Assembly (NCBI GenBank): GCA_963674755.2
Contig: CAXXVS010000003.1
Span: 1,568,001-1,632,000, forward strand
DNA: 64,000 nucleotides
Source of the DNA: Desulfobacterales bacterium
GTDB lineage: Bacteria; Desulfobacterota; Desulfobacteria; Desulfobacterales; UBA5852
Reading direction: 5' to 3'
Every line of letters starts with the position of its first letter. Within the stretch, counting starts at the first letter, position 1. Both the position numbers and the translations under genes were made by a program. Under the pieces are notes generated by a model, which had not been told where the DNA came from, searched no databases, and was given only the letters and a program-made list of their open reading frames with translations. This document shows positions 1 through 64,000 of this stretch, in pieces.

Positions 1-65
1 ACATAGAGAAGATGTGCCGCCGGATCGGATAGCCCGATGATGAGCGGCCTGTTCGGGGCTTTGCC

Positions 66-638
66 ATGACGCCGGCGAGTCTGGTTGCCCAGTTCGGCGG
101 GGTGGCGGTTTTCATCGGTGCCCTTCTGGAGGGCGAAACGGTCGTGCTGCTGGCGGCCATTCTGGTCCAACAGGGCCTGCTGGATTTTAAAAGCGTCCTG
201 CCGGCCGCCGCCCTGGGGGCCTTTGCGGGCGACCAGTTCTTCTTTCATCTGGGAAGGCATCACGGCCACCGCCTGCTTACCAAGCATCCCGCCTGGCGAC
301 GACGTGTCATGCGCGCGGTGGCTCTCCTGGAGCGCCGGCGGAAAGCGGTGATCCTGTTCTACCGTTTCTTATACGGGATGCGGGCGGTGATTCCTTTCCT
401 GCTCGGTTCCGGAAGTTGCGGAACATGGTTTTTTACCCTCCTCAGCGGGATTAGCGCCGTGGTATGGGCGGTGATCCTGGGGGCCGGCGGCTATTGGTTC
501 GGCGACCTTTTCCAGCATCTGCTCCGCCAGGGACGGCACATCCAGCAGGGCCTGCTGGGCGCCTTCATCCTCCTGATACTCCTTATCGCGGGATTGCGCC
601 GGTGGAAGCGGAAGCGGCGCTCGAACAAGGCCTCCTGA
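66..638 (+). CDS. DedA family membrane protein (SNARE-associated/YohD-like; putative lipid scramblase)
   Basis: LEGET motif, GAFAGDQFFFHLGR, RFLYGMR motif; hydrophobic helices typical of DedA. Confidence 0.9.
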   Translation: MTPASLVAQFGGVAVFIGALLEGETVVLLAAILVQQGLLDFKSVLPAAALGAFAGDQFFFHLGRHHGHRLLTKHPAWRRRVMRAVALLERRRKAVILFYRFLYGMRAVIPFLLGSGSCGTWFFTLLSGISAVVWAVILGAGGYWFGDLFQHLLRQGRHIQQGLLGAFILLILLIAGLRRWKRKRRSNKAS

Positions 639-660
639 AGGCCCCGGCCTTAAAAGATCA

Positions 661-860
661 TGGATAAACGGTGTCTAAGGCCGCAATGCGGCGTTGTCCT
701 GCGCTGCGGGAGTTATCATCTGAGCCTATGGGCTAAGGTGCGTCCCGCCCTCGCGAGACGGGGCTGCTACCCAGATGGTTGCGATGCTTTTCGCAGCGGA
801 CGGCGCCTTGTCTTTCGACCTGTTGGTTATCCACAGCATGTTAATCCGCCAGAGGCGGAA
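661..860. repeat. Palindromic REP/MITE-like intergenic element between convergent genes
   Basis: Short terminal inverted repeat TGGATAA (661) / TTATCCA (827-833); internal GCGGCGTT...GCCTTG framework; hairpins CCCGCCCTCGCGAGACGGG and TCCGCCAGAGGCGGA. Confidence 0.4.
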
Positions 861-940
861 ACGGTTCTGATGCCTTGCCGCTTGCGGCACTACATGGTTT
901 TTATTGATACCCCGCTGCTGTGCGGCGGGATATCGTTCAT

Positions 941-1993
941 TCAGGTCAGATGACGGTGCACATGGAAGTGGATCGTGGCGCCGGTGACCTGACTTCTTCC
1001 CGTGTAGAGAAAAGACGCGATCCAGAACATTTGCAGGGTGAGCAGGATGGCGGGATGCCAGAGGGCCGCTAAGCCGTGCAGAAGCGGGGACGCAATGTAG
1101 GGCGTCGGTGGGGCCGGCAAAAAGGCCAACCCGACGGCCGCCAGGACGGCCAGCAGGCTCATGGCCTGGTAGGCACTGATGCGACCTTCTCCCCGGTAGT
1201 CGGCCCGCAGGAATTCGGAGGCAAACCGCCACAGCTGGCTGACAATGAGGGACAGCAGCAGGGCTGTCCGAAAGGCATTGTTGAGGAAGGCATAGATGCC
1301 GGCCAGCGCGGTAACGCTGTAGAGAACGGCGGTGATCCCCTGGATGGGAACCACCGGCACGCCTTCCAGGTGATGGGCATAGGCGATCTTGCGTGTCGCG
1401 CCGAAGAAGGTGAAGTGCCAGCGACCGAGCAAGGTCCGCATCAGGGGGTGGATCTCCTGCAAGGGTTTGCCATAGCAGCAGCCGAAGCTGATACAGGCCA
1501 GGCGTCCGATCCCTTCCCCCCAACAATAGGCCAGGCTCACGGCAGAGAGAAAGGCCAGCGGACTGACCGTCGTGTGGAAATAGCGCGCGGCCAGGGGCCG
1601 GGCGAGGAAGACCACCGGCGGGGTCAGCAGCAGCCCCAGGAAAAAGGCCCCGCCGATGCTGAAGGTGTGCGGTTTTTTCTCCACCAGGCGTGCGATCAGA
1701 CGCGAGCCCGGCATACAAATCCCCAGGACGATCACCAGCACCATCAGGGTGTAGCCCAGCGGGATGCCGATGGTCGCGGTCAATACGATGAGCAGGGCGC
1801 AGGCCAGGGTATAGGCCGTGGCATTGAAGAAGCCGTAGGTGGTCAGGTTGAGGCCCTGCCAGCCCGTGGCGGTCTTGACGACGGGGATGGCGGCCAGGAA
1901 TTGCCACCGTTCACGGGTCAGGTAGCGGAAGGCCCAGCGGAACAGGCAATAGGTCAAGAGCGCACAGATTCCTACGAAAAGTTCATCAGCCAT
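941..1993 (-). CDS. Prolipoprotein diacylglyceryl transferase (Lgt) family protein, divergent paralog
   Basis: TTYGFF, GEGIGRLACISFGCCYGKP, WRFASEFLRAD motifs of the Lgt family; multiple TM segments; start overlaps the upstream psd-like stop. Confidence 0.8.
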   Translation of the reverse strand: MADELFVGICALLTYCLFRWAFRYLTRERWQFLAAIPVVKTATGWQGLNLTTYGFFNATAYTLACALLIVLTATIGIPLGYTLMVLVIVLGICMPGSRLIARLVEKKPHTFSIGGAFFLGLLLTPPVVFLARPLAARYFHTTVSPLAFLSAVSLAYCWGEGIGRLACISFGCCYGKPLQEIHPLMRTLLGRWHFTFFGATRKIAYAHHLEGVPVVPIQGITAVLYSVTALAGIYAFLNNAFRTALLLSLIVSQLWRFASEFLRADYRGEGRISAYQAMSLLAVLAAVGLAFLPAPPTPYIASPLLHGLAALWHPAILLTLQMFWIASFLYTGRSQVTGATIHFHVHRHLT

Positions 1994-3068
1994 CGGATCT
2001 TCCTTTCACGGCGATGGTGGCGCGCACCTGAACATCCGTTTCCACGAGCCGTTGCCCGAAAGCAGCCGAAAAACGGCTTTGGGCGGATTCATGGTGCTGG
2101 TTGGCAAGGATATCGCGGCAGAAGCGCACGCGGTCTTTCTGAAAGATCAGCACATCCACCGAGCTGCCGGGCCGGTAGAGGCTTTTGGGCTGGCCCCGTT
2201 TGAGAAACATGCCCGGCACCACGGGGCGGGGGGCGTCATAGCGCCGATCACTGTAACATTGAACGATATCGCCGATCATCAGGGCCACAATTTCGATCAT
2301 GGCCACATATCCGATGCCGCTGCCGCCGGGAACGGCGGTGTCGATAACGGTGACGACCCGGCGGTTTTTGGAGTAGGGGGTCACCATACGGACCACAGCA
2401 CCCGGGTTGCAGGAGTGGTAGCCGCCCTGGATTTCGTAGATATCGACCACCCGCCCGGAAACCGGCAGGTGATTGTAGTGATACTTTTCCGGGGTCAACC
2501 GGAAGATCGCGAATTGCCCCTCCCGGAAGGTTTCCCGCCACAGGGGCTTGTCGGCGCCCAGCAGCTCCTCGTAATCGAAGAATTTTTCCTTGAGAAAAAG
2601 CAGCGACTGCTGCGCGAAGGAGCCTGCTAGCATGCGGGCATCGGCTGGCGACACGATACGGTCCGGCTGGGCTGACATGGGCCTGAAGCGCCAGAAGCGG
2701 ATCTGGCGTTCAAACAGGCGGCGCGGGGAGGTCAGGGTTCCCGGGGCCAGGCATTCCGCCAGCGGGATGGCCAGCTTGCGGACCATGCGGTCGACGGCCG
2801 CGGGTGTGCGCCGGGGCGGAAAATCGAATTGCCAGAAAGCGCAGCCGTCGTTGACCCGGCGGGAGGTCAATTGCTTGAAGAGGCGGGGCGTGCTTTCCCG
2901 GGCCCGGGAATAGAGCCATTGCAGGAGGCGGTCGGCCAGCAGGTGTTCGGTGACCACCTGGCCGGTGTTTCGCCGGACAAATTGGTGGGCACCCGGAGGG
3001 AGCGTCTTCCCCCGTTGTTGATGATCGTCACCATACGGCCTGTGGGCCTGGATCAAATCCTCGGTCAT
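1986..3068 (-). CDS. Phosphatidylserine decarboxylase family proenzyme (pyruvoyl-dependent)
   Basis: VSPADAR (Asp), FRLTPEKYHYNH (His), YRPGSSVDVL (G|S self-cleavage motif); ATG at 3068 overlaps the upstream TGA (ATGA). Confidence 0.85.
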   Translation of the reverse strand: MTEDLIQAHRPYGDDHQQRGKTLPPGAHQFVRRNTGQVVTEHLLADRLLQWLYSRARESTPRLFKQLTSRRVNDGCAFWQFDFPPRRTPAAVDRMVRKLAIPLAECLAPGTLTSPRRLFERQIRFWRFRPMSAQPDRIVSPADARMLAGSFAQQSLLFLKEKFFDYEELLGADKPLWRETFREGQFAIFRLTPEKYHYNHLPVSGRVVDIYEIQGGYHSCNPGAVVRMVTPYSKNRRVVTVIDTAVPGGSGIGYVAMIEIVALMIGDIVQCYSDRRYDAPRPVVPGMFLKRGQPKSLYRPGSSVDVLIFQKDRVRFCRDILANQHHESAQSRFSAAFGQRLVETDVQVRATIAVKGRSDG

Positions 3069-5488
3069 GGGGTTTCCTCCGCTGCGAGGTCTTCTTCCGC
3101 CCGGCGCTGCTGCAGGGTCGATAGGATAAAGAGATGAATGAGTTTTTCCAGGGTCCCCTCCGATGCCGTCTCGAAGAGCAGGGCTTGCCGGTGACGGCCG
3201 ACATACCCTTCGGCGCTCTGCCCCTTGAGCAGTTGGTAAAGGGGGCGGTTGTAGCGCCCCTGCCGCCAGGCCTGGGGGGCATCGATGGCGGCCAGGTCTT
3301 CCTGCAGGCAATCCAGCCCTTCTTCCATCTGCCGGCGGCGCAGGGTGTCGCGGTAGTATTGTTCGGCCGCCCGGTTGAAGACTTCGGCCGGCAGCTTCAG
3401 GGGGGCGCGGGCCCCGGCGGTGTCCAGAATGCCCCGGGTCAGCCGGTCGGCCGCCGAAGCGCCGGGGGTCTGAAGGCGGGCTTCCAGGTCGTCGAGGAGT
3501 TCCTCCGCGCCGAATTGCGCAACGAGCTCCCGGGCCTCCCGCCGCAGAACCCGTACCAGGGCCAGGCGGTATTCCGCCACCTTCACACGGATATAGCCGG
3601 GATAGCGGTGGCTGAGGCGGGTGGCACGCACCTCTTGCAGCAGACGTCCCAAAAACCGGTTGCGGCTCTGGCGGTGAATATAAACGGTGGGGATGCCGAT
3701 GGCGGCGCTGAAAAAAATCTGGCGGCGCTCACTCTCGATGCGGGGCGTGTCTGGGATGTCGGCATGCCGGATGCCGTCACGGAAGATGTACTGCAGCGCC
3801 AGCGCGGAGAGCAGGACCTGCAGGGTTGCCGCCGGTTCCAGATCACAGCGAAAGCTTTGGAACTGGCTGTAGTGGCGTCCTTCGAAACCGGCAAACCCCA
3901 TGACGTCATATTGCCGCAGACGATAGAGCAGATAGAGCGGCATGGCCGTGTGGAAGATGCCCATGGCGGCCAGGTCGCTTTTCAGTTTGGCCTCGCTGCC
4001 GAGCTGTCCGCCGAGGGCGCCCGAGGTACGGGTGCTCATCAGGCAGGCAAAGTAGTCGATGAGCCGGAAGTCCAGCACGAAATCCCCCTCGAGTCCCGGC
4101 AGGCGTCCCAGGGTACGGTCGATCCAGTCCGGTCCGAAGGGGGTCACGGGCGTGCCGCCGAGGTTCATGTGGGCTTTCTTCTTCCAGCGTCGCCAGATCA
4201 TGCGCAGGTGCGTTTCCGTCAATTCGTGCGGCAAAAATCCCAGTGCCCGTTCGGGATGCATGTCGCCAAAATCCAGCCGATAGGGGGCCCCGCTGTAGGT
4301 GCCCACGAAAAGCGGCAGAAAATGCTCCATGATTTTGATGGCCAGATCCCCCAGCCATTTTTCCTCCCGGGGACCGAAACCGGAGCCCGGATCCGCGCGC
4401 CGCCGGCTCAATTGCCGGCTGCCGATGCTCAGGTGGGTGCCATTGTTGGCCAGGCTGATATTGGAGAGCGTGGGCAGCACCACCAGATTGCGGGTGATGA
4501 TGCCGGCGTCGCGCAGTTTGTTGACGGCATTGAGTTGGCTGCGGGAGAGCACTTTGTGGCAACGGGCCATGTAGGCCTGCTTTTCTTCCCCGCAATCCCA
4601 CCCGGAGAGACAGGGACTCATGAACAGCTCCCGGTAGTAGGCGTCCGGGATGAGGGTATTCAGGTGCTTTTGGCGCTGGGGGGGATGGGGGGCCATATAG
4701 ATCAGGGCCCGTTGTCCCCGGTTGAGCAGGCTGAAGCGGCGGTTGGCGTACATCACCAGCAGATGGCAGAGCAGGAGGCGTTTGGCGGTTTCCCGGGCAA
4801 TGGCGGCCCCCTGCCGTATCCCGGCGTCGAGTCGCGGGGTATAGAAAGAGTGGGTTTCAGGCGAGGTATTGTCGCTGATGAAATGGGTCATCATGCGGCG
4901 GGCCTGGGAGCGGATCATGGTGTCGGTCAGGGGCGCACTGACGGATTCGGCCAGGGCCAGCTTCAGCAGATAGCTGATGGGCACCCGGATCAGATCTTCA
5001 CCCTTGCGCCGGCAGCGGAAGCGGTCCGCATCGCCGCGCAGGGGGCTTTGGGGGTTTGTCTTGTCCGCCCGCAGGTCTTCGGCCAGGGTCATGCGGCTGT
5101 AAGAGGACAGACCGTCTTCGGGGAATTGTACCCAGCTGTTTTCCCACAGCCCGTCGGCGTTGTCGTTGATATAGGCTTCCAGCTTGTCTTTCAATCGGGG
5201 GGAGGTATCGCCGGCCAGAGCCATCCGGCAGACGTTTTCGAAAACTTCCGAAGTGGCCACCGACCTGGGCAAATCGACCTGGGCCGCCTCCCCGGCCACT
5301 GCGGCCTGAATTTCGTTTTCAGCCCCCGTGGTGGTATCTTCCGGGCTGAAAGGCAGGGTGCGTGCCAGGGCCTCGGGCGATCGGTCGTCGATGCCCAATT
5401 GTTTGGCCAGTGTGGCGGCCTCACCCGGCTGAACAGGGGTGAAGGCCTCCGGTCGGATTACGTTGGCGGCGGTTGAAGATGACATCAT
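3065..5488 (-). CDS. 807-aa protein, predicted glutamate-cysteine ligase/YbdK-like carboxylate-amine ligase fold
   Basis: Long ORF with AAGGA RBS; ordered motifs TGAENEIQ, PHPPQ, NNGTHLSIG, HFLPLFVGTYSGAPY, YRLR...FEGRH parallel YbdK/GCS2 motifs (by-eye alignment). Confidence 0.6.
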   Translation of the reverse strand: MMSSSTAANVIRPEAFTPVQPGEAATLAKQLGIDDRSPEALARTLPFSPEDTTTGAENEIQAAVAGEAAQVDLPRSVATSEVFENVCRMALAGDTSPRLKDKLEAYINDNADGLWENSWVQFPEDGLSSYSRMTLAEDLRADKTNPQSPLRGDADRFRCRRKGEDLIRVPISYLLKLALAESVSAPLTDTMIRSQARRMMTHFISDNTSPETHSFYTPRLDAGIRQGAAIARETAKRLLLCHLLVMYANRRFSLLNRGQRALIYMAPHPPQRQKHLNTLIPDAYYRELFMSPCLSGWDCGEEKQAYMARCHKVLSRSQLNAVNKLRDAGIITRNLVVLPTLSNISLANNGTHLSIGSRQLSRRRADPGSGFGPREEKWLGDLAIKIMEHFLPLFVGTYSGAPYRLDFGDMHPERALGFLPHELTETHLRMIWRRWKKKAHMNLGGTPVTPFGPDWIDRTLGRLPGLEGDFVLDFRLIDYFACLMSTRTSGALGGQLGSEAKLKSDLAAMGIFHTAMPLYLLYRLRQYDVMGFAGFEGRHYSQFQSFRCDLEPAATLQVLLSALALQYIFRDGIRHADIPDTPRIESERRQIFFSAAIGIPTVYIHRQSRNRFLGRLLQEVRATRLSHRYPGYIRVKVAEYRLALVRVLRREARELVAQFGAEELLDDLEARLQTPGASAADRLTRGILDTAGARAPLKLPAEVFNRAAEQYYRDTLRRRQMEEGLDCLQEDLAAIDAPQAWRQGRYNRPLYQLLKGQSAEGYVGRHRQALLFETASEGTLEKLIHLFILSTLQQRRAEEDLAAEETP

Positions 5489-5726
5489 GGCTTTTCCTTA
5501 AGAGCGCAAACGGGTTACCATCTTTCACCCTGCGATATAGGGCCGTTATGTTGGCGGGGGATTAACGTCAGGCTATTTTTGGGTGAGGGAATGGAAGGCG
5601 GCCGGCCTGACAAATGGGTTTAACGGCGAAGCGACTGCCAGATTCTTTTCCTGACGGGGTGATTCGTCGACCCGCCAGCGCAACCATAGACCCGCAAGGC
5701 TTCAAGGGGATCAGGCCATTTTCTTT

Positions 5727-5755
5727 TTGACAAGCGGGGACGATACGATTAATAA
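5727..5755 (+). promoter_or_regulatory. Putative sigma70 promoter for the PilZ gene
   Basis: TTGACA at 5727-5732, AT-rich TAATAA 17 nt downstream. Confidence 0.45.
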
Positions 5756-5811
5756 ATCAGATCGGTGCCATGGGCGCGGCATGAGGGATTATAAGGTGGA
5801 GGAACGTAACA

Positions 5812-6210
5812 ATGGCGGAAAACAAAAAACAGATCAGCCCGACCGATGTGACTTTCCGGCTGTTCGAACTCATCACGGACATGACCTATGAGGAACAGCT
5901 GGTTCTGCTCGAAGAGCTCGAAAAAAAGAAAACGCGGCGCACCCGCCGCCACAAGCGCCGCGAAACCAGCCTTACCGTCTATTACGCCACCCACGACCGT
6001 GCCTATCGCGATACCATCCAGAATATCAGTCCCACCGGAGTGTTTATCGAAACCCGGGAGCCCTTTGACGTGGGCCAGGAAATCCTGCTCAATTTTACGC
6101 CTTCGCGCAATGCCGATCCCATCAAGGTCCGGGGGAAAGTGGTGCGCCTCACCGATGAGGGCATCGGGGTGAAATTCGTGCGGCCGGTCAGCAAAGACCG
6201 TTCGCCATAA
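5812..6210 (+). CDS. PilZ domain protein (c-di-GMP receptor)
   Basis: RRHKR (RxxxR) and NISPTG ([D/N]xSxxG) motifs, GIGVKF; GGAGG RBS. Confidence 0.9.
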   Translation: MAENKKQISPTDVTFRLFELITDMTYEEQLVLLEELEKKKTRRTRRHKRRETSLTVYYATHDRAYRDTIQNISPTGVFIETREPFDVGQEILLNFTPSRNADPIKVRGKVVRLTDEGIGVKFVRPVSKDRSP

Positions 6211-6226
6211 TGTGTCCGGGGTATCC

Positions 6227-7993
6227 TTACGGCAGATAGATCGAAAATGTGCTGCCCTCGCCCAATCGGCTGTCCACCTTAATCTCGCCCTCGTGCGCCT
6301 GCACGATATGCTTGACGATTGCCAGCCCTAAACCCGTACCGCCGAGCTGGCGGCTGCGGGCCTTGTCCACCCGATAGAACCGTTCGAACAGACGCGGCAG
6401 GTTGCGCTTGGCGATACCGCAACCGTAGTCGCGGATGTGAATGGCCGTCAGGCCTTCGTGCTTTTCAGCCCGGATTTCCACCCGGCTGTGCTCGGCACTG
6501 TATTTGACGGCATTGTCCAGGAGATTGACGATGGCCTGTTCCAGCAGGGTCGCGTCCACGGTGGCATACAGCGCTTCACCGCCCGTGACCTGGAGCGCGA
6601 TCTGTTTGGTGTCGGCATTTTTCTGGCAAACCTGGATCGCGGTTTGGAAGATATCGCCCAGGCGCGTCGTATCGAGGTCGAGGGCTTCCCGGAAATTTTC
6701 GCGCTCGATACGCGAGAGGGACAGCAGGTCGTCCACAATGGCCTCGAGGCGATTGACATGTTTGGTAATGATGCCCAGGAAGCGGTGGGTGTCCTCCGGC
6801 GAATCCACTTCGCGGTTGTAGAGGGTCTCCACGTAGCCCTTGATGGCGGTCAGGGGCGTTTTGATTTCGTGGGAGACATTGGCCACGAAATCGCGGCGCA
6901 TGTTTTCCAGGCGTCGCAGGCGGGTGACGTCCGTCATGACCAGCAGATTGCCGATGCGGAGACCGGCCGCGTCGACGATGGGCGAACTCTTGATGTTGAG
7001 CACCACCTCGCCCTGCTGGTAGAAGGTGATGTCGTCTTCCAGGGAGTCTTCGGCTTCCAGGGCCCGGCTCACGAAATTCTGCAAGGCCAGATTGCGGACC
7101 ACCTCCTGGATGCTGCGGCCCTTGACCCGCCCGCGGTCGCATTCGAACATTTCCGCTGCCAGGGGATTCATGCTCATGATGGCTTCGTTGGTGTCGATGG
7201 CCACCACGCCTTCCCGCATGCTCGACAGGACGGTTTCCAATTCGTTTTTCTGGGCGACCGCCGTGGCGATGCGATTGTTGAGGCGGGAGGCCATCTCGTT
7301 CATGGCGCTGGCCAGCCCGGCCAACTCCTCGGTGCGGGGCAGGGGCAGCTTGTGATTGAGGTCGCCGCCGGCAAAGGCGTCGGCCCCCTGCTTGAGCATT
7401 TCGATGGGGTGACTGATCTTGCGGGCCGCCAGGAGACTGATCAGCCCTACCATCACAGCGATGAGCACGCCCCCGCCGACCATCCGCCAGTGCAGGGCCC
7501 GCATCTGGTCTTCCAGGAAGGTCACGGCCAAAGCGGCCCGCACGACCCCCTCCAGGCGCCCCTTGCGCATCACGGCCTCGGCCACGTACATCAAGCGCCG
7601 GTCGAGGGTTTTGCTATAGCGCACGGAGCGTCCCGTGCCGCCGCGCATGGCCTCCTGGATTTCCGGGCGGTGGCCATGATTATCCATGTGGGCCGGGTTC
7701 TCCTGGGAGTCCCCCACCACCCGGCCGTCGGGCAGGATGACGGTAAAGCGGGTCGAGGAGAGCTGGCCGGTCTCTTTGCAGATGCGGTCGATGGTCGCGG
7801 CCTGCAGGGGCTGCAGGTCGGCCTCGATCTGATAGCGCAGCAGGGCGATGCGGTCCTCGAGATTGGCCGCGGTTTGGTTCAGAAAGAAGATCTCCATGGT
7901 ATGGGAGGCGACCCAGACCGCGGCGATGATCGCAAGCAGCGTGACGGCCAGGAAGGAGGGAAAGATATGCCAAACGAGCCGGTTACGTTTCAT
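6227..7993 (-). CDS. phoR: Phosphate regulon sensor histidine kinase (HAMP-PAS-HisKA-HATPase)
   Basis: NHGHRPEI periplasmic motif, RRDFVANVSHEIKTPLT, LFERFYRVDKARSRQLGGTGLGL; coupled to the response regulator. Confidence 0.85.
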   Translation of the reverse strand: MKRNRLVWHIFPSFLAVTLLAIIAAVWVASHTMEIFFLNQTAANLEDRIALLRYQIEADLQPLQAATIDRICKETGQLSSTRFTVILPDGRVVGDSQENPAHMDNHGHRPEIQEAMRGGTGRSVRYSKTLDRRLMYVAEAVMRKGRLEGVVRAALAVTFLEDQMRALHWRMVGGGVLIAVMVGLISLLAARKISHPIEMLKQGADAFAGGDLNHKLPLPRTEELAGLASAMNEMASRLNNRIATAVAQKNELETVLSSMREGVVAIDTNEAIMSMNPLAAEMFECDRGRVKGRSIQEVVRNLALQNFVSRALEAEDSLEDDITFYQQGEVVLNIKSSPIVDAAGLRIGNLLVMTDVTRLRRLENMRRDFVANVSHEIKTPLTAIKGYVETLYNREVDSPEDTHRFLGIITKHVNRLEAIVDDLLSLSRIERENFREALDLDTTRLGDIFQTAIQVCQKNADTKQIALQVTGGEALYATVDATLLEQAIVNLLDNAVKYSAEHSRVEIRAEKHEGLTAIHIRDYGCGIAKRNLPRLFERFYRVDKARSRQLGGTGLGLAIVKHIVQAHEGEIKVDSRLGEGSTFSIYLP

Positions 7994-8682
7994 GGGGTTT
8001 CTTTAAGGCGGTAGCCGACACCGCGCACGGTTTCGATGATCTCGCCCCGGGGTCCGAGTTTCTTGCGCAGGCCCACGATCTGCACATCCACGGAGCGGTC
8101 GGTTACCGGATAATCGTCACCCCGTACCAGGTCCACGATTTGGGAGCGGGTAAAGACCCAGCCCGGCCGCCGGGCCAGGATGCTTAAGACCTGGAATTCG
8201 GTATAGGTCAGATTGACGGCTTGGCCCTCCACTATCACCGTGCGCCGCCCGGGATGGATTTCGATAGCGTGCACGTTGATGACGGCCGTGTCGTCCGGCG
8301 CGTCCTGGCCGATGCGCCGGATGATAGCCCGCGTGCGGGCCAGCAGAATGCGGGGACTGAAGGGTTTGGTGACGTAGTCATCCGCACCGAGTTCCAGGCC
8401 GGCCACCACATCCGCCTCTTCGCCTTTGGCAGTCAGCATGAGCACCGGGATGTGTTTGGTCTGGGGGTCGTTTTTCAGCTTGCGGGTCACTTCCAAGCCA
8501 TCGATGCCGGGCAGCATCAGGTCCAGGACGATCAAGGCGATGGCGCCGGAGCGGGCGGTCGCCAGTGCTTTTTCGCCGGTTGTGGCGACCTGGACGTCAT
8601 AGCCGTCCCGTTTGAGGTGGTGACGTACCAGTTCCAGGATATCTTCTTCGTCGTCGACGACCAGGATGGTTTCTTTAGCCAT
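7990..8682 (-). CDS. phoB: OmpR/PhoB family response regulator
   Basis: VVDDE, LDLMLPG, GLELGADDYVTKPF, RSVDVQI..LRKKL, ETVRGVGY; ATGA overlap with phoR. Confidence 0.85.
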   Translation of the reverse strand: MAKETILVVDDEEDILELVRHHLKRDGYDVQVATTGEKALATARSGAIALIVLDLMLPGIDGLEVTRKLKNDPQTKHIPVLMLTAKGEEADVVAGLELGADDYVTKPFSPRILLARTRAIIRRIGQDAPDDTAVINVHAIEIHPGRRTVIVEGQAVNLTYTEFQVLSILARRPGWVFTRSQIVDLVRGDDYPVTDRSVDVQIVGLRKKLGPRGEIIETVRGVGYRLKETP

Positions 8683-8754
8683 ATTCCCTTCCCGAGTGTG
8701 ATCCCGTCGTGTCTGGGTTTCTCTTGTGAGTCGCCCGCAGGAATACGTGCAGGA

Positions 8755-8782
8755 TGTTAGGGTTATGTTAATCCCGCATTAG
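8755..8782 (-). promoter_or_regulatory. Pho-box-like direct repeats upstream of phoB
   Basis: Minus strand CTAATG-N5-TTAACA-N5-CTAACA, exact 11-bp period, 72 nt upstream of the phoB start. Confidence 0.55.
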
Positions 8783-9318
8783 AATACGATTCGGGCATGA
8801 TGAGAAAATGATGTGCCGCCGATGAAGGCGGGGCGTGTCGCACCCGCCAGCGGAACCTGCCGGTCAGCATAGACTGTTTGGATTTTTTTGACAATGGCGG
8901 TCAGGGTGGCGATGCTGTCGGCGAAATCTTCAGTTGGCGTGATGACGACAAGAACGCCGCCAATAAGGTTAAAAGAAAATTGCGGTGTTGTATAGGGGGC
9001 ATCCAAGCCTTTTCCATGGAGGAGATCCGTCGCGGTTCGTGTCGGCCAGAGGCGGAAAATTAAAAATAGTAAAGGCGGGGCGTTTTGTCCGGGGCTAAGC
9101 TTCAGAAGCCGTTAGGTCCGGCTGGTGGATAAGGGGTCTGATGAAGAGGCCGATTCCGCTTCGTTGGTTGAGGTGGGCTTGGGCCGGGGATGTTTCCCCG
9201 TGGTTTCCGTGACGGTCTATGCCTGATGGCGCGGCTGAAAGTAATGGCGGACGTCATCGGGCGCAGATCGGTGCCGTCCGCCGATTCATTGCGGTCATGA
9301 GACCCTCTCCGTTCGGTT

Positions 9319-9948
9319 TCAGGTGGCCTTGCTCGTGGAAGCCTGCAGCTTTCCGGCACTGACCGGCACGCCTTCATGGGGTGTCCAGCGTGTGGTGCCC
9401 ATCTGACGCGGATCACGGGCGGCCTTGAGAATTTCGATGCTGCTCTTGAGACCTTTGTACAGGCGCGACATTTCAATGGCCATGCCGGCAATCTGGGCCA
9501 CGGCCTGGACAAAATTCACGTCTTCCAGGGTAAACTCCCACGATTCGGCGGTGTAGATGCGGAGCGCCCCGATCGGATTGCCGCGGGCCATGATGGGAAC
9601 CGCCAGGATGGAGGCGATGCCTTCCTTGACGGCTTCGTGCGGGTACTGGATCCGCGGGTCGTCCTTGACATCGTAGATCGCGACCGGGCCTTCCTTGAGC
9701 GCGTCGGCAATGGAGCGCAGGGCACTGATGGGGCCCTTCCGGAGATAGGCGTCGCTGAGCCCCATCGAGGCCGCGAGTTCAAGCTCCTGGCTCTTGGGGT
9801 TGATCAGGAACAGGGCGCAACCCTTGGCTTTCAGGGCGTCCCTGACACCGGTGACGCTCAGCAGGGCAATTTCGTCGAATTCCCGCGACATGGCGATGCG
9901 CTCGGTGATGACCAAAAGGGTTTCGTAGTTGAGCAGGTTCTTTTCCAT
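9319..9948 (-). CDS. Stand-alone GAF domain protein
   Basis: GLSDAYLRKGP, DPRIQYPHEAVKEGIASILAVPI, GALRIY; AAGGAGG RBS before ATG 9948. Confidence 0.85.
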   Translation of the reverse strand: MEKNLLNYETLLVITERIAMSREFDEIALLSVTGVRDALKAKGCALFLINPKSQELELAASMGLSDAYLRKGPISALRSIADALKEGPVAIYDVKDDPRIQYPHEAVKEGIASILAVPIMARGNPIGALRIYTAESWEFTLEDVNFVQAVAQIAGMAIEMSRLYKGLKSSIEILKAARDPRQMGTTRWTPHEGVPVSAGKLQASTSKAT

Positions 9949-10475
9949 GGGCTCCTCCTTTGGTTCTTGACGGGTGCTCCCGAGAGGATCCAACCTTATC
10001 CGCATGCCCCTCATCCCTGTCCGGCGGTGCGCTGCCTGCCGGCGTATGGCGGCAGTTGGCGACCGGCTTTGAAAATTCGCCGCCGGTCTCGGGGTAAGGG
10101 GCTGAAGGTTGGGGATGATGTCTAATCAGGGGGGACGCCGGGGCCCGTGTCTCGACACAGCAGGACCCATTTTGTCCGGAGTCGGCCGCAACCGGAAGAT
10201 GCGTCGGTCGCTGACCGGCGCAGGCGCCCCGAAGTCCATCCCTGACAATGGCATCGTTTTAGCGACCGGCCGTCAACATGCGGTACGGCTCATGGCAAGG
10301 TGCCGGTCGCGTCGGCATTCCAGACGATTGAGAGATGTATGAGGCGAAGGCGCACGCAGATGGAAGACGATGATTTTAACGTACCGATGCGCTGCATCCG
10401 GTAAGCGAAGTTGAGACCGGGTAGCTTTCGTAGCGAGGAGGAAATCAAGACAGGCATCTTTTTCGATGCTGATAA

Positions 10476-10505
10476 ACCATAAGCATTCCCGGACCTGCTT
10501 GTCAA
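10476..10505 (-). promoter_or_regulatory. Putative sigma70 promoter facing the GAF gene
   Basis: TTGACA-N18-TATGGT on the minus strand. Confidence 0.35.
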
Positions 10506-10702
10506 GCAAGCGGCCCCTGGCGGCCGGGCAAGGGCAGGCGTCTGCTGGCTTGCGACCGTTTACCGTTCCCACATGAAAAAGCCGGTATCTCGGGTGCCCG
10601 TCATATCCGGTTTTTATGGAGGGGGATTCCCGGCGGCGTCCCCGGAGTGGATGTGCTGCCGCCCTGACGGACGGGCATGGCCTGTTCTATCCCCAATCGC
10701 CA

Positions 10703-12883
10703 TCACTCCTTCGGCTGCTTTCCGGCGGTATCGGCGGGCATGGACGGCGATGGGGTTATCCCGGGCCAGGTGTAAACCAGGGGCGACGCGGCAACCGGCC
10801 ATTCCCCCTTGACCTCGTTCGTGGCGTCCTCGAAAACCAGGTAGCTGTAACGCCCGTAATGGGGGATCTTGCGGGCAATGGCCGCCTGATCGGCTTCCGG
10901 TCCGGGGAGCAGCACGGCCACGAAACGGCCGGATTGGCGGGGATGAGGCCAAACACCGAAAAAACTGGCCCGGCGGCCGTCGAAGGCCTGGTCCTCCAGG
11001 ACGAAGCCGTCCGGGCGAAGTTTGACGACATTTTCGACAAGTTGCCTTACCTCGGGAAGGGCAGGCAGGCCCAGGAACAGCCAGTCCCCGGCGTCCTCGG
11101 GCTGCGGGTCGAAATCCGCTTCCTGCCGGAGCACCACTTTGCTGCGCCCCAGCCCCTGGGCAAGCATATCCGCCGCTTGCCGCGCAATGGGGGAGAGCGG
11201 TCCGTCGGGCACCACTACGGCCAGGGGCGCCTCCCGTTTAAGGGCGTTGATGGCGGCGGGGATTTCTTCCGGCGCCAGGCGGCGGAAGACATCGACCTGG
11301 GGATCCGCTTCCAGGCGTGCCGGTGGGCCTTCCAGCGTGAAGGCAAAGGGGGCCCGGGCGCCTTCGATGGTGACGGGAACCTCGGCTTGCGCTCCGGGGC
11401 GCGATACCCTCAGGAGCGTCGTCACCCGATAGAAAGGCGCTTTCTGGCGCAAGACGCCCTCGACGCGATACGTCCCCGAGCCGGTCGTGTGGGTCTGGAT
11501 GTTCTCCAGCCACAGGACCGGCGCCCCCGGACGATCGAGCCACTGGTGGAAAAACCAGCCCAGTTCGCGCCCCCCGGTGGCTTCGAAGGCCCTTTGCAAC
11601 GTCAGCCAGTCGGCGGTGCGGTGCAGGCGGGCGGCGTAGAGGTGGCGCAGGCCCTTCCAGAAGGCCTCCTCTCCGATGGTCTGCCGCAGCATGTGGAAGA
11701 CCATGGCGCCCTTGTCATAGCCGATGGTCTGGGTCAGGGGGCTGGTGCGCCGGGTGAAGCGGCGCAAGGGGAAATCCTCCTCCGGCGTCACGATGGTGGC
11801 ATAGTTGCGCAGCAACTGCCGGCGGTCCTGGCGGGCCGCTGCGGGGGACGCCATTTCCTGGTAGAGATGCTCGGCGACGTAGCTGGTGAGGCCTTCGCTC
11901 CAGTTGCCGTCCGCAGGGTCGACCAGGACGCCGTTGCCCCACCAGCTGTGGGCGATTTCATGCCCCAGGCTGGTATGGACGATAAACGGCAGCCGCAAGA
12001 TCCGTCCCCCGATGAGGGTGTAGGATGGAAACCCGTAACCCGTGGGAAAGAAGTTCTCCACGACGGCGAATTGGGGAAAGGCATAGGGGCCGAAAAGGCT
12101 GTTATACAAGGACAGATAGCGGGCGGTGGCCTGCAGATAGGTGTTCGCCAGATCGCGGTCGTCGAAAAGGAAATAGGTCGCCGTGGGGATGTTGCCGGCG
12201 GTCGAAGAAGTGATGATGTACCGGCCGGCGGAAAGGGACAGAAGTCCGGCGGGGGGATCGACCTGCCATGTGGAAACCGTGCGGTCATCCGTTGTCTTGA
12301 CCTCCAGGGCGCGGCCGGCTGTCACGGCGCTCACCCCCTTGGGGGCCGTCACCTGCAAATGCACTGTTTCAACCGCGTCCCGGATGGCCGGATACCAGCC
12401 GGCGCCGCCCAGTAAAAGGGTCCCCCGCGGGCCGATGGTACCGCTGACCCCATAGCCGGGATTGTCGGTATTGACGGGCCGTTCGGGCGCCTGGTCCCTG
12501 AATTGGCCCTCGTAATGGATGACCAGTTCGACGCCGGTCTCACCGTCGCTTGCGGAGCGTTTCAGCACCAAAGCGTCGTTGGTGCGCACAACAGGGCGCG
12601 ATTGCCCATCGACTTGGAAGGACGTGACACGGAGATGGGGGTTCAGCCCGATGGTCAACTTCTTCCAGCCGCAGTTCGCGATCGTGATGCGGTCCGTTCC
12701 GGACAATCCGGCCTGCGCCGGCCGCAGGGTCACCTGGAGGTCGTGGAAGGCCTCGCAGGCACCACTGCTGGTTGTTGTCATGAGCCATATGGCCAGTGAG
12801 GCAAGGCCGATCGACAAGCGGCGGCCAGGTCCGGCCGGATGGGGGGTGTCGGCATCAGCCTTCCAACGATCCGTCTCGGGCAT
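10703..12883 (-). CDS. M1 family zinc aminopeptidase, probably exported
   Basis: HEIAH-x18-E (GHEIAHSWWGN...WSEGL), GYDKGAMVFHMLR; hydrophobic N-terminal segment; start chosen at ATG 12883 (AAGGA RBS). Confidence 0.85.
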   Translation of the reverse strand: MPETDRWKADADTPHPAGPGRRLSIGLASLAIWLMTTTSSGACEAFHDLQVTLRPAQAGLSGTDRITIANCGWKKLTIGLNPHLRVTSFQVDGQSRPVVRTNDALVLKRSASDGETGVELVIHYEGQFRDQAPERPVNTDNPGYGVSGTIGPRGTLLLGGAGWYPAIRDAVETVHLQVTAPKGVSAVTAGRALEVKTTDDRTVSTWQVDPPAGLLSLSAGRYIITSSTAGNIPTATYFLFDDRDLANTYLQATARYLSLYNSLFGPYAFPQFAVVENFFPTGYGFPSYTLIGGRILRLPFIVHTSLGHEIAHSWWGNGVLVDPADGNWSEGLTSYVAEHLYQEMASPAAARQDRRQLLRNYATIVTPEEDFPLRRFTRRTSPLTQTIGYDKGAMVFHMLRQTIGEEAFWKGLRHLYAARLHRTADWLTLQRAFEATGGRELGWFFHQWLDRPGAPVLWLENIQTHTTGSGTYRVEGVLRQKAPFYRVTTLLRVSRPGAQAEVPVTIEGARAPFAFTLEGPPARLEADPQVDVFRRLAPEEIPAAINALKREAPLAVVVPDGPLSPIARQAADMLAQGLGRSKVVLRQEADFDPQPEDAGDWLFLGLPALPEVRQLVENVVKLRPDGFVLEDQAFDGRRASFFGVWPHPRQSGRFVAVLLPGPEADQAAIARKIPHYGRYSYLVFEDATNEVKGEWPVAASPLVYTWPGITPSPSMPADTAGKQPKE

Positions 12884-13006
12884 TCGGTTGTGTTCCTTAT
12901 GGCAATTGGGGTTGTGGCGGTAAGGTAAGCCGCGTGGCGGGCATGTCAAAAGGCGTGATGGCATTGCCCCGCCCGGGGTTGTGATCATTTTATTGACGAC
13001 AAGGGT

Positions 13007-13035
13007 TTGACCCTGCCCGTCAACTAGCATATAAA
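13007..13035 (+). promoter_or_regulatory. Putative sigma70 promoter for the kinase operon
   Basis: TTGACC-N17-TATAAA. Confidence 0.45.
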
Positions 13036-13190
13036 TATAAGATTCAACAGGTTCTTTGCCAGTTCGATACTGTTGACCCACCTGCGGTGCAACCAGAAAC
13101 GCCAGACAAAAGAGAAGTCCCTGGTGGTGGAAGGCTGCCGACGGGTGCGCAGCGGCGGACGCGCTGCAGATCTTGGATACGGCGGAGATC

Positions 13191-14078
13191 ATGGGTGCCA
13201 TTGCCAAATTAAACGTTGACCATCTGATCGGTAAAGAGGTCGGAACCTCCACCATCCTCAAGGAGCTCGCCCGGGGGGGGATGGCCATCGTATTCATCGC
13301 CTATCAGCGCACCTTGAAGCGCCAGATCGCCTTGAAGATTCTCCCTAAAAGCATGCTTACGCCCAAGACCGCCACGCGTTTTCAATCCGAGGCCGAGTCG
13401 GCGGCGATCCTCTCCCATCCCAACATCATACCGGTCTACGAGGTGGGGGAGACGGACGAATTTCTTTTCTTCACCATGCAGTTGGTGCAGGGGAAGTCCC
13501 TGGGACGCTTCATCCAGATGGTGCAGAAAAACCTGTTGCCGTCCCGCCGCACGATTCCGGTCGACGAGGCGGTGCGCATTACCATAAAAGTTCTGGATGC
13601 ACTGGCTTACGCCCACGCCGAGGAGATCATCCACCGGGATATCAAACCGGACAACATCCTGATCGAGAGCCACACCCAGCGGCCCCTGATCACGGATTTC
13701 GGCGTGGCCAAGGTGTTGCGGGGGGAAGACGAAAATACGCCGATGATTCAAGGCACGCCGGTCTATATGCCCCCGGAACAGATCCTCGGCCGGAATGTGG
13801 ACGCCCGCAGCGACATCTATGCCGTGGGGACCATGCTGTTTAAGATGCTGTCGCCGGATTTGCCTTTCCCGCCGTACAGCTCCAAGACGGATCTGCTCAA
13901 GCAGAAAATCCGCCGCAAGGACGGCATCTTCCTCAAGCCGCCGTCCGAGGTCAACCCTTATGTCGACGAGGCCATCGACCGGATTATCATAAAAGCGACG
14001 GCCTATCGCCAAGAGGATCGTTATGACGATTGCCGCTCGTTCATGCAGGATCTGGAACATTACCGCCAGACCCTTTGA
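13191..14078 (+). CDS. Hanks-type Ser/Thr protein kinase, catalytic domain only
   Basis: ARGGMAIVF, IALK, HRDIKPDN, DFG, GTPVYMPPE, RSDIYAVG; alternative TTG start at 13173. Confidence 0.92.
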   Translation: MGAIAKLNVDHLIGKEVGTSTILKELARGGMAIVFIAYQRTLKRQIALKILPKSMLTPKTATRFQSEAESAAILSHPNIIPVYEVGETDEFLFFTMQLVQGKSLGRFIQMVQKNLLPSRRTIPVDEAVRITIKVLDALAYAHAEEIIHRDIKPDNILIESHTQRPLITDFGVAKVLRGEDENTPMIQGTPVYMPPEQILGRNVDARSDIYAVGTMLFKMLSPDLPFPPYSSKTDLLKQKIRRKDGIFLKPPSEVNPYVDEAIDRIIIKATAYRQEDRYDDCRSFMQDLEHYRQTL

Positions 14079-14179
14079 AAGCCGCGACGAATCGCACATC
14101 ACCGGGTAGGGTCCCCCGCTGATGCCCTGCGGGCCCTCGCTCCCTCTGATTGCCGCGGCCGTCCGGAGAATCATGCGTT

Positions 14180-16390
14180 ATGGCAAAACTGAAACTGAAA
14201 AAAGTTGACTACGATCGCATCGGTCGATCTTTTGCCCTGCTCTTCAATCGATCGACCATGTACCAGACCGATCACCCTTATACGGCCCAGTCCATTACCG
14301 ATTTTTCCAAAACCATCGGCAATAGCCTCGAAGGACAGTCGCCGCTGGTCATCATCATGAACCGGGATCAGTTCTTCATCGAAGAAGAACCCTTCGATCC
14401 GCGGCTCAACGTGACCCGCATGGTTTCCCACTTCAAAAAAGCGGCCATCCAGTCGGTCTCATTTGAAAAGGGTGTCCAAGCCACCGACATCGCCGCCTTT
14501 GTGCGCATCTTCATCGATCTGACGTCTTTTCCCAATGGGGAGGTCATGAAGCGCGAACTTAAACGCAAGGGCGTCAAGGGTATTCGGATCAACCATGTAT
14601 TTTACAAAAAAGTGACCGAAGATGATGAAGTGGTATCGCGGGACGAGTTGAAAAAGACGCCGGAGGATCGTGGCTCGGTGTTCAGCGGCGATCAGGACAG
14701 CAATCTTCTGGATGTGGTGGCCGGCGGGTTGGTGGCGGAAGAGCTGGAACAGGCCATGTCCCTGCGCATGGTGATCGACAACCCCGGCGCGGCTTCCCGG
14801 GCGATGATCGATTCCGATCTGGCCAGTGCCGGTGCGGACGAAGACCACAAGGGCAAATCCGGCCCCGTGATTGTCAAACAACTCAACCGTCTGCGCAGCG
14901 AAGTGGAAAAAGTGGCTCCGGAGATGGAGGGGGCCGGTCTGGCGGAGCTGGCCGAGGCGGTTTTCGACATGAAGCGGAAACTGCTCAGCGGAATCGAGTC
15001 GCACAAAACCACGGGGATTGTCTACGAGGACGAAGCCCTGATCCGTGAAGAGGCCGATCAGCTGACAGACCGCGTCTTTATTCAATTGGTCCGGCAGGAG
15101 TATCGCGGCGGCGATATCTCCGTGAAGCGCCTGGCCCAGATCCTGCGGCGCCTGGTGCCGGATCCGGCGGAATTGCAGCGCCTGATGCCAGCCCTCAAGC
15201 AGGCCCTCCTGGAAGAGGGGATGCCGCCCACGGATTTTGCCGAACTGGTGGAAGAACTGGGCCGGGAGCTCCAGAGCCAGGGTCTGGCCCACGTCATCAA
15301 AGCGAGTGCGACCACCATCGGCGTGGACGGAGAGGATTTGGTCAAGGAGATCATGACCAACCCGCAGATCGCAGCGGAGTTGATCTATCTTTCGGCCGAG
15401 ATCCGCAAAGGCACCGGCGATGAGAAGCTGCTCTCCGACCTGTTGGTGGATTATGTGGAGCGCGTCGGCGGTCAGCTTTCGATGGACGAAGCCCGGCAGG
15501 CGGAGGGCCAGGACGGATTTCCAAAAGACGGATCCCATCTGGATAAGATCTACCGGCGGGTGCAGTCCCAGATCCTTGACCGGCTAAAAACAAAGGACGT
15601 CAAGCCCGATATCCTGCAGGAAGTGGAAGAGCGCCTGAAGCGGCGCATGGAGGACATGCTGGGGCGCCTGGCGGTGGATTGGGATAAGCGCCAGGCGTTG
15701 CCGGTGGATGCCGAGGAACTGCGTGAATTCAGCATTCTGGGAGCCCTGGAGGCCGGGACGGACGGGGGCGAAGAGCTGGGCGCGATCCTGGATCACGTGC
15801 GTAGTTCACTGCGCGAACGGGGTATCGACGAAACCAATTTCAAAGCGGTCTATCAGGAGATCGTCAAGGGCCGCATCGCCTGGAAGAAGCAGAAGGAAAA
15901 GAAAGACCTGCCCAGCGGCGCCCTCAACCGATCCAGTATCCTTTTTTTCGTGGAAAAGGAGATCCAGCGGGCCGTGCGCTACGGCACGCCCTTCAGTGTC
16001 GTGCTGCTGGCCATCGTACGGGCCATTCCCCGCGCCAAGGCCGCCCCCGGGGCCATCAACCAGAACGACGTCTACCAGGCGGTTCTGGAACGATTGGCGC
16101 GGGTCGTGCGCGACCCGGACATGGTGGGTTCCCTCGACAAGAGCCGTATGATCTGGCTGCTGCCCATGACCATCCCGGAAGATGCCCAGACCGCCCGCCA
16201 CCGCATCGTGGGCGAACTCCACCGGCATGTTTACAATATCAAGGGGATTCCCCTCAAAGTGCGGCTGGCCACGGCCGTCAAGGATTTTTCCCACGAAGAA
16301 CTGCCGCCCCTGCGAACCTTTCTCAAGCGGGCCGAAACATCGCTGCATGAAATGGTGGTGCGCCTGCGCAATATCAAAGACCTGATGTAG
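14180..16390 (+). CDS. Large helical protein with C-terminal degenerate GGDEF-like domain
   Basis: C-terminal EKEIQRAVRYGTPFSVVLL...VVRDPDMVGSLDKSRMIWLLP resembles GGDEF scaffold; N-terminal MYQTDHP motif; GGAG RBS. Confidence 0.6.
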   Translation: MAKLKLKKVDYDRIGRSFALLFNRSTMYQTDHPYTAQSITDFSKTIGNSLEGQSPLVIIMNRDQFFIEEEPFDPRLNVTRMVSHFKKAAIQSVSFEKGVQATDIAAFVRIFIDLTSFPNGEVMKRELKRKGVKGIRINHVFYKKVTEDDEVVSRDELKKTPEDRGSVFSGDQDSNLLDVVAGGLVAEELEQAMSLRMVIDNPGAASRAMIDSDLASAGADEDHKGKSGPVIVKQLNRLRSEVEKVAPEMEGAGLAELAEAVFDMKRKLLSGIESHKTTGIVYEDEALIREEADQLTDRVFIQLVRQEYRGGDISVKRLAQILRRLVPDPAELQRLMPALKQALLEEGMPPTDFAELVEELGRELQSQGLAHVIKASATTIGVDGEDLVKEIMTNPQIAAELIYLSAEIRKGTGDEKLLSDLLVDYVERVGGQLSMDEARQAEGQDGFPKDGSHLDKIYRRVQSQILDRLKTKDVKPDILQEVEERLKRRMEDMLGRLAVDWDKRQALPVDAEELREFSILGALEAGTDGGEELGAILDHVRSSLRERGIDETNFKAVYQEIVKGRIAWKKQKEKKDLPSGALNRSSILFFVEKEIQRAVRYGTPFSVVLLAIVRAIPRAKAAPGAINQNDVYQAVLERLARVVRDPDMVGSLDKSRMIWLLPMTIPEDAQTARHRIVGELHRHVYNIKGIPLKVRLATAVKDFSHEELPPLRTFLKRAETSLHEMVVRLRNIKDLM

Positions 16391-16428
16391 AAACCATCAC
16401 ACGCCCCCCAAACTTACGGAAGAAGACC

Positions 16429-18906
16429 ATGACCGATCTTACTGAATTGCACTATCGCCTGCACATTATCCCCGACTTGGGAAAGCTGACCTTCGAGGGC
16501 CGGCTGGAGCTGTCGGCAACGCCGGCCGCGCCGCTGGAGACCCTCCGGCTGAATGCCGCCGATCTTGATATCCGGCAGTGTGACGTCATGCAGGGCAACA
16601 CCGCCCTCGACACGCAGATCGCCCTCGATGCCGAAAAAGAGACGCTGTCGGTCCGGGTGACCCCGGCCGTGACAGGACCGTTTTCCCTGAACATCGATTT
16701 TACGGGGGGCATTAATGACAAGATGGCCGGTTTCTACCGCAGTGCCTACCGCTGGAACGACCAGAAGCACTTCATGGCCGTCACCCAGTTCGAGGAAAGC
16801 GACGCCCGCCGGGCTTTCCCCTGCCTCGACCACCCGCGCTACAAGGCGACCTTCGACATCGAGATGACGGTGGACGGCGATCTGACGGCGGTTTCCAACG
16901 GTGCCGTGCACGAGGAAACCGCGCTGGCCGACGGCAGGAAGCGGGTGCGTTTCGCGCGCACACCGCGCATGTCCACCTATCTGGTATTTTTCGGGGTGGG
17001 GCGCTTCGAATCCCGGCAGGACGGGGAAGATCCGCGGGTTCATCTGCTGACACCCCCGGGAGGGGCGCGCTACGGCGACTTGGGGCTGCTGTGCGGCCGC
17101 CAATCCCTGCAGTTCTGCGAAGACTATTTCGGCATTCCCTATCCCCTGGCAAAGCTCGACCTCATCAGCATTCCCGATTTTGCCTTCGGTGCCATGGAAA
17201 ACTGGGGCGCGGTGACCTTCCGGGAAAATCTTTTGCTGAACATGCCGGGGATTACGTCCAAGGCCGGCCAGGAGCGTATTTTCGAAGTCACCGCCCATGA
17301 GATCACCCACCAATGGTTCGGCAACCTGGTGACCCCCTCGGACTGGCGCTACCTCTGGCTCAATGAAAGCTTTGCCACCTATTTCGGCTTCGGCATCGTA
17401 GACCACTATCGCCCGGAGTGGGAGATCTGGAGCCAGTTCATTCTTTCCCAGACGGATAGCGCCCTGGGGCGGGACGGCCTCCAGGAGACTTTCCCCATCG
17501 AAATCCCCGGCGGCGAACACATGGTGATCAACACCAGCACGGCCCCGATCATCTACAGCAAAGGGGGCAGCGTCCTGCGGCAGATCCGTGGGTTTATCGG
17601 GGACGCGGCCTTCCGGGAGGGCCTGCAACACTATCTTAGCCGGCACGCCTATCAATGCGCCGGCAGTTCGCAGTTCTGGGAGGCTTTCGAGGCGGTTTCG
17701 GATCAGCCGGTCAGCGCCATCATGCGGGCCTGGGTCGAGCAGCCGGGCTATCCCGTGGTGCGCGCAGGCCGTGACGGCGCCCGTTTGACCCTGACCCAGG
17801 AGCGCTTCAGTTACCTTCCCGCCCGCGCAACGACCGTCTGGCCGATTCCCATCACCATCCGGCTGTTCGATCCCGAGGGGGGAGAGCGGCAACTTTCTTT
17901 ACTGATGCGTGAGGCCGCCCTGGAGATCGATATCAATGGCGCCGCGGCCTTTAAAATCAACGACGGCCAGACCGGATTCTACCGGGCGTTCTACGCCAAG
18001 GAGGACCTGGCGGAATTGGGCCGGCGGATCCAGGACAAGACCCTGGCCCCGGAAGACCGCTGGGGCCTGCAGAACGATTTGTTTGCCCGGGTCCAGGCCG
18101 GCGAGGCGCCTCTGGCGGACTACCTGTCGTTTCTTGAATGGTATGACAACGAGGATGCCTTCCTGCCCCTGGTGAGCATCGACAGCCACTTGCGCTACAC
18201 CCACCTCGTGGCCCGATCGTCGGGTGCCGCCATTGCGGCGGAGAGCGGTCGCAAGTTGACGGAACGCGTGCTGAATGCCATCGGCTGGGCACCGGCCGCC
18301 GGGGAGCCCCACGTCACGGCGGCGCTGCGCGACCAATTGCTCTGGCATGGCGTTTTATACGGCTCCGAGGAGGCGCAGCATTTTGCCGATCGGACGTTCA
18401 GGGGGCTTATGAATGGCGATGCCGTACCGCCCGATATCCTCAAAGCGGTGCTCCAGGCGGGGGCGCTGCTCCACAACGACCAAGCCCTGGCCTGGATGAC
18501 GAAGCGATTGGACGAAACCGCGAGCGAGCACGAGCGTCTGGCCATCATGGCGGCCCTGGGGTGTTTCCGGGAGAGCCGGACCCTGGCCGCAGCCCGGGAT
18601 TACGTGCTCGATCATGTACCGGACCGCAACCGCTTCATCCCTCTGGTGGCGATGGCGGCCAATCCTTTTGCCATGATGGATCTATGGGCCTGGTTCGTGG
18701 ACACCCAGGCGCGGTTCAAGGCGTTTCACCCCCTGCTTTTCGAACGGGTCATCGCGGCCATCGTGCCTGTGGCCGGTCTGGTGGATCCGCCGGGGGTGAA
18801 GGCCTTTATGGAAGGCTACATGGAAGCCTCCCCCCAGACCCGGGACGTGGTCAACCTCTCCCTGGAGAAGCTGGAGATCAACCGGCGCTTCCGCGAAGCC
18901 CAATAA
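16429..18906 (+). CDS. pepN: Aminopeptidase N, M1 family (puromycin-sensitive/tricorn-factor type with ERAP1-like C-terminus)
   Basis: TQFEESDARRAFPC, GAMENWG, HEITHQWFGN...WLNE, YSKG. Confidence 0.9.
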   Translation: MTDLTELHYRLHIIPDLGKLTFEGRLELSATPAAPLETLRLNAADLDIRQCDVMQGNTALDTQIALDAEKETLSVRVTPAVTGPFSLNIDFTGGINDKMAGFYRSAYRWNDQKHFMAVTQFEESDARRAFPCLDHPRYKATFDIEMTVDGDLTAVSNGAVHEETALADGRKRVRFARTPRMSTYLVFFGVGRFESRQDGEDPRVHLLTPPGGARYGDLGLLCGRQSLQFCEDYFGIPYPLAKLDLISIPDFAFGAMENWGAVTFRENLLLNMPGITSKAGQERIFEVTAHEITHQWFGNLVTPSDWRYLWLNESFATYFGFGIVDHYRPEWEIWSQFILSQTDSALGRDGLQETFPIEIPGGEHMVINTSTAPIIYSKGGSVLRQIRGFIGDAAFREGLQHYLSRHAYQCAGSSQFWEAFEAVSDQPVSAIMRAWVEQPGYPVVRAGRDGARLTLTQERFSYLPARATTVWPIPITIRLFDPEGGERQLSLLMREAALEIDINGAAAFKINDGQTGFYRAFYAKEDLAELGRRIQDKTLAPEDRWGLQNDLFARVQAGEAPLADYLSFLEWYDNEDAFLPLVSIDSHLRYTHLVARSSGAAIAAESGRKLTERVLNAIGWAPAAGEPHVTAALRDQLLWHGVLYGSEEAQHFADRTFRGLMNGDAVPPDILKAVLQAGALLHNDQALAWMTKRLDETASEHERLAIMAALGCFRESRTLAAARDYVLDHVPDRNRFIPLVAMAANPFAMMDLWAWFVDTQARFKAFHPLLFERVIAAIVPVAGLVDPPGVKAFMEGYMEASPQTRDVVNLSLEKLEINRRFREAQ

Positions 18907-18924
18907 GGGCTTTGGGCCGCAACG

Positions 18925-19125
18925 TCATTCCCGGCGGCGCAGCACGGTGACGGTTTCGCCGCCGATCCCCCAATTGTCCGTCTCCACCTCGTCAATGGTG
19001 ACCACGGTGGTGGCCGGGTTCTTGCCCAGAATGTCCTGCAGCAGGCGGGTGACCCCCCTAATGAGGTCGGCCTTTTGTTCGGCGGTGGCGCCTTCGCGGG
19101 TAATGCGGATGTTGACGTAGGGCAT
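18925..19125 (-). CDS. 4-oxalocrotonate tautomerase family protein
   Basis: MPYVNIRIT (catalytic Pro1 after Met removal), EQKADLI, DNWGIGG; GGAGG RBS. Confidence 0.9.
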   Translation of the reverse strand: MPYVNIRITREGATAEQKADLIRGVTRLLQDILGKNPATTVVTIDEVETDNWGIGGETVTVLRRRE

Positions 19126-19153
19126 ACGATTCTCCTCCATTTTATAAAAGAGA

Positions 19154-19405
19154 TTACCATGAAGGGCATGAAGATCATGAAGAAAAGCATCTATGAACTC
19201 AGATCCATACCGGTCATGGTAGAAAACCAACGCTAATGAATGCAATCGCGAAGGGCACGAAGAAAGCGAAGAAATTATCGGGATAGCGGCCGGTTGCCCC
19301 TTCCCGTTGCGGTGTCCCAAACCTTCGTAACCCTTCGTGGCCTTCGTGGTGAACGGTTTTTATCGAGGTTTTTCCTCTTCATGCCCTTCATGTTCTTCAT
19401 GGTAA
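19154..19405. repeat. Nested inverted repeats built from 9-nt CA(T/C)GAAGNN units
   Basis: Outer arms 19154-19182 / 19377-19405 (25/29 match); inner arms 19247-19271 / 19323-19353. Confidence 0.8.
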
Positions 19406-19439
19406 AAAGCTCTTTATCCGTATCCGGACCCCATGACCG

Positions 19440-20225
19440 CTATAGTTTGGGGCTGTACTGCCGCTTCAGCCAGCAACTCAGGCCGTCCAGGCCGGGGAAG
19501 AGCACCCGCTCGGTGATGTTGGCCTGGTCCAGCTTGTCGCGCAACTCCCATTTCAGATCCGCCGGGATGACGATGCGCCGCCAGATAGCGGGATGTCTTG
19601 CCAGCCACTGATCCAGGGGCGCCGTGGGATCGGACATGATGGAGAAAAAGGCGAACTGGTTGAGGATGCGGTCGTCGATGGAAGGGGGTTCGAAGAAAAT
19701 CGTGAAGGGCTCCGCCTGCATCGCCATCAACTCGTTTAGGGAAGGCACCTCGCGGGAGAGCATGCCCACGGTGAAGACATTGGCGCCTTCCTGCTCAAGA
19801 GCCTGCTTGAGCCGAACCGGCAGAAGCTGGTGGGCCTTGTAATAGTTCACGGCCCAGATCACGCCGTCGGTGTGGAATTTTTCCAGATTGGTCAAGGCAA
19901 AATGCATGGCCACGAAGGGCGAGTAGGTCCAGTCCATGAGCCGGGTGGGCAGGCCGTGGTGCTGGGCCACGGACATCCAGTGCCAGGGAGAGTCCCGCTG
20001 GACCACGTCCCGGTGGGCATATTTGCGGAAGTTGCGCAGCAGGTGGCGCTCGAGATCGACATAGCGGCCCCCCAGGCGCATCAAGGTCGTCTCCAGGGGG
20101 TAGTCGATATCCGAGAGGCCCCGAAAGGCGTTACGGGAACGGTAGCGCTCGATTTCGGGATTCCAGGCGTCCTCAAAGAGGGCCTCCTGCAATTCATTCC
20201 AACTGTGTATGCGGATTTCGTTCAT
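19440..20225 (-). CDS. FRG domain protein
   Basis: AFRGLS, AQHHGLPTRLMDWTYSPFVAMHFA, RILNQFAFF, LFPGLDG. Confidence 0.9.
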   Translation of the reverse strand: MNEIRIHSWNELQEALFEDAWNPEIERYRSRNAFRGLSDIDYPLETTLMRLGGRYVDLERHLLRNFRKYAHRDVVQRDSPWHWMSVAQHHGLPTRLMDWTYSPFVAMHFALTNLEKFHTDGVIWAVNYYKAHQLLPVRLKQALEQEGANVFTVGMLSREVPSLNELMAMQAEPFTIFFEPPSIDDRILNQFAFFSIMSDPTAPLDQWLARHPAIWRRIVIPADLKWELRDKLDQANITERVLFPGLDGLSCWLKRQYSPKL

Positions 20226-20400
20226 GGCTTTTCCAATCGGGCTTCCAGGGAATAGGAAGCGACCGCAAGGTCGCTGCGTAATCTCCACCCGGTGTGCCGC
20301 CGAAAATCCCGCCCCGTCGCATTGGTCGCGATTATAAAGCGGATATGGACCGTCATCAAACGTCTCCAGGCGTTTTTAACAGCGGCCTTGGGGGCGGTCG

Positions 20401-20886
20401 CTATTCGGGTGCCAGTTGCAGGGTGATGCGGTCGCCAACCTGAAGGGCGCGCGCTTCGGCCTGCTGGATTTCCAGGACATATTGGATGTCGTCCGGCGAC
20501 CGGATGTGGTGGGTGCTGAAAGGTTGTCCCGCTTCGATAGCCGCTATCCGGCCGGAAGCGGAAATGAACACAATGGCCAGGGGAAGTGGCGTGTCTTTCA
20601 TCCAGAAGATGCGTTTCCGGGCATCGGAATAGATGAACAAGAGGCCGCTGCCCGTTGCCAGACCCCGGCAGCCCATAAGCCCCTTGCGGTGCTGGTCGCG
20701 CGTCTCGGCCAGGCCGACCCGGAAGGTGCCCGTCTCTTGACCGTCCCGGGTCACCACGAGGGTGCCCCTTTCCGGATAGCCGCAGATATCGGCGGCGGCC
20801 GAATTCACGAACAACAGCATGGCGATCGTCGGAAGGATCAAAAGATTCCGCGCGCGCCGAATCGGATACGAGGCATCATTACGCAC
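20401..20886 (-). CDS. DUF192 family exported protein
   Basis: LAETRDQHRKGLM, GLLFIY, FWMKDTPLPL, YVLEI; signal-peptide-like N-terminus. Confidence 0.85.
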   Translation of the reverse strand: MRNDASYPIRRARNLLILPTIAMLLFVNSAAADICGYPERGTLVVTRDGQETGTFRVGLAETRDQHRKGLMGCRGLATGSGLLFIYSDARKRIFWMKDTPLPLAIVFISASGRIAAIEAGQPFSTHHIRSPDDIQYVLEIQQAEARALQVGDRITLQLAPE

Positions 20887-21292
20887 TGCGGTCCACCAGT
20901 CGCAACCAGAAAGCGGCGGCCACCCCCCAGATGCCGTTGAAAAGAAGCACCAGCACCGGCGTCAGGGGACCCAATTGCATCCCCAGCATGCCTTTGTGCA
21001 GGACGGTCGGGAAGATGTAGGCCAACTGGACCAGGGAGGGCCCCAGGCTCAGGATCAGCCCCCGCAGCACAAAGCGGCTCTTTACCAGGGGCAGAAGGAA
21101 AAGCAGGCCCCAGAGGCCGCCCCAGACCACACGGGGGTAGAGCCAGCCCGGCGTCAGCCGGGGCGCGATGGCCACGTTGAGGGCGGCACTGATGCCGTAG
21201 GCACCGCATGCCCAGACGGCCAGGCTGTTGATCAGTCCGCCCAGACTTCCGGCGGCGAAGTAGAGGGATAATTTCTGCAGCCAGCGGCTCAT
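20879..21292 (-). CDS. Conserved-type hypothetical 4-TM membrane protein
   Basis: Hydrophobic helices, WLYPRVVWGGLWG motif; overlaps the DUF192 gene start. Confidence 0.7.
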   Translation of the reverse strand: MSRWLQKLSLYFAAGSLGGLINSLAVWACGAYGISAALNVAIAPRLTPGWLYPRVVWGGLWGLLFLLPLVKSRFVLRGLILSLGPSLVQLAYIFPTVLHKGMLGMQLGPLTPVLVLLFNGIWGVAAAFWLRLVDRSA

Positions 21293-21630
21293 GGGATGAA
21301 TGTCCTTTGTAAGGGGTGGTGCCGTCTTTCACCTGTGTGGCAAGACGGCAAAGAATACGCCCTCAGTTTCACTCTACTATGTTACTGGCTAACGGTCGTG
21401 CTGTAAAGGTGCCCGTCTTCGTGGTCGTTAAAGCGGATGCCCTCTGCGGCTTCGATGGTCGCTCATTCGCCATGACGGCCATGCCGTAGGCGGAAATTGA
21501 AATTTTGTTGGTCGAAGGCCAGGTCTAGATCTTTCCGTGGGAGGGAAGACAATAAGGTGGACTGCCGCGCCGGTTCGTCCCTCACAACCATGACCCCTAT
21601 CGAAAGTTTTGCCGCCGGCTGGCAAAAGTC

Positions 21631-22032
21631 TCACGGCTTCGGCGATCCGCGCAGCTGGGCGATCAACTCGGCCGCGCTGATGCCGACCAAAAGAACGGCC
21701 AGGCTCCACAGAAACACGCGACCCCGCAACGGCAGCGCCAGTGCGCCGCTGAGCAGCCAGATCAGGAGAACCGTGCCGCCGCTGAGATTGACGGCCACCG
21801 CACCCCCCGCCCCCAGTCCCACGAGACCTTTCGGTTTTCGAAGAAGTTCGATCCCCAGGGCGATGCCGATGCCGAAGAGAACCGCGCCTAAAATCGTCGG
21901 ATAGAAGCCCGTATCCGAATAAGGGACCCCTAAAAAATTGGCAAGCGGGTCTGAAAATGCCAGGAGCAGGATGCCCAACAGAAAATTCACGGCGGCGTCG
22001 ATGCCAAGAAGGAAGGATACGGTCTTTTGCAT
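21631..22032 (-). CDS. Hypothetical 4-TM membrane protein
   Basis: Four hydrophobic segments; GGAGG RBS, directly downstream of terC. Confidence 0.7.
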   Translation of the reverse strand: MQKTVSFLLGIDAAVNFLLGILLLAFSDPLANFLGVPYSDTGFYPTILGAVLFGIGIALGIELLRKPKGLVGLGAGGAVAVNLSGGTVLLIWLLSGALALPLRGRVFLWSLAVLLVGISAAELIAQLRGSPKP

Positions 22033-22044
22033 GGGGAACCTCCA

Positions 22045-22797
22045 CTACTGCGGGGCGGGCGCCCTTTTGTGCAGCTGGACCGGCTCCCGGGCGCGTTTGC
22101 GAATTTTCATATTCAGCATTTCGACACCGCACGAAAAGGCCATGGCAAAGTAGATATAGCCTTTGGGGATGTGGAAGGCCATACCTTCGGCCACCAGGGT
22201 CACCCCCACCAGAATCAGGAAGCTCAGGGCCAGCATTTTGATGGTGGGATGGGTGTCCACAAAAGTGCCGATAGGTCCGGCGGAAATCATCATGATGCCT
22301 ACGGCAATGACGATGGCCAGAATCATCACGGGCAGGTGCTGGGCCAGGCCGACGGCCGTGATCACCGAATCCAGCGAAAAGACGATGTCGAGGAGGGTGA
22401 TCTGGATCAAGACCTTGGCGAAGGAGGCCGCGGAGGCCGCCGTAGCGCTGTGCTCCCCGCCTTCGAGGCTGCTGTGAATTTCAAAGGTGCTTTTGACCAG
22501 CAAAAACAACCCGCCGCCGATCAAAATCAGGTCGCGTCCGGAGATCGCGCGTCCCAGGACAGTGAACAGGGGCGTGCTGAGGCGCATAATCCAGGTGATG
22601 GAAACCAGGAGCAGGATGCGCATGACCATGGCCATGGAAAGTCCGGCGATCCGTGCACGCGGCCGTTTTTGCTCGGGCAGGCGGCCCACCAGAACGGAAA
22701 TGAAGATGATGTTATCGATGCCCAGCACGATTTCCAGGGCCGTCAGTGTGCCCAGGGCAATCCAGGCCTGGGGATCGAATAGCCAATCCATCATCAA
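22045..22797 (-). CDS. TerC family membrane protein
   Basis: LEIVLGIDNIIFI, LDIVFSLDSVITAVG, KGYIYFAMAFS. Confidence 0.92.
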   Translation of the reverse strand: MMMDWLFDPQAWIALGTLTALEIVLGIDNIIFISVLVGRLPEQKRPRARIAGLSMAMVMRILLLVSITWIMRLSTPLFTVLGRAISGRDLILIGGGLFLLVKSTFEIHSSLEGGEHSATAASAASFAKVLIQITLLDIVFSLDSVITAVGLAQHLPVMILAIVIAVGIMMISAGPIGTFVDTHPTIKMLALSFLILVGVTLVAEGMAFHIPKGYIYFAMAFSCGVEMLNMKIRKRAREPVQLHKRAPAPQ

Positions 22798-22878
22798 GTC
22801 TCCTATAGAGAACGGTTCGACAAAGCATCGGGCGGGCCTGGTGGTTTGGACGCCCTCCCGCCCCGGGTGCGGCCCAAC

Positions 22879-23391
22879 CTATTCCTTCCGGCTCCGGAAG
22901 CGCTCCTTGCATTCGTCGATGCAGGTTCCGCAGTGCTTTCGTTGCAGTTCACCCGATTCACAATAGTGGATGAAGGCGCCCAGTAAATCGGTGCCGGCCC
23001 GGGGGCACTGCTGCATGAAATCGATGAAGCATACCAGGCGGTCGAGCACCATCCCCTCCACCACGTGCTCCATGCGGCAGGCGGTGGTCTCGGCCGTTTC
23101 AGGCGGGATGCGGAGCACCTCGGTCAGAAAGTTGCGGATCACCTGGTGGCGGCGGCTGATTTCCAGGGCCACGGCGGTGCCCCGGGGGGTCAGGGTAATA
23201 AAGCTGTAGGGGGCATAGTTGACCAAGCCTTTTTCCGCCAGTGCTTTCAGGGCACCGGTGACGGTGCCACGCTGAACCTGAAGGCGTTCGGCAATGTCCT
23301 TGGCCCGGGCCACTTTGTGGGTACGCTCCAGGTCCAGAATGACTTCCAGATAGTCTTCCATGCTTTCCGTCAAAGGCCGCTTTTCGATCAT
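22879..23391 (-). CDS. DtxR/MntR family metal-dependent transcriptional regulator with Cys-rich C-terminus
   Basis: SMEDYLEVI, DIAERLQV, RRHQVIRNFL, ACRMEH; divergent from feoAB. Confidence 0.9.
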   Translation of the reverse strand: MIEKRPLTESMEDYLEVILDLERTHKVARAKDIAERLQVQRGTVTGALKALAEKGLVNYAPYSFITLTPRGTAVALEISRRHQVIRNFLTEVLRIPPETAETTACRMEHVVEGMVLDRLVCFIDFMQQCPRAGTDLLGAFIHYCESGELQRKHCGTCIDECKERFRSRKE

Positions 23392-23459
23392 ATCACCCCC
23401 CGAAATCAATAAGTTGGCTCAATGTAGCATCGCGCTATGATGAGTCAACGCAAAAAATG

Positions 23460-23512
23460 TTAGGATAGCCAAAATTATTGTTGACAGATATAAAAGTTTG
23501 GACTACCAAACT
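23460..23512 (+). promoter_or_regulatory. Two DtxR-type palindromic operators around the feoA sigma70 promoter
   Basis: TTAGG-ATAG-CCAAA (23460-23473), TTGACA (23481-23486), perfect AGTTTGG-ACTA-CCAAACT (23495-23512) over the -10 region. Confidence 0.65.
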
Positions 23513-23533
23513 CCCAAAAACGGAGGTGATGCA

Positions 23534-23779
23534 ATGACACGGATCATGCTGCGGCAGATGAAGGACAACCAATTTGGCATTATACGGGCCGTCAAGGCCA
23601 CTGGTGAAATGGGAAGACGCCTGAGGGATATGGGGCTGGTGCCGGGAACGGAAATCAAAATTAGGGGCCGGGCGCCGTTGAACGATCCGGTGGCTTTGCG
23701 TGTGATGGGGTTTACCCTGACCCTGCGCAATAACGAGGCGGATTGGATCGAAGTCGAAACTGTTTGTGAACGTCCCTGA
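23534..23779 (+). CDS. feoA: Ferrous iron transport protein A
   Basis: RRLRDMGLVPG, RAPLNDP, LRNNEA; GGAGG RBS. Confidence 0.92.
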   Translation: MTRIMLRQMKDNQFGIIRAVKATGEMGRRLRDMGLVPGTEIKIRGRAPLNDPVALRVMGFTLTLRNNEADWIEVETVCERP

Positions 23780-23814
23780 AAGATAACGATAAGCATATTG
23801 GAGGAGCAAACCGT

Positions 23815-26028
23815 ATGGCAAATGCAACCTTTGCCCTGGCCGGCAACCCCAATTCCGGCAAGACGACCCTGTTCAATGCGCTCACGGGCGCCCGGCAGCA
23901 TGTGGGCAATTATCCCGGCGTCACCGTCGAAAAGAAAGAGGGACTCTATGTGCACGACGGCCGCCGGCTGAAGATCGTGGACTTGCCCGGCACCTATTCA
24001 CTGACCGCCTATTCCCTGGAAGAGGTGGTCGCGCGCGATTTTCTGGTTAACGAAAAACCGGCCGCCGTGATCGACATCGTGGACGCCGCCAACCTGGAGC
24101 GCAATCTCTATCTCACGCTGCAATTCATGGAAATGGGCGTCCCGGTGGTGGTGGCGCTCAATATGATGGATGTGGCCGCCCAGCGGGGCCTGACCATCGA
24201 TACCCGGAAGCTGGGCGATTTGCTGGGGGTTCCGGTGGTGGCGACGGTGGCCCGCCGGGGCGAGGGCAAGACGGAACTCCTGGAGGTGGCCGAACGCATC
24301 GTGGGCGACGGCATTCGTCAGCGGCCCCTGGTGGTCTCTTATGGTGACGATATCGACCTGGCGCTGTTGGAGATGGAGGCGGCCATCGAGAGCGCAGGCT
24401 TTCTGGCCGACACCTACCCGGCCCGCTGGATAGCGCTGAAGTATTTGGAAAACGACGATCAGATTATGGCCCTGGGGCGCCAACACCAGCCGGAGCTCGC
24501 CCACCTTCTGGAAGAACGGACCCGGGCGGTCAGCGACCATCTCCACAAAACCCTGGATCTCTACCCCGAAGCCGTGATCGCCGATCATCGCTACGGCTTC
24601 ATCCGGTCGGTTCTTCAGCAAGGGGTTCTTGCCGTCCGGCACGATCGCGACCGGCTGTATCTCTCCGACCGCATTGACAAGGTCCTTACCAACCGCCTGG
24701 CGGGCCCCCTGATCATGCTGGCCGTGATCTGGGGACTGTACCGGTTTACGTTCAGCTACAGCGCGTTGCCCGTCGCCTGGCTTGATGGCTTTTTCGAGTG
24801 GGTGAGCGGGGTGATCGATGCGCATTTTGCCGATGGCCTGCTCAAATCCCTGGTGACGGCCGGCATCATCGACGGTGTGGGCGGTGTACTGGGATTCGTC
24901 CCCTTGATTATGTTCATGTTCCTGGGCATCGCCTTCCTGGAAGACTCGGGCTATATGGCGCGGGTGGCCTTTATGCTCGACCGGGTGTTTCGTGTGTTCG
25001 GGCTGCATGGCAGTTCGGTGATGCCGTTCATCGTTTCCGGCGGCATTGCCGGGGGCTGTGCCGTTCCGGGCATCATGGCCACCCGAACATTGAAATCCCG
25101 CCGGGAGCGCTTGGCCACCCTGCTGACCGTGCCGTTCATGAACTGCGGGGCCAAGCTGCCGGTGTTTGCCCTTCTGGTGGCGGCGTTTTTCGCCAGACAT
25201 GAAGCCCTGGTCATGTTCGTCTTGACCCTGGTCTCATGGGCCGGCGCCCTCCTGGTGGCCCGGCTGCTGCGCAGTACGGTGGTCAAAGGGGAAGCGACCC
25301 CCTTTATCATGGAACTGCCGCCCTACCGCCTGCCCACCTTGAAAGGCCTGCTGATCCATACCGGGGAGCGGACCTGGCAGTATATCCGCAAGGCGGGCAC
25401 GGTGATCCTGGGCATTTCCGTTTTGTTGTGGGCCCTGATGAGCTTTCCGGGGCTGCCGGCATCCGTTCAGCGGCAGTATGCAAACGAACGCCACGCCCTG
25501 CAGGCCGCCTCCCCGGCGGCCGTTCATGAGATCGAAGCAAACAGGGACCCTGCCGGCCTGAGCCCGGCGGCCCAGGCCCTGCAAACGGCAATGGCCCGGG
25601 TGGACGGCCGGGAAGCCGAAGCGGCCCTGCGTTATTCCCTGGCCGGCCGGTTCGGAACGGCCCTGGAACCCCTTTCGCAGCTTGCCGGTTTCGACTGGCG
25701 GACCAATATTGCCCTGGTGGGAGGCTTTGCGGCCAAGGAAGTGGTGGTGTCCACCCTGGGAACGGCCTATGCCATGGGGGAGGCCGCTCTTGGGGAAACC
25801 GGCGCCCTGGCCGGCAAACTGGCGGCGGCCCCGGGGTGGCGCCCCTTGACGGCCATCAGCCTGATGGTGTTCATCATGTTCTATGCGCCCTGTTTCGTGT
25901 CCGTGGTTTGCATCGCCCGGGAGGCCGGCAGCTGGAAGTGGGCGGCATTCTCAGTGGTTTTCAATACCGCGCTGGCTTTTCTGCTGGCGGTGGGGCTCTA
26001 TCAGGCCGGATCGCTGGTGGGCTTTTAG
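23815..26028 (+). CDS. feoB: Ferrous iron transport protein B
   Basis: [57 protein letters not shown]. Confidence 0.97.
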
Positions 26029-26034
26029 GAGGAG

Positions 26035-26211
26035 ATGATGGATACGGCGATTGTGGTGATTATCGTGGGGTGGGCGGTTTTCAGCCTCGTGCGGCGTTAT
26101 ATCCGCCTTTTCCAGCCCCGGGAGGAAAACGCCTGCGCCTGCGGCTGCTCCGGATGCAGCCAGGCGGCGAGTTGCAGTTCCAATGGGAAATCGATTCAGT
26201 TGAAGCCATGA
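26035..26211 (+). CDS. FeoB-associated Cys-rich membrane protein (58 aa, not in ORF track)
   Basis: Manual translation MMDTAIVVIIVGWAVFSLVRRYIRLFQPREENACACGCSGCSQAASCSSNGKSIQLKP; AGGAGG RBS right after the feoB stop. Confidence 0.85.
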   Translation: MMDTAIVVIIVGWAVFSLVRRYIRLFQPREENACACGCSGCSQAASCSSNGKSIQLKP

Positions 26212-26296
26212 GCCGGGGGCTTCCCAAGGGGAGACCATGCGTGCCCAAAAATCCGCTGCGGCGCCAGATGGCCGTATTAATGGGTGCGCGTGGGAT

Positions 26297-26551
26297 TTAG
26301 GGTTTAACCGTGGTCACCCAGTCTTCGCCCACCTTGCCGATAATGCCGCGTCGGTTAAAATCCGTTATGACCTTGTCGAAAACGGTTTGGCAGTCGCCGG
26401 CAAAGTAGCGGTTTATCGTGTCCGGATACCAGTTGGTGACCATCAGATTTTCGAAGAAGGTTGCCCTGGGCACCCGCCCCTTCATCAGGAGGGTATAGAC
26501 AAAGAAATAGAAGCCGGGCAGAATTACACTAGGGGCGGGTGTTGGCGTCAT
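26297..26551 (-). CDS. Hypothetical 84-aa protein, possibly a gene fragment
   Basis: Protein-like composition, GGAG RBS, follows the oxidoreductase gene; no family recognised. Confidence 0.45.
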   Translation of the reverse strand: MTPTPAPSVILPGFYFFVYTLLMKGRVPRATFFENLMVTNWYPDTINRYFAGDCQTVFDKVITDFNRRGIIGKVGEDWVTTVKP

Positions 26552-26580
26552 AGCGTCTCCGGGCGCGGCGCGTTGCGGTC

Positions 26581-27624
26581 CTATAACGACACGAGGGGTA
26601 GGGCGATCGCCCGTCCGGTCTGGCGGCTGCGGAACACGGCCTCGGTGAATTCCATATAGCGGACCCCGTCTTCAAAAGTAGTCAGCCGCACCGGCGTTGC
26701 GCCGCGAATGGAGTTGATAAAGTCTTCCTCCACCTGCCAATACCCTTCCTCTTCGGCGGGGATGACGATCTCCTGCAGCTGCGCATCGTCGCGGCGGCCA
26801 CCCAGGAGTTTGCCGTTTTCGAAGCACAGGGTCCCCTCCGTGCCGTAGAGACGGCAGCCGCTCGGTCCGGTGTGGCCTGCCGCGCGGGTCGAGCAGAAAT
26901 GGGCCTGGGCGCCGCAGGCCATATCGGCCAGGACGTCGATGTGTTCGGGGATGAGCACGGACTGCCGGGCCGTTTCGCCGTCCCGGGCGCGCAGCTTCAC
27001 GAAGGTCTTGCCCATGGCCATGACCCGGGTGGCCTCGCCCACCCAGCGCATCACGGCTTCATACCAGATGCCCAGCATCATCACGTTCAGACCGCTCAGA
27101 CGGAAATCCTGCCGCCAGGAGAAAGGCCCCTTGAGATCGAGAAACCCGCCATAGTCGCGGACCTCGATGGCCAACAGGTCGCCGATGAATCCTTCGGCCA
27201 GCAGGCGCTGGATGGTGCGGTCCACTTTCAAGGAAAAGGGGGAGGGCACCACCTGGGCCACCAGTTGCGGCCGGGACCGGGAGGCTTGCCGCATGTCATG
27301 GGCCTCCCGGGCGTTCATGGCCATGCGCGCCTCGCAGAGCACATGCTTGCCGGCCTCCAGAGCGGCCAGGGTGACCGGATGGTGCATATAAGGCCAGGTG
27401 CCGATGACCACGGCATCGATGTCCGGGGATGCCACCAGCCGGCGCCAGTCATCGAAAACCTGGGATATGCCGAATTCGGCCGCCACCGCCTCCGACGATG
27501 CCCGGCGGCGGTTGCAGACTCCCACAATGACGACATCTTCGATGGCCTGTAGCCCGGGGATGTGCTTGGCCCTGGTATTGCCCCCGGCCCCCACGATGCC
27601 GACGCGGATGGTATCGTTTTCCAT
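26581..27624 (-). CDS. Gfo/Idh/MocA family oxidoreductase
   Basis: VGIVGAG, DIDAVVIGT, AGKHVLCEARMA; start ATG 27624 with GGGAG RBS. Confidence 0.9.
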   Translation of the reverse strand: MENDTIRVGIVGAGGNTRAKHIPGLQAIEDVVIVGVCNRRRASSEAVAAEFGISQVFDDWRRLVASPDIDAVVIGTWPYMHHPVTLAALEAGKHVLCEARMAMNAREAHDMRQASRSRPQLVAQVVPSPFSLKVDRTIQRLLAEGFIGDLLAIEVRDYGGFLDLKGPFSWRQDFRLSGLNVMMLGIWYEAVMRWVGEATRVMAMGKTFVKLRARDGETARQSVLIPEHIDVLADMACGAQAHFCSTRAAGHTGPSGCRLYGTEGTLCFENGKLLGGRRDDAQLQEIVIPAEEEGYWQVEEDFINSIRGATPVRLTTFEDGVRYMEFTEAVFRSRQTGRAIALPLVSL

Positions 27625-27743
27625 ATGATCTCCCTTCGCTTTATGGGCTGCCAAAAGAAACCCCAGATGGGACACAGACAAAAATAAACTTTGGCCGACA
27701 AAGGTACATTTCGAGTCGGTGCCCCAATGGCTATTCAGAAATG

Positions 27744-28181
27744 GTAGATTTGGGTATCAGGCAAGGCCGCAGGTGCTTTGGCGCCCGGAGGCGTAGCGAT
27801 GGCTACGTCGAGGACCGCCAAACACCGGGAACGCCGCCTGGACCAAAAGCTGTCATTGTACAAAAGCTCACTCCTGCACAGAGTGCCGGCGTGCAGGGGG
27901 TAGATTTGGGTATCAGGCCAGGCCGCAGGTGCTTTGGCGCCCGGAGGCGTAGCGATGGCTACGTCGAGGACCGTCAAACACCGGGAACGCCGCCTGGACC
28001 AAAAGCTGTCATCGTACAAAGCTCACCCCTGCACAGAGTGCCGGCGTGCAGGGGGTAGATTTGGGTATCAGGCAAGGCCGCAGGTGCTTTGGCGCCCGGA
28101 GGCGTAGCGATGGCTACGTCGAGGACCGTCAAACACCGAGAACGCCGCCTGGGGCCCAAAGATGCCCCCTGCACGCCGGCA
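27744..28181. repeat. Tandem array of about 2.7 copies of a 155-156-bp palindromic REP/MITE-like unit
   Basis: Unit starts GTAGATTTGGGTATCAGG at 27744, 27900 and 28055; near-identical copies; internal hairpins CGTAGCGATGGCTACG and CCTGCAC...GTGCAGG. Confidence 0.92.
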
Positions 28182-28997
28182 CTAGCCGAGGGCGACGTCC
28201 AACGTCATCATCACCGCAAACCCGCACATGGCTCCCATGGTGGCCGCATCCGTGTTCTTTTCCAGCTGGGACTCCGGGATCAGCTCTTCCACCACCACGT
28301 AGATCATGGCGCCGGCGGCAAAGGCCAATGCATAGGGTAGAATAGGCCGCATAAAGACGACGGCCAACGCCCCGATCACGCCGGCGATCGGCTCCACCAC
28401 GCCGGAGGCCTGACCGTACCAGAAACTTTTGAGACGCGAAAAGCCTTCCCGGCGCAGGGGAACGGAGACGGCCGCACCTTCCGGAAAGTTCTGGATGCCG
28501 ATGCCCAGCGCCAGGGCCACGGCGCCGGCCAAGGTGGCGGTGGGGATATCGGCCGCCAGGGCCCCGAAGGCGACGCCCACCGCCAGCCCCTCAGGGATAT
28601 TGTGCAGGGTAATGGCCAGCACCAGAAGCACGCTGCGGCGCCAGCTGGTTTGGAGGCCTTCGGCATCTTCGTTGGGAAATCCCAGGTGGAGATGGGGCAG
28701 GACCTTGTCGACGCCCCACAGAAAGATGCCGCCGGACATGAAGCCCACCGTTGCCGGCACCCAGGCCGGAAGGTTGCCGGATTCTTCCGCCATGGCGATG
28801 GCGGGGGCCAGAAGGGACCAGTAGCTGGCCGCGATCATCACTCCGGCGGCAAAGCCCAGCATGGCATCCAGCAGCTTACGGTTTATGGTTCGAAAAAAGA
28901 ACACCACACCGGCCCCCAAGGCGGTGACAAACCAGGTAAACAGGGTGGCCAGTAAAGCTTGCCAAATGGGGTTTACGTCTATGAACCATTGCCACAT
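28182..28997 (-). CDS. ZIP family metal transporter (ZupT/GufA-like)
   Basis: [40 protein letters not shown]. Confidence 0.93.
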
Positions 28998-29027
28998 GGG
29001 ATCGTTTTCCTCCGCTGGGTGATCATA

Positions 29028-29055
29028 TGGCCGGGCTTACGTGGCCGGGCTTACG
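29028..29055. repeat. Perfect 14-bp tandem duplication upstream of the ZIP gene
   Basis: TGGCCGGGCTTACG twice. Confidence 0.8.
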
Positions 29056-29212
29056 CTAAATTCTGAGAATGGAATGACAGTCGGATGCGACAACGGGATT
29101 GGACCGTGTTCTTATAAGGTAGTGCAGAACCACCGGCATTGGCAAGAGCGGATCGGCGAGTAGGATGCTTCGTCCGGCCGGCCCATCCCACCGGAACCGC
29201 GCCCGCGGCAGG

Positions 29213-29875
29213 CTATGCGTCCGGATGGGCCGTAAGGAAGGGGAGCGAGGACGGAATGGTGTCGTGATCAACAACGTGCACGGCCTGCATTCCGCACCTC
29301 CGGGCCCCGGATACATTTTCTTCGGCGTCATCGAAGAATAGGACGTTCTCACAGGGTTGACCGATGGATCGGGCGACCTGGCGATAGACTTCGGCATCGG
29401 GTTTGCGAAATCCCATGCGCGAGGATACGAAAATTTTTTCAAAATAAGACAAAAGGTCCCGGTGCGCATCGCGCCACACGATTTCGTGTTCCGGATTGGT
29501 GTTGGTCAGGATATACAAGGGATAGTGGCGGGATAGGCGTCCAAGGCAATCGCGGATGCCGGGTTTCTCCCCCTTAATAATGGTGTTCCATCCTTCGCGC
29601 ATGGTCTCGTCGGGCAGGTCGATTCCCAGCATCCGGCGCAGGGCGGCATAGTAATCGGAAGCCGTCATGCGGCCGCATTCAAAATTTTGATAGGCCTTGT
29701 CGATACGAAAGCGGGCGGCGAGGGTTTCGGCCGGAGTGCCGGACCGGTCGCTCCAGAAGCGGGCGCAGCGATAGAAGTCGACATCGATCAGGACGTTTCC
29801 GAGGTCGAACAGAATGGCGCTAATGCCGGAAGGAACGGATGAGGTCTTTTTCTCCATGAGGGGGCTGGCTGGCAT
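29213..29875 (-). CDS. HAD family phosphatase (YihX-like)
   Basis: FDLGNVL, ILTNT, GFRKPD, LFFDD. Confidence 0.88.
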   Translation of the reverse strand: MPASPLMEKKTSSVPSGISAILFDLGNVLIDVDFYRCARFWSDRSGTPAETLAARFRIDKAYQNFECGRMTASDYYAALRRMLGIDLPDETMREGWNTIIKGEKPGIRDCLGRLSRHYPLYILTNTNPEHEIVWRDAHRDLLSYFEKIFVSSRMGFRKPDAEVYRQVARSIGQPCENVLFFDDAEENVSGARRCGMQAVHVVDHDTIPSSLPFLTAHPDA

Positions 29876-29923
29876 TCCTTATCCTGTGTGAAATGTGCCG
29901 GGAAGCGTCTCGGCAATCACGGA

Positions 29924-31069
29924 CTAGATGATTTTGTTCTTGGCCAGGCGATCGATTTCTTCCGCTTTATAGCCCAACTCCCGCAATAGCGAAACCGTAT
30001 TCTCCCCGAAGCGCACTGGCCGGCTGCGCAGTGATCCGGGCGTCCTGCTCAGCTTGACGGGCGTCCCGATGGTGGGGACCGGCTGGCCGTTGGCATTCGG
30101 GAAGTCGCGGACCATGTCCCGTTGGATAAAAAGATCGTCCTGCAGGGCCTCCTCCAGACGGTGCACCCCGCCGCAGCAGATGTCCAGCCCGGCCATGTCG
30201 TGCTCCCATTCCGCCAGGGTTCGGGTACGGAATTTTGCTCCCAGGGCGGCAATGACGGCCTCCCGTTGCGTTTCGTCGTATTGCAGCGGAATGAATTCCG
30301 GACAGTCCAGAAACCGGCAGAGCTGCTCCCAGAAGCGGGCCTCCACGCATCCCACCGATACAAACCGTCCGTCTTTGGTTGCGTAGGTATTGTAGCAGGC
30401 GTAACGGTGGGAGAGCATACTGTCGCCCCGCTCCGGCAGCGCGCCCAGGAGCTGTTTCATCAGCAGGGCCACGGGCATCATGGCCAGCATGGTATCGGTC
30501 AAGGCGACATCGATGTACTGCCCGCGGCCGGTGCGCTCCCGGCTGAAGAGGGCCAGCAGGATGCCGATCACGCCGTTTACGGCCCCCACGATATCGGCAA
30601 TCTGGATACCGGGGATGGCCGGCGGCCGATCTTTGTAGCCCATGATGTCCAGCACGCCGGCCCGGGCCAGATAGTTGACATCGTGCCCGGCGCGGTCCCG
30701 CAGGGGCCCGGTCTGGCCGAAGCCGGTCAGCGAGCAGTAGACGATATCCGGCTTGGCCGCCTGCACCGTGGCGTAGTCCACCCCCAGGCGCTGGACCACC
30801 CCGGGGCGAAACCCCTCGATGACCACGTCGGCCTCCGCAACCAGCTGGAAGAAAATTTTTGCGCCTTCCGGCGTTTTGAGGTCCAGGGCCATGTGCTCCT
30901 TGTTGCGCATGATGGTGCTCACCATGAGCCCCTCGGCTTCATAGCGGCGGTCTTCCAGGTTGATCACACGGGCGCCGTGGTCGGCCAGGATCATGGAACA
31001 ATAGGGGCCGGGCAGCAGCCGGGAGAGGTCGATCACTTTGATACCTGCTAAGGCACCCTTGTTTGACAT
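29924..31069 (-). CDS. CaiB/BaiF class III CoA-transferase (alpha-methylacyl-CoA racemase-like)
   Basis: IDLSRLLPGPYCSMILADHGA, EGFRPGV, GFGQTGP, AGHDVNY. Confidence 0.92.
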   Translation of the reverse strand: MSNKGALAGIKVIDLSRLLPGPYCSMILADHGARVINLEDRRYEAEGLMVSTIMRNKEHMALDLKTPEGAKIFFQLVAEADVVIEGFRPGVVQRLGVDYATVQAAKPDIVYCSLTGFGQTGPLRDRAGHDVNYLARAGVLDIMGYKDRPPAIPGIQIADIVGAVNGVIGILLALFSRERTGRGQYIDVALTDTMLAMMPVALLMKQLLGALPERGDSMLSHRYACYNTYATKDGRFVSVGCVEARFWEQLCRFLDCPEFIPLQYDETQREAVIAALGAKFRTRTLAEWEHDMAGLDICCGGVHRLEEALQDDLFIQRDMVRDFPNANGQPVPTIGTPVKLSRTPGSLRSRPVRFGENTVSLLRELGYKAEEIDRLAKNKII

Positions 31070-31095
31070 GCAGTCTCCGGATTAGGGGTTAATAG

Positions 31096-31172
31096 CACTC
31101 GGACACGGATGGACTCGGATCTTCACGGACCGAAACCATTTTCACCGCGAAGAACACGAAGGATGAGAAGAA
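31096..31172. repeat. 9-nt periodic CACGGA- and CGAAG-type repeats
   Basis: CACTCGGACACGGATGGACTCGGATCTTCACGGA followed by CACCGCGAAGAACACGAAGGATGAGAAG; same unit type as 19154-19405. Confidence 0.6.
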
Positions 31173-31483
31173 GGCCAATTGCTTCCTTACAAAGCGATTC
31201 GCGGTAATGGAAAATTGATTTCGACCGTCTGCGTGCCCCTGATGGCGGGCATGTGTCAATTTTGATATACCCTTGGATGTTCTTCAAGAGAAATCTTTTT
31301 TGCGTTGAGACGCTTCGCGCAGGGGCTGTCCGCGCCACTCGCCGGCCTTTATGTGTTTTTAGCCGTTCGGCAAGGCCGGTAAATGCCTTTGACAAGCCAT
31401 TTGTTTTTCCTTAAGCTGCCCAACTTGACCGGCCCGGCCGCGCCACTGGCAGCGGCCGGCCACGATTGGCGGAAAGCTTTGCC

Positions 31484-32395
31484 ATGGCCCGAGCACCACA
31501 AACGGTTCACCTGCCGGATTCCCCCCTGGGCGTCGTCTGGGCGACAACGGCCTTTATGATCTGGGGCTTGAGCCCGATCTACTGGAAATCTCTGGCCAGC
31601 GTGCCGGCCTTCGAGATCCTGATGCACCGCATGATCTGGTCGTTCGTTTTTCTGGCCCCCCTGGTCCTGTCCCTGGGGCATTTCAACGACTTCCTGAAAG
31701 CCCTCACCACCGGCCGCACCCTGCTGATCTTAACCGCGACCACCCTGATCGTGGGCTTCAACTGGTTTTTGTTTATCTGGGCCATCAACAGCGGCCATAT
31801 CCTGCAGACCAGCCTGGGGTATTTTATCACGCCCCTGGTCAACGTGCTTCTGGGCGTTGTCTTTCTCCGGGAACGTCTGCGCCGGCTGCAACTGGCGGCG
31901 GTCGGCCTCGCGGCCGTGGGGGTGGCTTATCTGGGCCTGAGCTACGGCCTCTTCCCCTGGGTATCCTTGGCCCTGGCCTTCAGCTTCGGTTTCTACGGCC
32001 TGATCCGCAAGGTGGCGCCGGTGAGTGCGCTGGTGGGCCTTACCGTGGAAACCCTGCTGCTGTCCGTGCCGGCCACCGTTTACCTGGTCTACCTCGATCA
32101 CACCGGACAGGGCGCCTTTTGGCATGCCGGGACCGCCATCACGCTGCTGCTCATGGGGACGGCTCTGGTAACCGGCTTGCCCCTGCTGCTTTTCACCATG
32201 GGGACCAAGCTGCTGCGCCTGTCCACGGTGGGTTTCCTGCAATACCTCAGCCCCAGCTGCAGCTTCCTTCTGGCGGTGTTTGTCTACCGCGAACCCCTTA
32301 TACCGGCCCAGTTGTTCACCTTCGGCTTGATCTGGACAGCGTTGGCGATTTATTCCTACGATTCGGCCGTGGCCCGCAAGACAGCGCAGATTTGA
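31484..32395 (+). CDS. rarD: EamA/DMT family transporter RarD
   Basis: WGLSPIYWK, HRMIWS, SLGYFITPL, YGLIRK, GFLQYLSP. Confidence 0.92.
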   Translation: MARAPQTVHLPDSPLGVVWATTAFMIWGLSPIYWKSLASVPAFEILMHRMIWSFVFLAPLVLSLGHFNDFLKALTTGRTLLILTATTLIVGFNWFLFIWAINSGHILQTSLGYFITPLVNVLLGVVFLRERLRRLQLAAVGLAAVGVAYLGLSYGLFPWVSLALAFSFGFYGLIRKVAPVSALVGLTVETLLLSVPATVYLVYLDHTGQGAFWHAGTAITLLLMGTALVTGLPLLLFTMGTKLLRLSTVGFLQYLSPSCSFLLAVFVYREPLIPAQLFTFGLIWTALAIYSYDSAVARKTAQI

Positions 32396-32972
32396 CCGCC
32401 GATTTACACTGCTGGCCGCCGATGCTAAGCGCTGTTTGCTATTTTTCCCCATCCCCCACAGGAAGGCCACCACCGACAGGATCATCAACAGGATGCCGAA
32501 AGGGGGACTCTTGTCAGCGATGTGCAGGTTCACGCCCGAGACGAGAAGTCCCACGGTCAGCACCATCCAGGCAAAGCGTTTGAGTGAACACCCCGTCCCA
32601 CCAGATGGTCTGACCGAGCACACCGGCGGCAAACGCAATGATGCGCCGGTAGCGCACGGTAAAGGTGGGACCGCCCTTGGGCATCGCGTATGGTCCTGTG
32701 TTGGAAACTCACGGCGCGGGGTGCGGCCACCCGCTTGAAAGCACTTTTGCGGCAGTGGCAGGGGGTGCCGAGCGTGGAACGGTGGATCCGTGGAGGTACT
32801 TGTCGCGTCACGGGCCCGAACGTCGGAGGGGCGCCGGTTTGTCCAAGCGGCGCCTTGTCGGGGAATCCGAGCGCATGTTGTTACTACTGCAAACGGGCCG
32901 GCGGCGTCAACGGCCGGATGGCCGGAACAAAAGTGCGCGGGAAGTCAAAAAGGCCGGCCGGAATCCGCTTTT

Positions 32973-33572
32973 TCAGGTCCGACCGTAAGGGTTTTGACCC
33001 TGGCAACCGCGGCACAGATCGCCGTGCGCTACGGGGTAGGCCTCGCCGCAGCGGGGGCAGGTCGCGATCGGGCCTTTGCTGCGACGGGCGCGAAGGGCGG
33101 GGAGAATTTCCACCGGGGCCAGGGAAAGACAATCCGCTCCGGCCTGGCGGATATTTTCCAGGAGGGCGTCGAAATCCTGGTCGGCTTTGGATCGGCGTTT
33201 GTAGAACCAGCGGTAGAGGTGCGGCCAGGCGGCCAGCTTGGCCGGGTCGAGAAAAACCCGGTGGCCCCGGCCGTTGGATTTGTCATAGAGGGTCAGGGCA
33301 AATTTTTCCAGATCCACGATCCTGAGCCAATGGTTGCCCACGGTGCAGGGGGTGAGCATCTGTACGGCATCGGGCAGACAGCTGGCGGTCTCGCAAAGGG
33401 CGTCGTACAGGATGTTTTCCGGCAGATGCCGGCGGGCGAGGTCGACCATTTTCAGACCGATCACCAGGCCCGGGGCGACGTGGCCGTGAAACGTCCGGAT
33501 GCGCTCCAGCGCCTCAGGGAAGGTGTAGGTGCGGGACCGATGGTCGCGGCACCAAATACCATCCTCTTTCAC
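32973..33572 (-). CDS. FmdE family protein (formylmethanofuran dehydrogenase subunit E-like) with C-terminal zinc ribbon
   Basis: FHGHVAPG, CLPDAVQMLTPCTVGN, CPRCGE...CRGC. Confidence 0.9.
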   Translation of the reverse strand: MKEDGIWCRDHRSRTYTFPEALERIRTFHGHVAPGLVIGLKMVDLARRHLPENILYDALCETASCLPDAVQMLTPCTVGNHWLRIVDLEKFALTLYDKSNGRGHRVFLDPAKLAAWPHLYRWFYKRRSKADQDFDALLENIRQAGADCLSLAPVEILPALRARRSKGPIATCPRCGEAYPVAHGDLCRGCQGQNPYGRT

Positions 33573-33967
33573 TTTACAGGGATCCTGATTTCATTGCCCC
33601 CAGCACTTACCGGGAAAACCTCCAAAGGTTTTCGTGCGGCCCCGCCCACCGGTTCACCGGCATAGGTAAAGGTCGATTTGCTGACACTGCAGCATTCGAT
33701 GCGGTCGTTTCCGGCCAGGGGGTCCATGCGCCGTCCCATATGGGTGCAGCGGTTGCCAAAGGCATGGTAGGCGCCGTCCCCGCCATGCACCACCAGGACG
33801 CGCTTGGGCAAGCCCTTGCCTTCCAGGCGGACGGCGCCGCCGGGCCGGGCGAGTTCCGGCGCCCGATCCAATTGCAGCCGGATGGTCCGGTCGGCATACG
33901 CCCAGCAGGCGTTGTCCGCCGGCAGGGGTGTTTCACAGATGCCGAGCAGGCGTTTCAGGAATTTCAT
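33569..33967 (-). CDS. Rieske-like [2Fe-2S] domain protein with atypical second ligand motif
   Basis: NRCTHMG first motif; ECCSVSKSTF replaces CxxHG.F; GGAARKPL tail. Confidence 0.75.
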   Translation of the reverse strand: MKFLKRLLGICETPLPADNACWAYADRTIRLQLDRAPELARPGGAVRLEGKGLPKRVLVVHGGDGAYHAFGNRCTHMGRRMDPLAGNDRIECCSVSKSTFTYAGEPVGGAARKPLEVFPVSAGGNEIRIPVK

Positions 33968-34033
33968 GCCACCCTCCTCAAATGAGCGTGTTTTCAGGAT
34001 GTCTGCCCTGGCCGCGGTCCCGTGCCGAAGTCT

Positions 34034-36274
34034 TCAAGCCGCTTCCACCCGGCAGGGCACATAGCGGTGCAGGGGCGTTCCCAGGGGGTCCCGGTGGGTG
34101 TTCATGGTCAGACGGTTGACGTTGAAGCCGAAAACCTTGCCGTCGTAGATCAGGCCGAAGCCGTGGGGGATGAGCACCATGCCCCGGCGCACCTGGACGG
34201 AGACCTGCAATTCACCCGTTTCGCTGCCGGCCGCGGTGGTTACCCGGACGGTTTGACCATCCTGCAGCTCTAAAGCTTCGGCATCCTCCGGACTCAGGGC
34301 CACGGTGCAGGCCCGCTTGCCGCGGTTCCATTCCGGGTCGCGCATCAGGGTGTTGGCATTGGTGTCCATGTGGCGTCCGGCATTGAGCACGAGGGGAAAG
34401 TCTTGCGGCAGGGCGAGATCTGCGGCTTCGCGGGCCGGATCGAGGGCGTAGGCCTGGTCGGAGAGCTCGGGAATAAAAAGCTCGATTTTGCCGCTGGGCG
34501 TGGGGAGGTGGGCCAGATTGGCTTCCGGATCCGCCTGGCCGACCCAGAGGCCCTGGGGCGTGTCCACGATGGCCTGGAAGATGCGGTCCCCCTGGTCCAG
34601 GCCCGGCTCGAAGCCGGCCCGGGCCGCGTTTCGGCGAAAAGGTTCGGGGGCGGTCATCAGCATGCCCCACAAGGCGGCCAGGCTGGCGCTGCCCCATTCC
34701 CGGCCCAGGGTGCGGGCCAAGACGAAAGGCATGGTCTTCAGGGCCCGGGGCTCGGCGGCGGCCCACTCCATCAGCCGGGCGCCGAAGGTCAGCCGGTCAC
34801 CCCGGGCGGCCTGGTGCAGGGCTTCCGGGATCTCGGGCACCAGCCCCAGCTTGTCGGCGATCAGGGTGAAGATCTGGGCGGCTTCCAGACACTGTCCCGG
34901 TGGGTCCACGAGGGGGGGCCGCATCTGGAAGTAAACTTCCGGAAACGTCCAGGGAAAGAAGGTGCCGTCCCAGGATTCGTAGTAGGAGCGGCAGGGCAGG
35001 ACGTAATGGGCCCGGCGGGCGGTTTCGCTCATGACCATTTCGTTGACCACCAGGAGATCCAAGCGGTCGAAAGCTTCCTCGTAGGCCGTGGTGTCGGCAT
35101 AGGCCCGCAGAGGGTTGCAGGCGCTGACATAGACCGCGCGCAGGCGTTCGGGATGGTCGCTCAGGATTTCCTCGGGCATGGCGTTGGGCGGAAAGGACCC
35201 GGCGGCCACGGCCGGCAGGTGGGTGGTCATGGTGCGCCAGTTGCGGGGGTTGCGCTCGTCGGCATGAAAGCCCATGGGCATGACCATGCCCGGAATGACA
35301 TTGCCGCCCCGCCGGCCGAAGATGCCGCAGACCGCCCCCAGGATGTGCAACAGGTAGGAGTTGAGGGTGCTGTGGCGTCCCATGTAGAGGCCCAGGTCCG
35401 GGTGCACGCACCAGCGGCGGGTGGCCATCTGCCGGCAGAGATCGCGCACCGGTGCCTCCTCGAGTTCGCAGACCGCCAGGGCGGCCGATACGTCCACGTC
35501 TTCGAACCAGGGGCGCACGGTTTCCCAGCCGTCCACGTGCTGGCGGAGATAGGCGCGGTCCTCCCGGCCTTCGGCCACGATGATGGCGATCATGGCTTTC
35601 ATCAGCAGGGCGTCCGTGCCGGGCCGCAACGCGAGGTGGATATCGGCGATGGCGGCGGTTTCGCTGCGGCGCGGGTCGACGGACACCAGGAGCCGCTGGG
35701 GATCCTTGCTGAAAGCGGTCAGGACCTTGCGGGCCCGGGGCATCTGGTGGCTTTGCATGCCGTTCCAGCCCCAGGCCACGAGCATGTCGGCGGCCTGCTC
35801 GTCCGGGATGGCGATATTGTACTGCCGGCCGAAAACGCGGCCCGTCACCCACCAGTGGCCGCTGAATTCCTGGCCGGCGGAGGAGTAATAATACTGGGAG
35901 CCCAGACCCCGTAGCAGGCCCAGGCCGAAGGCCGCTTCGAAATGGCCGCCCTGGGCGCTGCCCCCCATGTAGGCCAGGCAGTGGGGTCCGTGGCGGTCCG
36001 TGAGTTCCCGCAGCCTATCGGCAATCTCCTGGATGGCCTGGGCCCAGGGAATGGCGACGAAGTCGTCCCCCTCCCGTTTCAGGGGCGTGGTCAGCCGGTC
36101 CCTGGCGTATTGATGGTAGAGGACGTTGAGCCCCTTGCGGCAGACATAGCCCCTGCTACGTGGATTGTCCTTGTCCGGGCGCACCTGCACCATGCGGCCG
36201 TTTGCCACCCGGATTTCGAGGCCGCAATTCTGGGCGCAGAGAACGCATCCGGTTTTATGCCATGTGGTGCTCAT
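34034..36274 (-). CDS. Molybdopterin (bis-PGD) oxidoreductase catalytic subunit, cytoplasmic
   Basis: CVLCAQNC...C [4Fe-4S] motif, VDPRRSETA, RPGTD, SETARRAHYVLP, C-terminal dinucleotide-binding domain; no Tat signal. Confidence 0.9.
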   Translation of the reverse strand: MSTTWHKTGCVLCAQNCGLEIRVANGRMVQVRPDKDNPRSRGYVCRKGLNVLYHQYARDRLTTPLKREGDDFVAIPWAQAIQEIADRLRELTDRHGPHCLAYMGGSAQGGHFEAAFGLGLLRGLGSQYYYSSAGQEFSGHWWVTGRVFGRQYNIAIPDEQAADMLVAWGWNGMQSHQMPRARKVLTAFSKDPQRLLVSVDPRRSETAAIADIHLALRPGTDALLMKAMIAIIVAEGREDRAYLRQHVDGWETVRPWFEDVDVSAALAVCELEEAPVRDLCRQMATRRWCVHPDLGLYMGRHSTLNSYLLHILGAVCGIFGRRGGNVIPGMVMPMGFHADERNPRNWRTMTTHLPAVAAGSFPPNAMPEEILSDHPERLRAVYVSACNPLRAYADTTAYEEAFDRLDLLVVNEMVMSETARRAHYVLPCRSYYESWDGTFFPWTFPEVYFQMRPPLVDPPGQCLEAAQIFTLIADKLGLVPEIPEALHQAARGDRLTFGARLMEWAAAEPRALKTMPFVLARTLGREWGSASLAALWGMLMTAPEPFRRNAARAGFEPGLDQGDRIFQAIVDTPQGLWVGQADPEANLAHLPTPSGKIELFIPELSDQAYALDPAREAADLALPQDFPLVLNAGRHMDTNANTLMRDPEWNRGKRACTVALSPEDAEALELQDGQTVRVTTAAGSETGELQVSVQVRRGMVLIPHGFGLIYDGKVFGFNVNRLTMNTHRDPLGTPLHRYVPCRVEAA

Positions 36275-36334
36275 CGGCTCTCTCCATTGTGCTACGATGT
36301 CTCGTTGGGAAGTGATTCGGTCTCGTCTGGGTTT

Positions 36335-37393
36335 CTATATGAGACCGCGCTCCTTGGCCATGTTCAGGTAGGTTTCAAAGACGTTGGCCGGCGGGACGTA
36401 TTGTTCTTCCTTGCCCTTCTGGCGCATGACCATGGCTTCTTCGGGGCAGGCGCCCACGCACAGACCGCACCCGATGCAGCGTTCCCTGTCGACATGCGCC
36501 ACGTCATCCACGGCGATGGCGTCCATCTGGCAGCGCTCCACGCAAGCCTCGCAGGCGATGCAGTTTTCCGCGACCACTTCGGCATAGTAGTTGGTATGGA
36601 CGACTTTGGCCGGGCTGTCCAGGGTTTTCAGGTTCTTCAGCACCTGGCAGCAGCAGCCGCAGCACATGCAGATGTTGGTGGGCTTTTGGGCATTGCCGGG
36701 CTGGAGCACAAGACCGGCTTCCATGCCGGTCTGTAAAATCTCCAGGGCTTCCTCCGGGGAGACGGCCCGGCCCAGACCGTTTTCTTCATAGTAGTAGGCG
36801 CCGCTGCCGAAGGACAGGCAGACTTCCATGGGCTTACCGCAGCCCTTGCCCACCATGTCATGCTCCCGGCGGCAGATGCAGGGGGAAACCACGATCTTGG
36901 ACTGGCGCCGGATGATGTCTTCGGCCGCCTCGTAGGGCATGGTGCGGATCTCGGCCGACACGCTCTGGGACACCGGCACTACCCGTAGCTGCTTGGTTTC
37001 CTGCTGCATCCAGTTGTTTTTCATCAGGGTGGGCAGATATTCGTTCACATCCCGGATCAGCTCTTCGTCCAAGTCGTTGAGGTGGTATTCCCAGATGCCG
37101 ATCACGAACTGGGCCGCCATGTAGTGATGCTGACCGCCCTTGCTGGAGCGGTAGATCAGCCCCTTGCGGGACATGTCTTCCAGTTGCGGGGCCAGGAGAT
37201 CCGGTTCGCGGCCCAGGCGCTCCGCAATGGCGGCGGCCGGTTCGGGCATCATGGTGAGGCCCAGGGTGACGGCCGCTTCGTCTGCGGTGAAAAGGCGTTT
37301 CAGAATGCGCAGTTCCACGCCGGATTCCGTGGCCGGGAATCCGGCCGGCAGACGATCCAGGTGCCGGGCCAGTTGCTGGTAGACTTCGCTCAT
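36335..37393 (-). CDS. 4Fe-4S binding protein (N-terminal helical domain, Cys-rich core, C-terminal ferredoxin)
   Basis: GFPATESGVE, CICR...C...C, ICMCCGCCC, CIACEACVERC, CIGCGLCVGAC; AAGGAG RBS before ATG 37393. Confidence 0.88.
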   Translation of the reverse strand: MSEVYQQLARHLDRLPAGFPATESGVELRILKRLFTADEAAVTLGLTMMPEPAAAIAERLGREPDLLAPQLEDMSRKGLIYRSSKGGQHHYMAAQFVIGIWEYHLNDLDEELIRDVNEYLPTLMKNNWMQQETKQLRVVPVSQSVSAEIRTMPYEAAEDIIRRQSKIVVSPCICRREHDMVGKGCGKPMEVCLSFGSGAYYYEENGLGRAVSPEEALEILQTGMEAGLVLQPGNAQKPTNICMCCGCCCQVLKNLKTLDSPAKVVHTNYYAEVVAENCIACEACVERCQMDAIAVDDVAHVDRERCIGCGLCVGACPEEAMVMRQKGKEEQYVPPANVFETYLNMAKERGLI

Positions 37394-37423
37394 GGTGAAC
37401 TCCTTGGTTGGTGGTGGGGCGCC

Positions 37424-37614
37424 GTGCCCATCCATAAATGGCATTTTTCGGCCCCTGGCGGCGTTCTCGCCTCCTGTCGGTCCTCGGCGTAGCCGGGCTA
37501 CGCCTGTGGGCATCCTCCGATGAAGAATCCATCAGATGGGAAGTCCCGCTCGGCGGGACGCCCGTCGGCTGCGGCCTTACCAAGAACCAAAATCTACCAT
37601 TTATGGATGGGTAC
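37424..37614. mobile_element. MITE-like element with 18-bp terminal inverted repeats, related to the 27.7-kb repeat unit
   Basis: GTGCCCATCCATAAATGG (37424-37441) / CCATTTATGGATGGGTAC (37597-37614), 17/18 match; interior matches the reverse complement of the 156-bp unit. Confidence 0.7.
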
Positions 37615-37736
37615 TATTTAAATGTTGCGGCCATTCTATCCTTTGTGGTTTGTTAGGGGAAGTGGCATAAATGACAAAATAGATGCGAAATATGCCATCC
37701 CCGGCGGCGCGTCAACCTGATCTGCGGGAGGGATTC

Positions 37737-38723
37737 GTGACCCATATCACCTGTCTGGTGTTGGAGGACTGCCTGTTTTCAGCAACCGCGGGCCTGATGG
37801 ATGCCTTCAGCATCGCCAACCTGTGGCAGGCGTCCTTAGACGAGGAAAACCCGACGCCGCTTTTTGAAAGCGAAATCGTGAGCGTGGATGGAGGGCCGGT
37901 GACGGCCCGGGGCGGAATCCGGCTGCAGCCCCAGCGCTCCATGGCGGCGGTGGACCACACCGATGTCATCCTGGTGCCCCCGCTGCTGCCCAACGTCGGT
38001 CCCGCGCCGCCCGGTATCGAGGACGTGCTGGACTGGCTGACCGATCACTACCGGCGGCAAACCCTGATCGGGGCGTTGTGCACGGGCACGTTTATTCTCG
38101 CGGAAACCGGACTGCTGGACGGCCGCCAGGCCACCACCAACTGGCAGTACGCCCGGATGTTCCGTCGGCGTTTCCCCCGGGTGCGCCTGCAACCCGACAA
38201 GGTCATGACCGAGGACCGCGGTTTGATCTGCTCCGGGGCGGCGACCTCCTTTTTTCAGCTGGCCCTCCATCTGATCGATACCTTTGGCTCCGAAGATCTG
38301 GCCCGCATCTGCGCCAGGGTCCTGCTGGTGGATCCCAACCGGGAGAGCCAGGCCCCTTATGCGGTATTGGATTTTCCCCGGGACCATGGCGATACCGAGG
38401 TGCTCAAGGCGCAACGGGTGATGGAGCAGCGCTTTGCCAAACCCCTGGCCATCGATGCCGTCGCGCGGGAGGTGGGCATCAGCCCGCGCCATTTCAAACG
38501 GCGCTTCAAACAGGTGGTCGGGGAAACCCCGCTGGGGTATCTGCAGCGGGTGCGCATCGAAGCGGCCAAGCACAAGCTGGAGCGCTCGCGCGCACCGGTC
38601 AGTGAAATCACCTGGCAGATCGGCTATGCCGACACCAGCTCCTTCTGCCGGCTGTTTAAGAAGACCACCGGTCTTAGCCCGCGGGATTACCGCGAACGAT
38701 TCCGGCGGCAAGGGATACATTGA
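37737..38723 (+). CDS. GlxA/FtrA family AraC regulator (DJ-1/PfpI domain + HTH)
   Basis: ALCTGTFILAETGLLDGRQATTNW, ISPRHFKRRFK, IGYADTSSF; GTG start with GGAGG RBS (ATG 37683 alternative). Confidence 0.9.
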   Translation: MTHITCLVLEDCLFSATAGLMDAFSIANLWQASLDEENPTPLFESEIVSVDGGPVTARGGIRLQPQRSMAAVDHTDVILVPPLLPNVGPAPPGIEDVLDWLTDHYRRQTLIGALCTGTFILAETGLLDGRQATTNWQYARMFRRRFPRVRLQPDKVMTEDRGLICSGAATSFFQLALHLIDTFGSEDLARICARVLLVDPNRESQAPYAVLDFPRDHGDTEVLKAQRVMEQRFAKPLAIDAVAREVGISPRHFKRRFKQVVGETPLGYLQRVRIEAAKHKLERSRAPVSEITWQIGYADTSSFCRLFKKTTGLSPRDYRERFRRQGIH

Positions 38724-38844
38724 GAGGAAAAAGACGCCCGAAATTTAAAGCGTCCGTTCAAAAAGCGTTTGACAGCTTTTCGCTTATAGGGCACCTACTT
38801 TCCTGATAAAGCGATTCGGTAATCGAGGACGGAGGGGGACCAGG

Positions 38845-39270
38845 ATGGGGCAGGCGGAGCTGGAAAAAATCAAGACCATGGTGGGGGACTACCGCCGGTT
38901 CAAATTGAAGTTCATCCAGTTCAGCAAACACTGCCAGGAACTGGTGCGGGAAAACAATCTGCCCGAAATTACGGTGGGCGAGATCCGGGGCAATGCCGCC
39001 ACCTGGGTGGTCATGGATCGATCCGTCCTGGTCCGCTTCGGGCTGGTGCATGCATCGGACCGCACCTTCCGGGGGCGCATCGATTTCGACCTGCCGCCGG
39101 GACTGAACGACAATCGCCCCCAAACGGTTTTTACTCTCTATTTCGACCGCAAGGGCAATATGCTGGAGAGCACCTCGGATGCCTTCAGCAATCGCCGGAT
39201 CATTGACGAACACGACGTGCCTTTCCTTTTGGACCGCTTTCTGCACAAATTTCTGCAGCACCTGATCTGA
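38845..39270 (+). CDS. Hypothetical protein
   Basis: GGAGG RBS, GC3-biased codons; no family recognised. Confidence 0.65.
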   Translation: MGQAELEKIKTMVGDYRRFKLKFIQFSKHCQELVRENNLPEITVGEIRGNAATWVVMDRSVLVRFGLVHASDRTFRGRIDFDLPPGLNDNRPQTVFTLYFDRKGNMLESTSDAFSNRRIIDEHDVPFLLDRFLHKFLQHLI

Positions 39271-39830
39271 AGCGCGGCTCGCCGGAAGGTTGGCAGGCTG
39301 CTCCCTTGCACTCCGGTTGGCAAGGCTTATTATAGGCGTGCAGGTCAAGTCATCGCCGGCCGGCGATCGATGCGATCCGGAAAGGTTTTGACTTCACCCT
39401 CCAGGATTGCTAATCATTCGTTATCGCAATCTTTGGATGGCCATCCTGTAGAGTCGCACACCCGCATCAAGATCGTTTTGCTCACACGCTTTACACCATA
39501 TCCGCGCGATTGCCGAATCGGGGTGCGGGGATAGCGGATATCCGTTTGGCGCTGCCTTGACAGAGGCGGGAAGCATTGCGACGACCCTTCTGATTTGCCT
39601 GATATGTGTATCCTGGACAAACCCGTCGGAGCCGGTATGCGGCGGAGCATCACCCCCAATTGCGCCAGGGGCGAGCGCCGTGGTTAAAGCGGGATGCTTC
39701 CTGGAGCGAATACTTCTAACGTGGACCCATGACCGCCATGGACGGAAACGCTGCCCTGAACGGGGCGGGTGGCCGGGGTGGCATTTCAGGCGGTAACCCC
39801 AACATAATCCTGTTTGGTGAGGAGGATACG

Positions 39831-40412
39831 ATGAAAAGCTTGCGAACGACGTGTCTGCTGATAGCCCTGATCTTTTTTTTACCGCTGGCCGCGGACGCTC
39901 AGCAGGTTAAAGACTATTCCAGTACGATCAACAGTTTCAAATCATCCCCCCAGCTGCAATGGTTTTTTGATAATGCTTACGGCTATGCCGTTTTCCCGGT
40001 GGTGGGCAAGGCCGCGCTCATCGTTGGGGGGGGCTACGGGCAGGGGCAGGTCTACCGCCAAGGCCGGGTCACCGGAAGGACGGATCTGTTCCAGGCCTCC
40101 GTCGGCTTCCAGTGGGGGGGGCAGGCTTTCAGTGAGATCATTTTTTTCCGGGACAAGTGGGCCTACGACGCCTTCACGCGCGGTCAGTACGAATTCGATG
40201 CCAACGCTTCAGCCGTGGTGGTGACGGCCGGTGCCCAGGCCAAGGCCAGCAGCATGGGATCTTCGGCCAGTGCCTCGGCCGGCCCGCGCACCGGCGCGCA
40301 GTCACAGTCCTATTATGCTTCCAACGGCATGGCGCCGTTCGTCTACACCAAGGGCGGGCTGATGGCGGAACTGGCCATCGGCGGGCAGAAATTCACTTTC
40401 TCCCCGCTGTAG
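39831..40412 (+). CDS. Ysc84/SYLF lipid-binding domain exported protein
   Basis: Signal peptide, GYAVFPVVGK, QASVGFQWGGQ, KGGLMAELAIGGQKF; GAGGAGG RBS. Confidence 0.85.
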   Translation: MKSLRTTCLLIALIFFLPLAADAQQVKDYSSTINSFKSSPQLQWFFDNAYGYAVFPVVGKAALIVGGGYGQGQVYRQGRVTGRTDLFQASVGFQWGGQAFSEIIFFRDKWAYDAFTRGQYEFDANASAVVVTAGAQAKASSMGSSASASAGPRTGAQSQSYYASNGMAPFVYTKGGLMAELAIGGQKFTFSPL

Positions 40413-40432
40413 GACACAGCCGCTGTTCGCAT

Positions 40433-40483
40433 GCGGGCCGTACACCCGCTGCCCCCCCCCCCGTTGGCGGGGGTGCGGCCCGC
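40433..40483. terminator. GC-rich hairpin downstream of the Ysc84 gene
   Basis: GCGGGCCGTACACCCGC...GCGGGGTGCGGCCCGC; no clear U-tract. Confidence 0.35.
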
Positions 40484-40722
40484 AGCTGATGAAAAGGGCA
40501 ATGACGGCCGTCAGGCTGCCCTTCTCGGGCCTCTCCCCCCCTTCCTATCGGTCGGCAAAGCATTCCCCCTTCTCGTATAAAAAGGGCCGACCCCAAGCAG
40601 ACGCTGATCCGGCTTGGCCGAAGCCGGTGGCATCCCTCTTTGATTGATTCGCCGCAAATCCGGTTTATGTTGGTCAATACCATCCTGCGATCCGGAATCT
40701 GCCTTTTCAGAAAGGAGCCATC

Positions 40723-42402
40723 ATGGCCAAACCCATCAACCGCACCAGTAAACGAATCACCCAGCCCAAGTCCCAGGGGGCCTCCCAGGCCATGCTCTAC
40801 GCCGTGGGGCTCACCGAGAAAGACATGGCCAAGGCCCAGGTGGGCATCGCCAGCGTCTGGTACGAAGGCAACCCCTGCAACATGCACCTGGACCGGCTGG
40901 CGGCCGAGGTCAAAAAGGGGGTCGAGGCCGCCGGCTTGGTGGGCCTGCGCTTCAACACCATCGGGGTCAGCGACGGCATTTCCATGGGCACCGAGGGCAT
41001 GAGTTATTCCCTGCCCTCCCGGGACATCATCGCCGATTCCATCGAAACCGTCATGCGGGCCCAGTGGTATGACGCCAATATCGCCCTGCCGGGGTGCGAC
41101 AAAAACATGCCCGGCTGCCTGATCGCCATGGCCCGGGTCAACCGCCCGTCCCTCATGGTCTACGGCGGCACCATCCGGGCCGGGGAGCTGGACGGCCTCA
41201 AACTGGATATCGTATCGGCCTTCCAGAGCTACGGCGAGTACCTCGCAGGCACCATCGACGAAAACCGACGGCAGGCCATCGTCCGCAAGAGCTGCCCCGG
41301 GGCCGGGGCCTGCGGGGGGATGTACACGGCCAACACCATGGCCTCGGCCATCGAAGCCATGGGCATGGCCCTGCCCTACAGTGCCAGCCGGCCGGCCGAA
41401 TCCCTCCAAAAGCGGGAGGAGTGCCAGCGCGCCGGCGCGGCCATCCGACGGCTGCTGGAGGAAGACATCCGGCCGCGGGACATCATGACGCGCCGGGCGT
41501 TTGAAAACGCCCTGGTGGTCATTACGGTGCTGGGGGGATCCACCAACGCGGTGCTGCACCTGCTGGCCATGGCCCGGGCCGCGGATGTCTCCCTGACGCT
41601 TGGGGATTTCCAGGCGGTAAGCGACCGGGTTCCCCTGCTGGCGGATATGAAGCCCAGCGGATTCCATGTGCAGGAGGACCTTGACCGGGTGGGCGGTCTG
41701 CCGGCCCTGATGAAATATTTGCTGGCCGAAGGGCTGCTGGACGGCGACTGCATGACCGTGACCGGGGAGCGATTGGCGGAGAACCTGCGGGGGGTGCCGG
41801 ATCTGGCGGCGGGTCAAACCGTCATTCATGCGTTGGAAGATCCGGTCCATCCCCGGGGCCACATCCAGATTCTCAAAGGCAGTCTGGCCCCGGAGGGTGC
41901 CGTGGGGAAGATCACCGGCAAGGAGGGGACGTGCTTTTCCGGGCCGGCCCGGGTGTTCGATTCCGAAGAGGCCATGCTGGCCGCCCTGGAGGAGCAACGG
42001 ATTCAGGCCGGCGACGTGGTCGTCATCCGCTACGAAGGCCCCCAGGGGGGGCCGGGCATGCCGGAAATGCTGACGCCCACCTCCGCCATCATGGGGGCGG
42101 GGCTGGGGAAAAAGGTGGCCCTGCTGACGGACGGGCGTTTCTCAGGGGGCTCCCACGGTTTCATCGTGGGGCACATCACGCCCGAAGCCCAGGCGGGCGG
42201 CCCCGTCGCCCTGATCCGCGATGGGGATGCGATCACCATCGACGCGGCACACAATCGCATCGATGTGGAGGTAAGTGCCGCAGAGATGGCCGCGCGTCGT
42301 CGGGTCTGGTCGCCGCCGCCCTACAAGGCCGACCGGGGCATCCTCTACAAGTACATTAAAAGCGTGCGGCCGGCCTCGGAGGGCTGTGTGACCGACGCCT
42401 GA
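40723..42402 (+). CDS. ilvD: Dihydroxy-acid dehydratase
   Basis: [49 protein letters not shown]. Confidence 0.97.
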
Positions 42403-42408
42403 CAGGTT

Positions 42409-43059
42409 CTAAGCACCAGGGGACCCCATCAGCCCGTGCTCGTGCCGGGCCTCGAAGGCCGCGATGTCGTCCGCATAGGCCAGGGTCTGGGCGATGTCAT
42501 CCAACCCCTGCATCAATTTTTCCTTGATGCCCGCATCGATGTCGAACCGGAATACAGGCTGCTCAGGGGCGTTGAATGTGAGGGTCTGGCTTTCCAGATC
42601 GGCCGTGGCCGTCAGGCCCTCATGGCGTTCAACCAGCTGAAAAATGAGATCGACCTCGGGTTCGGACAGTTCGATCGTTAAAAGCCCGTTCTTGACCGCA
42701 TTCTGCCGAAAGATGTCGGCAAACGCCGGCAGCCGTTCGCCGTCCGTCGTCTTCCAGGGTGCCACGATCACGCGGTAGCCGTCCTGGGCCAGGGCCCAGA
42801 CGGCATGCTCCCGGCTGGAGCCGCAGCCGAAGTTGTTGCGCGTGACCAGGAGGGAGTGGTCTTTAAAGCGGGGGGCATTGAGCTCGAAGTCTTCATTCGG
42901 CGACCCGTCGGGCTTGTAGCGCCAATCGAAGAAGGCATTTGGCCCGTAGCCGGTGCGCTTGATGGATTTCAGGAACTGCTTGGGGATGATGGCGTCCGTA
43001 TCCACGTTGGCGCGGTTGAGCGTCGCCACGAGGCCGGTGTGACGGTCGAAAGGTGTCAT
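42409..43059 (-). CDS. leuD: 3-isopropylmalate dehydratase small subunit
   Basis: NVDTDAIIPKQFL, NFGCGSSREHA, FADIF. Confidence 0.96.
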   Translation of the reverse strand: MTPFDRHTGLVATLNRANVDTDAIIPKQFLKSIKRTGYGPNAFFDWRYKPDGSPNEDFELNAPRFKDHSLLVTRNNFGCGSSREHAVWALAQDGYRVIVAPWKTTDGERLPAFADIFRQNAVKNGLLTIELSEPEVDLIFQLVERHEGLTATADLESQTLTFNAPEQPVFRFDIDAGIKEKLMQGLDDIAQTLAYADDIAAFEARHEHGLMGSPGA

Positions 43060-43077
43060 GATGCGTGATCTCCCGTT

Positions 43078-44487
43078 CTATTGTGCAAGCCAGGACCGAA
43101 TGTCCACGAATTTGCCGGCCACCGCCGCGGCGGCCGCCATTTCGGGGCTGACCAGATGGGTGCGGCCGCCCTTGCCCTGGCGCCCCTCGAAGTTGCGGTT
43201 GGAGGTAGAGGCGCAGCGCTGCCGGGGGCGCAGCTGGTCCGGATTCATACCCAGGCACATGCTGCAGCCGGCATAGCGCCACTCGGCGCCGGCGGCTTTG
43301 AAAATGCGGTCCAGACCTTCGGCTTCGGCCTGCTCCCGCACAGCCTGGGAGCCCGGCACCACCAGCAGCTGCACGTGGGGTGCTTTCTGGCGTCCGTCGA
43401 GAATGGCCGCCGCCCGGCGCATATCCTCGATGCGGGCATTGGTGCAGCTGCCGATAAAGACCACGTCCACATCCACGTCCGTCATCCGGGTGCCCGGCGT
43501 CAATCCCATGTAAGTCAGCGCATTTTCAAGATCGGCGCGGTTGTAACGGCTGTCCGTATCCGGGCCGGGCACCGGCTGGTCGATGTCCATGACCATGCCG
43601 GGGTTCGTACCCCAGGTGATCTGGGGGGCGATGGCGCCGGCATCGATGGTCAGGGTGCGGTCGAACACGGCATCCGGGTCGCTGGGCAGCGTTTTCCAGA
43701 AAGCCATGGCGCGCTCCAAGGCCTCCCCCTGGGGGGCATAGGGGCGTTTCCCGCGGGCGATGTAATCGAAAGTGGTCTCGTCCGGTGCGATCATGCCGGC
43801 CCGGGCCCCGCCTTCGATACTCATGTTGCAGATCGTCATGCGGGCTTCCATGGACAGGGCGCGAATGGCCTCCCCCGCGTATTCCAGCACGTGGCCGGAC
43901 CCGCCGGCCGTGCCGATCCGGCCGATCAGGTGCAGCACCATGTCCTTGGAAAAAACATGGGGTTGCAGCCGGCCGGTAAACTCGACACGGTAGGTGCCCG
44001 GCTTTTTCTGGATCAGGGTCTGGGTAGCCAGCACATGTTCCACCTCCGAAGTGCCGATGCCGAAAGCCAGGGCGCCGAAGGCGCCGTGGGTGGAGGTGTG
44101 GGAATCGCCGCACACGATGGTCAGCCCCGGCAGGGTGATGCCCAATTCCGGCCCGATCATATGGACGATGCCCTGGTAGGGATGGCCCAGGTCGAACAGC
44201 GTGATATCGAAATCCCGGCAGTTGGTCCGCAGCGCCTCCACCTGGGCCCGGGAGACGGGATCTTCGATATTGAAACGGTCCGCGGTGGTGGGGACGTTGT
44301 GGTCCATGGTGGCGAAGGAGAGGTCCGGCCGGCGGACCCGGCGCCCGGCCAGGCGCATGCCCTCGAAAGCCTGGGGGCTGGTGACCTCGTGCACCAGATG
44401 ACGATCGATGTAGAGCAGCACCGATTCGTCGGGCAGCTTGCGAACCACATGGGCATCCCAGATTTTTTGGAAAAGCGTTTTCCCCAT
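43078..44487 (-). CDS. leuC: 3-isopropylmalate dehydratase large subunit
   Basis: [48 protein letters not shown]. Confidence 0.97.
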
Positions 44488-44706
44488 GGCAAAAGACCTT
44501 TCGTGTAGATATTTTTTTATTCAGGCAGGGCTTGCGGTAACGCCCGACCGATTAACATGGCAAGAAGAACACGGATCGTCAACTCCTGTTATCAGGGTCG
44601 CCAAATTCAGAAAAGGGATTATGGTAAGGATTCTACGTGTCGTGATGCACACGAAGTTTCGGGACATACGGTGGAAAAGCGCTAAACGCCAACGACAGGA
44701 GCAGGT

Positions 44707-46443
44707 ATGCAGGGCAAAGAACTCGTCCTCAAAGCGTTGAAGGACAGGGGCGTAAGATACATTTTCGGTTATACCGGCGGCGCCATCATGCCGGTTTTCG
44801 ACGAAATGGAAAAACAGAAGTGTTTCGATTTTATCATGTCCCGGCATGAGCAGGGGGCGGCCTTCATGGCCCAGGGCCTTTCCCGGGCCTCGGTCACGAC
44901 GGCGCGTCCCCGGATCGGGGTCTGCATGGCCACTTCGGGCCCCGGCGCCATGAATCTGGTGACGGGAATTGCGGATGCCGGTATGGATTCGGTGCCGCTC
45001 CTGGCCATCACCGGTCAGGTACCCTCCGGCGTGATCGCCACGGACGCCTTCCAGGAGAGCGATGTGGTGGGTGTCATGATGCCCATCAGCAAACAGACCT
45101 ATATGCCCCTGTCGGCCGACAGCATCGAGGAGACCATCCATGAAGCGCTCTATGTGGCCGGTACCGGCCGGGGCGGGCCGGTGGTGGTGGACATCCCCAA
45201 GGACGTTCAACTCCAGGCGTCTTCAGCGGGGTATCGGTTCGATCCCGAGGCCTACACCCCCGACCTGCCGGGGTTCCACTATTCCCCCCAGCCCGAACGG
45301 GAGCGGTTGCAGCAGGCCGTGAGAATGATCAACCGCTGTGAAAAGCCCGTCATCCTCTGCGGCCACGGCGTCATCACCGCCAAGGCCAGTGCCGCGCTAC
45401 GGCGTTTTGCCGAGCGGGCCAACATACCGGTGGCCTTTACCCTGCACGGCCTTTCGGCGCTTCCGGTAGACCATCCCCTGAGTCTCGGCATGGTCGGCAT
45501 GCACGGTACGGTGGAATCCAACCGGGCCCTGCTGAACGCCGACCTGATCCTGTCCTTCGGCATGCGCTTCGACGATCGGGTGACCGGCAATCTGGAGGCT
45601 TTCGGGGTGAACGCCCGGGTGATCCATGTGGAGATCGACCCGTCGGAAATCGACAAGAACGTTCCGACGGCGGTGGCCATCAATGCCGATGCCGGGGAAG
45701 TGCTCAAACGCCTGGGACAGGACCCCGAATTGACGTCCAAACCGCGGCGGCGCTGGTTCGATGAGATCGATGCCCACCGCCGGGAAATCGCCGGTCTTCT
45801 GCGCGCTGAGATCGAAGGCGGTGTCGGCCGCGAAGGGCAATTGCTGATGAAACGGATCGTGTGGGACCTCTCCCGCCTTACCAAGGGCAAGGACATCGTT
45901 GTGGCCGATGTGGGGCAGCACCAGATGATCGCGGCCCGCTTCTACAACTTCCAGACGGTCAACAGCTGGTTTACTTCCGGCGGGGCCGGCACCATGGGGT
46001 GTGCCCTGCCCATGGCCGTCGGCGTGAAGCTGGCCCGGCCGGAGGAGCAGGTCTGGGCGGTCATGGGCGATGGGGGTTTTCAGATGAACATCCAGGAGCT
46101 GGGCACCATCATGGAACACGATGTGGATATCAAGATCCTGCTGATGAACAACGGCTATCTGGGCATGGTGCGCCAGTGGCAAACCCTGTTTTATGACGGC
46201 CGCTATGCCGGTACTCCCATGAAAAATCCTGACTTCGGCGCCATCGCAGGCGCCTACGGCATTCCCTACCGGCAGGTGCAGACGGTGGAAGAGATCGTAC
46301 CGGCCCTCGAGGATGCGGCTTCCCGCAAGGGGGCCTATCTGGTGGAATTTCGCTGCGACCCCAGCGAGGTGGTGCTGCCCATGGTACCCGCGGGCGGCGG
46401 CATTGCCGACATGATCGTTGCTTTGGAGGAAAAAGCCCCATGA
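44707..46443 (+). CDS. ilvB: Acetolactate synthase large subunit
   Basis: FGYTGGAIMP, RHEQGA, TSGPGA, RFDDRVTG, DVGQHQM, GDGGFQM, GMVRQWQ. Confidence 0.95.
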   Translation: MQGKELVLKALKDRGVRYIFGYTGGAIMPVFDEMEKQKCFDFIMSRHEQGAAFMAQGLSRASVTTARPRIGVCMATSGPGAMNLVTGIADAGMDSVPLLAITGQVPSGVIATDAFQESDVVGVMMPISKQTYMPLSADSIEETIHEALYVAGTGRGGPVVVDIPKDVQLQASSAGYRFDPEAYTPDLPGFHYSPQPERERLQQAVRMINRCEKPVILCGHGVITAKASAALRRFAERANIPVAFTLHGLSALPVDHPLSLGMVGMHGTVESNRALLNADLILSFGMRFDDRVTGNLEAFGVNARVIHVEIDPSEIDKNVPTAVAINADAGEVLKRLGQDPELTSKPRRRWFDEIDAHRREIAGLLRAEIEGGVGREGQLLMKRIVWDLSRLTKGKDIVVADVGQHQMIAARFYNFQTVNSWFTSGGAGTMGCALPMAVGVKLARPEEQVWAVMGDGGFQMNIQELGTIMEHDVDIKILLMNNGYLGMVRQWQTLFYDGRYAGTPMKNPDFGAIAGAYGIPYRQVQTVEEIVPALEDAASRKGAYLVEFRCDPSEVVLPMVPAGGGIADMIVALEEKAP

Positions 46444-46928
46444 CGGCCCGAGCGGAAATGAAACGACGCGCCATGTTGATTTACACCCTTGACCGACCCG
46501 GCGTGCTGAACAAGATCTCCATGCTGATCCGGCGCAAGATGTACAACGTCGAGACCATCACGGCCTGCAAGACCCTGCGGCCCGGCATCAGCCGGATGAC
46601 CCTGACCCTGCGGGAGGACCGCGATGATAAGATGCGGCAGGTGATCCGCCAGGTGGAGAAGATGACCGAGGTGGTCGCAGCCCGGGAGCTCGATATCGAT
46701 CAGAGCTTCTGGCGGGAGGTGGCCATCGTCAAGTTCGAGGCCGAACCCGAACGCTTCGCCCGTCTCGAACAGGACTATGTCTTCGAAGTGATCGACCGCC
46801 AGAACCATGAATTGTTCATCGTTCAGATCGCGGGGACCTCCCAGCGAATCGATGATTTCCTGGAGGCCATCGGCAGCGATAAACTCGTGGAGGCCGCCCG
46901 GTCCGGATTTACGGCCCTGGAGCGTTAG
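46440..46928 (+). CDS. ilvN: Acetolactate synthase small regulatory subunit
   Basis: DRPGVLNKISMLIRRKMYNVETI (ACT domain), ARSGFTAL; ATGA overlap with ilvB. Confidence 0.88.
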   Translation: MTARAEMKRRAMLIYTLDRPGVLNKISMLIRRKMYNVETITACKTLRPGISRMTLTLREDRDDKMRQVIRQVEKMTEVVAARELDIDQSFWREVAIVKFEAEPERFARLEQDYVFEVIDRQNHELFIVQIAGTSQRIDDFLEAIGSDKLVEAARSGFTALER

Positions 46929-46959
46929 CCCCTCGGGCCGGGCGCTGGTAGGTGCGGGG

Positions 46960-47469
46960 TCAGGCGAGGACCCGGTGGACCAAATAGATCTCCCATGACA
47001 CCACGCCCAGGAAGGCCGCCAGAATGACATACAGCAACAGGTCGGCCTTCAACCACTGGGATGCGATGAAGCGATCGCGGAACACCACCAAAACGACCAG
47101 GCCGGCGCTGGTCAGGGCGTACTTGACCAACAGGAAGGGATAGGGGCCCAACCCGAGGTAAAACGCCATGACCGGATTGATCTCCATGGCCCCATGGTTG
47201 ATCAGCACGAGGGTCAGGATGGCGTCGATGACGCTCAAAAACAGGATAATGACGATGACGCCGAACAGGGATTGCTGATAGCGGTCGACATAGCTCCATT
47301 TCCGCCGGTCTTCCCGGCGCCGGATTTTTTCCCGCCGGCCGCCCCACAGCAGCGATCGAAAAGTGAGCCGGTGCGTGCCGCGCCGATCACCCCCCGACCT
47401 TCTTTCCGGCGGGGGGGTGCCCTGGGACCTCCCGGTCTTCGGATGTTTCATCATTTTTTTTCCATCCAT
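46960..47469 (-). CDS. Small membrane protein (DUF5658-like) with Arg-rich N-terminus
   Basis: ERRSGGDRR, RRREDRR, LSVIDAILT, EINPVM, FLLVKY. Confidence 0.7.
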   Translation of the reverse strand: MDGKKMMKHPKTGRSQGTPPPERRSGGDRRGTHRLTFRSLLWGGRREKIRRREDRRKWSYVDRYQQSLFGVIVIILFLSVIDAILTLVLINHGAMEINPVMAFYLGLGPYPFLLVKYALTSAGLVVLVVFRDRFIASQWLKADLLLYVILAAFLGVVSWEIYLVHRVLA

Positions 47470-47805
47470 GGTCTATGACGTCGGTCTTTGTGTTCGGGCG
47501 GCCCTTGCCTCCCGGTATGACCAGAAAGACGTGGCCGGGCATCAACGATCCTGTTTTTGTGTCTACTCTTGTGTCTACTCTTGAACTTAATGCAAATATT
47601 ATACAATTGAAGTCCAGTGCGCCATATTTTTGATTCGTATATGGATTTCAACATGTTGCGCAAGATGAAAAAGGTTCGTGGAGGACAAGGGGTGGGAAAT
47701 GTTTTTCTTAAAACGGTGCAAAACAGGCCCACAGGACAGAAAGGGGATCCCGGCGCGTGTCCTCCGGGAAGACCATGCGGTCGCTGACGAGCAGGGCGTT
47801 TCCCC

Positions 47806-48945
47806 TCAAAGGGTCAGGAGGTTCTCTCCCGCTTTTTTCAAAGCGTTTTCCCCGGCAACTTTGGCCAGGATGCGGCCCGGACGGGCAAAGCGGTCCACGC
47901 TGCGGGCAAACAGCACGCCGTCGGTGGTGGCTCTGATCGGACAAACCCGTTTCTTGACGTCAGCCAGCGGATTGACGACCTCGGCCACCAGTTCGCCTGC
48001 AGCCACCATTTCGCCCGGTGCTTTATGAAAGACCACCACCCCCGGGCAGGGGGCTTTGAGGTGTTCCACGCCGCTTAGGGGGGTGGCGTGGCGGGGCAGA
48101 TTCGGCAGGGGCGGTCTATCGCCCTTGATAAGCCCCCGTCGAATGAGGAAGGCCATGATGTTGTCGGCGTCCTGTCCGGCGGTTTCATGGGAGAGATCGG
48201 CCAGACCCCGCAGCTCAACTGTTGCGGCCAGGCAGGCCGGTGGAATGGGATGGTCAGGGAAGCGGGCGGCCAGCCGGAACCAGATGCGGCTGCAGGCTTC
48301 GTCAAAGGGTGTCACCCCGGAGTCATCCGCCAGAAGGGTGGCCCGGGCTCCGAGCTGAGCCGGCAGATCCCGGCCCCGCGGCCAGAGGGACTGCCCCATG
48401 TAGACGTGCAGGACGGCCTGGTAGTCACAGTGCAGGTCCAGCACGATGTCGGCGTCATAGGCCAGGGACAGCAGCGTCAGCTTCAGATGGCCGGCTTCGT
48501 CCTCGGCGGTCAGGGTGCCCAAAACCCTGCCGGTGGCCTCCCGGATCAAACGGATATTGCCGTCCGATCCATCCCCGAGAGGGTCTTTGACAAGCTCGGC
48601 AACCTTGTCGGCCATATCGGGAAATCGGCGGTTGAAGTTGATACCGTTCCAGAAATCGAACCGCCCCTGGAGCCAGTCGTCCCGCCACTGGCTGATCCCG
48701 ATGGGGTTGGCCACCGGTACGAGAACGATTTCGCCGGCAATGGCTCCCCGGGCGTCAGCCCGGTCCAGGCGCTCCAAAAGATGGTGCATGACGAGGAACC
48801 CCGGGGCTTCGTCCGCATGCAGACCGGCCTGCAGATAGGCCTTGGCCGGATGGGAGCGGTCGCCATAGCGATGGACAGTCAGGGTGCGGGTGTTGCCCAT
48901 GCTGGCGCCGGGCAGCGTTAGCGATTCAACAGTGTGGCTGGACAT
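47806..48945 (-). CDS. Succinylglutamate desuccinylase/aspartoacylase family (M14-like) hydrolase
   Basis: QAGLHADE, VPVANPIG, NFNR, LDLHCD, TVELRG. Confidence 0.88.
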   Translation of the reverse strand: MSSHTVESLTLPGASMGNTRTLTVHRYGDRSHPAKAYLQAGLHADEAPGFLVMHHLLERLDRADARGAIAGEIVLVPVANPIGISQWRDDWLQGRFDFWNGINFNRRFPDMADKVAELVKDPLGDGSDGNIRLIREATGRVLGTLTAEDEAGHLKLTLLSLAYDADIVLDLHCDYQAVLHVYMGQSLWPRGRDLPAQLGARATLLADDSGVTPFDEACSRIWFRLAARFPDHPIPPACLAATVELRGLADLSHETAGQDADNIMAFLIRRGLIKGDRPPLPNLPRHATPLSGVEHLKAPCPGVVVFHKAPGEMVAAGELVAEVVNPLADVKKRVCPIRATTDGVLFARSVDRFARPGRILAKVAGENALKKAGENLLTL

Positions 48946-49205
48946 GGTCGGACCTTTTCTATGCTAAGCGGTATCGAGGGACACCCGGGGCCGCAGGTGG
49001 GCGAACCAGCGGGGCCCTATCTTTTCGAGCAGAAAGACCGGGACGATGGCCCGGGCGGCTATGGTGACCATCCGGCCGATAGAGGTCAGGGTGGGGCGGG
49101 TGGGCCAACGGCCCCCGGCGATGCGGACGGAGAAGAGGATTCGTGGCGGCCCGCCGACCGGCAGGTGCCGGCTTGCCTTGAAGGAAAAAATCGCAGTCCC
49201 CTGAC

Positions 49206-49254
49206 AAAAAAACAGGGCCGGCCGCATCCTGAGGGATCGGAGGCCCTGTTTTTT
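49206..49254 (-). terminator. Rho-independent terminator after the cold-shock gene (possibly bidirectional)
   Basis: AAAAAAACAGGGCC...GGCCCTGTTTTTT inverted repeat with T/A tracts at both ends. Confidence 0.75.
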
Positions 49255-49268
49255 CCGTTTACGTGAAT

Positions 49269-49469
49269 TTATGCTACCGTGACGTTGGCCGCTGAAGGGC
49301 CTTTTTGCCCCTGCTCCACGTCGAAGGTCACGCGGTCGCCCTCTTTGAGCGAGCGAAAACCGGTCGCATTGATGGCTGAATGATGCACGAAGACATCCGG
49401 GCCGTCTTCCTGCTCGATGAAGCCATAGCCTTTCTGGTCATTAAACCATTTGACAACGCCATTTGCCAT
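49269..49469 (-). CDS. Cold-shock protein, CspA family
   Basis: [34 protein letters not shown]. Confidence 0.97.
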
Positions 49470-49804
49470 GGTGACACCCCCTTTCTAAAGAATATTCATC
49501 GTTTTCTACTTCAGGCTGCCACTGGGCCAAATGGCGAAAAACGACCTAAAGGAATCGGCCCGACGTTTCCAGAATGTCTGGCGCGAGCCCTGATGATAGT
49601 GTCTATCTTTACTGATTTCCCAGTCGTTGTGCAAGTAGATTGTGGCCGTTGCAGCCCCTTGATCCGATGTCCGGGAAGCCATACTATGCATAAGTCGGCG
49701 GGTCGGTCGATGCGGAAGGCCGTTATCGCGTGCCTATCCGGGGGGCGTCGCTTTTGATCGGGGTTGACGCGTACAGGATGGCATGCAGGCAGTGGGGGTG
49801 TATA

Positions 49805-50350
49805 ATGAAGACCATGATGAGCGCGCCGGCCGCCAGCGGTGCTTGGGACACCACCCGTCGCAGCCTACCCTTCCCTCTCGTGTTGCTGGGTTGTGCGGTG
49901 CTTGCAGGATGCGCCGGTATGTTGCGCGGCTACGAGGGGACAGCGGCCCGTCCTGATAATCGGTTGCCGCTGGCGGCCATGTCGGACAAAGCGGCGCTGT
50001 GGCAGGGAAAAGATGTGACGATCCATTACAGCGCCGCAGTGAAGGCCGATGGACTGCAGATCAGCGGTTCGGTCGAGCGCCTGAACACCATCAAGCATTA
50101 TTCTGCGGTCCAATATTTTCGGATTTACATCCATTTTTTGACCGCCGACGGCATCATCCTATCCACCAAACGGCTGTGGTCGGCAGGGCCCGGTATCGAC
50201 AGCACGCTCATTCGTTGGACTTTCGACAGGCACTACCCGCTTCCCGCCGGAGCCGCGGCCATCGGTTTCAGTTACCGGGGAGCCTTTTCTGACGGGGGCG
50301 ACGACGGCTCCCCCGGTCAAACCGGCTGGGAAGTCTGGGAGCGACCCTGA
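49805..50350 (+). CDS. Putative lipoprotein
   Basis: Hydrophobic stretch ending in lipobox LAGC; start uncertain. Confidence 0.65.
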   Translation: MKTMMSAPAASGAWDTTRRSLPFPLVLLGCAVLAGCAGMLRGYEGTAARPDNRLPLAAMSDKAALWQGKDVTIHYSAAVKADGLQISGSVERLNTIKHYSAVQYFRIYIHFLTADGIILSTKRLWSAGPGIDSTLIRWTFDRHYPLPAGAAAIGFSYRGAFSDGGDDGSPGQTGWEVWERP

Positions 50351-50436
50351 ACGCTTCCTTGACCTGTATCAATGCGCTGCATACCCTCTTGCCGGTAAGG
50401 TTGAGGGAACATAACCGCCACGATCGAGATGGGCCC

Positions 50437-51663
50437 ATGTTGACGCAACTCTCCGATTTGAGAGAATCCAACGAATTTTTGAATCTGCTGCTGGATAATA
50501 TCAACTCCGCGGTGCTCATTGCGGACGAAAAGATGCAGATCCATCAATTCAACAAAAGTTTTCTCGATCTGTTCGACCGCACTACGGATCAACCGGTTGA
50601 GCGGTCTTTCGGGCAGATCGCCGGCTGCGTCAACGCTGTGGTTGAAAACCGATCCTGCGGGCACACCTCCCAGTGCCAATTTTGCAGTATCCGCCGCTCC
50701 CTGCTCCAAACGCTGCTCGACAAAGCCCCGGTGGACCGCCAACGCATGGAACGCCGCTTTTATATCAACGGCCGGCCCGTGACCAAATACCTGGAGTTCA
50801 GCGCCCGGCCCATCCGGTTTCAGGGCCGCCGCATGATCCTGGTGATCATTTACGATATTACCGACATCGAAACACAGAAACGGGAGCTCCAAGCCAAACA
50901 GGATCAGATCGAGCATGACCTCCAAGCGGCGGCTGGCATCCAGCAAAGCCTGCTGCCCCATCATGCGCCTAAAATTCCATCCATTCATACCGCCTGGCAG
51001 TTTGAGCCCTGCGACCGGGTAGGGGGCGACATTTTCCAGGTTCATCAGACGGGGGCGGGAACCATCAGTGCCTATGTGCTGGATGTTTGCGGCCATGGGG
51101 TGTCGGCCGCCCTCGTGGCGGTGACGGTGACCCAGTTTTTGCAGGGACTGCAGAATCGCATGCGGCTGACCGGCCGGTTGTTTACCCCCGCAGCGGTTTT
51201 GGAACGCCTCAACCAGGCCTTCCCCCTGGACCGCTTCGACAGCTATTTTACGATTGCCTACATCAGTTTGGACATTCGGACAGGCCTGTTGACTTACGGC
51301 AACGCCGGCCACGTGCCTCCGCTCCTGCTGCGCGCGGACGGCCTTGTTGAGACGCTGTCCCAGCACGGCACCGTGATCGGCACCGGTTTCCAAGAACCCT
51401 TCGGTCAGGCCAGCGTCAGACTATTCCCGGGCGATCGTTTGATTCTCTACACGGACGGCCTGACGGATAATTTCGGACCGGAGGGCGAGCGGGAGGGGAG
51501 GCACCGGTTCCTGACAGCGTTGCGGAAGTTTGCCGATCGCCCGTTGGACGATCTGGTGGCGGCCGTCCTGGAGCAATCCCGATCCATGCGTGGCGACGTC
51601 CCTCCCACGGACGATATCAGCCTGCTGGCCCTCGACTATACAGGATCGTCCGAGCCGTCCTGA
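50437..51663 (+). CDS. SpoIIE/PP2C phosphatase with N-terminal PAS-like Cys-rich sensor
   Basis: IQQSLLP, VGGD, DVCGHG, NAGH, YTDG, DDIS; GCVN...CG...C..C in the N-terminal domain. Confidence 0.88.
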   Translation: MLTQLSDLRESNEFLNLLLDNINSAVLIADEKMQIHQFNKSFLDLFDRTTDQPVERSFGQIAGCVNAVVENRSCGHTSQCQFCSIRRSLLQTLLDKAPVDRQRMERRFYINGRPVTKYLEFSARPIRFQGRRMILVIIYDITDIETQKRELQAKQDQIEHDLQAAAGIQQSLLPHHAPKIPSIHTAWQFEPCDRVGGDIFQVHQTGAGTISAYVLDVCGHGVSAALVAVTVTQFLQGLQNRMRLTGRLFTPAAVLERLNQAFPLDRFDSYFTIAYISLDIRTGLLTYGNAGHVPPLLLRADGLVETLSQHGTVIGTGFQEPFGQASVRLFPGDRLILYTDGLTDNFGPEGEREGRHRFLTALRKFADRPLDDLVAAVLEQSRSMRGDVPPTDDISLLALDYTGSSEPS

Positions 51664-51673
51664 ACGGCTCGCG

Positions 51674-51904
51674 ATGAACGACCCGAGACTCGTGGAGAAA
51701 CTGGCGACAAAAGGGATCAAGAAATACATCGCCTACGAAGTGCCGGAGGACAAGGTCAAGGCGACATGCGGAAAGCACTACCAGGTGGTCATGGGCGATC
51801 TCAAGCCGTCCGACGACCTGCGGGTCCTGGACTATGACGGTCACCACGTGTTCTACAACTTTTCCATTAACGAACTCGGGGAACCGATTCGCCATGAAGC
51901 GTGA
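51674..51904 (+). CDS. Small conserved-type hypothetical protein, possibly N-terminally truncated
   Basis: KGIKKYIAYEVP, DDLRVLDYDG; no clear RBS. Confidence 0.5.
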   Translation: MNDPRLVEKLATKGIKKYIAYEVPEDKVKATCGKHYQVVMGDLKPSDDLRVLDYDGHHVFYNFSINELGEPIRHEA

Positions 51905-52006
51905 TCCGAACGTTTGATCCGTCCGGCTCGCGGATAATCAGGCTGGGCAGGTGGAAAGCCGTCAAGGAAATCTGTTCGTGACAGAGCCCCTTTCTTGGCG
52001 GTCCGG

Positions 52007-52035
52007 TTGACAAATCCCCGTGAATCCACTTTAAT
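52007..52035 (+). promoter_or_regulatory. Putative sigma70 promoter upstream of the acyl-CoA ligase
   Basis: TTGACA-N17-TTTAAT. Confidence 0.55.
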
Positions 52036-52376
52036 CGGCCGGCACACGGCATGATACCCAACCACCGGGTCAACAAGCTTCAGACCTTAAGTGACGTACT
52101 CTTCACCAGACGTGCGTCACTGTCCGATACCAGCAGCGTGCGCCATATTCCGCAACAGCGCGACAGGCGGCTATCCCTGCAACCGGCCCGCCGCACTGGG
52201 AACCATTCGCAAAGCCGTTTACAGGACGGCAGCATGATGCGTTGCCGTCTTTTCCCATTCGATCGAACCGTCTTGACCCAATAGATTTCTTCGGCCCTTC
52301 ATGCGATGGCGACGAAGCCGACCCCAAATGAGGCCGGGGAATTGAATCCATAGCACGCCACCAGCCGGGAGGGATT

Positions 52377-54152
52377 ATGACCAAGACCACGATCATGGAC
52401 GTCATGGGCGAAACGGTTGCCAAGCACGGTCCCAATATCGCGCTCAAAGTGAAGCGCAACGGCGCGTGGGAGTCAACGACCTGGCGGGAGTACTACCATC
52501 AGGTGAAAACCACCGCCCGGGCCTTCATGGCGCTCGGCCTTGAATCCGGCAAGGCCGTCAATATTCTGGGCAACAATTGCCCCCAGTGGTTCATCAGCAA
52601 CCTGGCGGCCATTTTTGCCGGCGCCGTACCGGGCGGGATCTATACCACCAGCAGCCCCGAGCAGTGCCGGTTCATTGCCGGCCACAGTGAAGCCAATATC
52701 GTGGTGGTGGAAGATGCCGGCCAGCTGGCCAAATTCAAGTCCATCTGGCATGACTTGCCCCAGCTGAAAGCCGTTGTCCTGATGACGGGCACCGATGACG
52801 ACGAGCGGGTCTATGCCTGGGAGGACCTTCCCCCCCTGGCCGGCAAAGTTCCCGAAACCGATCTGGATGACCGTATGGAAGGCCAGGCGCCGGACGATTG
52901 CTGCACGCTGATCTATACGTCGGGGACCACGGGCGACCCCAAGGGAGTCATGATCACCCATGACAATGTCACCTGGACGGCCCGCCAGGCGGTCGCCGTG
53001 ACCGGGGCGCGGCCCAACGACGAGATCATCAGCTACCTTCCTTTAAGCCACATCGCCGAGCAGGTGGTCAGCCTGTTGGTGCCGCTGAGTGTCGGCAGCA
53101 CGACCTGGTTTGCCGAAAGCATGGACAAGCTGGGCGACAATCTGCGGGAAGTGCGTCCCACCCTGTTCGTGGGCGTTCCCCGGGTGTGGGAGAAAATCCA
53201 GGCCAAGATGGTGGAGGCCGGCGCCCGGAATTCAGGATTGAAAAAGAAGATTGCCGCCTGGGCCCGGGCCAAGGGCCTGGCCAACGGATATGCCCGCCAG
53301 GAGGGGAAGCCCGCACCGGCCTTATTCGGCCTGGCCCATACGCTGGTGTTCGCCAAGGTGCGCGAGCGGCTGGGATTCGATCGCTGCCGTTTGTTCATCT
53401 CCACGGCGGCCCCCATTTCCTTGGATACCCTGGAGTTTTTCATGAGCCTGGACATCCCGGTGACCGAGGTCTACGGCATGAGTGAGTGTACGGGGCCGGC
53501 CACCGTGTCCCTGCCTGAGCCCCACCAATACCGTACCGGATGGGCGGGCCCCCCCTTGCCAGGGACGGAAATCGCAGTGAGCGCGTCCGGCGGAGTGCTC
53601 ATGCGCGGCCGTCACGTGTTCAAGGGGTATTTCAAGAATGAGGCGGCCACCCGCGAAACCCTCGATGCCGAAGGCTGGCTGCATTCCGGGGACGTGGGCA
53701 CAATCGACGACAAGGGGTTTTTAAAGATCACCGACCGCATGAAGGAGTTGATCGTCACGGCGGGGGGTGAGAACGTGCCCCCCCAGGTTCTGGAGGGCAA
53801 GTACAAGAGCATCCCGGTCCTCAACCAGGTGGTGGTGATCGGCGACCGGCGCAAACACATGGCGGCGCTCTTCACCCTGGATCCCGTCAAGGTCGAGGCC
53901 GTCGCCGCCGCAGCCGGCAGCACGGCTGTCACAACCGCCGAAGCCGCCGCCTGCCCGCACTTCCAGGCCTATCTCCAGGGGGAAGTGGAGCGCATCAACG
54001 CCACCCTGCCGCGCGCCTGGGGCGTCAAAAAATTTGTGGTCCTGCCGGAGGAATTGTCCATTGAAGGCGGCGAACTGACCCCCACCATGAAGCTCAAGCG
54101 GCGCGTGGTCTACCGCAAGTATGCCCAAGAGATTGAACGCCTGTACGCTTAA
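52377..54152 (+). CDS. fadD: Long-chain fatty acid-CoA ligase (AMP-binding, bubblegum/ACSBG-like)
   Basis: YTSGTTGDPKG, SYLPLSHIAE, YGMSE, GWLHSGD, DRMKELIVTAGGENV, ELTPTMK. Confidence 0.9.
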   Translation: MTKTTIMDVMGETVAKHGPNIALKVKRNGAWESTTWREYYHQVKTTARAFMALGLESGKAVNILGNNCPQWFISNLAAIFAGAVPGGIYTTSSPEQCRFIAGHSEANIVVVEDAGQLAKFKSIWHDLPQLKAVVLMTGTDDDERVYAWEDLPPLAGKVPETDLDDRMEGQAPDDCCTLIYTSGTTGDPKGVMITHDNVTWTARQAVAVTGARPNDEIISYLPLSHIAEQVVSLLVPLSVGSTTWFAESMDKLGDNLREVRPTLFVGVPRVWEKIQAKMVEAGARNSGLKKKIAAWARAKGLANGYARQEGKPAPALFGLAHTLVFAKVRERLGFDRCRLFISTAAPISLDTLEFFMSLDIPVTEVYGMSECTGPATVSLPEPHQYRTGWAGPPLPGTEIAVSASGGVLMRGRHVFKGYFKNEAATRETLDAEGWLHSGDVGTIDDKGFLKITDRMKELIVTAGGENVPPQVLEGKYKSIPVLNQVVVIGDRRKHMAALFTLDPVKVEAVAAAAGSTAVTTAEAAACPHFQAYLQGEVERINATLPRAWGVKKFVVLPEELSIEGGELTPTMKLKRRVVYRKYAQEIERLYA

Positions 54153-54375
54153 ACCAATCTTGTTGCCTCTCCGGTGTAAGGGGCGAGGGCTGCTCACGTG
54201 CGGGATCGAAGAGCGGTCCTGATGGCGGTCGTCTGTTTTATGGCTGTCAATGAAATGGGGGCTTCCGGAGAGCGGGCCCGCGCTCACATCACCGTTTAGG
54301 GGATAAGCCGGCAGGTGAGATCCGCCGGCAAGGCCATGAGATCATGGTCGTGCCGGCGGTTTCAGGCTGGAGGGC

Positions 54376-54744
54376 CTAACGGGAGCCGCTGATACCGAAG
54401 GAAAAGGAAAAAAAGGGATCCGATACGGAACCGGCCGCCTGATACTGGTCGCCGCGGTCGTCATACGCATCGCTGTCGTAATGGTGGTAGACATGTTGTT
54501 CGACCATTCGATGCGTCGGCCGGGGGCAGTCGCTACGATGCCACGGACCGCGATGCCATCGATCCCCTCGGTGCCTCGGTCCATGGCGCCAAACCGGGGC
54601 TTTTCGGAAATCACGGCCATGGTGCATGTGTCGCTGGTCGACATAGTGACCGGGACGATGATCGCGGCTGGCCCAGGCACTTCCTGAGAAGACGAGTACA
54701 AATCCGATCAGCGCCAGACTGATGAATGCCATTTTTTGTTTCAT
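54376..54744 (-). CDS. Secreted His/Arg-rich low-complexity protein
   Basis: Signal peptide ending AWA, His/Arg-rich middle, aromatic C-terminal strand; AAGGAGG RBS. Confidence 0.7.
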   Translation of the reverse strand: MKQKMAFISLALIGFVLVFSGSAWASRDHRPGHYVDQRHMHHGRDFRKAPVWRHGPRHRGDRWHRGPWHRSDCPRPTHRMVEQHVYHHYDSDAYDDRGDQYQAAGSVSDPFFSFSFGISGSR

Positions 54745-54897
54745 GACGTCCTCCTTGAAATTGTCGTCGGTGATCCTGTGGCCCGTGTTTGCATCCTATG
54801 ACGACCGGGATCAGGAAAAAGTTGACATGGTCGGTAATCCTGCGCCGAACTTGTCTAATGCCTAAGATTATCAAGGAGTTTTACGGATATGCGGGCC

Positions 54898-57546
54898 TTA
54901 ATGGCCTTTTATCAAGGCTTTGAACCCTTCGGTGGGCCTTATGTTTTCCAGGTCCGGGTCGTTTTTGATGGCGCTCCAGTTGTCGTAGCCGTTTTGAATG
55001 GCGCGCTGGAGCCATTCCAGGGCCGCGGCCGGGTCGCCCATTTTGGCATACATGCAGGCGATATTGTAGCAGGTCCCGGGTTCGGACGGCATCATGGCCA
55101 GGATTTCCTTGAAGCGCTCTATGGCGGCCTGGTAGTCCCCCTTGCGGGCATGGGCAAGGGCCTGTTGATGCAAATCGCTGGGGGAAACAGGTCCGGGTGC
55201 TTGTCCGGCCGACTGAAGAATTTCCATCCCCTGGAGGGCGCCCGGATGGGCCGGGTTGAGTCGAAGGGCCTGCTCGAATTGCTGGCGGGCGTCTTCGGCA
55301 TCGCCCATCCGCAGAAGGGCGATGCCCAGATTGACGTGCGCGTCTTCAAACTTCGGATCCAACCGGATCGCCTCCTGATAATTGGCGATGGCGGATTCAA
55401 ATTGTTTCTGCTCGGTAAGAATATTCCCGATGTTGTTATACGCACTGGCATAGGTCGGGTCCAGGGCGAGGGCTTCCCGGTTTTGGGCAAGGGCTTCAGC
55501 CGTATCCCCCCGTGCGGCGAGAAGGAGCCCCAGATTGGTATGGGCCTCGATCAGACCGGGATCCAGGCGGAGCGCCTCACGATAATGCCGTTCGGCCTTG
55601 TCCTTGTCATCGAGGGTCATATACACGTTGGCCATGTTGAAGTGGGCCGCGGCCGTGTCCGGATCGGCGGCGATTGCCCGCCGGTAGTACTCCAGCGCTT
55701 GATGGGGATGGCCCTGATCCTGCAGGAGCTTGCCGATATCCACTAAAAGTTCGGCATTGGCCGGATCCTGCGCCAGGGCCTGCTCGAAATACATGCGGGC
55801 CTGGTCGAATTCTTTCTTGTCCGCATAAATTTTGCCGATGCTGCTGAGGACCAGGGGCTGCTCCGGCGATAGATCGAGCGCTTGGCGGTAGGCTTCCAGG
55901 GCCTGATCGGTTTTCCCTTGGGCGACGTCGATATCGCCGATGCGGGCGTAGACGTCGGCAAAATTGGGATCCAGGTGGCGCGCCTGCTCAAGATAGGCGC
56001 GCGCTTCGTCGTATTTTTCCTGAGCCAGGAGGACGACGGCAAGATTATAGTATGCCTTGACGTAGGCGGGCTGCAGCGCAATCGCCTTGCGGTAGGGTGC
56101 CTCCGCTTCCGCATAGTCCCCCCGGCGTGCATCGATATTGCCGATGTTGTTATATACTTCTCCATATTCAGGGTCTATCTCAAGGGCCATGCGATATTGC
56201 GCCATGGCCTTTTCGTACGCCCCGCTTGCCGCGAAGGCCGCTCCCAGACTGAATCGGGGGCGTGCTTTGTGGGGCGACTTGTCGACGCAATCCTGCCAGA
56301 AGGTGATCCCGTCCTGCCAGACCTTGTTGCGCTGGTAGGTCCAGAAAGAGAACAAAAGGGCCGGCAAGAGAAGTACACCAACGGCGAGTTTCTTTTGCCG
56401 GATATGGGTAAAGGTCCACACCACCGGCATGAGGGGAACGAGCATGGTCGGGAGGTAGGTCCGGTGTTCGAAGATGATGTCCAGGGGGATGACCGACGAT
56501 TCGATGAGGAGGTTTCCCAAATACCAGAAAATCGAAAAGGACAACAGACGGTGTTTGCGGGCGCCCCAGCAGGCGATGACGAGGGCTGTGCCGATCAGTA
56601 TCAAGGCGATCAACGTGGTCGGCGGGCTAACCAACGAGGTTGAAAGCGGATAGTCGTAATCGATATTGAGCCGGTCAGGCCTGGGGAACAGGAACAGGCT
56701 CAGGTAATAAACGATCACCCTGGGCTGGGTCAGGATTCGCTGTCCATAGGTGAAGCGATCCCTGCTGAAGGCATACAAGTTGGTGAGTCTGTCCAGCGGA
56801 TTTTGGCCGAGCAACAAGAGGGCGACCGCCAGCAGGATGGCAAAGACGCCGGCGATGATCCATAGCCGCCGGCGTAACCATTGCGGGTCCGAGGCCTGGA
56901 AGAAATACCACTCATAAAGCAGAATAAAAAGGGGCAGGATGGCGGCATTTTGTTTGCAGCCGAGCGACAGGATCCAGGCCAGAAGAGCGCCGAGGTGCCA
57001 CGGCCAGCTTTGGCGCAAGCGGCCCCCCGAGCGCCGGCCTTGAATGTAGAGGCAGAAGGCCAGCAGGTAGAAAAAAGCCGCCATGCTGTTGGCCCGCTGG
57101 ACGATATAGGTCACGGATTGCGTGTGAAGCGGGTTGGTAAACCAGAGCATGGCGGTTAAAAATGCAATGGCGGCGCGTTGGGTGGAATCGCCTTTCAGGC
57201 CGGACAATTGGAGCGTCCAAAGCAGAAAAACAAACAACAGGATGCCGTTGGCAATGTGAATGGCGATGTTGACGACATGATAGCCGGTGGTATCGTCGCC
57301 ATCGAACAGGTAATTTATCGCGAAGGTGATGTTCGCCAGCGGCCGGCTCTTCGATCCCGGGGGCCGGAACGCGGCGTTTCGGAGGCCATCGAGTGACAGA
57401 TGATCGAGACGGAGTTGAGGGTTTTCAAGGATTCGGGGCCTGCTGTCAAACAGAAACGGCGACTCAAGGGTGTTGGAATAGAGGATGGCGCCGGCGGCCG
57501 AAAAGGCCAAGGCGGCCAAGATGGTGATGATGAGCACACGCTTCAT
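54898..57546 (-). CDS. TMTC-like GT-C membrane protein with multiple TPR repeats (putative protein O-glycosyltransferase)
   Basis: PFLFD, SRPLAN, YHVVNIAIH, NPLHTQSVTYIVQR, FEHRTYLP, RNKVW, about 10 TPRs, CYNIAC..A tail. Confidence 0.82.
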   Translation of the reverse strand: MKRVLIITILAALAFSAAGAILYSNTLESPFLFDSRPRILENPQLRLDHLSLDGLRNAAFRPPGSKSRPLANITFAINYLFDGDDTTGYHVVNIAIHIANGILLFVFLLWTLQLSGLKGDSTQRAAIAFLTAMLWFTNPLHTQSVTYIVQRANSMAAFFYLLAFCLYIQGRRSGGRLRQSWPWHLGALLAWILSLGCKQNAAILPLFILLYEWYFFQASDPQWLRRRLWIIAGVFAILLAVALLLLGQNPLDRLTNLYAFSRDRFTYGQRILTQPRVIVYYLSLFLFPRPDRLNIDYDYPLSTSLVSPPTTLIALILIGTALVIACWGARKHRLLSFSIFWYLGNLLIESSVIPLDIIFEHRTYLPTMLVPLMPVVWTFTHIRQKKLAVGVLLLPALLFSFWTYQRNKVWQDGITFWQDCVDKSPHKARPRFSLGAAFAASGAYEKAMAQYRMALEIDPEYGEVYNNIGNIDARRGDYAEAEAPYRKAIALQPAYVKAYYNLAVVLLAQEKYDEARAYLEQARHLDPNFADVYARIGDIDVAQGKTDQALEAYRQALDLSPEQPLVLSSIGKIYADKKEFDQARMYFEQALAQDPANAELLVDIGKLLQDQGHPHQALEYYRRAIAADPDTAAAHFNMANVYMTLDDKDKAERHYREALRLDPGLIEAHTNLGLLLAARGDTAEALAQNREALALDPTYASAYNNIGNILTEQKQFESAIANYQEAIRLDPKFEDAHVNLGIALLRMGDAEDARQQFEQALRLNPAHPGALQGMEILQSAGQAPGPVSPSDLHQQALAHARKGDYQAAIERFKEILAMMPSEPGTCYNIACMYAKMGDPAAALEWLQRAIQNGYDNWSAIKNDPDLENIRPTEGFKALIKGH

Positions 57547-57592
57547 AAACGTTCGATTCCTCTTCACAGGCGTCCCGACGGTGGGGTCCCCC

Positions 57593-58543
57593 TCAGCCGC
57601 GGTCCAAAAAGGCGACGATACCGCCGATCGCCGCGACAATGAGCATCTGGGTGAGAAACAAGAGGCCTAACAGCACCCCCTTTTCAGCCGGCAGTGCAGC
57701 CAGGCTGAAGAGAAACGCGTAGGCCGACTCCCGCAGCCCGATGCCGTTCAATGTAACCGGTATCATCTGAAGGAGCAAAACGATCGACGCCATCCAGCCG
57801 AGTTGCAGAAAACCGAGCGGGGTGCCGATGGCCGTGGCGAGCAGATAGACCCGCAAGAGATAGACAAAATGCCAGAGCAGGGCGATCGCCAGACACGCTC
57901 CCAAAACCGATAGGCGGTTGAGATAGAAGTCAACAAAGTGGTCCGGCCGGGCAATCCGTCCCGCAAAGGGCAAGGCGTCCAATTTGGGGATGCGGCCGAT
58001 CAGCGCGTTGAAGGCCGTGTTTACCAGCGGCGCAAAGAGATAGATCAGGATCACGCCCGTGGCGGCCAGGCCGCCAAGGGCAAGCGGCATCATCAGGGGG
58101 CGGAGGCGCTCCGTCCCGGGCGAGGCGAGTGTCAGTTGGAGCAGCAAAACGACGAGGCAAAGAACGAAAAGGAAGCTGGCCCGTTCCAGAACCATAACGG
58201 TGATGAATCGGCCGCGGTCGTTTTGGGCTTTGGTTGTCGCCACCCAGCGCACAAGCCCCTGCCCGACGGCGGGGGTCAAGAAAAACGCATAGAACCGGCA
58301 GAGCAGATTGATGCGGAACAAGGCCGCCAGGCTCCGCTGGATTCCGGAAGGCACCAACAGCAGCCGGAACTTGCCGGCCAGCACAAGACTGTTGAGTAAA
58401 AGTAAAATGAAGGACGCCCCGTAATAGTATATATTGGTTGCGGCCAGCACCGACAGCATGGCCCGCAGGTCCACCTTGTGAAGGACCGCGGCGATAAAAA
58501 CGGCCGATATGGCAACTTTAATAATCGTTTTGTAGCGCGCCAA
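57593..58543 (-). CDS. Lysylphosphatidylglycerol synthase TM-domain (UPF0104) flippase-like protein
   Basis: About 8 TM segments, LERA, IPVTLNGIGLRE motif. Confidence 0.82.
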   Translation of the reverse strand: MARYKTIIKVAISAVFIAAVLHKVDLRAMLSVLAATNIYYYGASFILLLLNSLVLAGKFRLLLVPSGIQRSLAALFRINLLCRFYAFFLTPAVGQGLVRWVATTKAQNDRGRFITVMVLERASFLFVLCLVVLLLQLTLASPGTERLRPLMMPLALGGLAATGVILIYLFAPLVNTAFNALIGRIPKLDALPFAGRIARPDHFVDFYLNRLSVLGACLAIALLWHFVYLLRVYLLATAIGTPLGFLQLGWMASIVLLLQMIPVTLNGIGLRESAYAFLFSLAALPAEKGVLLGLLFLTQMLIVAAIGGIVAFLDRG

Positions 58544-58576
58544 GATTCCGTCACCTAGTACGTTATCATGTTGCGG

Positions 58577-59542
58577 TCACCCAGGGTAGGCAATGTCGTA
58601 GCCCAATCGCCCCAGCATCGGGTCCAACACGCTTCGTACCATATTAAGTTGATCGGGGGTGAATTCCCGCTGCCACTTGTTGAAATTGTTCTTGTTCATT
58701 TCAGGGAGGCCATCAAGAAACGAACCGGAGGCGTCAAGCCCTGTGAAGGCAATGATCTCGGAAACAATGCGGCGCCCGTCACGGAGCATGTCTTCGTAGC
58801 GAACGTCTAACCGTCGGGAGGGGGGAATACTGTCCCAGGCATCGCGGACCGCTTCAACGCATTTCAGCCACTGGAGCGCATTGAAGCGCAGCAGGCGGTT
58901 GTCGTCATACTGCCTCTCCCAGCCCCGGAAACGCGGCCCCCAGCCTACCGCGCCCTGCCAGCGCTTGCGGTTGAGATGTTTTCTCTTGTCGACGAGATGG
59001 CCGTGGGTCTCGAACCACAGGGATCTGAGCCGATCCTGCCATAGCGGTTGACGTCCCAGCCAGTCTTGTAAGACACCGAAGGCCCGGCCATAATTGAAGC
59101 GGCGATGGCGTGCCGGGTCGTTTACGATTTGCCGCCGTCGCTGCCATTCCCTATGGATGGAAAGGGTCGCATCGCGCCCATCCCGGATGAGATGGATAAA
59201 CCGTGCGTGTGGGAAAATGGCCTTTATGAAGGGGATCTTCAGGCTGTTGCGGGGTGATTTGTCAACGATCAGGGACGCACCGGAGCGGTCGCGGTAGCGC
59301 CTAAAGTCCCGGCGGATCTGGGCGACGACCGCCGGTCGGGCATCTTCTGCGGAGCGCTCGTCGTGCGGCCAATGCCTGAAATGGTGGTCCCAAATAAAGT
59401 ACGGTTCGTACCACTGGCAAATGCATTGGTGGCGGCCCAGCATTTCGCCCAGAATTGTCGTACCGGAGCGCGGCGAGCCGACGATGAAGACGACGGCCTT
59501 GTCAATCGGGGGGGGGCAGGCTTTGGTCATTACGGTGTTCAT
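58577..59542 (-). CDS. PAPS-dependent sulfotransferase
   Basis: FIVGSPRSGTTIL (5'-PSB), DKSP, HLIRDGRDATLS (3'-PB), VRYEDM. Confidence 0.9.
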   Translation of the reverse strand: MNTVMTKACPPPIDKAVVFIVGSPRSGTTILGEMLGRHQCICQWYEPYFIWDHHFRHWPHDERSAEDARPAVVAQIRRDFRRYRDRSGASLIVDKSPRNSLKIPFIKAIFPHARFIHLIRDGRDATLSIHREWQRRRQIVNDPARHRRFNYGRAFGVLQDWLGRQPLWQDRLRSLWFETHGHLVDKRKHLNRKRWQGAVGWGPRFRGWERQYDDNRLLRFNALQWLKCVEAVRDAWDSIPPSRRLDVRYEDMLRDGRRIVSEIIAFTGLDASGSFLDGLPEMNKNNFNKWQREFTPDQLNMVRSVLDPMLGRLGYDIAYPG

Positions 59543-59558
59543 AACGGAGATTGGTATG

Positions 59559-60602
59559 TTATCGCCACCAGGCCTTCATGATGGCCCGGGTGAAATTGAG
59601 CGCGTATTTGAGATCCCGGCCCTTTTTACTTTTGCCGTACTTGCGGCGCATAATGGTAACGGGCTTTTCTCCGATCCGTATGCCGGTCCTTACCGCTTCA
59701 ATGATCAGTTCGCTGGTATGGTACTGGTCCTCGTGCAGATCGATGGATGGCATGATGCGCAGGTCGAAGGCCCGGTAGCCGCTCGAAGGATCCGTAATCT
59801 TTTTTCCCAGCAGCAGGCTGATGAGCCCGCCGAAGAGATAGACGCCCGTGATGCGGAGCAGGCTGTCCCTTTCCCGTTGCCCCAACACCCTCGATCCGAT
59901 GACAAACTCATAGTCCCCTGCCAGGATCGGGCGAACCAGAGCGGCCATATCCTCCGGCCGATGCTGGCAGTCCGCATCCATGGTGACGCATATGCGGGCG
60001 TTCGAATTTTTGAGGATGTCGTAGCCGAGGCGCAGGGAGGCCCCGCCGCCGCGGTTGATGGGATTGGAGACGGCCAGGCAGCCGTGTTCTTCCGCCACGC
60101 TACGGGTGGCGTCTTCGCTGCCGTCGTCCACCACCAGAATCCCGACGTCCATATCGTCAATGGCAGCCGGCATGGAGGCCAGCAAGTGCGTCAGGTTGTC
60201 GGCTTCATTATAGGCCGGGATAACGACCATGATCGGCTTGATGCGATCGCCGAGCTGGGCGGCCTTTTCGAGGGCGACCACCCCCATGCTGCGGACCAGG
60301 CGATCGAACTGGATCCGCAGGTTTTCAATGCGTGATTTGGAATAGAAGGTGAAAAACAGCAGGAAGATGTTGGATAGAATGAGCAGGGCCAGAAGCCGGC
60401 CGCGCTGCTGATCTTCGAGGGCCAGCATGTCCCGCAGAAAATTGATCGAGGCCGGATTGATGGTGATCGTGATGAGGAACAGGTTGAAAAGCGAGAAGAA
60501 AAGAAAATTGGCCCGCTTCCAGCGGGCGCCCCGGTAGACGAGGAAGGTGGTGATCAGGCCGACGATTCCCACGAGCAATCCGATGAGACGCAAGTTCGAC
60601 AT
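59559..60602 (-). CDS. GT2 glycosyltransferase, DPM1-like, with N-terminal membrane (DUF2304-like) domain
   Basis: IPAYNE, VVDDGS, MDADCQH, VIGSR, TDPSSGYRA, R..G.SK; three N-terminal TM helices. Confidence 0.88.
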   Translation of the reverse strand: MSNLRLIGLLVGIVGLITTFLVYRGARWKRANFLFFSLFNLFLITITINPASINFLRDMLALEDQQRGRLLALLILSNIFLLFFTFYSKSRIENLRIQFDRLVRSMGVVALEKAAQLGDRIKPIMVVIPAYNEADNLTHLLASMPAAIDDMDVGILVVDDGSEDATRSVAEEHGCLAVSNPINRGGGASLRLGYDILKNSNARICVTMDADCQHRPEDMAALVRPILAGDYEFVIGSRVLGQRERDSLLRITGVYLFGGLISLLLGKKITDPSSGYRAFDLRIMPSIDLHEDQYHTSELIIEAVRTGIRIGEKPVTIMRRKYGKSKKGRDLKYALNFTRAIMKAWWR

Positions 60603-60603
60603 G

Positions 60604-61752
60604 CTAGGCCCACTGTACCTTTCTGAAAATTTGCTCCCGGTTGATCTGGTCCCTGTGGGCCAGGGCAAATTCGATCATCGCGGCAAGCACCTCGTCGGTG
60701 AGATAGCTGGGTTCCAGGCCGAGGTCCAAAAGTCCGGTGTGGCGCGGGTTGTAGTAGTGCGCTTCAGCCTCTTTGCGGGGATTGTCCCGCTGTTCCACCT
60801 GGACCTGGAGGTCCATCCGGTTGCCGACTTTTTGCACCCGGGATGCCAGCTCGTTGACGCTGAAGGTTTCGGTGAACTGGTTCAGGATGCGCAGCTCGCC
60901 CCTGGCGGCCGGTGTTTCGATCGCCAGGCGAATGCAGTTCAGGGTGTCCTGGATGTTCAAATACCCCCGGGTCTGGCCGCCCTGGCCATAGACGGTCAGG
61001 GGGTAGCCGATGGCGGCCTGGACCACGAACCGGTTGAGCACGGTTCCGAAAATCTCGTCATAGTTGAAGAAGGGCAGCAGGCGCCTGTCCGGCCCCGTTT
61101 CCTCGGTGAAGATGCCGTAGACCGGCCCCTGCATGAGATCCGTGACCCGCATATCCCACATCCGTACGTAAAACCAGAGCAGGTCCGTGTCCATGATTTT
61201 GGTGGTGTGATAAAGGCTGCCGGCCTGGCGCGGGAAGAGGAATGTGTGGTCGCGGCCCTTGTGATGGACGTCGATCCAGCCTTCCTCGATGTCGATATTC
61301 GGCGTCCCGTATTCGCCCATCGTGCCGAGTTTCACAATGTGGGCTTCCGGACAGAATTCCCGCACCGCGAAGATCAGGTTGGCCGTGACGTTGAGATTGT
61401 TGTTGAGGGTCAGCATGGCGGCCGGGCGATCGAGCATGGAATAGGGGGCCGCCGGCTGCTCGGCATAATGCACCACGGCATCGGGTGTGAACGCGGTAAA
61501 CAGCGTTTCAACGAACGACCAATCGGTCAGGTCGCCGATAAACGGCCGGATCGTATGCCCTGAACACTGTTTCCAGAGCGCGACGCGTTCGTCGAGGTCG
61601 GGCACGGCATAGAGCGGCACGACATTTTGCTCCCGGCAGAGGGACCGGCGCAGGTAGTTGTCGGCCACCGCTATCGCATGGCCGCGTGCGGAGAGGTGCA
61701 TGGCCGTGGGCCATCCCAGATAGCCGTCGCCGCCCAATATCAAGACCCGCAT
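60604..61752 (-). CDS. sqdB: UDP-sulfoquinovose synthase
   Basis: GGDGYLGWPT, AEQPAAPYSM, KLGTMGEYGTPNIDIEEG, GSLYHTTK, TDLMQG.VYG, FGTVLNRF, NPRKEAEAHYY. Confidence 0.9.
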   Translation of the reverse strand: MRVLILGGDGYLGWPTAMHLSARGHAIAVADNYLRRSLCREQNVVPLYAVPDLDERVALWKQCSGHTIRPFIGDLTDWSFVETLFTAFTPDAVVHYAEQPAAPYSMLDRPAAMLTLNNNLNVTANLIFAVREFCPEAHIVKLGTMGEYGTPNIDIEEGWIDVHHKGRDHTFLFPRQAGSLYHTTKIMDTDLLWFYVRMWDMRVTDLMQGPVYGIFTEETGPDRRLLPFFNYDEIFGTVLNRFVVQAAIGYPLTVYGQGGQTRGYLNIQDTLNCIRLAIETPAARGELRILNQFTETFSVNELASRVQKVGNRMDLQVQVEQRDNPRKEAEAHYYNPRHTGLLDLGLEPSYLTDEVLAAMIEFALAHRDQINREQIFRKVQWA

Positions 61753-62807
61753 CTGGCATCTCCCGGTGTGTTCAGCCCACAGGCCATCAATCCGGCCTGC
61801 TTTAAAAATCTTGCCAGCTCCGCCTCCGACATCAGGGGCTGGCTTTCGGACTGGTACGGTTGCAAGACCGCCTCCGAAACGACATCCGGATAAGTGTAGC
61901 TGATGTTGCGGTAGAGGTTCTTAAAGGCGGGCAAGACCACGAAATAGTCGGCCAGTTCGAGGGTGCGTCGGGTTTCTTCCCGGTTCAGGAGCTCCTCATA
62001 CATTTTTTCACCGGGCTTGGCACCGATCACTTGCACCTCGATCTGTTCGGGGCGCCGCCCGAATTGCGGTGCCAGTTCCCTTATCATGACCCGCGCCAGG
62101 GTTTCGATTTTGACGGCCCTCATTTTGGTAATGAACACTTCGCCCCCGCAGGCGTATCCGGCGGAATCCACCACCAACCGCACGGCGTCACCGATGCTCA
62201 TGATGAAGCGGGTCATGGCCGGGTCGGTCAGCGTCAGCGGTCCGCCCTGCCTGATTTGTTCACGGAAGATGGTGACGACGGATCCGCGGGACCCCAGAAC
62301 GTTACCGAAACGGGTGGAGGAGAAAATGGGGCCGTCCCCCCGCAGATTGCTGTTGGCCGCCGTCATGAGACGCTCGCCCATAAGTTTGGAGGTCCCCATG
62401 ACATTGGTGGGATTGACGGCCTTGTCGGAGCTGGTGAAGATGACCCGCGTCACCTTCTGGTCGATGGCCGCGGCGATGACGTTCTGGACGCCCATGATGT
62501 TAGTCTGTACCGCTTCGAACGGGGAGCGCTCGCAAAGGGTGACATGTTTGAAGGCCGCCGTATGAAAAACGACATCGATGCCCTTCATTTTGCTGATAAG
62601 TTTGCGGCGGTCACGCACATCGGCCAGGAAAAAAGACGCCTCGGAGCGGTCGTTGAAACACTGCTCGAGGGCGAAGAGTTCGCTTTCATTGTTGTCCAAG
62701 GCCACGAGTTCCGCGACGCGGCCGCCGGCCAACAGCTGATGGACCAGCTCCCGGCCGATGGTACCGCAGGCACCGGTGACCAGCACGCGCTTATGGGTTA
62801 AAGGCAA
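61740..62807 (-). CDS. CapD/PseB-like UDP-GlcNAc 4,6-dehydratase (polysaccharide biosynthesis protein)
   Basis: TGACGTIG, HTAAFKHV, SSDKAVNPTNVMGTSK, RFGNVLGSRGSV, MTRF, PGEKMYEEL; TTG start with AGGGAGG RBS. Confidence 0.88.
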   Translation of the reverse strand: MPLTHKRVLVTGACGTIGRELVHQLLAGGRVAELVALDNNESELFALEQCFNDRSEASFFLADVRDRRKLISKMKGIDVVFHTAAFKHVTLCERSPFEAVQTNIMGVQNVIAAAIDQKVTRVIFTSSDKAVNPTNVMGTSKLMGERLMTAANSNLRGDGPIFSSTRFGNVLGSRGSVVTIFREQIRQGGPLTLTDPAMTRFIMSIGDAVRLVVDSAGYACGGEVFITKMRAVKIETLARVMIRELAPQFGRRPEQIEVQVIGAKPGEKMYEELLNREETRRTLELADYFVVLPAFKNLYRNISYTYPDVVSEAVLQPYQSESQPLMSEAELARFLKQAGLMACGLNTPGDARCGS

Positions 62808-63153
62808 GGGTGCCTCCCTTCGATGATAGCCGAAATGCCGACATAGTCCTCCCCTGACGAGGGATCCCATCTGCCAGCCAACGTCCTGTGGCTGGTCACG
62901 GACCGGTACCCCACGGTGTCAACTGCCGGCCGGCAGTTGACACGGTTTTATAGCATCGAACGCCGGTTGAAGCATAGGGGTGCGTTTTGCGGGCCAGAAT
63001 GGAGGATATTCAGGGGGCTGTCAAGAATAGGCGTCTCGTTCATGGGTTGGGGGGCGCTAGCGACACAAGAATGGCATCTGCGGCCAGAAACGCGCCGCGA
63101 TGCCATGAAAGGTGTTGAACACCCCAAGGGCTCCTATTAAGCGTGGAGGCACT

Positions 63154-63990
63154 TCAAAAACGGTAGGTCCCGCCGGCTTCCCCGCGCACAAATTTGTCCC
63201 CCAGGGTCGTACCCAAGGCCTCAAAGGCGGCCTCACCGGTACAGTGGCAGGCAATCACCTTATCGATCGGAAACGCGGCCAAGGCGTCCACTGTTTTCGT
63301 TAGTCGCTGGGGGCCGGCATTGACCAGATGCAGGCCGCCGATGAGGGCCCGGATGCGGGCCATGCCGCTCACGCGGCGGATGTGGTCGATGGTGTTGATG
63401 ATGCCGGCGTGGCAGCAGCCCACGCAGATAACGAGGCCGTCTTCGGTCGCAATCCACAGGGCCATATCATCTTCGATGGGATCAGGGTGCCGGACGCCCG
63501 GGTCCAGGAAAAAGGGGCCGCCGCTATCCTCATAGGGGGTCTGGCGGGGGATGGGACCGGTCAGCCCCATGGCCTTCGTGATAAAGGTAGCTTCCGAAGC
63601 CCAATGCAGTTGTTTTTCGGGCACGCGGTCGAGGGCGCTCCGGGCTTGGCCGGGCATGTGGATCCCCTTGGGGCCTTCCTTGCGTTTACTGTAGCGGGGT
63701 TGCACCACCGCGGGATGGCAATACACATGGACGTTGGGGGCTTCCTGGAGCACGTGGGCCAGCCCGCCGGTGTGGTCGTAGTGCCCATGGCTTAACACCA
63801 ATTGGGAGATGGTGCGCAAATCCACGCCCAGGGCGCCGGCGTTGGCGGGCAGGGCCGGCCCCTGGCCGGTGTCGAACAGTGTATGCCGGCCTTCGGCTAC
63901 GATCCAGAGGGCCAGCCCGTGTTCGGCGGTGAGCCCCGGGGCGGCCTGGTTGTCGACCAGGATGGTGATGTCGATAGGGGGTGATGTCAT
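63154..63990 (-). CDS. MBL-fold hydrolase (7,8-dihydropterin-6-yl-methyl-ribofuranosylaminobenzene-phosphate synthase-like family)
   Basis: EHGL, LFDTG, SHGHYDHTGG, GCCHAG, GGLH, HCTG. Confidence 0.88.
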   Translation of the reverse strand: MTSPPIDITILVDNQAAPGLTAEHGLALWIVAEGRHTLFDTGQGPALPANAGALGVDLRTISQLVLSHGHYDHTGGLAHVLQEAPNVHVYCHPAVVQPRYSKRKEGPKGIHMPGQARSALDRVPEKQLHWASEATFITKAMGLTGPIPRQTPYEDSGGPFFLDPGVRHPDPIEDDMALWIATEDGLVICVGCCHAGIINTIDHIRRVSGMARIRALIGGLHLVNAGPQRLTKTVDALAAFPIDKVIACHCTGEAAFEALGTTLGDKFVRGEAGGTYRF

Positions 63991-64000
63991 CGGCCTGCTT

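Follow-up and report, generated by a model that had tools for sequence, protein, structure and literature searches.

A three-gene operon of a Desulfobacterales bacterium as a candidate pathway for the phosphorus-free lipid BACys

The 807-residue ligase described here constitutes a separate family inside the GS/GCS superfamily that is absent from Pfam and NCBIfam, and by its predicted fold and conserved residues it is predicted to be an ATP-dependent glutamate-amine ligase. It is encoded by the first gene of an operon whose other two genes code for a decarboxylase and a transferase related to enzymes of lipid metabolism. Whatever the order in which the three enzymes act, the operon is probably the pathway for the lipid BACys; that the ligase makes γ-Glu-Cys as the first step has somewhat better than even support. 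This reading is based on fold, conserved residues, gene order, co-occurrence, the match in formula and the presence of an ortholog in the producing species. The window, i.e. the whole stretch of DNA analysed, comprises 64,000 nucleotides (contig CAXXVS010000003.1, positions 1,568,001 to 1,632,000), and coordinates refer to its first letter. The operon is made up of:

3065–5488, minus strand: 807-aa ligase with GS/GCS/PafA fold, gene 1 (ORF call, model and fold matches)
1986–3068, minus strand: 360-aa PSD-like pyruvoyl decarboxylase (PF02666, E 2e-37; match to E. coli Psd)
941–1993, minus strand: 350-aa Lgt-like transferase with nine predicted membrane helices (PF01790, E 1e-9)

Predicted fold and family status of the ligase

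Comparison of the AlphaFold2 model of the ligase (pLDDT 94.2, pTM 0.94) with 48,161 chains placed chains of the GS/GCS/PafA/Dop type on ranks 1–19 (Z 16.9–6.3), followed by a drop to Z 4.3 at rank 20, which bears out the fold named in the original prediction; Foldseek gave an E-value of 1.2e-3 and a probability of 1.00. GshF (Z 16.9, rmsd 4.1, 379 aligned residues), E. coli GshA (Z 16.6, rmsd 3.9, 408 aligned) and YbdK (Z 15.7, rmsd 3.6, 338 aligned) lie slightly above Dop (Z 14.4) and PafA (Z 14.2), and identity to GshA, GshF and YbdK amounts to 12–14% in the structural alignments. The ligase is not a member of YbdK/GCS2, as PF04107 does not match and GshF and GshA score at least as well as YbdK. 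The large insertions and a length about twice that of YbdK (807 versus 372 residues) had been described correctly; the protein is twice the size that small-molecule ligation needs. Since hydropathy over 19 residues reaches a maximum of 1.25, no membrane span is expected and the protein should be soluble. An open reading frame on the plus strand (3134–5476) is fragmented in most relatives and was therefore regarded as an antisense shadow of the ligase.

No GS/GCS or PafA/Dop family matched the ligase in Pfam at E≤1, nor did any such family in NCBIfam; the HMMs PF04107 and PF04262 gave no match, the control search with PF04107 being positive in 5 of 14 genomes. Single-sequence and profile queries matched no PDB chain, PADLOC found no family, nine homologs searched against Pfam hit no known family, and the ESM Atlas returned unnamed clusters only. 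A Pfam match to DUF4031 (E 0.17) was counted as chance. Profile–profile comparison with an 18-sequence YbdK set (probability 1.5%, E 0.034) paired four of the five motif groups of the original prediction, with FEGRH placed and YRLR missed. Comparison with the single E. coli sequences of YbdK and GshA was not significant (probability 0.18% for GshA), and the alignment to the single YbdK sequence set YRL..FEG against an incorrect part of YbdK. The assignment draws its significance from the fold match, the sequence match not being significant by itself. The family boundary is sharp, with 44 strong matches, one weak match and none between in 401 genomes, in agreement with the distinct subfamily that had been suspected; among the clusters scored, which were formed at 90% identity, about 3,000 belong to the family.

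Conserved residues of the ligase

Conservation was evaluated in a 146-sequence alignment of the ligase family, using ungapped rows only. The regions discussed below, all on the minus strand, are:

5312–5320: E57-x-E59, predicted metal ligands, strand 52–59 of the model (137/137 each)
4856–4873: D206-N-T-S-P-E211, second acidic strand (142/142; strands 203–206 and 209–213)
4427–4447: N348-N-G-T-H352-x-S354 with the conserved His (alignment; strand 351–357)
4091–4216: conserved basic-aromatic insertion, residues 425–466 (composition in 137 sequences)
3875–3916: R525 and E536-x-R538, strands 522–525 and 534–540 (143/144, 143/145 and 141/143)

All motifs quoted in the original prediction occur in the 807-aa frame in the order claimed, and the E-x-E, H, R and E-x-R residues are indeed kept among homologs (137/137 or at least 141/143). 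G55 is as invariant as E57 and E59 (137/137), the latter two being residues which we take to be metal ligands as in GshA and YbdK. H352 and P402 are present in 146/146 sequences. The proposed equivalence of NNGTHLSIG to FGQHVHVG is correct for the invariant H352, but the second His of the YbdK HVH is replaced by Ser (S354, 140/146) or Thr (5/146). The MAPHPPQ motif is present but less well conserved (P267 132/143, H268 92/143, Q271 14/143). A strand that had been overlooked, D206-N207-x-S-P210-E211, is invariant at D206, N207, P210 and E211, with a spacing that resembles D..HPE of Dop and PafA. The insertion 425–466 contains on average 9.3 K/R, 1.9 D/E and 6.3 W/F/Y residues, and by this composition it is a possible site of membrane or partner contact.

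The decarboxylase and the transferase

The second gene, whose start overlaps the ligase stop in the sequence ATGA, belongs to the pyruvoyl PSD family, as judged from PF02666, the Asp-His-Ser triad and the cleavage motif: D143, H197 and S303 in G-S-S-(T/V) are invariant (22/22). Its score lies below all NCBIfam cut-offs, equivalogs included, and an ordinary psd is located elsewhere in the source genome. No serine-synthase-type partner recurs beside the decarboxylase.

The transferase gene overlaps the decarboxylase gene by 8 bp. Its product superimposes on E. coli Lgt (5azc) with Z 13.0 and rmsd 3.8 over 232 aligned residues, the next match having Z 5.7, and profile comparison with the single E. 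coli Lgt sequence was not significant. R164, R256, E260 and R263 are invariant (21/21), and equivalents of Lgt R143, R239, E243 and R246 are present, the mapping being taken from a weak alignment. H103 of the Lgt HGG motif and N146 are absent, the family having T-V/I-G/A-G-A and G-R-L-A-C; in Lgt itself H103 varies even among working enzymes, and both residues vary in some (PMC13251419). Lgt makes the diacylglyceryl-cysteine thioether from phosphatidylglycerol (PG) (PMC13251419), and the active site of the E. coli enzyme faces the periplasm (PMC4728403). In all 21 transferases the catalytic side carries 16–26 K/R residues versus 0–4 on the opposite side, so that by the positive-inside count the active site is predicted to be cytoplasmic. 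An ordinary lgt is found elsewhere in the source genome.

Gene order and distribution

The order ligase, decarboxylase, transferase is found in 46 of 47 loci; in the 47th, decarboxylase and transferase lie about 4 kb beyond the locus end. Each of the three genes has 44 strong matches in the 401 genomes, and all three occur together in 42 genomes, while in the three genomes with two genes the operon is interrupted by a contig break (two genomes) or carries internal deletions (one genome). The operon is present in about 1 in 9 genomes of the phylum sample, and some Acidobacteriota and anammox relatives have it as well. There is no fourth gene common to most loci, and no pup or proteasome genes were recognised among recurring neighbours at 28 loci. 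One neighbour in the window is:

66–638, plus strand: convergent DedA/VTT membrane protein (PF09335; 5/47 loci)

DedA occurs only beside close relatives and is therefore not a core part; PilZ (6/47 loci) and a radical SAM gene (6/28 loci) were also rejected as such. The source genome contains no PF04107 or PF04262 match, and of the 44 genomes with the ligase just 5 contain a protein matching PF04107. Two weak, partial matches to PF02955 are seen in the source genome. The downstream genes and the phosphate context, which point to the substrate, had been left unused in the original prediction.

Phosphate-starvation context

Upstream of the operon the window contains:

5567–5588, minus strand: Pho-box-like 11-bp direct repeat, best site upstream of the operon, weak (7.5 bits)
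6227–7993, minus strand: PhoR-like sensor kinase (NF046044 PnpS above cut-off)
7990–8682, minus strand: PhoB-like response regulator (best model TIGR02154 PhoB)

The kinase scores 306.9 bits with TIGR02966 phoR, below the cut-off of 334, and the regulator 234 bits with TIGR02154, below the cut-off of 296. The operon is flanked by phoBR on one side and, on the other, by PHP-GT4, phoU and pst genes located 2–11 kb beyond the window. Pho or phosphorus-free-lipid neighbours are found at 16 of 41 non-redundant loci compared to 46 of 3331 18-kb windows of the source genome, the queries being derived from the same 41 loci and most matches lying under curated cut-offs; 25 of the 41 loci have no such neighbour within about 8 kb. 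In some genomes Agt-, OlsF- and PlcP-like genes adjoin the operon.

In 40 operon upstream regions, an 11-bp direct repeat was the best of seven periods (LL 100.5, versus 57.9–86.0 for other periods and 41.8–45.8 for five shuffles). A matrix built without the source genome placed its phoU promoter in the top 0.6% and its pstC promoter in the top 2.8%, and a site of 9.8 bits lies upstream of the PhoB-like gene (8751–8772); the pstS and radical SAM promoters score at background. The 7.5 bits of the operon site are equalled by 29% of 1871 control promoters, and free motif search was unstable, yielding the repeat in one run and another, T-rich motif in the following one. With 2313 sites of at least 9 bits genome-wide, the matrix lacks the specificity needed to delimit a regulon. 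In many hosts, PhoB likely switches the operon on.

Link to BACys and proposed pathway

According to the available part of PMC11181052, phosphate limitation raises BACys in Desulfatibacillum alkenivorans PF2803 from <1% to about 65% of lipids; BACys has the same DAG, AEG and DEG cores as PG and gives a head ion C7H13O3N2S+. Its structure is a tentative MS2 assignment, the spectra being interpreted by the authors as butyramide plus cysteine with the cysteine carboxyl retained; no phosphorus-free classes other than BACys and glucuronosyl lipids are reported there for this ortholog-bearing species (PMC11181052). For D. alaskensis G20, a lipid of this kind was not reported (PMC5193443). That part of the paper names no BACys genes, and the word "thioether" is absent from its main text. 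In the literature covered, no paper was found that deals with the operon or with genes for BACys, or that mentions the accessions of the operon, and a search for expression data gave no usable transcript table. The ligase ortholog of D. alkenivorans DSM 16219 (WP_073478016.1, SAMN02745216_03986) shares 53% identity across 769 residues and has intact motifs.

Diradylglycerol plus γ-Glu-Cys minus CO2 equals the published BACys formula in 10/10 regular rows checked, with a computed head ion of 205.0641. Among 21 amino acids, Glu + X − CO2 fits only with X = Cys; the formula is not unique, as 4 of 462 amino-acid pairings fit, and γ-Glu-cysteamine, which derives from the same pair of amino acids, is an isomer.

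With moderate confidence we propose that the ligase builds γ-Glu-Cys, that the inside-out Lgt paralog lipidates it from phosphatidylglycerol and that the Psd paralog trims the product, giving a zwitterionic thioether lipid; the identity of every substrate, the thioether, the step order and the regulation are what we infer. The ligase would activate the glutamate γ-carboxyl as an acyl phosphate and couple it to the amine of cysteine. Working on the cytoplasmic side, the Lgt-like enzyme would use phosphatidylglycerol as the donor of a diacyl-, acyl/alkyl- or dialkyl-glyceryl group for the free thiol, yielding the thioether and glycerol phosphate released for reuse. The pyruvoyl PSD-like enzyme would strip the α-carboxyl of the glutamyl residue, whose α-amine is free, and the end product would be S-diradylglyceryl-N-(4-aminobutyryl)cysteine. 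The last two steps may be interchangeable.

Alternative explanations

Within the same operon and lipid formula, the ligase could instead act at another step and join glutamate to membrane-bound S-diradylglyceryl-cysteine or -cysteamine, or free 4-aminobutyrate to cysteine, the γ-Glu-cysteamine isomer arising if cysteine is the moiety decarboxylated, in analogy to serine with Psd. The formula would be identical, S-diradylglyceryl-cysteine would presumably mimic phosphatidylserine more closely, and the basic-aromatic insertion of a ligase with about 400 extra residues could bind the membrane. However, glutamate is, as a general rule, the substrate used by GS/GCS enzymes, and the cysteine carboxyl is retained in the authors' published reading of the BACys spectra, which leaves this arrangement a minority option. 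A different, undescribed phosphorus-free lipid, with glutamate and another acceptor (a thiol, an amine or a hydroxyl) as precursors while BACys comes from other genes, is a less likely case still: the Pho context and three lipid-type folds would suit any product, the ligase is just 12–14% identical to GshA, GshF and YbdK in the structural alignments, and the missing H103 may point to an acceptor other than a thiol. Yet H103 is variable even in working Lgt (PMC13251419), the three enzyme chemistries equal the three changes required by the BACys formula, and the available report lists only glucuronosyl lipids besides BACys as phosphorus-free classes in the ortholog-bearing species.

The Z-scores of Dop and PafA, the D-x4-P-E spacing, the large extra surface of the ligase and the fact that proteins are the normal Lgt substrates would fit a protein modification, in which a protein carboxylate is tagged with an amino acid, decarboxylated and lipidated, anchoring cytoplasmic proteins. 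This seems improbable, as GshF, GshA and YbdK outscore Dop and PafA, the E-x-R follows the GCS pattern, most loci share no fourth gene that could serve as a target, and the neighbours are lipid-remodelling genes. Least credible is an enlarged YbdK/GshA providing γ-Glu-Cys as a general redox thiol, with the other two genes adjoining for no mechanistic reason; no further match to GCS2 or GshA is present in the source genome and PF04107 is rare among ligase-bearing genomes, but the reading frames overlap, and co-occurrence with two specialised paralogs is nearly complete across many families.

Comparison with known systems

GshA (PF04262; 1v4g, 3nzt) and the GCL domain of GshF (3ln7) share with the ligase the fold, the order of E-x-E, acidic second strand, H, R and E-x-R, and the proposed reaction. 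In contrast to both, the ligase is 12–13% identical, has no HMM match, carries large insertions within its 807 residues and has, instead of a glutathione context, a fixed linkage to two lipid enzymes. Fold and motif order are also common to YbdK/GCS2 (PF04107; 1tt4, 1r8g), whereas the ligase lacks a PF04107 match, has H-x-S/T in place of H-x-H and an unconserved HPF loop, and is double in length. PafA/Dop (4bjr, 9cku) have the same fold and a similar D..P-E second strand, but the ligase differs in its GCS-type E-x-R, its lipid-enzyme neighbours and the absence of a recurring target gene.

The transferase has the fold of Lgt (PF01790; 5azb/5azc) and equivalents of its R143, R239, E243 and R246, with PG-to-thiol transfer proposed; unlike Lgt it lacks H103 and N146 and has extra helices, a predicted cytoplasmic active site and a proposed small-molecule acceptor. 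The decarboxylase shares the Asp-His-Ser triad and the G-S-S/T self-cleavage motif with phosphatidylserine decarboxylase and PsiD (PF02666), but falls below NCBIfam cut-offs, coexists with a separate psd and has no recurring serine-synthase-type partner. BtaAB and PlcP are phosphate-starvation lipid remodelling genes, as are Agt and OlsF (PMC5193443). The operon resembles these in purpose and Pho linkage, but comprises other enzymes, with a proposed thioether peptide head and the phospholipid itself as lipid donor. BACys of D. alkenivorans PF2803, as described in the available part of PMC11181052, fits the predicted product in formula, head ion, cores and inducing condition, the link to genes being proposed here.

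The ligase would add to the GS/GCS superfamily a large family that was missed by Pfam and NCBIfam. The operon provides a three-gene hypothesis for a lipid which reaches about 65% of a sulfate reducer's lipids when phosphate is limiting. If correct, phospholipid would be converted directly into a phosphorus-free lipid with phosphate being freed, and the range of Lgt chemistry would include, besides proteins, a small molecule on the opposite side of the membrane. The operon would then also serve as a gene marker for anaerobes making sulfur aminolipids in phosphate-poor sediments and waters.

Predicted fold and family of the ligase

The operon consists of three overlapping genes, the first of which encodes the putative ligase:

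3065-5488, (-) strand: ligase ORF, 807 aa
1986-3068: PSD-like gene, its start overlapped by the ligase stop codon
941-1993: Lgt-like gene, overlapped by the PSD-like gene

The original prediction had assigned the ligase to the GS/GCS/PafA fold on the basis of YbdK-like motifs, and all of these are found in the ORF in the order proposed. Searches against Pfam, NCBIfam, PADLOC and PDB sequences gave no GS/GCS-type match. The structure was predicted with confidence (pLDDT 94.2, pTM 0.94). Foldseek returned nothing at E≤0.001, its top ranks being GshF, GshA and YbdK. In a second, independent search of 48,161 chains the model matched GshF (Z 16.9, rmsd 4.1, 379 aligned), GshA (Z 16.6, rmsd 3.9, 408 aligned) and YbdK (Z 15.7, rmsd 3.6, 338 aligned), followed by Dop (Z 14.4), PafA (14.2) and glutamine synthetases, with a fall to 4.3 at rank 20. 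These ranks and the subsequent drop confirm the assigned fold, but the ligase is not a member of YbdK; it forms a family of its own on the GCS/PafA side.

Residues Glu57, Glu59, His352, Arg525, Glu536 and Arg538 are near-invariant in an alignment of 146 ligase sequences. The PHPPQ loop is not conserved, and in place of the second histidine of the YbdK HVH motif the family has Ser or Thr. An invariant strand in the same alignment, D206-N-x-S-P-E211, had been overlooked. Together with this motif, the conserved residues fall on six short strands of the predicted model. The family is large and tight (2931 of 7996 scored candidates); at the 50% identity level it has 714 representatives out of 1.84 billion, fragments being common. 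Across 401 genomes of the phylum, 44 strong hits and one weak partial hit were obtained. The sole member of alignment A4 with Gln at the Arg525 position (L004:5944-8415) lies in an operon interrupted by a block of PHP-GT4, OlsF-like and PhoB-like genes, with an MGDG-synthase-like gene upstream.

Conservation and genomic context of the operon

The order ligase, PSD-like, Lgt-like is kept in 46 of 47 loci, six of the 47 being close relatives of others in the set; at the remaining locus the latter two genes lie about 4 kb beyond the locus end. With cut-offs of 1e-20 (Lgt-like) and 1e-50 (PSD-like), each subfamily has 44 hits in the 401 genomes, and all three genes occur together in 42. In the three genomes with two of the three, the missing hit is accounted for by the end of a contig (G129, G191) or by internal deletions (G213). 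At the latter locus (L118:1978-5238) ligase and transferase carry large deletions and the decarboxylase is whole, reflecting either decay of the operon or faulty assembly. In a close relative the transferase is broken across three frames (L001:9585-10550), possibly by sequencing error. At L056:4610-6817 a PHP-GT4 gene and a gene for a 735-aa protein, which matches nothing in NCBIfam and nothing above its cut-off in Pfam, are inserted between decarboxylase and transferase. Further genes of the window appear ordinary and are linked to the operon only in close relatives:

5812-6210: small PilZ protein
9319-10014: stand-alone GAF protein
10703-13297: M1 aminopeptidase
13173-14078: Ser/Thr kinase-like ORF, judged from its motifs

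In the source genome (G000) the operon is flanked on one side by phoBR-like genes (6227-8682) and on the other, just outside the window, by a radical SAM gene, a PHP-GT4 fusion, phoU and pstCASB. There (L116, G000:C3:1557300-1567500), the fusion of a PHP domain with a GT4 glycosyltransferase and the radical SAM gene are divergent from phoU-pstCASB, with a strong 11-bp repeat in front. The fusion, which recurs in 9 of 47 loci (the radical SAM gene in 6), may combine phospholipase and glycolipid synthase in one chain. Directly behind the operon at L048:3752-5519, and on its strand, are genes for a metallophosphoesterase and a GT4 enzyme, which resemble the plcP-agt pair. Of 41 non-redundant loci, 16 have genes for phosphate response or phosphorus-free lipids (pho/pst, PHP-GT4, Agt-, PlcP-, OlsF- or MGDG-synthase-like) at a distance of up to about 8 kb, compared to 46 of 3331 windows of G000, a comparison in which the queries were drawn from the same loci, the control is a single genome and kin are not independent. 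The other 25 loci have no such neighbour within this distance. Across 40 upstream regions, the best period is an 11-bp direct repeat. A repeat matrix from which G000 and its close relatives were left out, scored against 1871 promoters, picks G000 phoU (top 0.6%) and pstC (top 2.8%) and is less clear at phoB (11.9%). It marks neither the ligase gene (29%) nor pstS nor the radical SAM gene.

Decarboxylase and transferase

Ordinary psd and lgt genes are present elsewhere in G000. The operon decarboxylase retains the Asp-His-Ser triad and the cleavage motif in 22 of 22 sequences. The transferase fold resembles E. coli Lgt (Z 13.0; next match 5.7), and the arginines placed in the catalytic centre of Lgt by Mao et al. 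(in the part of PMC4728403 available) are kept. In contrast, His103 and Asn146 of Lgt are missing; according to the accessible part of PMC13251419, both vary in some Lgt proteins. In 21 of 21 transferase sequences the motif-bearing loops contain 16-26 Lys/Arg residues and the opposite side 0-4, a bias which predicts a cytoplasmic active site, on the side opposite to that of E. coli Lgt.

A candidate pathway to the cysteine lipid BACys

A full-length ligase ortholog (P0381, WP_073478016.1; 53% identical) is deposited at NCBI for Desulfatibacillum alkenivorans DSM 16219, which we take to be strain PF2803. The accessible part of PMC11181052 gives no DSM number for PF2803. It reports that under phosphate limitation this strain replaces phospholipids by glucuronosyl lipids and N-butyramide cysteine glycerols (BACys; Ding et al. 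2024), the latter a tentative assignment with a head ion at m/z 205.064. For each of the 10 regular rows viewed, the formula published equals diradylglycerol plus gamma-Glu-Cys minus CO2 and H2O; Dataset S1 holds 59 BACys rows, three of which, with one extra oxygen, were excluded. A row with O9N2S, which would denote an undecarboxylated diacyl species, does not occur in its BACys list as accessed. The three exceptions are BACys-OH-DAG species, whose extra oxygen could be the sulfoxide expected from a thioether lipid or, alternatively, a hydroxy acyl chain. Named carriers of the ligase further include D. aliphaticivorans, Desulfococcus multivorans, Desulfonema ishimotonii, Desulfosarcina ovata, Trichlorobacter lovleyi, Geoanaerobacter pelophilus, Ca. 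Wunengus and Acidobacteriota MAGs. For D. alaskensis G20 a different set of lipids is reported, namely MGDG, GADG and ornithine lipids (PMC5193443).

The three folds could supply the three changes that the BACys formula needs. The ligase would form an amide between the gamma-carboxyl of glutamate and cysteine, and the PSD-like enzyme would remove the alpha-carboxyl beside the free amine; pyruvoyl enzymes require such an amine next to the carboxyl. The Lgt-like enzyme would place a diradylglyceryl group on the thiol, as Lgt does. With PG as donor, BACys would be expected to have the DAG/AEG/DEG cores of PG, and according to the part of PMC11181052 available it shares these cores with PG and PE. 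We consider a route that starts with gamma-Glu-Cys as the ligase product, followed by transferase and decarboxylase in this or the reverse order, somewhat the better bet, all substrates being putative.

The same formula is also fitted by Gly-Met, Ala-homocysteine, Asp-homocysteine minus CO2 and gamma-Glu-cysteamine; that the operon yields it through another enzyme order or as another isomer is possible, if rather unlikely. Less probable still is a different lipid as the operon product. Modification of a protein appears improbable, and a general supply of thiols by the ligase more improbable again.

In the literature searched, to which most subscription papers did not belong, no paper on the ligase family, the operon or BACys genes was found. 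The proposed purpose, lipid replacement during phosphate starvation, is of a known kind, as is each fold; undescribed in that literature are the enzyme family, the combination of enzymes and the proposed chemistry.
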